Virus record (IMG/VR): IMGVR_UViG_3300035181_000748 | Coordinates: 1-26,402 of that record | DNA from: a virus | Lineage: Duplodnaviria; Caudoviricetes | Direction: 5' to 3' (one strand) | DNA length: 26,402 nucleotides | Part shown: piece after piece, positions 1-26,402 of the stretch | Layout: each line of letters starts with the position of its first letter | How positions within the stretch are numbered: position 1 is the stretch's first letter | Program-made: the position numbers and the translations under genes | The notes under the pieces: generated by a model | The model's database searches: none | What the model saw: only the letters and a program-made list of their open reading frames with translations | What the model was told of the DNA's origin: nothing

Positions 1-141
1 GTCAGCAAGGCGTACCTGATACTATGGCACGTCCAGCAGGCGATGGAAACGGAGTGGGTGGAACTGCCGGAAGAGGTGTGGCCGGAGGCGGAACGTCTGC
101 ATCTTCTGGCGTTACCGCTGACAACGCCGCAAATCCAGTAG
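1..141 (+). CDS. 3' end of a putative overprinted small gene (+1 frame within the giant ORF)
   Basis: Frame 1 reads VSKAYLILWHVQQAMETEWVELPEEVWPEAERLHLLALPLTTPQIQ* (stop 139-141), which looks globular, while the giant frame here is G/A/T-rich low complexity. Confidence 0.5.
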   Translation, partial: VSKAYLILWHVQQAMETEWVELPEEVWPEAERLHLLALPLTTPQIQ

Positions 142-3100
142 CGAATCAAACCACTGCGCAAAACACTATCTCGCCTGTCCAGCAGCACAAACCAGTTGTC
201 AATCAAACTGAACCCATCACGCCTCCGCCGCAGCAACATGGCGCACCAGATGCGGTCATTAAGCCTGCAAGCCAATCGGCTGGTGAGCAGGCACCTATCA
301 TCACTCCCGATCGGAGAGCACAGGGCGCACAGGAGAAGCCAGCGAAGACTTCCAGTCCGCGCCAGAAGGTTTCCGTCGATACGTCACGCCACACGCTATT
401 GCAGGCTATCGCCATCAAGGGCGTGGATGCTACAGACCCACTAGCAAACGACTTGCGCAAATCGCTGGGCTTGTCTGACGGCAAGAACATGCGGGTCAAT
501 ATTCCAGGCCATCCGCCCATGTGGCTATTCCGCAAGAATGGGAAACGGCTGGACACGATTGCCGGAGAACTATCGCAATCCGGCGAGCGTTACTTGGATG
601 CGCATGACCGGCAGGAAATGCTGGACAAGTTGTATGACAATCCAGACCATATGACTCCAGAAGGAACAGCAACCAAGGCGCAGCGCGAGTATGAGGCCGA
701 GCAGGCCGATCATCAGGCCGGGAGCAAGGAAAGATTTGAATCCACGATAGCGACGCATGATATTTATGATGAAACTACCGATGCAGAATGGGAGAATATC
801 CTTGAAGACGGTCGTCTCATGTCGGCAGAAGAAGCCGATAAATTTTTCGCGGAACCCGCAGAAAATCAGGAGCATGGAAATGATCAGCAAAGAACAGCGC
901 AAGAGGCTAGAAAAAATGACGCCGGAGGAATTGCGGAGAACGGCACTTCTGGCGCTCAAGAAACGGGCGGCAAAGCGTTTGGCCTTGCAGGGCAAACCAA
1001 CGAAGAAATAAACGCTGCAGCACAAGCGGAACACGAAGCCGAGATTGCAAAGATCAAGGCTGAACGTGACGCGGCGAACAAGCGCGCAAAAGAAGCAGAA
1101 GAACAACTCAAAGCAGACAACACCTCAAACGGCAATGCCGCTGACGCTTTCAGCATGACACAGCCTGAGCCAGTCAGCAAGGCGCAGCAGAAGGCTATCG
1201 ACAAGAAGAAAGCGGAAACAGAACTGGTCGGGCAGTCTGATCTTTTGAGCCAGTCCAATGCGCCAACATCCAACCAGTCAGAATTCGAGAAGATCGGAAT
1301 GGTTCGGTCTGGAGATTCGTGGCGATGGAAAGGGAACGTTGACGGCGATGCCTACGACAGCGTAACAGTCAGGCCGTGGAAGGGCGGTTTCACCGTTACG
1401 ACTGGCGGGTATTTCAATTCGCCATTGGGCGGAAACGCTTTACCCACAAAAGAAATCGGAACGTTCAAGACGGAGAGCGAAGCGGTTAGCGCGGCCAAGG
1501 AACAGATAGCATCCAAGCAGGTTGCGAAAGAAGATCATACCGGTCAACCATCCATCTCAGCAACGGAAAACAATCCCACCGATGCTGCGAAATCAGAGTT
1601 TTCGACGCTGGAGAGAGACCTTATTTCCAAGGCGCACGATAAAGAATATGATGGCGATGTTGGGGTTGTTGTAGGCGGCGGGAAGGTTAAGTTTGTACCC
1701 ATTGAAGACGCCATAGACGCCGCTAAAAAAGCAATCGCGTCTGGCGTTAAAGCAGTTCCGTTCCAGATTCACAATGCCACAGGTATCCGTATTGGAGATG
1801 TCCCTTTGGTGTTGGAAAAAGTAGGCGCCGAATTTGAATCGACAACAAAGGAATCGCAAAATGCAAACTCTTTACAAACCAAGCATGTATCCCAAAGAGC
1901 TTCGGGAGAAGATCAATCATATGTCGCAGACGGCCATCGAGATAGCCAACCGATGGGCGCTGGGCTGGCCGAGCACGGTCAAGGACTTGATCACAACCGG
2001 GGAGTATCTGGAAGCACTCAAGGAGCAGGAACGCGAGGAAATCAAGGTGAAACTGGAGCCAGGGCTGAACCATCTACCGAGTTGGGAGAAGGCCGAGTTG
2101 TACGGCCTGAGTCAGAACCCGCCAGCGGCGTCAATCGACACGAGACCACTACCGAAGAAGGAACAGACCACGTAATTGACGCCGACGAGATCGGCAAAGG
2201 CGGACTTGGCAAGAAGTACCGCGACAACATAGCGGCCATCAAGATTCTAAACACCATCGAAGCCGATGGGAGAGACGCAACACCAGAAGAGCGCAAGGCG
2301 CTGTCAAAGTACGTTGGATGGGGCGCCATGAAAGGCCTGTTCGACCCTAACAACAAGACATGGGCCAAGCAGCATGATGAACTCAAGGAATTGCTGACCG
2401 ATGAGGAATTCCGTGCTGCACGCGCATCAACCCTGGATGCGCATTACACCAGCCCAGAAGTCGTGAACAGCATGTACGATGCGCTGTCCCGCCTGGGATT
2501 CAAGTCTGGCCGCGTGCTAGAGCCGTCTGTCGGTGTGGGAAATTTCTTCGGCTTGATGCCGCGAGAGATGCGCAACTCCTCGCAACTTTACGGCGTGGAA
2601 CTCGACTCGCTGACCAGCCGCCTGGTGTCTGCGCTGTATCCGAAAGCCAAAATCGCCAAGGCCACAGGCTTCCAGGACTTCGAGATACCGTCAGAATACT
2701 TCGACGTGGTGATCGGCAACCCGCCGTTCGGATCGTATCCGTTGGTTGATAAGGAGCGCAGCCCGTATTCTGGGTTCAGCATTCACAACTATTTCCTCGC
2801 CAAATCAATCGACAAGTTACGGCCAGGCGGAATCATGGCCGTTGTCGTCTCTCACAATTTCCTTGATGCACAGGATTCCCGCGTGCGCAAGTGGATCGGA
2901 GAACGCGCCGGCCTGGTCGGCGGAGTGCGCCTACCAAACACGGCATTCAAGGATAATGCTGGCACAGAGGTTGTGACCGACATCCTGATCTTCCAGAAAC
3001 ACGACAAGGACGGGCTTCCGGATTCTATCGCACCATGGCAGGACGTGGTTGGGCAGATCAACATCAACCCCAAGACAGGGGAACACGCCACCCACAATGT

Positions 3101-6100
3101 CAATCAGTTCTTCGTAGCAAACCCGCAGTACGTGCTGGGCAAGCCATCAGCGGGCGGCACCATGTATTCGGCCAACGAATACACCGTTGAACAAGACGGC
3201 GACATCAAGAACGCATTGGCGAAGTGGGCCAAGGCTCTGCCGGAAAACATGTTCGACAACATCGACCGTGCAAGCGATGCCGCCGTGGTGGATATGGCCG
3301 TGCCCGATGGAATCAAGATAGGATCATACTACGTCGATGCCAACGGTAAGGTAATGCAACGCGGCAATGACCTGATGGGCAATAAAACCGCTGTCGCATG
3401 GGAGCCGCGCTTTGATTCGCAGGTCGGGCGCATGAAGGGCATGATCGCCATTCGTGACGCGCTGCGCAAGCAGATGCGCCTGGAGCGATCCGTTGACGCA
3501 ACTGAGCAGGACATCGAAGCCAACCGTGCAGAACTGAACCGGCTCTATGACGACTTCTTCAAGAAGTACAAGCACCTGAACAGCACCACCAACCGCAGCG
3601 TCTTCCTTGACGACCCTGAGTCCCATCTAATTCAGGGTCTGGAATTTGACTATGACAAGGGGATTGGCAAGGCGACCGCCGAGAAGGAAGGTATTGAACA
3701 ACGCGAAGCCAGCGCCACCAAGGCCGACATTTTTCGGCGCCGTGTCTCCTTCCCGCCGAATGATCACATGACCGTAACCACGGCCAAGGACGCGCTGCTG
3801 GCATCACTGAATTACCGCGGCAAGGTTGATCCTGCCTACATGTCCGAGGTCTATGGTAAACCCATGGATGAGATCGTCAAGGAACTTGGCGATGTGGTGT
3901 TCGACGATCCGCAAAGTGGCATCGTGACCGCTGACGAGTACCTATCTGGCGATGTGAAAACCAAGCTGGACGAGGCCAAGTATGCCGCCCAGGACAATGC
4001 CAAGTACCGCAGAAACGTGGAGGCGCTTGAAAAGGTAATCCCGAAGGACAAGACGCCGAGCGAGATTTCCGTGAGCATCGGCGCATCGTTCGTGCCTGCC
4101 GATGTTTATGAGCAGTTCGTCAAGCACATCTCAGGCGGCAGCGCGACCGCCAGCTACATCAAGGCAACCGGCCAGTGGTTGATGGCTTTCAACGCGGGCA
4201 ACGATCCGTCCCTTAATACGGGGCGCTTCGGCACGTCAGACATGTCAGCACAAGACCTGTTCCAGTTGACCATGATGGGCCGTGGCGCTGTGGTGAAAAA
4301 GACGATGCGCAATTCTGACGGTTCCACCACCACGATCCTGATGGAGAAGGAAACCGAAGCCGCCCGAGAAAAGCAGAACGCCATCAAGGCAGAGTGGCAG
4401 AAATGGCTATGGCAAGACCCGGAGCGCGCTGACCGCATCGCATCTATCTACAACGACAAGATGAACCGGATTGTCGGGCGTAAATATGACGGATCGCACA
4501 TGAGTTTCCCCGGCATGAATCCGTCCTACTCACTGCTGGCGCACCAGAAGAACGGCGTGTGGCGTGGCTTGCAGACCTATCAGGTGCTCTACGATCATGT
4601 CGTTGGTGCCGGAAAGACCTTCGAGATGGCAACGCTGGCAATGGAGATGCGCCGACTAGGCATCGCCCGCAAGCCGTTGGTCGTGGTGCCAAACCACCTG
4701 ACGCTGCAATTCCGCAGTGATTTCACCCGCCTGTACCCAGGATCGGACATTCTGGTTGCAGCGCCAGAGGATTTCAGCAAGGACAACCGGGAGCGACTGT
4801 TTGCCAAGATCATCACTGGTGATTGGGATGCTGTTGTGATCGGCCATTCTTCCCTGAAAAAAATCGGCCTGCCAGAGAAAACCGAGCTCGCCGTCCTGCA
4901 AGAGCAGATATCCGAACTGACAGACTCCATAGAGGACATGAAGCGAGCGCGCGGCGACAAGCGCATCACCGCTGACATGGAGCGCATCCGCAAGAATCTG
5001 GATGCCAAGATGAGGGACAAACTGGCCGCAGTGGGTAAGCGCAGCAAGATGGTCACGTTCGATGAACTAGGTGTTGATGCCATGTTCATCGACGAAATGC
5101 ACGAGTTCAAGAACCTGGCTTACAACACGACGATGGATCGCAACCCAGGCATGGGCAATCCTGCTGGCTCGGCAAAAGCCTTTGATCTGTTCGTCAAGAC
5201 CCGCTGGCTGTTCGATACCTTCGGCGACAAGACCCCGTTCATCACCGCAACTGGAACGCCGATTTCCAACTCGCTGGTGGAGATGTTCAACATGCAGCGG
5301 TACATGCAGTACCCGACTTTGAAGCGTCAGGGGCTGAACGTGTTCGACGCATGGGCCAAGCAGTTCGGAAGCGTGGAGAACGTCTATGAGGTTTCCCCGT
5401 CTGGATCGGGATACCGGCAATCTACCCGCTTTGCCAAGTTCACCAATCTTCCGGCGTTGATGAGCCTCTACAACACGTTTGCCGATACAGTCACTCTGGA
5501 CGACCTGAAAGCGCAAGAAGAAGCGCAAGGAAATAGGTTCCCTGTGCCAAAGATGGTAGGCGGTCGTCCGGTTCTGGTGGTAGCCAAACGCTCTCCGTCC
5601 GTGGCTGCACTGATGGGCGTGCCCGAGGCGCAGACCGACGAGGCTGGAAACATCCTGTTCGGCGCCAATCTGGATTCTGATATTCAAATCAAGCAGGACG
5701 AGAAATCAGGAAAATGGACGGCCAAAGTGGGCGATGCGCGTCTGGGGACGTTCGAGACCGAGGAAGATGCCCGTCTCAAGGTGGTCGAGAGCGCACTGAC
5801 TCCAGTGGTATCGGTTGATTCGGAGTCCATCCTAGGTAGGTTTGCCAACCTGCGCCAACTTACCAAGGAAACGAAAGGCAGGGTCAATGCGCTGTCGCTG
5901 ACCGGCGAAGCCAACAAGGCAGGGCTTGATTATCGCCTGATTGACCCGAAAGCTCCAGACTTCCCAGGCTCCAAGATCAATCTGGCCGTGGATAACATGA
6001 TGCGCATCTACAAGCAGTGGGATGCCGACAAAGGCACGCAACTGGTGTTCTGCGATCTGTCGATTCCGCTGTCTGCCCGTTCCAGCTACTCCAACAAGTC

Positions 6101-9100
6101 GCGCCGCCTGTACGTGCGCGACGAGGCGCGCGGCATTGAGATGAAGCGCGGCACCATGCACGCCATGCCAGGCCACGAGGATTTGCCGTACTTCGTGGTG
6201 CAGCGCGGCGATAAGGAATCTAAGCGATTCGACGTGTATGACGCTGCCTCCGGCCTGCGCCTGCAATCCGATTTCCGCAGCAAGCAGGACGCCATCGACG
6301 CCGCCATTGGATTTCTTAGCGACGAGGACAAGCGGCAGAAGTGGATCAACGCGCGCGAAGCAACTGGCGAAATAGAGCAAGGCGAAATAGACGAGTACAA
6401 CAACGAAAACGACATCGACGTTGATGATCCGTCCATGTTCTTCACTCGGGATGATGTGGCTGGAGTTTCTGGCTCTGCCAAGTTCTCGGTGTACGACGAC
6501 ATCAAGGCCAAGCTGATAGCCAAGGGCGTGCCGGAGCATGAGATAGCTTTCATACATGACTACAATACCCCCACGGCCAAGGACAAACTTTTCAAAGCAG
6601 TGAATCATGGAGGTGTGCGCTTCTTGCTGGGTTCCACGCCAAAGATGGGCGCTGGCACCAACGTGCAAGAGCGCTTGGTGGGCCTGCATCACATTGACGC
6701 GCCGTGGCGTCCGTCTGATCTTGAGCAGCGAGAAGGGCGCATCATCCGCCGCGGTAACAAACTGTATGAACGCGACCCGGAAAACTTCGAGGTTTTCATC
6801 GGTCGCTACGCCACCGAGCAGACCTATGACACCCGGCGCTGGCAGATTCTTGAGCACAAGGCGCGCGGCATCGAACAGTTACGCAACTACGACGGAACGC
6901 TCAACGAAATCGACGACATCGAGGGCGAAGCCGCTAACGCTGCCGACATGAAGGCCGCCGCATCAGGAGACCCCCTGATCCTTGAGGAAACCAAACTGCG
7001 CACTGACGTGCGGCGCCTGGAGAATTTGCAGGCAGCATACGCCGATGAAGTGCTGTCCATGACACGCAAGTCCCGTAGCGCGCAGGAGTACGCAGATAAA
7101 TCTGGGCCAGCATTCGTGCGCGAGATCAGGGAGTCCATTGGCACCACGGCCAAGCACCCTGTAGATAAGGACGGATTCGCGCCAATCAGCGTTCAGGGAG
7201 GCAAGGCTCTGTCAGACAAGGATGCCGCCAACAAGGCGCTGGCTTCCGTATTCGAAAACGTACGCAGTCACATGATCGACACGGCTTCAATTCAATATCG
7301 TGGCCTAGAATTCGAGTTGAAGCATGTTTCCGGTAACGTCATCATGTACACCCCTACCGGCATCGGCGGGACATGGGGCGCCACAGATACGTTCTCTCCG
7401 TCTGGCATGGTGCAGCGCCTCAAGAACTACATTGACCGGCTTCCTGCCATGCTGGATGACACGCTTGCCGGCATCGAGAAATCGAAAAAGGATGCTGCCT
7501 CGATGCGCGAACTTGCCAAGCAGCCATTCCCGCAAGCCGCCGACCTAGAGAGAGCACGAGAGGCCCACAAGAAAGTTCAGCGTGCGCTGATGGCGAAAGG
7601 GCCGGAAGTTCCTGATGAGCAGAAAGCCGCGGTAGTTTCCGGTATTGAGCAGCAGAAGGCGAAACTGCGCGAACTTGGGTTTGGCGATGCGCTGAACGAG
7701 CTTTCCGGGTCTGCCAAGTACAGCCGATCAGCAACACTCGCCCGCAACCCGCACACCGAATCCACACTTCGAGACGCAATCAATTCATCCTTCCCAGGGA
7801 CTAAGAACTTTGCTGACTCGCTGATCGCAACGGGCAAGTTCCACATTATCGGTAGCGAGGATATTGGGAAGCATCTGGGTCAAGGTGCGAATTTCAGCAA
7901 GGCATCGCAGACAGATACGCCAGCATTCAAGAAGTGGTTTGGCGATAGTAAAGTGGTGGACTCAGATGGCAATCCGCTTGTGGTATCGCATTTTACCGAC
8001 GCAGACGATATAAGCGTGTTTGACCGTGGACGCCTAGGATCGAATACAGAAAGCAACACAGATCAAGAACAGGCGTCAAAGATGGCGAGACTCGGTTTTT
8101 GGTTTTCTGATTCTGATATTCGCTACACGCATGATCGTGGGAGAGGTGTGTTCGCGGATAACAAGATTGATGCTTTTCTCGCTATCTCTCATCCAAAGGA
8201 ATATGCCACCTTTGATGAAATGTGGCATGAATCTGATTCCTATGAAACCGCAAAAGAATGGCGCACGAAACTTGAACACGATGGTTACGATGGCGTTGTG
8301 GTGCGTGATGATAATGAGCTAGGAGGAACATCATATGTAGCCTTCCACCCAAACCAAATAAAATCCGCCACCGGAAACATCGGCGCCTTCGACCAAACCA
8401 ACCACGATATTCGCTATTCCAAAGACGGCAGAATCCTGGCATTTGTCAAAAATGGAGAAACATTCTTCGTCCACGACAACATCAGCCAGACAGACGATAG
8501 CGTGAAGGGTTTGTTGCTGCACGAGCTTGGCGATCACGCGCTGATGCTCGGACGCACTGATGCAGAATTCAAGAATATACTGCGCCAGTTCAAGATGATG
8601 GGCAATGCTGGAAACGAGAAGGTTATAGAAGCGCAAGCGCGAGTCCCGGAAGGAACGCCAGCGCATTTTGTTGACGAGGAAAGCCTGGGGTATTTCCTGG
8701 AAGCCAATCCAGAACTGCCCTTTTCTCAGAGAGTCATCGCATGGTTCCGCGACGCCCTGCGCAAGCTGGGAGAGAAACTTAAGGGCATCCAGAAATTGCA
8801 ATGGATTCAGTGGGCAAACAGGCTGAACGAGTCTGATATCGTCTACATGGCTACCCAAGCCACACGCGGCGCCACCGCAACGCTTCGTAACTCGCAGGAC
8901 AATTCCGGTAAAGGCGTTCCGCTATTCAGCAAACAGGCGCAGAATGATCACTATGAAGTACAACCAGACGCCGCTCGCAACCTGCCTATCGACGGGGCCG
9001 AACTTACGGCCTTACGTCGTGCTGCGGCTGGTATCGAAGCGGCAGAGCGCGGCATTACATTCACCGTCAACGCAGATGGTCGAGCCATCGTCACAGGCCC

Positions 9101-12100
9101 AGCGCGCGTCAAGGTTCCCGCTCGATTCCGGAGATTCGCCAACGACCACGGACTGACGCTGGTTGTCCAGCGCTCATACGGCCCGTTTGTTAATTCCAAC
9201 ACTCCCATGCCAATTGCCTACCGCGAGGCTGGAGCACTGTATTTTGGCGAGATTGGAGAAAACCACCTTGACCGCACAGGAAAGACACGGTTCAGCAAAC
9301 CAGACCAGGAAAACAAAGCACGGGCGTTTGACGGTAACGGCATGACCGCTGCCGCCGTGCGGGCAGAAATCTCCCCTATCCTTGCCAAGTGGAAGCACGG
9401 AAACATCCAAGTCGTGCAGTCCATATCAGAACTTCCAGACAGCCTTCAACGCGAGGTTCATGCAGTGGGCGCGGAAGGAGACATGGAAGGCGTCTATGTC
9501 GGGAATGGCACAGTGTACATGGTGGCAGACCATTTGCAGAACGCCAGGCGCGTACATGAAGTTCTGGCGCATGAGGCTATAGGCCATCTCGCAGCCGAGG
9601 AATTGACAGACCAGGCCGACTACCAGCGCGCCATCAATAGCGTGCAGACGCTGGATCGCATCGGCAACAAGACCATCCGCGCATTGGGGGATGCCGTAGA
9701 CGAACGCCAACCTGGATTGTCCGCAAAGAGCCGCGCTAAGGAAATCATGGCGCTGGCTGTGGAGAGAGGCAGCTACAGGGACATTCCGCTGCTGCAAAAG
9801 GCGATAACGTCCATTGTGTCATGGGTGAAAGCAAGGTTGCGCGCCATGGGTTTGAACACCAAGTGGGTAAACAGCATGAGCGAAGGCGAGGTGTTTTCCA
9901 TGCTGCGTCAGGGTGAGCGAAGACTGGAAAGTGAGAAGACAGGAAAGGATGGTGCCGTGTCTGGCGCAGCCATGGCGAGTAGGGGCGGAGTGGATGGAAT
10001 TATTCGGCGCCTTAAGTGGAAGGACAGCGCAGTATTGAATGGATTGCCGTCGTATCGTGGCGATGGTTTTTCGATTTTTGCAACAACCGAAATACCCCAT
10101 GAGGATGATTTTCAAACGCACCCGTATGCGCTACATTGGGGGCATATCGCGCAGATTCCAGAAGGGTCGAAGCCTTACCAATTCACCATTCGGGGTGAGA
10201 AAGGAGTCGGCGCTATCGGCGACATGAAGGCCGACGTAGACGGTAATGGTAATATCGTGGCAATTCACGATATAAACATTTATGGAAAACGCGCAGGGAT
10301 TGGCGCTAAGATCGTGGCAAGCATCGCCGCGAATTCGCCATCACCAATCAAGATTGTAGAAGCCATCCCGCAATCACAGGGATTCTGGAGAAAGGTAGGA
10401 CTCAATGAACTCGACGACAAAAACACCGGATACATCTCCGCCACCGATGCCGCGAGATATATTCTCGGCCATGAGAGAAGAACGGCGCAAGGCTTCAAAG
10501 AAGGCGTCAATAGAGTACCAACTGACGCCGGAGCAGAAGGCGTTTATAGAGAAGGAATTGAAACCGGAGAAGTAAGCCCGGAAGAAGCTGGAAAGTATCA
10601 GTTTTCGCGCTCTTCCATCATTGGCGCATCAGGTCGCGCCTACACCCCAGAGCAACTTGCTGCGATGGAGCGCACCGGCTCTGTCGTCACCAAGAAAACC
10701 ATCCAGGAAACAATCAAGTCGCTCTGGCAGGACGCCGGTAAGAAGCTCGCCCAGGGCGTATTCGACCAGTTCAGACCCGTTCGTGATCTGTCATCGCACG
10801 CCTATACGTTGATGCGTCTGTCAAAGGGCGCACCAGGCGCATTTGAGGCGTTCATGCACCACGGAAAGCTATCGTTGCGCGATGGCGCTTATGATGCCGA
10901 TACCAGCGGAGGTGTGATGGAGAAGGTGTTTTACCCGCTTGGAAAGGAATCCACCGACTTCTTGCGCTGGGTCGCAGGCAACCGCGCTGAGAGACTGGCG
11001 ACCGAAGGCAAGGAAAACCTGTTCACGCCTGACGATATTGCAGCGTTCAAATCGCTTGCAACTGGCGATACCGACTTTGACTACACATTACCGAACGGTA
11101 ACGTCACACGCAACCGGATGTTGATTTACCGCGACTCGCTCAGGAAGTTCAACGAGTTCAACAAGAACGTGCTTGATATGGCAGAACAGTCAGGGCTGAT
11201 TGATCCAGAAAGTCGCCACCTGTGGGAGCATGAGTTCTACGTCCCGTTCTACCGCACGGTAGACGACAATGACGGCGGCGTTCGCGGCATGAATATCAAG
11301 CAAGGTGTCGTGCGTCAGGAAGCATTCAAGAAACTCAAGGGAGGCGACGAGAAGCTGAACGATTTACTCGCCAATACCCTGATGAATTGGGCGCACCTGA
11401 TAGACGCCAGCGCCAAGAATCGCGCGGCAACCGCTACTCTGCAAGCCGCTGTTAAAGTCGGCGCCGCAAGACTTGCATTGGCCGGAGATAAGAAAACAGT
11501 ATGGCACATGAGCGGGGGACAAAAAGTAGAATACAAGGTTGATGACCCCTACCTGCTGGACGCAATCAGCAGCCTGGAGTATGCCGGACTGCGAGGCCCA
11601 GCCATGGACGCCATGTCCACCATGAAGCACTGGCTGACGGTAGGCGTCACCGCATCACCATTCTTCAAGGTGCGCAACCTGATCCGCGACTCCATTCAGT
11701 CGATAGCCACCGCGGACATGGGCTATAACCCGCTGAGTAACGTGATAAAAGGATACAAGCTGACTGACCGCGCGGCGCAGGAGTATGTCTCGGCGCTGGC
11801 TGGCGGAGGCTTGATTCGATTCGGCACCATGCTGGAAGGAAACGAGGCAAGCCGCGTGCGTCAACTCATCAAGCAGGGCGCGAGCGACCAGCATATCCTT
11901 GATAGCGAGAGCAAACTACGCGCATTCTACGACAAGTACGCGGAACCATTGATTTCTGCATACGAAGAACTCGGAAATAGAGGCGAGGAAATTAACCGCA
12001 TGGCGCTATACGACTCGCTAATCAGCAAAGGCGTAGACCATGCGACCGCATCGCTTATGGCACGCGACCTGATGGATTTCTCCATGCGTGGCACTTGGGG

Positions 12101-13124
12101 AACGATTCGCTTCCTGACTCAGATCGTTCCATTCATGAACGCGCGCTTGCAGGGGCTTTACAAACTTCGTCGCGCGGCGAAAGAAGACCCGGCACGATTC
12201 GCCATCGTGATAGGGGGCGTGGCGCTGGCATCGCTGGCGCTGCTGGCCGCATACGGGGATGACGACGACTGGAAGAAACGCGAGGATTGGGATCGGGATA
12301 ATTACTGGTGGTTCAAAATCGGAGATGTTGCATTCAGGATTCCTAAACCGTTCGAGATTGGAGCAATCAGCACGCTGGCGGAAAGAACAGCAGAGTATGC
12401 TTTTGATGATGAAATGAAGTTCAAACGATTCTCGGGGCTGGTGCTGAATAACATCGAGAATCAGCTTTCAATGAACCCTGTGCCGCAGCTATTCAAACCG
12501 ATCATGGATGTATATTCCAACCAGGACAGCTTCACCGGAAGGCCGATTGAAACGATGGGCATGGAACACCTGGCACCAGACTATCGCTTCAATCAAAATA
12601 CCAGCATGATCGGGCGCGGTATCAGCACCGCAGGTAATACCCTGACCGGAGATCATTTCTTGTCTCCCGTCCAGGTAGATCATTTAATCCGGTCGTACTT
12701 TGGCTGGCTGGGCGCATCCGCCGTCGGCATAGCAGATATTGCGGTTCGCTCCGCCAGCAACGAGCCTACACGGCCTGCGCTGGACTATTGGAAAACAATT
12801 ACCGGAAGCATGGTTTCAGAGTTGGAAGGCGCGCCAAGCCGATACGTGACAATGATGTACGATCAGGCGCGCGAGATCGAGCAGGCGTATGGAACATGGC
12901 GCGAACTCATGAAGGAAGGTAAGCAAGAAGAGGCGGCGGCATACCGCGCCGACAATCAGGATGAACTATCAAGGTACAAGCGAGTCGAGGCGATCAAGCG
13001 CCAGGAAACGATGCTCAACAACCGCATCAAGTTTATCGAGCGCAGCGACCTGGATTCGGATGAGAAGAAGGCAAGGATCAATGCGCTACGTCAACAACAG
13101 GATCAGGTTGCCAGGAGGTTGTAG
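24..13124 (+). CDS. Giant DarB-like phage polyvalent protein (N6-adenine MTase + SNF2-type helicase + zincin-like x2 + ART-like + GNAT-like + LPD38-like); probably 5'-truncated by the window
   Basis: 4366-codon ORF whose frame stays open back to base 3. MTase motif I VLEPSVGVGNF (2514-2546) and motif IV NPPF (2718-2729). Helicase motifs HVVGAGKT (4596-4619), DEMH (5091-5102), ATGTPISN, GAGTNVQ and WRPSDLEQREGRIIRRGN. HELGDH (8520-8537) and HEAIGH (9570-9587). TPAFKKWFGDSKVVD...GYDGV...YVAFHPNQIKSATGN (7908-8420). KRAGIGAKIV...GFWRKVG (~10290-10400). DRDNYWWF...RIPKPFEIG (~12290-12365). Confidence 0.93.
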   Translation: MARPAGDGNGVGGTAGRGVAGGGTSASSGVTADNAANPVANQTTAQNTISPVQQHKPVVNQTEPITPPPQQHGAPDAVIKPASQSAGEQAPIITPDRRAQGAQEKPAKTSSPRQKVSVDTSRHTLLQAIAIKGVDATDPLANDLRKSLGLSDGKNMRVNIPGHPPMWLFRKNGKRLDTIAGELSQSGERYLDAHDRQEMLDKLYDNPDHMTPEGTATKAQREYEAEQADHQAGSKERFESTIATHDIYDETTDAEWENILEDGRLMSAEEADKFFAEPAENQEHGNDQQRTAQEARKNDAGGIAENGTSGAQETGGKAFGLAGQTNEEINAAAQAEHEAEIAKIKAERDAANKRAKEAEEQLKADNTSNGNAADAFSMTQPEPVSKAQQKAIDKKKAETELVGQSDLLSQSNAPTSNQSEFEKIGMVRSGDSWRWKGNVDGDAYDSVTVRPWKGGFTVTTGGYFNSPLGGNALPTKEIGTFKTESEAVSAAKEQIASKQVAKEDHTGQPSISATENNPTDAAKSEFSTLERDLISKAHDKEYDGDVGVVVGGGKVKFVPIEDAIDAAKKAIASGVKAVPFQIHNATGIRIGDVPLVLEKVGAEFESTTKESQNANSLQTKHVSQRASGEDQSYVADGHRDSQPMGAGLAEHGQGLDHNRGVSGSTQGAGTRGNQGETGARAEPSTELGEGRVVRPESEPASGVNRHETTTEEGTDHVIDADEIGKGGLGKKYRDNIAAIKILNTIEADGRDATPEERKALSKYVGWGAMKGLFDPNNKTWAKQHDELKELLTDEEFRAARASTLDAHYTSPEVVNSMYDALSRLGFKSGRVLEPSVGVGNFFGLMPREMRNSSQLYGVELDSLTSRLVSALYPKAKIAKATGFQDFEIPSEYFDVVIGNPPFGSYPLVDKERSPYSGFSIHNYFLAKSIDKLRPGGIMAVVVSHNFLDAQDSRVRKWIGERAGLVGGVRLPNTAFKDNAGTEVVTDILIFQKHDKDGLPDSIAPWQDVVGQININPKTGEHATHNVNQFFVANPQYVLGKPSAGGTMYSANEYTVEQDGDIKNALAKWAKALPENMFDNIDRASDAAVVDMAVPDGIKIGSYYVDANGKVMQRGNDLMGNKTAVAWEPRFDSQVGRMKGMIAIRDALRKQMRLERSVDATEQDIEANRAELNRLYDDFFKKYKHLNSTTNRSVFLDDPESHLIQGLEFDYDKGIGKATAEKEGIEQREASATKADIFRRRVSFPPNDHMTVTTAKDALLASLNYRGKVDPAYMSEVYGKPMDEIVKELGDVVFDDPQSGIVTADEYLSGDVKTKLDEAKYAAQDNAKYRRNVEALEKVIPKDKTPSEISVSIGASFVPADVYEQFVKHISGGSATASYIKATGQWLMAFNAGNDPSLNTGRFGTSDMSAQDLFQLTMMGRGAVVKKTMRNSDGSTTTILMEKETEAAREKQNAIKAEWQKWLWQDPERADRIASIYNDKMNRIVGRKYDGSHMSFPGMNPSYSLLAHQKNGVWRGLQTYQVLYDHVVGAGKTFEMATLAMEMRRLGIARKPLVVVPNHLTLQFRSDFTRLYPGSDILVAAPEDFSKDNRERLFAKIITGDWDAVVIGHSSLKKIGLPEKTELAVLQEQISELTDSIEDMKRARGDKRITADMERIRKNLDAKMRDKLAAVGKRSKMVTFDELGVDAMFIDEMHEFKNLAYNTTMDRNPGMGNPAGSAKAFDLFVKTRWLFDTFGDKTPFITATGTPISNSLVEMFNMQRYMQYPTLKRQGLNVFDAWAKQFGSVENVYEVSPSGSGYRQSTRFAKFTNLPALMSLYNTFADTVTLDDLKAQEEAQGNRFPVPKMVGGRPVLVVAKRSPSVAALMGVPEAQTDEAGNILFGANLDSDIQIKQDEKSGKWTAKVGDARLGTFETEEDARLKVVESALTPVVSVDSESILGRFANLRQLTKETKGRVNALSLTGEANKAGLDYRLIDPKAPDFPGSKINLAVDNMMRIYKQWDADKGTQLVFCDLSIPLSARSSYSNKSRRLYVRDEARGIEMKRGTMHAMPGHEDLPYFVVQRGDKESKRFDVYDAASGLRLQSDFRSKQDAIDAAIGFLSDEDKRQKWINAREATGEIEQGEIDEYNNENDIDVDDPSMFFTRDDVAGVSGSAKFSVYDDIKAKLIAKGVPEHEIAFIHDYNTPTAKDKLFKAVNHGGVRFLLGSTPKMGAGTNVQERLVGLHHIDAPWRPSDLEQREGRIIRRGNKLYERDPENFEVFIGRYATEQTYDTRRWQILEHKARGIEQLRNYDGTLNEIDDIEGEAANAADMKAAASGDPLILEETKLRTDVRRLENLQAAYADEVLSMTRKSRSAQEYADKSGPAFVREIRESIGTTAKHPVDKDGFAPISVQGGKALSDKDAANKALASVFENVRSHMIDTASIQYRGLEFELKHVSGNVIMYTPTGIGGTWGATDTFSPSGMVQRLKNYIDRLPAMLDDTLAGIEKSKKDAASMRELAKQPFPQAADLERAREAHKKVQRALMAKGPEVPDEQKAAVVSGIEQQKAKLRELGFGDALNELSGSAKYSRSATLARNPHTESTLRDAINSSFPGTKNFADSLIATGKFHIIGSEDIGKHLGQGANFSKASQTDTPAFKKWFGDSKVVDSDGNPLVVSHFTDADDISVFDRGRLGSNTESNTDQEQASKMARLGFWFSDSDIRYTHDRGRGVFADNKIDAFLAISHPKEYATFDEMWHESDSYETAKEWRTKLEHDGYDGVVVRDDNELGGTSYVAFHPNQIKSATGNIGAFDQTNHDIRYSKDGRILAFVKNGETFFVHDNISQTDDSVKGLLLHELGDHALMLGRTDAEFKNILRQFKMMGNAGNEKVIEAQARVPEGTPAHFVDEESLGYFLEANPELPFSQRVIAWFRDALRKLGEKLKGIQKLQWIQWANRLNESDIVYMATQATRGATATLRNSQDNSGKGVPLFSKQAQNDHYEVQPDAARNLPIDGAELTALRRAAAGIEAAERGITFTVNADGRAIVTGPARVKVPARFRRFANDHGLTLVVQRSYGPFVNSNTPMPIAYREAGALYFGEIGENHLDRTGKTRFSKPDQENKARAFDGNGMTAAAVRAEISPILAKWKHGNIQVVQSISELPDSLQREVHAVGAEGDMEGVYVGNGTVYMVADHLQNARRVHEVLAHEAIGHLAAEELTDQADYQRAINSVQTLDRIGNKTIRALGDAVDERQPGLSAKSRAKEIMALAVERGSYRDIPLLQKAITSIVSWVKARLRAMGLNTKWVNSMSEGEVFSMLRQGERRLESEKTGKDGAVSGAAMASRGGVDGIIRRLKWKDSAVLNGLPSYRGDGFSIFATTEIPHEDDFQTHPYALHWGHIAQIPEGSKPYQFTIRGEKGVGAIGDMKADVDGNGNIVAIHDINIYGKRAGIGAKIVASIAANSPSPIKIVEAIPQSQGFWRKVGLNELDDKNTGYISATDAARYILGHERRTAQGFKEGVNRVPTDAGAEGVYREGIETGEVSPEEAGKYQFSRSSIIGASGRAYTPEQLAAMERTGSVVTKKTIQETIKSLWQDAGKKLAQGVFDQFRPVRDLSSHAYTLMRLSKGAPGAFEAFMHHGKLSLRDGAYDADTSGGVMEKVFYPLGKESTDFLRWVAGNRAERLATEGKENLFTPDDIAAFKSLATGDTDFDYTLPNGNVTRNRMLIYRDSLRKFNEFNKNVLDMAEQSGLIDPESRHLWEHEFYVPFYRTVDDNDGGVRGMNIKQGVVRQEAFKKLKGGDEKLNDLLANTLMNWAHLIDASAKNRAATATLQAAVKVGAARLALAGDKKTVWHMSGGQKVEYKVDDPYLLDAISSLEYAGLRGPAMDAMSTMKHWLTVGVTASPFFKVRNLIRDSIQSIATADMGYNPLSNVIKGYKLTDRAAQEYVSALAGGGLIRFGTMLEGNEASRVRQLIKQGASDQHILDSESKLRAFYDKYAEPLISAYEELGNRGEEINRMALYDSLISKGVDHATASLMARDLMDFSMRGTWGTIRFLTQIVPFMNARLQGLYKLRRAAKEDPARFAIVIGGVALASLALLAAYGDDDDWKKREDWDRDNYWWFKIGDVAFRIPKPFEIGAISTLAERTAEYAFDDEMKFKRFSGLVLNNIENQLSMNPVPQLFKPIMDVYSNQDSFTGRPIETMGMEHLAPDYRFNQNTSMIGRGISTAGNTLTGDHFLSPVQVDHLIRSYFGWLGASAVGIADIAVRSASNEPTRPALDYWKTITGSMVSELEGAPSRYVTMMYDQAREIEQAYGTWRELMKEGKQEEAAAYRADNQDELSRYKRVEAIKRQETMLNNRIKFIERSDLDSDEKKARINALRQQQDQVARRL
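880..1011 (+). CDS. Putative overprinted 43-aa basic helical protein (+1 frame within the giant ORF)
   Basis: SD CAGGAG (867-872) lies 7 nt before ATG 880. Product MISKEQRKRLEKMTPEELRRTALLALKKRAAKRLALQGKPTKK. Confidence 0.55.
   Translation: MISKEQRKRLEKMTPEELRRTALLALKKRAAKRLALQGKPTKK
1861..2175 (+). CDS. Putative overprinted 104-aa protein (+1 frame within the giant ORF)
   Basis: SD AAGGA (1848-1852) lies 8 nt before ATG 1861. Product MQTLYKPSMYPKELREKINHMSQTAIEIANRWALGWPSTVKDLITTGEYLEALKEQE... has normal globular composition, while the host frame is G/S/R/E-rich and disordered-looking over the same span. Confidence 0.72.
   Translation: MQTLYKPSMYPKELREKINHMSQTAIEIANRWALGWPSTVKDLITTGEYLEALKEQEREEIKVKLEPGLNHLPSWEKAELYGLSQNPPAASIDTRPLPKKEQTT
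10471..10575 (+). CDS. Putative overprinted 34-aa peptide (+1 frame) directly after the GNAT-like module
   Basis: MREERRKASKKASIEYQLTPEQKAFIEKELKPEK*. TATATT lies 7 nt upstream of the ATG (possible leaderless start); no good SD. Confidence 0.4.
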   Translation: MREERRKASKKASIEYQLTPEQKAFIEKELKPEK

Positions 13125-13136
13125 CTATAGAATCGG

Positions 13137-13181
13137 ATGGGGTGCTTTGTTACTTTAATTTTACGGATAGTTGCACCCCAT
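13137..13181. terminator. Inverted repeat between converging operons (possible bidirectional terminator)
   Basis: ATGGGGTGC (13137-13145) / GCACCCCAT (13173-13181) around a 27-nt AT-rich loop; no U-tract on either side. Confidence 0.35.
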
Positions 13182-13226
13182 AGCACGATGTCAATTGGAA
13201 CCGCTGGCGAGATTATATCCGCGACT

Positions 13227-13538
13227 CTATGGCACGGAACAATAGCTCCTGATTGTATTGTCTATGCGCATAAGCAGATTTTCGGTGTCTTGCATCACCT
13301 CATACATGGTTTCTGACATATAATCTTCTCCATCGCTGTCGTGCCTACATTCTGCTTCGTCATGTACCTGTTCTACATATTTACGTGCGTCGATCAACTC
13401 TTTTAGCGTATCTTGTAGAATAGTTCGAGTCTCTTGCAGAAGAGGCTTGTTCCCCATATTAAGGAATTCTCTGCCTAGCTCAAGCAGTTCTCTGCCCATA
13501 TCAAGTGTTTTCCTGCTATGCTCAATACATTCCTTCAT
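13227..13538 (-). CDS. Hypothetical helical protein
   Basis: 103-aa ORF, last of the leftward operon, amphipathic helical composition. Confidence 0.65.
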   Translation of the reverse strand: MKECIEHSRKTLDMGRELLELGREFLNMGNKPLLQETRTILQDTLKELIDARKYVEQVHDEAECRHDSDGEDYMSETMYEVMQDTENLLMRIDNTIRSYCSVP

Positions 13539-13567
13539 TACGTCGTCTCACGAAACAAACGCTACTA

Positions 13568-13849
13568 TTACGAAACGACGACCCAATCGTCGGAAAGCAT
13601 ATCTGTCTGACTGGCAAGCCAACCTGGCAGCATTGCTCTGCGCCCTTGCGCATTGGTTGTCCACATATCAATATGGGGCAGAATTTCACAACTATCTGTT
13701 TGCAGGGCATGGTAGTACGATGAGTTTTTGTTTAGTTTCGCATCCGGCGTTCCTGAAACAAGAATAAGCCACATGTCTTTTCCGTTCCATCCACTGCGTG
13801 CCACTTTCTTGCCGGATTTAAGTGCCTCAATAGCTTCGCCAAAGTTCAT
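13568..13849 (-). CDS. DUF2829 / Tad2-like (Thoeris anti-defence 2 family) protein
   Basis: MNFGEAIEALKSGKKVARSGWNGKDMWL...PGWLASQTDMLSDDW matches the DUF2829 signature. SD AGGA precedes ATG 13849. Confidence 0.85.
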   Translation of the reverse strand: MNFGEAIEALKSGKKVARSGWNGKDMWLILVSGTPDAKLNKNSSYYHALQTDSCEILPHIDMWTTNAQGRRAMLPGWLASQTDMLSDDWVVVS

Positions 13850-13936
13850 AGTAATTTCCTTTCTATTGTTCCTTCTGAGTGAGCAGGAGGATAACTCGTC
13901 ATTACTCAGCCAACGCTTAAATTCCATCCTACCAGA

Positions 13937-14227
13937 TTAAAGCGTTGTTCGCTCCAGAGAATATTCGATGAAGTCAAGCGCGTCCTCTAGTGCAAGAATA
14001 TGATCTTGAAGATCGAAAAACAGCGGAGGATATTCGTCTGAAAAAATGTGATCTTTCGCCTTGAATGGTGGAGTGTTAGGCGCCATTACTGGATACAACT
14101 TTACGTTCACCAGTTCTGCAAGTTGTCTTGCTCTATGTACTAAATGTTTTGTTAATGCTACTACATCTGTTGCTATTGATGAGTGTTCATCATGGTTGCG
14201 GATAGTAGTGTTGATTTTTTGATTCAT
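13937..14227 (-). CDS. Hypothetical protein
   Basis: 96 aa; SD AGGAG upstream. Confidence 0.75.
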   Translation of the reverse strand: MNQKINTTIRNHDEHSSIATDVVALTKHLVHRARQLAELVNVKLYPVMAPNTPPFKAKDHIFSDEYPPLFFDLQDHILALEDALDFIEYSLERTTL

Positions 14228-14247
14228 TCTATTTTCTCCTGGTTAGA

Positions 14248-14715
14248 TCAATGCTGAGGCAACTTACTCAACCAACGCTTAACAGCAGACTCAACGTCTT
14301 TTTTTGCTTCCGCCGATGTTGAGAATCTAGTACGCCCTGTGACTCCTGGAAGTTTGCACGAGGCTACGTACTTGAGCGTATCATCTCGGGAGCTAAGACC
14401 GTCGTATTCTACGTAGCCAACAGCCCACGGCCCAAGATACAGCGCTTCTCCACTCGAATACTGAGATGTGTCTTTTTTCCATTCCATTTGACTCTCCTTT
14501 GTTGTTTGTGTCTTCGCATCAGGCCATTGCCCGATGTCACGGTACAATTGCTCTAGCTCACCGTCCCACGGAATGAACGCACGCACACTGTCATTCATTC
14601 CCCACTCTTGGCCGCAGCGCGTGCAGCAAACTTTCCGGCTTGTCGTGCTGAAAACCCGTTGCACCACGTAGCGATGCCCAACCAGCGCGCAAATTAGTTT
14701 CTTAAGCACTTTCAT
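14248..14715 (-). CDS. Hypothetical protein with N-terminal C/H-rich module (LICALVGH...CCTRC) and a second in-frame start at 14487
   Basis: ATG 14715 overlaps the upstream TGA and has SD CAGGAG. An internal AAGGAG precedes MEWKKDT (14487). Confidence 0.7.
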   Translation of the reverse strand: MKVLKKLICALVGHRYVVQRVFSTTSRKVCCTRCGQEWGMNDSVRAFIPWDGELEQLYRDIGQWPDAKTQTTKESQMEWKKDTSQYSSGEALYLGPWAVGYVEYDGLSSRDDTLKYVASCKLPGVTGRTRFSTSAEAKKDVESAVKRWLSKLPQH

Positions 14716-15023
14716 TCTCCTGTATATATTTTCCGCATTGTCTCCTGTTCTTCTGCGTATCTTTTCCACATTGCTTCTTGTTCCACGGCGTTCATCGTCG
14801 GAACGTCTATATCTCCGGTGTGCGTGGGATCGTTTTTACCATCCCAAAATCTCGCGTCCGTAATCTTTTCGCGCAAGTATGGATGAATTGCTCGGACGGC
14901 ATTCGATAGTTGATGCGTCATCACGCCGCACTCGCCAGTTATTTCCTCAATATCCTCATAAACGTGTTCCAACCTGGTGTGTATCCATCCCGTTGTCAGG
15001 TTACGCAGACGTTGTATGTCCAT
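14712..15023 (-). CDS. Hypothetical phage protein (MDIQRLRNLTTG...)
   Basis: SD CAGGAG 5 nt before ATG 15023; coupled to its neighbours. Confidence 0.75.
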   Translation of the reverse strand: MDIQRLRNLTTGWIHTRLEHVYEDIEEITGECGVMTHQLSNAVRAIHPYLREKITDARFWDGKNDPTHTGDIDVPTMNAVEQEAMWKRYAEEQETMRKIYTGE

Positions 15024-15024
15024 C

Positions 15025-15276
15025 TCATTCTCCTGAGTTATTTTGACGCGCTCTATATACACGCAAGCAATTTTTACATGCATTCGCAAGCGGCACATTT
15101 ATCGTCATGCGGTAGCCGGTCGGTACAGGTCTTCCGCATAGCGGGGAGCTGACATACCCAGCTTCTATCGAATGCAACTTGTCTTTCCCTTCTCCGGCCT
15201 CATAGACCAAGTGCAACTTCTGACCTCTCTTCACTTGTGCGTAAATCATCATTCTCTCCAGTGGTTGAGGCGCCAC
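15025..15276 (-). CDS. Hypothetical protein, possible zinc-binding (H...LCG...CKNC)
   Basis: 83-aa ORF packed in the operon. Confidence 0.7.
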   Translation of the reverse strand: MAPQPLERMMIYAQVKRGQKLHLVYEAGEGKDKLHSIEAGYVSSPLCGRPVPTGYRMTINVPLANACKNCLRVYRARQNNSGE

Positions 15277-15318
15277 ATTCGTTCTCTATCAGGAACGGTT
15301 GCAGGTTTTTCCCACGCC

Positions 15319-15573
15319 TTATCTATCAATACGCCTAAACTCAATGTGATTCACATCCAAATTATCACTGGCCTCTATTACATATCTTGGGATAGTCCTT
15401 CCTAGCGTAACCTCATCGAAGTCAGGAGACAGGGCCGTGTATTCAATTGCATCGGTGTAGTACATCATTTCGCACCGAATAACAATACAGCGCCCCATAA
15501 TAGCTCTGACTATGTTGGGGTGTGATTCTATTAGTTCACGGCTTATCTCGAACCGGCCTACTCGGTTGTTCAT
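15319..15573 (-). CDS. Hypothetical protein
   Basis: 84 aa; SD AAGGAG upstream. Confidence 0.75.
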   Translation of the reverse strand: MNNRVGRFEISRELIESHPNIVRAIMGRCIVIRCEMMYYTDAIEYTALSPDFDEVTLGRTIPRYVIEASDNLDVNHIEFRRIDR

Positions 15574-15624
15574 TTCATTCTCCTTTATGCTCGTCGCCGT
15601 AACCTTCTCATTGGACGCGGTGAT

Positions 15625-15909
15625 TTAACTCATGCGCTTCTTCGCTGTCGCTATCAGGCACTCCATCCGAATGTCTGCCAGAAGATTCGCCGTGATTCCG
15701 TGCTTCTTCATCACGGCGGACGCAGATCGCATAATATCCTCGAACAATACCAAATCGCTAAGCCTCGCCACTAGCGGATAGCGAATCATAAGGCCACAGT
15801 GCGGGCACCGGTCTTGGATACTTGGCGGACTCTGCGTCCGCATTACTTCGAGCGTGTCATCTACCCATTTACGCAAGTCTTTGTCGTCTTCAATGTGCAT
15901 TTCATCCAC
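15625..15909 (-). CDS. Hypothetical protein with CPHC motif
   Basis: 94 aa; overlaps the upstream stop; exact start (GTG 15909 or ATG 15900) uncertain. Confidence 0.7.
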   Translation of the reverse strand: MDEMHIEDDKDLRKWVDDTLEVMRTQSPPSIQDRCPHCGLMIRYPLVARLSDLVLFEDIMRSASAVMKKHGITANLLADIRMECLIATAKKRMS

Positions 15910-16132
15910 CTAATGTAGATATATCTGGTAGATCAATCTCAACCGGCTCACGGGTGTCAATTCCGCAGCACCGACCAACCAGCCCAATTCTTCCGCATTG
16001 TGTGCATTTCCACATAGCTCGTTCGCTTGCTTTGTCGCATGGTTGATCATTACTCAGCCAGCGCTTAATGCCATCCGATCCGATGTACCACTTCGGCGTT
16101 CCAGCAAACTCTGTTTTATCTTTGATTTTCAT
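15902..16132 (-). CDS. Small Cys-rich hypothetical protein (CTQC...CCG)
   Basis: 76 aa; ATGA overlap with the upstream gene, SD GGAGG. Confidence 0.7.
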   Translation of the reverse strand: MKIKDKTEFAGTPKWYIGSDGIKRWLSNDQPCDKASERAMWKCTQCGRIGLVGRCCGIDTREPVEIDLPDISTLGG

Positions 16133-16377
16133 GAGGCCCCTCCGGTAACGGCATTCAGGCGGTGTGTCACACTACAACTGCCGTATCCGTCTTTTGGGTA
16201 CATATCCATTTCCTTAACGTCGCCTATGATGGGGTGTTTGTTTAAGCAGGAAGCCAGCGCCTGCTCGGCGACATCGGCGCGGTGGACTGCACGGGTAATC
16301 GCATGCTTATCTACCAAGATAACTAAATCCAGCACTATACAGACTAGCAACATCCAATCATTCTGATTTATTTTCAT
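16129..16377 (-). CDS. Small protein with N-terminal hydrophobic segment; paralog of 20250-20486
   Basis: MKINQNDWMLLVCIVLDLVILVD...RAVHRADVAEQALASCLNKHPIIGD. Confidence 0.7.
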   Translation of the reverse strand: MKINQNDWMLLVCIVLDLVILVDKHAITRAVHRADVAEQALASCLNKHPIIGDVKEMDMYPKDGYGSCSVTHRLNAVTGGAS

Positions 16378-16744
16378 GAGGGCCATCCGGCAAATGCATC
16401 CAGTGAGTAGGTTCGGTTTCCAACGAACAATACAAAATGTTGCATCCAAACCAACCAGCTTGTATGTGGATGGCACGCAGAATTTCTGCGCCACATGCTA
16501 CCAGCACAGGCTTCCCGTTTTCTGGCAATCTGTCGGTGACTGGCGTCCAGGCGCAAAGCATACGTAGCCGATTTATTTCGTCCATTGCTTCATCGGGTGT
16601 CACGCGCCGACCATCATCGTTCCGAATTGCCCAGCACGATAATGATCTGTCGTTTGCATTTGGATGTTCATTGCAATTTGCTAAGTGAATCATGCTAAAC
16701 CTCCGCGCTACTTTGTTGGCGTATATTTTCTTGTCGGGCGCCAT
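16358..16744 (-). CDS. DUF551 (Eaa-like) domain protein
   Basis: WTPVTDRLPENGKPVLV...PTHWMHLPDGP signature. Confidence 0.75.
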   Translation of the reverse strand: MAPDKKIYANKVARRFSMIHLANCNEHPNANDRSLSCWAIRNDDGRRVTPDEAMDEINRLRMLCAWTPVTDRLPENGKPVLVACGAEILRAIHIQAGWFGCNILYCSLETEPTHWMHLPDGPHENKSE

Positions 16745-16980
16745 CAGAACTGTCCTGGAAACGTCCTTCGCGTCATTATCCGGTTGTATTCTTCCACCTC
16801 AGCGCGCCCTATGAACAAAGGGCGCATGTACTCCTGATCTATCTTCTTGCCTTCGATATCAAGCGCCTGATCTCCGATCCGCACCGTTTTTAAGCCGCGC
16901 AAATATTCCGGCACTTCATTTTTCGTATGCGTGTTTCCGACGAAAACCTCGTCTGGTTGCGCGCCCGTGTAGTGGTTCAT
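16744..16980 (-). CDS. Hypothetical protein
   Basis: 78 aa; ATGA coupling, SD GGAGG. Confidence 0.75.
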   Translation of the reverse strand: MNHYTGAQPDEVFVGNTHTKNEVPEYLRGLKTVRIGDQALDIEGKKIDQEYMRPLFIGRAEVEEYNRIMTRRTFPGQF

Positions 16981-17219
16981 TGTTCCTCCGAGCTATCGGC
17001 TGGCAGGATATAATCCCCGAAGTCAATGATAGTTCGTTCGCGCACGCAATTATGGTCTGCATCATAAATTTCAGGAACCGTTACCACTATGCGAATATCC
17101 TCTCCGCACTCCTCGTAACCAGGCCAAACGTCTTTTGCCGTAACATCTGCACCGTACTTATCCAGTAGCGCCTGCAATTCGTCTGTGAATGCCTGTGTTA
17201 CTTGTTCCTTTGTCTGCAT
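16977..17219 (-). CDS. Hypothetical acidic protein
   Basis: 80 aa in the operon. Confidence 0.7.
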   Translation of the reverse strand: MQTKEQVTQAFTDELQALLDKYGADVTAKDVWPGYEECGEDIRIVVTVPEIYDADHNCVRERTIIDFGDYILPADSSEEQ

Positions 17220-17244
17220 TTAGTTCTACTTTCAATGTTCCCGC

Positions 17245-17490
17245 TTAACCAGCGAGTCTTTTCTCATCAATAAACGCCATCAACTCGTCCTGAACTCTCA
17301 GGAAAACCTCGTGCATGGCCGCCATCCTGGGGTGATCCAATATATAAACCGAGTCGCTCGTATGAACTCGCTTCGTTCTATTCTCATACTCACGAAGTTC
17401 GTTCTCCACGAAGCCTGGAGCTTGACCGCGCCACGCTTCTATCCATATGTGTGTCACCTTATAACTGCCGTATTTATCTCTTGGGTACAT
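17245..17490 (-). CDS. Hypothetical protein
   Basis: 81 aa; SD AAGGA; overlaps the exonuclease stop. Confidence 0.7.
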   Translation of the reverse strand: MYPRDKYGSYKVTHIWIEAWRGQAPGFVENELREYENRTKRVHTSDSVYILDHPRMAAMHEVFLRVQDELMAFIDEKRLAG

Positions 17491-19078
17491 ATATATGTTT
17501 CCTTGAATGAATGAACTTTACGAATTCGACAAGGTATGGGCGGATCGACTGCTTTTTCTTTTCATCAACACCTATAAATTCAAGGAACTCCCTGATTTCG
17601 TGCTGATAGTCAATAACCACGTCAGTCGTTACCTCCTGAATATCGGTAATCGTCCTTTCGGATATTGCTTCCCGCTGGTGGTCTTCTTCGTCTCTGTCTT
17701 TTGCGGATGCTTCCTCTTTAATCTTTGCTCGGGCCTTAACTTCTTCTTCCTGTCTGATTCGCAAGGTTTCGGCTTCCAACTTGGCCACCTCGGCCTTCTT
17801 GTGCGCGTCTATGCGCGTTGTTACGGCCAACTTGAAGTCGTCGAACGGCTTTGCGACAAGCTGTTGCAGGTCAGCCAGCAGAGCGCGGTACTCGGCGGCA
17901 TTAGCATCCAGCCAATTCAACTTTTCGCGCACGTCCTTGGCGTAGGCATCCGCTGCGATCTTGCCGTTCGCCAGCGTGGTGTCTATCCTATCTTGGATAC
18001 TTGCAAGTGTTTTCAGGCCCTTGATTGATCCTCCGAAGTCTGGCTGCGCAATGACCAGGCTGACTCCTGGAATCTCGGCCTGCAATGCAGCGACATGGGC
18101 GGAAAACCGCTTCCTGGCTTCCTCGACCTTTTCAAGGCGGATACTATCCTTGCGCTGCTTGACCAGCTTTTCGAGTGCCAGGCGCTTTTGACGCGCCTCT
18201 TCCTTTATTGCATCTACCGTGCGAAACAGTTCGTCGATGCTGCTCGTCTGCGATAGCGCGTGCTGCTTCGCTGCTTCGAGCCTGTCTTCTACATCCTTGC
18301 ACCATTTCGTTGTCACGTCCGCGTTAGCAAAGTCTTCGTCGGTTTCAAGGTCGGTCTTGATGCTGTTGAAAACCTCGATGGCGCGCGCCTTAAATTCTGC
18401 TAGGTTTGACGCGGTAACGGCGCCAGAAACTTCAATGCGCAGGGCCGGTAGCGCGTCTGGTGTGCGGCCTGCGACATCGGGCTTTGGCTTGTCTTCAACG
18501 TGCCGATAGGCTTCCAAGTCCTTTTCAAACTGCGCCCAGCCGTCTGCAATGCGCTGGCGAAGGGCAGGGTCTGGCTCATACCACAAGGCGACACGTTCGA
18601 CCAAACGGTCGTTCTCGTCCCACCTGGTCGCCATGAACAAGCATGTCTTCGCATCAGAAACCATAAGCTGCTGTTCCATTTGGATGCGGTAATGCAATGG
18701 TATGTGTTCAGCGGTCTGACATTCCCGGATTGTGTCGTTCATGGTCTTATGCTCGAAGCAAATATCTTCCAGCATGGTAAGTCCGTCGAAGCTGGCGGCC
18801 AACTTACCTTTTGATCCGACGACTGGATAAAGCTCGGCTTCGATGATGTTTTCTGCCAGCGGGCGAGCCAGCGCTTCAAAGCGGTGCCCATCATCGAAGC
18901 GGCGCTGGGTAGCGTTATCGACTTCGGCGCTGACGCCGGTAGCCTTTTCGCGCAGCAGTTCGCTCCTGGTCTTGTATGGAGACTCCCCCATCATGGCAGG
19001 CGCATCGCTGGCGGTGAAATGGGATGCGCGGAATGAGTGCCATTCGGCAGTTCCTTGTTTGAGATCGTGGACTATCAT
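17474..19078 (-). CDS. YqaJ-like (lambda Exo family) viral exonuclease with long C-terminal coiled coil
   Basis: QGTAEWHSFR...FTASDA...ASFDG...FEHK...QMEQQL motifs; immediately downstream of bet. Confidence 0.92.
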   Translation of the reverse strand: MIVHDLKQGTAEWHSFRASHFTASDAPAMMGESPYKTRSELLREKATGVSAEVDNATQRRFDDGHRFEALARPLAENIIEAELYPVVGSKGKLAASFDGLTMLEDICFEHKTMNDTIRECQTAEHIPLHYRIQMEQQLMVSDAKTCLFMATRWDENDRLVERVALWYEPDPALRQRIADGWAQFEKDLEAYRHVEDKPKPDVAGRTPDALPALRIEVSGAVTASNLAEFKARAIEVFNSIKTDLETDEDFANADVTTKWCKDVEDRLEAAKQHALSQTSSIDELFRTVDAIKEEARQKRLALEKLVKQRKDSIRLEKVEEARKRFSAHVAALQAEIPGVSLVIAQPDFGGSIKGLKTLASIQDRIDTTLANGKIAADAYAKDVREKLNWLDANAAEYRALLADLQQLVAKPFDDFKLAVTTRIDAHKKAEVAKLEAETLRIRQEEEVKARAKIKEEASAKDRDEEDHQREAISERTITDIQEVTTDVVIDYQHEIREFLEFIGVDEKKKQSIRPYLVEFVKFIHSRKHIYVPKR

Positions 19079-19953
19079 TTCGAGTATTCCTGTTCAAATT
19101 GTTCGGAGGACTCCATGTCAGCAACGAAAGGATCGACTTCTTGTTGCTTTTCCAGGGAGCGGATTCGGTCTGTAATTTCTTGGGTTAGGCGATAGCCGCT
19201 AGAGACCTTGGCGATGATCTTGTCCGCCGTCGTGCGATCGGAATTGATGGCTTCCTGCCATGCTGGTAAATTCTTTGCCAGTTGCGCGTCTGTATATACG
19301 GGCAGTTCCTTTTGATATTCCTTATTGTTCGGATTTACGCCGCCATCGAAAACCGCTGCCCCGTCGTCAATGATTTTGCCTTCCATTTCATCCGCTGTCG
19401 GCTGTGCGCCGATTTCCGGGAACGCTTTGCGCAGCGCTTGCGCCTCTGCGCATTTTGCAAGCTGCGCGTATGGCCGTTTTTTCCACATCGCATTCGGGGC
19501 TTGGGAATCCTTGCCTGCGGTCGCGTAGTTTTCCTTCCATCGTTCTGTCGCCGCGAATTCTGCGATCAGGCCGTTAGCCAGCAGGCGCTTGACTACAACC
19601 CGGCACCAAGACGGATAGGTTATGGTAATGTTACCGAATTCTTCTGTTACATCCGGCCCGAATTCAGGCTCAGAAATACCAGCGTATTCGCCAGACCTGG
19701 CGGCCTGCGTCCGGTAACTTCCAATGCCGGGCATGATTACGTCGCGCATCGTCCTGGCCTTGCTGTCCCACATCGGGACTATGTGGACGGGCTTCTGCAT
19801 GGGGTCAAGCCCGGAAGCCTTGCAATAGCCGATGACCATCTTTATTGACTCATCTTGCGCTCCAGGATAAAGCGAGTTGCGCAGGACATTCATAAGTTCC
19901 TGTTCAGACATCGCCAAAGCGTGTGTTTCTTTCCTTACGACTGGTTCGTTCAT
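19075..19953 (-). CDS. bet: Phage single-strand annealing recombinase Bet
   Basis: YCKASGLDPMQKPVHIVP...MPGIGSYRTQA...MWKKRPYAQLAKCAEAQALRKAFP; SD GGAGA before ATG 19953. Confidence 0.92.
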   Translation of the reverse strand: MNEPVVRKETHALAMSEQELMNVLRNSLYPGAQDESIKMVIGYCKASGLDPMQKPVHIVPMWDSKARTMRDVIMPGIGSYRTQAARSGEYAGISEPEFGPDVTEEFGNITITYPSWCRVVVKRLLANGLIAEFAATERWKENYATAGKDSQAPNAMWKKRPYAQLAKCAEAQALRKAFPEIGAQPTADEMEGKIIDDGAAVFDGGVNPNNKEYQKELPVYTDAQLAKNLPAWQEAINSDRTTADKIIAKVSSGYRLTQEITDRIRSLEKQQEVDPFVADMESSEQFEQEYSK

Positions 19954-20000
19954 TGCGTTCTCCGTGATGTTTTCAAACCCGTTCACACCATTCCAGCCGC

Positions 20001-20237
20001 TTAGTCAGCGTTTGTGCGATTGCGGGTGTCGATCCAGTTCTGGATTTCATCTGAGTACCAGCCAACCGATTTTGCCCCGAGCTGCACCGGCCTGGGAAAA
20101 CCTGGATCGTACTGTTTTGCATTGGGGTCGAGCTTGGCATAGATCATTGACCGACTGATGCCAATAGCCACTTCTACATCCCTGCGGCGAAGAATGCGGC
20201 GAGCTTGTGTTGGGATTTTGCTTTGTTGTGTTGTCAT
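20001..20237 (-). CDS. alpA: AlpA-family DNA-binding regulator / excisionase-like protein
   Basis: RILRRRDVEVAIGISRSMIY...FPRPVQLGAKSVGWYSDEIQNWI. Confidence 0.9.
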   Translation of the reverse strand: MTTQQSKIPTQARRILRRRDVEVAIGISRSMIYAKLDPNAKQYDPGFPRPVQLGAKSVGWYSDEIQNWIDTRNRTNAD

Positions 20238-20249
20238 GATCGTTTTCCT

Positions 20250-20486
20250 TTACAGATTGTTTGTTATAGGTTCACAGAACGTTACCGTTCTATCGTCGCC
20301 CACGATTGGGCGCTTGTTCAGACAGGCCACCAGCGCCTGCTCGGCAACATCTGCGCGGTGTACTGCGCGAGCCGCAGAGTCAGCGGTAGATGCGTATGCG
20401 TCTACCAAGTAGATAATCTCCAGCGCCGAACATATCAGTGCTACCACGACGGCGCCGAGCAACCAATCGTTCCAATTCATTTTCAT
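20250..20486 (-). CDS. Small membrane-anchored protein; paralog of 16129-16377
   Basis: SD GGAGGG; N-terminal hydrophobic helix WLLGAVVVALICSALEIIYLV. Confidence 0.75.
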   Translation of the reverse strand: MKMNWNDWLLGAVVVALICSALEIIYLVDAYASTADSAARAVHRADVAEQALVACLNKRPIVGDDRTVTFCEPITNNL

Positions 20487-20689
20487 GCTACCCTCCATTT
20501 CTTGATTGCCATTTCCAATGCGCGTCCTGCGTTCTCGGCGTCGCGCTCCTTTGCATGCCTGATAAGTGCCGCGCACTTTGTCGAGCACGCGGTTTTTAGG
20601 GCATAATGAGGCCAACTCTCGCTGGCTCCACGCTTTATCGTGTTCCCGCAATTCGGGCAGGAACGCAATTTGTTTGTTTCAGTTTTCAT
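20483..20689 (-). CDS. Small zinc-finger-like protein (CPNC...CSTKC)
   Basis: 68 aa; SD AAGGAG; four Cys in two pairs. Confidence 0.75.
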   Translation of the reverse strand: MKTETNKLRSCPNCGNTIKRGASESWPHYALKTACSTKCAALIRHAKERDAENAGRALEMAIKKWRVA

Positions 20690-20714
20690 TTCTGCTCCTT
20701 TCCTTGTTGTAGTT

Positions 20715-20781
20715 GCCGGTGGCCTTGGCGGAGTAGGATAACCAATCCACCGGCTGCCGGGTTTTCACCCACTTATCCGGC
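20715..20781 (-). promoter_or_regulatory. Intergenic double stem-loop element
   Basis: GCCGGTGG/CCACCGGC (20715-22/20747-54) and GCCGG/CCGGC (20756-60/20777-81), separated by one base. Confidence 0.45.
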
Positions 20782-20788
20782 CTTGGGT

Positions 20789-21457
20789 TTATTCTGTTCC
20801 ATCGAAAGCCATCCAAAGGATGTGCTTCTTCCACTTTGCCCAGAACTCTGTCGCTCGGTAGTCCATCTTTCTTATTGCATCGTCATCAAATTCAAGCCAT
20901 TCCTTCTTTGTGTGAATCCTGCAACCGATCCTTATGTGCGTCTTGAACACATATACAGGCCATGTAAGTCCATGAATTATTAGCGGGTTATTTCCTATTT
21001 CAACACCCTTACCGTAAGTCGCCCCATCCATGTTCGCCCATCGAAAGCTCGCTCCATTCAACTCCGCCCGATCAAAGTTCGCCATTGCCGCGTTCGCATT
21101 GTCCAAGCACGCACCATCCAATGTCGCACCTTCCATGTTCGTATTGATGAGTTTTGTCTTAGACATATCGGCCGCTGACATGTCAGTATATGATAGGTCA
21201 ACATCTGTCAGGTCAGAACCTGACAGGTTAGCACCGATTAAATTAGCCCACGATATGTTAGAGCCAGACAATAATGCACACGGCAATCTCGCACACGATA
21301 ATTCAGCTCGGTACAACCAAGCATTCGATAAATCCGCACCGTAAAAGTCTACACCAGCTCTAATTCCAGCTTCGAGCGTTGCTTTGACGCTGTTATTTTC
21401 TTTCTCATGCGCGAACAGCACCCTACCTCCGAATCTGCTTCTGATCTCGATCCTCAA
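20789..21457 (-). CDS. Pentapeptide-repeat protein
   Basis: Tandem A(D/N)L(S/x)x pentapeptides; TTG start with SD GAGGAG; first gene of the leftward operon. Confidence 0.9.
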   Translation of the reverse strand: MRIEIRSRFGGRVLFAHEKENNSVKATLEAGIRAGVDFYGADLSNAWLYRAELSCARLPCALLSGSNISWANLIGANLSGSDLTDVDLSYTDMSAADMSKTKLINTNMEGATLDGACLDNANAAMANFDRAELNGASFRWANMDGATYGKGVEIGNNPLIIHGLTWPVYVFKTHIRIGCRIHTKKEWLEFDDDAIRKMDYRATEFWAKWKKHILWMAFDGTE

Positions 21458-21459
21458 TT

Positions 21460-21762
21460 TATTCTCCTCGGGTTATTCCGGCGCCCGTCTCTCCGGGCTG
21501 TCACGAATATTCGCTATCGTTGCGGTGCTTTTTTACCCGCATCTGCCCGTCTCGCGGGGTGCTGGGCGGGATTCACACAGCCCAATTTGCTACGGTGTTC
21601 CCCGTCTCTCCGGCATCGTCACGACTTATGTGGAAAGCCGTTACCCTTGCAACCTTTCGCGCTTTGTCGCCTTGTCGGACTGGCTACCCGTGGGCTGTTG
21701 CCTACTAAAACTGGCAATTTCCGGTAGTGCGCTTTGTTCTGTAGCCGCTTTTTTGCGGCATG
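21460..21762 (-). ncRNA. Candidate structured 5' leader RNA of the leftward operon with repeated hairpin motifs
   Basis: About 300 nt with no convincing ORF. Three GAGACGGG-containing hairpin repeats (21484-21506, 21546-21559, 21601-21624), two ACAAAGCGC repeats and a GCCGC-A6-GCGGC hairpin. Confidence 0.5.
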
Positions 21763-21768
21763 GATTGA

Positions 21769-21797
21769 ACTATATGCCGCGCATAACAAAGTGTCAA
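21769..21797 (-). promoter_or_regulatory. Leftward sigma70 promoter (PL-like)
   Basis: Minus strand TTGACA (21797-21792), 17-bp spacer, TATAGT (21774-21769). Confidence 0.85.
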
Positions 21798-21853
21798 GGT
21801 AAATATTCATGCGATGCGTTAAACAGTGTTGACAATTCATATTGCCAGGCATA
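21773..21853. promoter_or_regulatory. Three operator-like palindromes, consensus TATGC-N3-GCATA
   Basis: TATGCcgcGCATA (21773-85, perfect), CATGCgatGCGTT (21808-20) and ATTGCcagGCATA (21841-53). The outer two overlap the spacer/-10 of each promoter. Confidence 0.65.
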
Positions 21854-21858
21854 ATAAT
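21829..21858 (+). promoter_or_regulatory. Rightward sigma70 promoter (PR-like), probably giving a leaderless cro mRNA
   Basis: TTGACA (21829-34), 18-bp spacer, AATAAT (21853-58), ATG 6 nt later, no SD. Confidence 0.75.
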
Positions 21859-21864
21859 TGATGT

Positions 21865-22137
21865 ATGGAAAAATCATCTGAAAAATTACCGATTGAAAGG
21901 GCTATTGATATTGCGGGCGGTTTAAGCGCAATGGCTAGAGCGCTCGGAATAAGCGCGCCCGTTGTTCACCAATGGAAGTCAGACAAACATAGCCGACCTA
22001 TCCCTTCTGAGCGTTGCTATGAAATTGAGCGCATTACCAATGGCGCCGTGACATGCGAAGAGTTACGTCCTGACCTTGCGAATATGTGGGCATACCTTCG
22101 CAGAAGAAGGAATCGTCGAGGAAGAAAAGCTCCATGA
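21865..22137 (+). CDS. Cro/YdaS-like HTH transcriptional regulator
   Basis: IERAIDIAGGLSAMARALGISAPVVHQW...IPSERCYEIERITNGAVTCEELRPD. Confidence 0.9.
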   Translation: MEKSSEKLPIERAIDIAGGLSAMARALGISAPVVHQWKSDKHSRPIPSERCYEIERITNGAVTCEELRPDLANMWAYLRRRRNRRGRKAP

Positions 22138-22412
22138 GTCACCTCGCCAGAAATACCGACCCGATCACCAGCCATCTTGCCGCCGCGCGCGTGCATGAGT
22201 TCGGCAAAAGCCATATCGACAAGATCGTCGCGGCGCTGATCTTGTGGGGGCCGATGACAGCAGACGAGATCGCGGAACGCTCAGGTCTCGACAAATACCA
22301 GGTTTGCCGACGTTTGCCAGAAGCGGAGAAGCAAAACCTTGTCAGCGCGACCGATGCAGTCAGAAAGACGGGAAGCGGTAGATCGGCAAGAGTATGGAAG
22401 TCGGAAAAATGA
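22134..22412 (+). CDS. Winged-helix DNA-binding protein
   Basis: ARNTDPITSHLAA...GPMTADEIAERSGLDKYQVCRRLPE; ATGA-coupled on both sides. Confidence 0.8.
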   Translation: MSHLARNTDPITSHLAAARVHEFGKSHIDKIVAALILWGPMTADEIAERSGLDKYQVCRRLPEAEKQNLVSATDAVRKTGSGRSARVWKSEK

Positions 22413-23155
22413 GCATTGAAGCACTTTCGTGGGCCTTTAATCTCGACCTCCCGAGTTCTGGCGCAAAACTCACGTTGTTGGCGCTTGCTAACTACTCCAA
22501 TGAGTCCGGAGAGGCTTACCCAAGCCAGAAGGCAATGGCTATCAAAACATGCCTATGCGAGCGCGCAATTCGCACCCACCTGGCAACACTTGAGAGCTTG
22601 GGGATTATCTCAAGAGTTTCCAGGAAGAGAGAAAACGGCTCATTTACAACCGACCTTTTCCGGCTGAATATTGGTGCTGTGTCCAGCGGCAGAATCTGCC
22701 AGCGGCAGAATCTGCCAGCGGCAGAATCTGCCAAAACCCAGCGGCAGATTTTTCCAAACCCAGCGGCAGAATCTGCCGGACATGAATCACCACTAACAAC
22801 AACCGTCACTAAAACCAAGAAAGATCAAAAACACTGTGCAATCGCTTCGCGCTTGCCAGAAGATTGGGAACCATCCGACGACGATATTGCGTTCTGCAAA
22901 ACGAAACGCCCAGACTTGAACGTCAGGGACGTTGCTGACGAATTCCGTGATTATTGGGTTTCTGTTGCAGGAGCGAAGGGAAAGAAGCAGGATTGGCCTG
23001 CTACATGGCGCAATTGGGTACGACGACAAAACGCCAGGGCGTCTCCTGCAAAAAAGGAAAGGTTTGACCCCACTGAGTTTGTAAACAGGGGTAGAAAATC
23101 AACGGATGGCGGAAATGATGGATTTATTAACGGGGAAGCGCGGCGTGTGGCTTGA
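22409..23155 (+). CDS. Phage replication initiator (N-terminal HTH, lambda O-analogous)
   Basis: AKLTLLALANY...AYPSQKAMA HTH region, internal iterons, C-terminal FRDYW...DWPATWRNW. Confidence 0.88.
   Translation: MSIEALSWAFNLDLPSSGAKLTLLALANYSNESGEAYPSQKAMAIKTCLCERAIRTHLATLESLGIISRVSRKRENGSFTTDLFRLNIGAVSSGRICQRQNLPAAESAKTQRQIFPNPAAESAGHESPLTTTVTKTKKDQKHCAIASRLPEDWEPSDDDIAFCKTKRPDLNVRDVADEFRDYWVSVAGAKGKKQDWPATWRNWVRRQNARASPAKKERFDPTEFVNRGRKSTDGGNDGFINGEARRVA
22683..22775 (+). repeat. Replication-origin iterons: five copies of CCAGCGGCAGAATCTG
   Basis: Exact copies at 22683, 22699, 22715 and 22760, a degenerate copy at 22738; core GGCAGA-A-TCTGCC is palindromic; followed by an A/C-rich tract. 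Confidence 0.85.
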
Positions 23156-23798
23156 AGTCCATGCAGGACTCGGAATCAGCCTCATGGATCACCTCTACAA
23201 CCGCATGGAGGGGATGTATCCGCAGCGCTGGAAAGCGAACTTCCCGAGCGCGACAAGCATCCAGAACTGGCGCGAATCGTGGGCTGAGGCATTCGAGGAT
23301 GAGCGCATCACGCCGCAAGACATCGCGGCAGGACTCAAGGCTTGCAGGAAAAGGCATGATTGGCCGCCAAGCCTTCCCGAATTCATCAGGGCATGCAAGC
23401 CGCCTGTTGATTACGAAACCTTGTTTTCTGGCGCCGCAGTAAGCGTTTCAACGGGGAAGTGGGAAAACAGGCTGGCGTATTGGGCCACTCAATCTGTCGG
23501 ATCGTTTGAGGTGCGAAACGAGCCGTACGTGAGGATGAAAACCAGATGGACGAAGGCGATTGATGAATTACTGGAAGATGGCGAATTGCCTGAAATACCA
23601 CCTGGCCGAGAGGCGTTACCGGCCCCAGGGAAACAATCAATCAGCAAGGAAGAAGCTGCTATGCGTGTGAATGAGTTGGGCCTCGATCCAAAACGTAAAG
23701 AGCCGAAAGCATGGGCAAGGATGATTCTTGAATCGCCAGCCGTGTACCCTGCAATCTCGATAGCGTTCGCAAAACAAGCATTGGGGGTATCAGCATAA
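23106..23798 (+). CDS. Replication protein P-like (helicase loader-like)
   Basis: Follows the initiator; LYNRMEGMYPQRW...WPPSLPEFIRACKP motif; start uncertain. Confidence 0.7.
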   Translation: MAEMMDLLTGKRGVWLEVHAGLGISLMDHLYNRMEGMYPQRWKANFPSATSIQNWRESWAEAFEDERITPQDIAAGLKACRKRHDWPPSLPEFIRACKPPVDYETLFSGAAVSVSTGKWENRLAYWATQSVGSFEVRNEPYVRMKTRWTKAIDELLEDGELPEIPPGREALPAPGKQSISKEEAAMRVNELGLDPKRKEPKAWARMILESPAVYPAISIAFAKQALGVSA

Positions 23799-24109
23799 TG
23801 GCAGTCTCTGGGGATGAACAACAAAACTATGCGAACCTTGTCGTCCAGGTGCTGGTTATAGCTATCGACGATTACGAGAAATTTAAGGACTCAAAAAAAG
23901 GTAGCACAGAATACAATGCATGGGAAGATGCAGACTCATGGATAAACCACGACGGGAACGAACCATGGTCGTTCAAGTGGTGCTGTGAGGTAGTTGGGTA
24001 TGACTACCAGGAAATCCGTAACGGGATAAGCAGACGCGATAGAAAGCACTCGATCACATATGGATTCAACAATTTCCGCAAATTGCCAAGCGTCAGGGAT
24101 ATTTATTGA
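23798..24109 (+). CDS. Hypothetical phage protein
   Basis: 103 aa; TAATG coupling; WSFKWCCEVVGYD. Confidence 0.75.
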   Translation: MAVSGDEQQNYANLVVQVLVIAIDDYEKFKDSKKGSTEYNAWEDADSWINHDGNEPWSFKWCCEVVGYDYQEIRNGISRRDRKHSITYGFNNFRKLPSVRDIY

Positions 24110-24110
24110 A

Positions 24111-24425
24111 ATGAACGCCGACGAACAACAACACCAGGTAGAAACGTCCGATCCATTGCAACCAGGCCAACACACTGATCCGCTGCTGGCTCTTCGTGGA
24201 TCAAGGTATGGAGCATTCGCGGACAACGCAAAATTGTCTCAAGCACTCAAGGCAGTAATGAGAAGCGGGCCGAATTGGGAATCGCTGGATGCCGACATGA
24301 AAGAGGCACTGGAAATGAATGCGCACAAGATCAGCAGAATCTTGTGCGGCGACCCTAATTATGACGATTCGTGGGTGGATATTGCAGGATATGCAACCCG
24401 CGTGGCAGACAGATTGAGGTCTTAA
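24111..24425 (+). CDS. DUF6378-like helical protein
   Basis: RGSRYG...KISRILCGDPNYDDSWVDIAGY signature. Confidence 0.7.
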   Translation: MNADEQQHQVETSDPLQPGQHTDPLLALRGSRYGAFADNAKLSQALKAVMRSGPNWESLDADMKEALEMNAHKISRILCGDPNYDDSWVDIAGYATRVADRLRS

Positions 24426-24426
24426 C

Positions 24427-24867
24427 GTGGGAAACGAAACCATCATCCACGAGCCGGCCTGCGAGGTAATCACCGATCCAGAGTTGGCGAGTGCCGCATT
24501 CAGAAAGGTATGGGATGCCGCAACCGACGCGCTGGATGATGGCATGGCCGGTGAATTGACTTGGACGCCGAAGAAGCGCACCAGAAGCCTTGAGGCAAAT
24601 TCCTGTATGTGGGCGCATCTTACAGATTTATCTCGACAAGTGAACTGGTACGGGCATAAGCTATCGCCGGATGACTGGAAGGAAGTCATTAGCGCGGGTC
24701 TGAGAACTCAGCGTGTCGTTCCTGGAATTGATGGCGGATTCGTATCCATCGGAGTTAGGACATCGAAAATGTCTGTGAAAGAGATGTCGGCCATGATCGA
24801 GCTATGCGTGGCCTTCGGTGCGCAGCATGGGGTTAGGTTTACGGCGCCGAAATGGACGTACGAATGA
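24427..24867 (+). CDS. ninB: NinB/Orf-family recombination protein
   Basis: RSLEANSCMWAHLTDLSRQVNWYG..LSPDDWK...RTSKMSVKEMSAMIE; GTG start with SD GAGG. Confidence 0.9.
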   Translation: MGNETIIHEPACEVITDPELASAAFRKVWDAATDALDDGMAGELTWTPKKRTRSLEANSCMWAHLTDLSRQVNWYGHKLSPDDWKEVISAGLRTQRVVPGIDGGFVSIGVRTSKMSVKEMSAMIELCVAFGAQHGVRFTAPKWTYE

Positions 24868-25388
24868 GGCAGAAAAAATGCTCGGTCTGCCGAGAACAAT
24901 TCCAGCCAGTCAGGCCATTGCAATCAGTGTGCGGTTTACAGTGCGCCGTTATAGCGGCAGAATCTGCCAAAGCGAAGCAGGTTCGCAAGGAATACAGATC
25001 GGCAAAACAGAAGATGAAAAGCCGCGCCGATTGGCTTAGAGAAGCACAGGCCGCATTCAACCGTTATATTCGCCTGCGCGATCACGACAAGCCTTGCATA
25101 TCATGCGGCAGGCAACATCAGGGCCAATGGCACGCAGGACACTATCGCAGCGTAGGGGCATGCCCTGAGCTAAGGTTCGAGGAGGCTAACGTACATAAGC
25201 AGTGTGCGCCCTGCAACGACCACCTCAGCGGAAATATTGTCGAGTACCGTAGAGGCTTGATTGAGCGCATCGGAATTGATCAAGTGGAATGGCTGGAAGG
25301 TAATCATGAGGCCAAGAAATACACCATCGAGGAAATCAGGGCCATCAAAGCGGAGTACACACACAAATCGAAGGAGTTAATGAAATGA
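24864..25388 (+). CDS. ninG: NinG/Rap-family endonuclease
   Basis: CSVC...C..C, FNRYIRLRD, CISCG, HAGHYRSVGA..ELRF...NVHKQCAPCN. Confidence 0.93.
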   Translation: MRQKKCSVCREQFQPVRPLQSVCGLQCAVIAAESAKAKQVRKEYRSAKQKMKSRADWLREAQAAFNRYIRLRDHDKPCISCGRQHQGQWHAGHYRSVGACPELRFEEANVHKQCAPCNDHLSGNIVEYRRGLIERIGIDQVEWLEGNHEAKKYTIEEIRAIKAEYTHKSKELMK

Positions 25389-25681
25389 TTGATGATAATG
25401 AATTAAAGATGCTTTTCTGCAAAACCTGTGCTTCTGATCCTTTTGGAGATGGATGGACTGAGATTGTTAAGTTCGGTCGAGCCGTTGCTATTGCCACACT
25501 TGAAGATGCGGCGACGTTGATCGAGCTTGAATATGCGCCAGACAAAAGGGCATATGACAGGCTAAAGCAAATTGCGCAGCATGTGCGGAACATGACGGCG
25601 CTAAACGATTCAGGATGCCCCGGTGGAAAATGTACTGACCCTGCGCATGATTGCTTTGGGTATGGGTGTATTGATGGATAA
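25385..25681 (+). CDS. Hypothetical protein with Cys-rich tail
   Basis: 98 aa; SD AAGGAG; its stop lies inside the attC core GGATAAC. Confidence 0.7.
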   Translation: MIDDNELKMLFCKTCASDPFGDGWTEIVKFGRAVAIATLEDAATLIELEYAPDKRAYDRLKQIAQHVRNMTALNDSGCPGGKCTDPAHDCFGYGCIDG

Positions 25682-25732
25682 CGCCTGAATTCAGCGAGCG
25701 CCGAAGGCGTCCGCTGCAATGACGGGTTAGGG
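25676..25732 (-). mobile_element. Integron attC-like recombination site (57 bp)
   Basis: Minus strand CCCTAAC-CCGTC-ATTGCAGC-GGACGCCTTCGGCGCTC-GCTGAAT-TCAGGC-GTTATCC reads as R'', 5 nt, L'' (8 nt, one extra base), central hairpin, L', 6 nt, R'. Confidence 0.8.
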
Positions 25733-25734
25733 GT

Positions 25735-26007
25735 TTGGTAACTACGAAGAGAGCGTTTTCGATGTACATATTCACGCGGGGAAGTTTTGTGTACCACGAA
25801 ATTAGAGATGGCATGAAGACGTGGTGCGGCAACTACGCCAACAACTTTAACCATTTCAGGCCGGAGACGCAGAAAATTGTTGGAGTGCCGCCTGTCGGTC
25901 TGGATTTGTGCCAGAACTGCGCCAAAGTAAAGGCGCGCCCGTGGATTGGCGATGCCCGCAGAAAGCGGCAGGCCGTATGGGATAGCGCAACACCTAACGC
26001 GGAATAG
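25735..26007 (+). CDS. Hypothetical protein (H...WCG...CQNC), candidate cassette cargo
   Basis: 90 aa from TTG, or shorter from ATG 25762; lies between the attC and ACCTAAC (25992-98). Confidence 0.65.
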   Translation: MVTTKRAFSMYIFTRGSFVYHEIRDGMKTWCGNYANNFNHFRPETQKIVGVPPVGLDLCQNCAKVKARPWIGDARRKRQAVWDSATPNAE

Positions 26008-26017
26008 ACACCAGAAA

Positions 26018-26302
26018 ATGGTAATAAAAACTGAAAGCGACTTGGGTGACGTTCAGAAGATGTGGTTTCAGCGCACTCAGGCGCCCGAAGTAATCGAGCG
26101 ACCAAGCTGCTACAACCGACCAGCATTCGCGCGCATTATTTACTCCGAAGAGTTTCGGGACAAGTGGTACAAATTCCGCCAGACGCGCGACTGTCCGCAC
26201 TGGAAACCTGGCGGAAATGCCCATGTGCGGAAAATGTGCGACTCTGCCGGCGGGAAGACGACACCATGGCACGCATGTAGTGGATGCAGGTGGAAGCCAT
26301 GA
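26018..26302 (+). CDS. Hypothetical Cys-containing phage protein (CYNRP...C...CSGCRW)
   Basis: 94 aa from ATG 26018; ATGA-coupled to the next gene. Confidence 0.65.
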   Translation: MVIKTESDLGDVQKMWFQRTQAPEVIERPSCYNRPAFARIIYSEEFRDKWYKFRQTRDCPHWKPGGNAHVRKMCDSAGGKTTPWHACSGCRWKP

Positions 26303-26402
26303 GAGAAAAAAGCCACGCGCTGCCAGCGGTGTGTTACGGCGATCCGGCGATCGCGTATGAGCGCAAGGAAGCATCTACATGCAAGGGCTGTATCCATGTC
26401 GG
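26299..26402 (+). CDS. Hypothetical protein, 3'-truncated (YGDP...TCKGC)
   Basis: MREKSHALPAVCYGDPAIAYERKEASTCKGCIHV..., open to the window end. Confidence 0.6.
   Translation, partial: MREKSHALPAVCYGDPAIAYERKEASTCKGCIHV

Follow-up and report, generated by a model that had tools for sequence, protein, structure and literature searches.

Complete small genes that lie out of frame and on the same strand within a larger gene have precedents: comS is embedded within srfAB, and here, as in the Rz1/Rz pair, both products work in one pathway. The embedding of Rz1 within the Rz spanin genes is described in a passage of PMC9144972. The host gene considered here belongs with the giant DarB-like polyvalent proteins (Iyer et al. 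2017, PMC5512222), of which P1 DarB is reported there to be packaged in the virion and to protect in cis against restriction; its section 14 describes DarB as acting on injected DNA. PMC9144972 further reports that gp69 of JC1, a DarB-like giant, is virion associated and that P1 antirestriction requires additional proteins, including DdrA, DdrB and Hdf.

We analyzed a viral DNA stretch of 26,402 nucleotides (the window), which contains such a giant gene. The features referred to below are the following; amino acid (aa) ranges are those of the giant protein.

3..13124, plus strand: giant polyvalent DarB-like gene, frame 3, 4373 codons, 5' end beyond the contig
1..141, plus strand: ORF A, the 3' 46 codons of a 68-aa nested gene in the +1 frame, truncated by the contig start
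868..872, plus strand: Shine-Dalgarno (SD)-like AGGAG 5' of ORF B
880..1011, plus strand: ORF B, 43 aa (45 from ATG874), basic, net charge +10, +1 frame, unproven as a gene
1848..1852, plus strand: SD-like AAGGA 5' of ORF C
1861..2175, plus strand: ORF C, 104 aa, conserved protein of five predicted helices, nested in the +1 frame directly 5' of the LPD36/methylase module
2175..3074, plus strand: LPD36-like helical module and N6-adenine methylase of the giant, the putative partner region of ORF C
aa 805-1003: N6-methylase domain, from a domain search
aa 1525-1670 (ResIII) and aa 2174-2251 (Helicase_C): SF2/SNF2 helicase
aa 2653-2796: ART-PolyVal domain
10110..10470, plus strand: folded-looking cassette of the giant, just 5' of ORF D
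10471..10575, plus strand: ORF D, +1 frame, 34 aa or, counted from ATG10405, 56 aa; unproven as a gene
aa 4087-4256: LPD38 domain

The giant protein matches phrog_10089 (DarB-like antirestriction; E = 0 in PHROGs), and its N6-adenine methylase, with an NPPF motif, is fused to an SF2/SNF2 helicase, as expected of a DarB-like protein. Like the described members of this group, it is a virion-type protein that combines the LPD36-methylase-SNF2 dyad with ART-PolyVal and LPD38, the LPD36 label being based on position and on the GXGU motif described in PMC5512222 rather than on a profile match. P1 darB differs in that it begins directly at the methylase-helicase module and shows no nested candidate.

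The original prediction held that four same-strand ORFs in frame 1, +1 relative to the giant, are hidden genes beneath its linkers. All four are open (<1-141, 874/880-1011, 1861-2175 and 10471-10575), and the two well-spaced SD sequences are present 7 nt upstream of ATG880 (AGGAG, ORF B) and 8 nt upstream of ATG1861 (AAGGA, ORF C). Calculated SD duplex energies were -6.6 for ORF B, -5.6 for ORF C, and, for ORF D, -3.0 at position 10471 and -7.8 at ATG10405. When all 27 +1 ORFs of at least 30 aa in the giant were scored for codon-based coding-likeness, ORFs C (0.19), D (0.16), A (0.15) and B (0.02) took ranks 1 to 4; the next score was 0.01, and the other 23 had a mean of -0.40 (standard deviation, 0.21). 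This ranking is suggestive only, because the best start per ORF was used and the linkers are purine rich. Comparison with relatives divided the four: ORF C stands on conservation of its own frame, ORF A is well supported, and both exceed chance, whereas ORFs B and D remain unproven and cannot be separated from chance with confidence. Judged by these comparisons, two or more small conserved genes are carried by the giant DarB-like gene in a reading frame shifted by one base.

ORF C is, by its pattern of conservation, a real gene in the +1 frame. Searching with its peptide retrieved a large family (54 matches; at 50% identity, 120 clusters, of which a few are spurious repeats) that includes free-standing bacterial copies and a copy in the cultured Pseudomonas phage 8P (positions 31545-31808 of its record). 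The whole ORF lies within the larger frame and both frames are stop free across relatives, with 0 stops observed in the giant frame across ORF C in 14 copies versus 31.5 expected. Frame-specific comparison of homologous giants, proposed as a check, came out in favor of the nested frame: identity over the ORF C region of 16 nested copies was 61% in the +1 frame versus 39% in the giant frame, the wobble position tracked the +1 frame (0.30/0.26/0.47), and the pattern was reversed over the following 90 giant codons of the same copies (74% in the giant frame versus 42% in +1). Purifying selection thus acts in the nested frame. An aligned ATG begins 16/16 nested copies, most of them preceded by a purine-rich SD-like stretch; homology within the family begins at that Met, and free-standing copies share the same start. 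The predicted structure comprises five helices and is confident (pLDDT 87, pTM 0.75).

Pfam, PHROGs and PDB sequence searches with ORF C gave nothing useful, and the ESM Atlas returned unnamed clusters and a weak lead to TnpV (0.75), a family first known from Tn4451/Tn4453. ORF C is probably a distant relative of TnpV. Both are small and helical with a similar central pattern, and TnpV is likewise nested in the +1 frame within SNF2/methylase genes at three Firmicute-type loci; ORF C differs in having an additional N-terminal helix and an IANRW-LGWP motif. Neither ORF C nor any of 75 family members matched the TnpV profile PF14198 (Pfam gathering cutoff, 27 bits), while 19/25 members of a sister family occupying the same slot did so below the cutoff. 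Profile-profile comparison of ORF C with the sister family was weak (E = 0.001 and 0.004, probabilities of 22% and 9%), that of the sister family with a mixed TnpV alignment reached 87% (E = 4e-6 over 34 columns), and ORF C against three TnpV proteins gave E = 0.045. The apparent homology is therefore weak and runs through a transitive chain only. ORF C does share the slot of the TnpV-like superfamily (+1, upstream of the methylase, within the giant frame). A PF14198 search of one Acinetobacter genome found nothing, and the idea that ORF C is P1 Ulx was dropped; P1 darB shows no nested ORF.

ORF A is probably the second nested gene, with support below that for ORF C. A close relative supplies the full 68-aa ORF (L001:4861-5067), and there are six distinct relatives, which belong to a second nested family lying 1.5-2.6 kb upstream of the methylase. 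Here, too, the whole ORF lies in the larger frame and both frames are stop free across relatives. Identity was 36% in the nested frame versus 22%, a sign of purifying selection from one three-member cluster with two distinct sequences. The protein-like score of ORF A is 2704, and there is a weak helix-turn-helix lead; against cultured phages, the best matches had E values of only 7-10. Several unrelated nested families were found in DarB-like giants, and one relative carries a nested ORF with helix-turn-helix repeats (L044:7034-7351).

For ORFs B and D, the searches made found no distant relatives. That both are chance ORFs in purine-rich, relaxed linkers, with only C and A being genes, is a reading to which we give slightly less than even weight. 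It is favored by this lack of relatives, by the missing SD at position 10471, and by the non-ORF gap between A and B, whose codon-position skew (7/2/6), in the pairing with the closest relative, resembles the skew of the three ORFs A, B and C; the pairwise codon-position test of these ORFs was accordingly rejected as decisive. Their coding-likeness, among the top 4/27, argues against it. ORF B is kept in one relative contig only, where identity is 96% in +1 versus 89% in the giant frame; no other relative was found among the fetched loci, but that contig retains the start, SD and stop although the preceding module is lost. ORF D has no clear SD at 10471 and a good one at its in-frame ATG10405; of seven strain variants among those listed, 0/7 are silent in the giant frame and 3/7 are silent in D, a pattern that favors the frame of D. 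The cassette 5' of ORF D has no Pfam match, may be GNAT-like to go by a motif only, and is missing in the closest relative, so that ORF D may have been captured together with its cassette. One close protein was found for ORF D or the cassette, with no relatives in viral contigs or phages, and two metagenome matches were spurious motif matches. No RNA holder is listed for 9900-10800, which has no bearing on expression.

The association of ORF C with the adjacent methylase-helicase module proved to be fixed. Among 80 viral loci (63 nonredundant) chosen by the methylase alone, 78 have either ORF C or a relative resembling TnpV in the +1 frame, 5' of the methylase, versus 0/80 with profile matches in +2. 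A nested +1 candidate was present in 9/14 distant records, three being TnpV above the Pfam cutoff; in the other 5/14, P1 darB among them, no +1 candidate passed the filter, so that a nested partner is not obligatory for the enzyme module. Firmicute elements show the same nested arrangement for genuine TnpV genes, at distances of 0.8-3.5 kb from the methylase; this spacing, like the records with no candidate, counts against the partner reading given below. The place just 5' of the methylase is constant across very distant phages, while the remaining N-terminal region turns over. ORF C and its relatives have thus long been a settled component of DarB-like genes, whether these lie in phages, in plasmids or in Firmicute elements.

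Our preferred reading, held tentatively and at somewhat under even confidence, is that the linkers are dual coding and that ORF C is likely translated from its own ribosome-binding site, its product likely keeping the methylase-helicase in check, or chaperoning it, as a partner dedicated to that module. The original prediction likewise offered chaperone, regulator or antitoxin/immunity roles toward adjacent effector domains. The G/A/R/E/Q-rich linker would be the off-frame shadow of the small gene. Ribosomes would initiate internally within the giant mRNA, and the small helical product would bind the module during synthesis of the giant protein in the donor cell. If this partner were left behind when the giant is delivered, the enzyme would become active only on incoming DNA, and nesting would secure coinheritance and coexpression of the two. 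Complex prediction with ORF C aa 1-92 and the LPD36-methylase-helical region (755 aa, helicase half left out; own alignments) gave 0.39, 0.00 and 0.09 in separate runs, which is evidence neither way. A bolder version, which we regard as unlikely, would make the TnpV-superfamily protein a built-in safety catch of injected methylase-helicases in phages, plasmids and conjugative elements, with A, B, D and others serving other modules and with bacteria and satellite islands having acquired the catch several times over, as a stand-alone gene that blocks incoming anti-restriction proteins.

Alternatively, ORF C could be a loading adaptor that steers the giant into the capsid or conjugative channel, like the accessory proteins of P1 DarB. 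The dependence of P1 on DdrA, DdrB and Hdf and the virion association of the JC1 giant (both in passages of PMC9144972) fit such a role, as does P1 having these helpers and showing no nested candidate. This is nevertheless improbable, since one nested family spans phages and plasmid or conjugative elements, whose delivery machines are unrelated and which have the enzyme in common.

It is similarly doubtful that the products of C and A act on their own, as small effectors or regulators (anti-defense or DNA binding) whose genes only exploit the lack of constraint on the linkers of a late transcript. The several unrelated families, the helix-turn-helix lead of ORF A and the retention of free-standing ORF C copies in Nitrosospira and mobile islands would suit this; the fixed position before the methylase, despite N-terminal turnover, argues against it. 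The free copies, which had no DarB-like gene nearby among the matches listed, do suggest that the protein may be active independently of the giant.

These copies also bear on the originally predicted origin, in which the giant captures gene blocks and reads through preexisting small genes out of frame. Free-standing homologs exist, module turnover is evident, ORF D comes and goes with its cassette, and the nested helix-turn-helix-repeat ORF would agree with capture. For ORF C, however, the free bacterial copies fall into three groups inside the nested diversity (in a midpoint-rooted tree with long branches), and their -1 frame holds 14 stops versus 49.6 expected, the loci not being independent, as if they had recently been released from an overlap. 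Capture of a free gene is thus not supported for ORF C, and as a general origin we consider it quite unlikely. That ribosomal frameshifting gives access to the +1 segments, as alternative C termini of truncated giants, is very improbable: the PBC5 record annotates its TnpV-like segment as the terminal part of a long ORF lying upstream, but the aligned ATG, the SD-like stretches and the same Met start in free-standing copies speak for separate proteins.

Compared with Rz1/Rz and comS/srfAB, the ORF C arrangement differs in its host, a polyvalent gene of 13 kb in which two or more nested families occur, and in that the nested frame dominates selection while the host frame is linker; the partnership here is putative. 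A search of the openly readable literature listed no description of nesting in DarB-like genes, and a term search of the main text of PMC5512222 found no TnpV, "linker" or "overlapping." As predicted, annotation misses these genes, or splits them wrongly: the small gene is absent from phage records, and where it is listed, in three plasmid records, the giant is made to begin downstream although the giant frame is open upstream.

The finding exposes this annotation fault in phage and plasmid records and would recast the low-complexity linkers in giant anti-restriction proteins of phages and plasmids as shadows cast by real genes. The uncharacterized TnpV family would be tied to a constant genomic partner and to a role open to testing, and since the cultured Pseudomonas phage 8P carries the same ORF C family, direct testing is feasible.

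The DNA examined here, a phage contig, carries a 5'-open ORF of 4373 codons that PHROGs classes as DarB-like antirestriction. A Pfam search placed N6-methylase, ResIII, Helicase_C, ART-PolyVal and LPD38 domains in this giant gene, which fits the pattern of polyvalent proteins with a methylase-helicase dyad (PMC5512222). The original prediction had named four same-strand ORFs in the +1 frame inside it, and all four are present:

3-13124, + strand: giant gene, frame 3
<1-141, + strand: ORF A, nested, +1
880-1011, + strand: ORF B, nested, +1
1861-2175, + strand: ORF C, nested, +1
10471-10575, + strand: ORF D, nested, +1

Two well-spaced SD sequences had likewise been claimed, and spaced SD motifs do precede ORFs B and C; none was found at the ORF D start at 10471, and a good one precedes the in-frame ATG at 10405. 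When each ORF was scored from its best start, C, D, A and B ranked first to fourth in codon coding-likeness among the 27 +1 ORFs of at least 30 aa in the giant, with ORF B (0.02) barely over the fifth-ranked ORF (0.01). Judged from sequence, ORF C is almost certainly translated and ORF A probably so; for ORF B we put the chances at even, and for ORF D slightly lower. The word [FY]S[RK] recurs in the giant protein at window 7719, 7893, 8415, 8925, 9291 and 10602, marking apparent module junctions, one copy directly after ORF D. By eye, in contigs from four runs a stretch matching 1411-1440 is joined to the sequence from 10307 on, which implies variants in which ∼8.9 kb, including ORF C and the methylase-helicase, is absent or rearranged.

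ORF C is a gene. Searches gave 54 close relatives, plus 120 matches to representatives of 50%-identity clusters (a few being spurious repeat proteins), and the AlphaFold model of C shows five helices with confidence (pLDDT 87.4). All 11 viral loci found to carry it have it nested, +1, within an open frame of >2000 codons; the 25 bacterial-genome loci comprise 21 free-standing copies, 2 nested ones and 2 (L018 and L019) without assignment. When 16 nested copies were compared, each from a different contig, the +1 frame was 61% identical and the giant frame 39%, with 0.30, 0.26 and 0.47 differences at the three +1 codon positions. The reverse held in the next 90 giant codons of the same copies (74% in the giant frame versus 42% in +1), where the +1 frame has one to five stops per copy. 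Because of these identities, the wobble pattern and the lack of giant-frame stops across C (0 in 14 copies versus 31.5 expected from synonymous reshuffling), sequence comparison indicates that both frames are maintained, with the small gene dominant. Four loci carry two +1 C-family profile matches upstream of the methylase (L100:5748, L101:5751, L102:6219 and L103:6219), which suggests tandem duplication of the nested gene. In one relative (L097/L045 around 9477), nested C is intact and the giant frame is broken 158 codons into the methylase region.

The nested arrangement is general. Among loci chosen by the methylase alone, 10 of the first 12 carried C and 2 carried at the same slot a sister family. 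From 541 viral loci the best 80 were taken (63 of them non-redundant), which are those closest to the window's phage; a +1 profile match at E<0.05 was obtained in 78 (41 to the C family and 37 to sister or TnpV-like sequences), a few being self-matches, as part of the profile sequences came from surveyed contigs. None of the 80 gave a +2 match, and the remaining 2 hold similar-looking ORFs without a profile match. In a distant set of 14 records picked from 120 listed rows, 9 showed a nested +1 candidate: Bcep22, Y7, AhaGv, USP_18, an Acidovorax plasmid, a Xanthomonas plasmid and three loci of Firmicute type, in which the nested ORF scores as TnpV over the Pfam cut-off. The filter used yielded no nested +1 candidate in the other 5, P1 darB included. 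The expectation that gene callers miss such ORFs held for the C family in cultured phage 8P and for the sister family beneath the giant CDS in 21 cultured-phage records, all unannotated. Three plasmid records annotate the small gene and begin the giant downstream, its frame nonetheless being open upstream. In the phage PBC5 record (L052:3752-10309), orf33 terminates in frame with a TnpV-like segment and the open methylase frame starts at 9733; a frameshift, or else an error of sequencing, has fused the nested gene onto the N-terminal half.

ORF C gave no match to the TnpV family PF14198; of 25 sister-family members, 19 match it at scores under the cut-off. C and the sister family align at E=0.001-0.004 with low probability. 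Kinship of C with TnpV is probable, a link that their common position supports. A tree was built from 46 sequences, of which 32 are nested and 14 carry the free label (L018 being labelled without its frame row); in it the free copies form three groups amid nested ones, and the starred branches require at least two state changes. The root is a midpoint on the nested sister family, and long branches meet. The former giant frame of the free copies has 14 stops versus 49.6 expected over 21 non-independent loci. Because of this placement and the few stops, the data point to free C copies having escaped from nesting, not to a recent capture, and the proposal that the giant grows by capturing gene blocks is not borne out for C. 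Free-standing homologs are kept by nitrosospiras in varied chromosomal contexts (Nitrosospira and Nitrosovibrio, L023-L036) and occur in mobile-looking islands too (L012-L019); L028 holds a further copy, which is frameshifted, and the L019 and L035 copies are broken.

ORF A is probably a gene. In a close relative it is complete, with 68 aa and an SD-like stretch. An iterated profile, seeded with three sequences chosen by eye, gathered seven distinct sequences, the window's included, all +1, and none from the +2 control set. In the five copies measured, the distance to the methylase downstream is 1.5-2.6 kb. ESM Atlas rated ORF A protein-like, with a weak helix-turn-helix lead. A frame-specific filter independently picked out one ORF A-family cluster, and in relatives it marked nested ORFs of other families as well. 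Additional +1 families lie nested in related giants:

L043:3718-3831, L004:4489-4626
L038:6758-6934, L041:7493-7675, L125:4479-5021
L052:16559-16762, L053, L128:12501-12914
L050:17956-18180

In some of these the +1 frame is better conserved than the giant frame, and one family sits after the helicase. A 105-aa helix-turn-helix-repeat ORF nested +1 in a related giant (L044:7034-7351) is reminiscent of the part of HNH homing endonucleases that binds DNA.

As genes, ORFs B and D are unproven. One relative contig retains ORF B (identity 96% for the +1 frame against 89% for the giant frame); the module preceding it is absent there, as are ORF D and its cassette. Pairwise differences in A, B and C are skewed to giant position 1, but this does not discriminate, because the non-ORF A-B gap shows the same skew. 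Sequence searches found no distant relatives of ORF D or its cassette. Of seven listed strain changes in D from four runs, three are silent in D but none in the giant frame, whereas 17 of 22 downstream changes leave the giant protein unaltered (Fisher p=0.0005); none of those listed falls at the D start or stop, and 14 further differences lie outside the list. A relaxed linker could also give this pattern.

ORF C is dual coding and in fixed linkage with the methylase-helicase. Internal initiation would yield the small protein alongside the giant. Since DarB-type enzymes work on newly delivered DNA (PMC5512222), the small protein may restrain or chaperone the methylase-helicase within the producing cell, a reading we hold tentatively. 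Linkage in virion-type and conjugative elements alike favours the enzyme, not the delivery machine, as partner. A loading adaptor is unlikely. We regard an independent effector as equally improbable, and production of the segment by frameshifting as very improbable.

Embedded genes such as comS are known, and Rz1 in Rz is another (PMC9144972). Our literature search found no description of nested genes in DarB-like genes, and a term search of PMC8788219 met none of darB, TnpV, helicase and methylase. The nested-gene feature is real. What this window contributes is a second nested family, together with evidence for a derived origin of the free copies.
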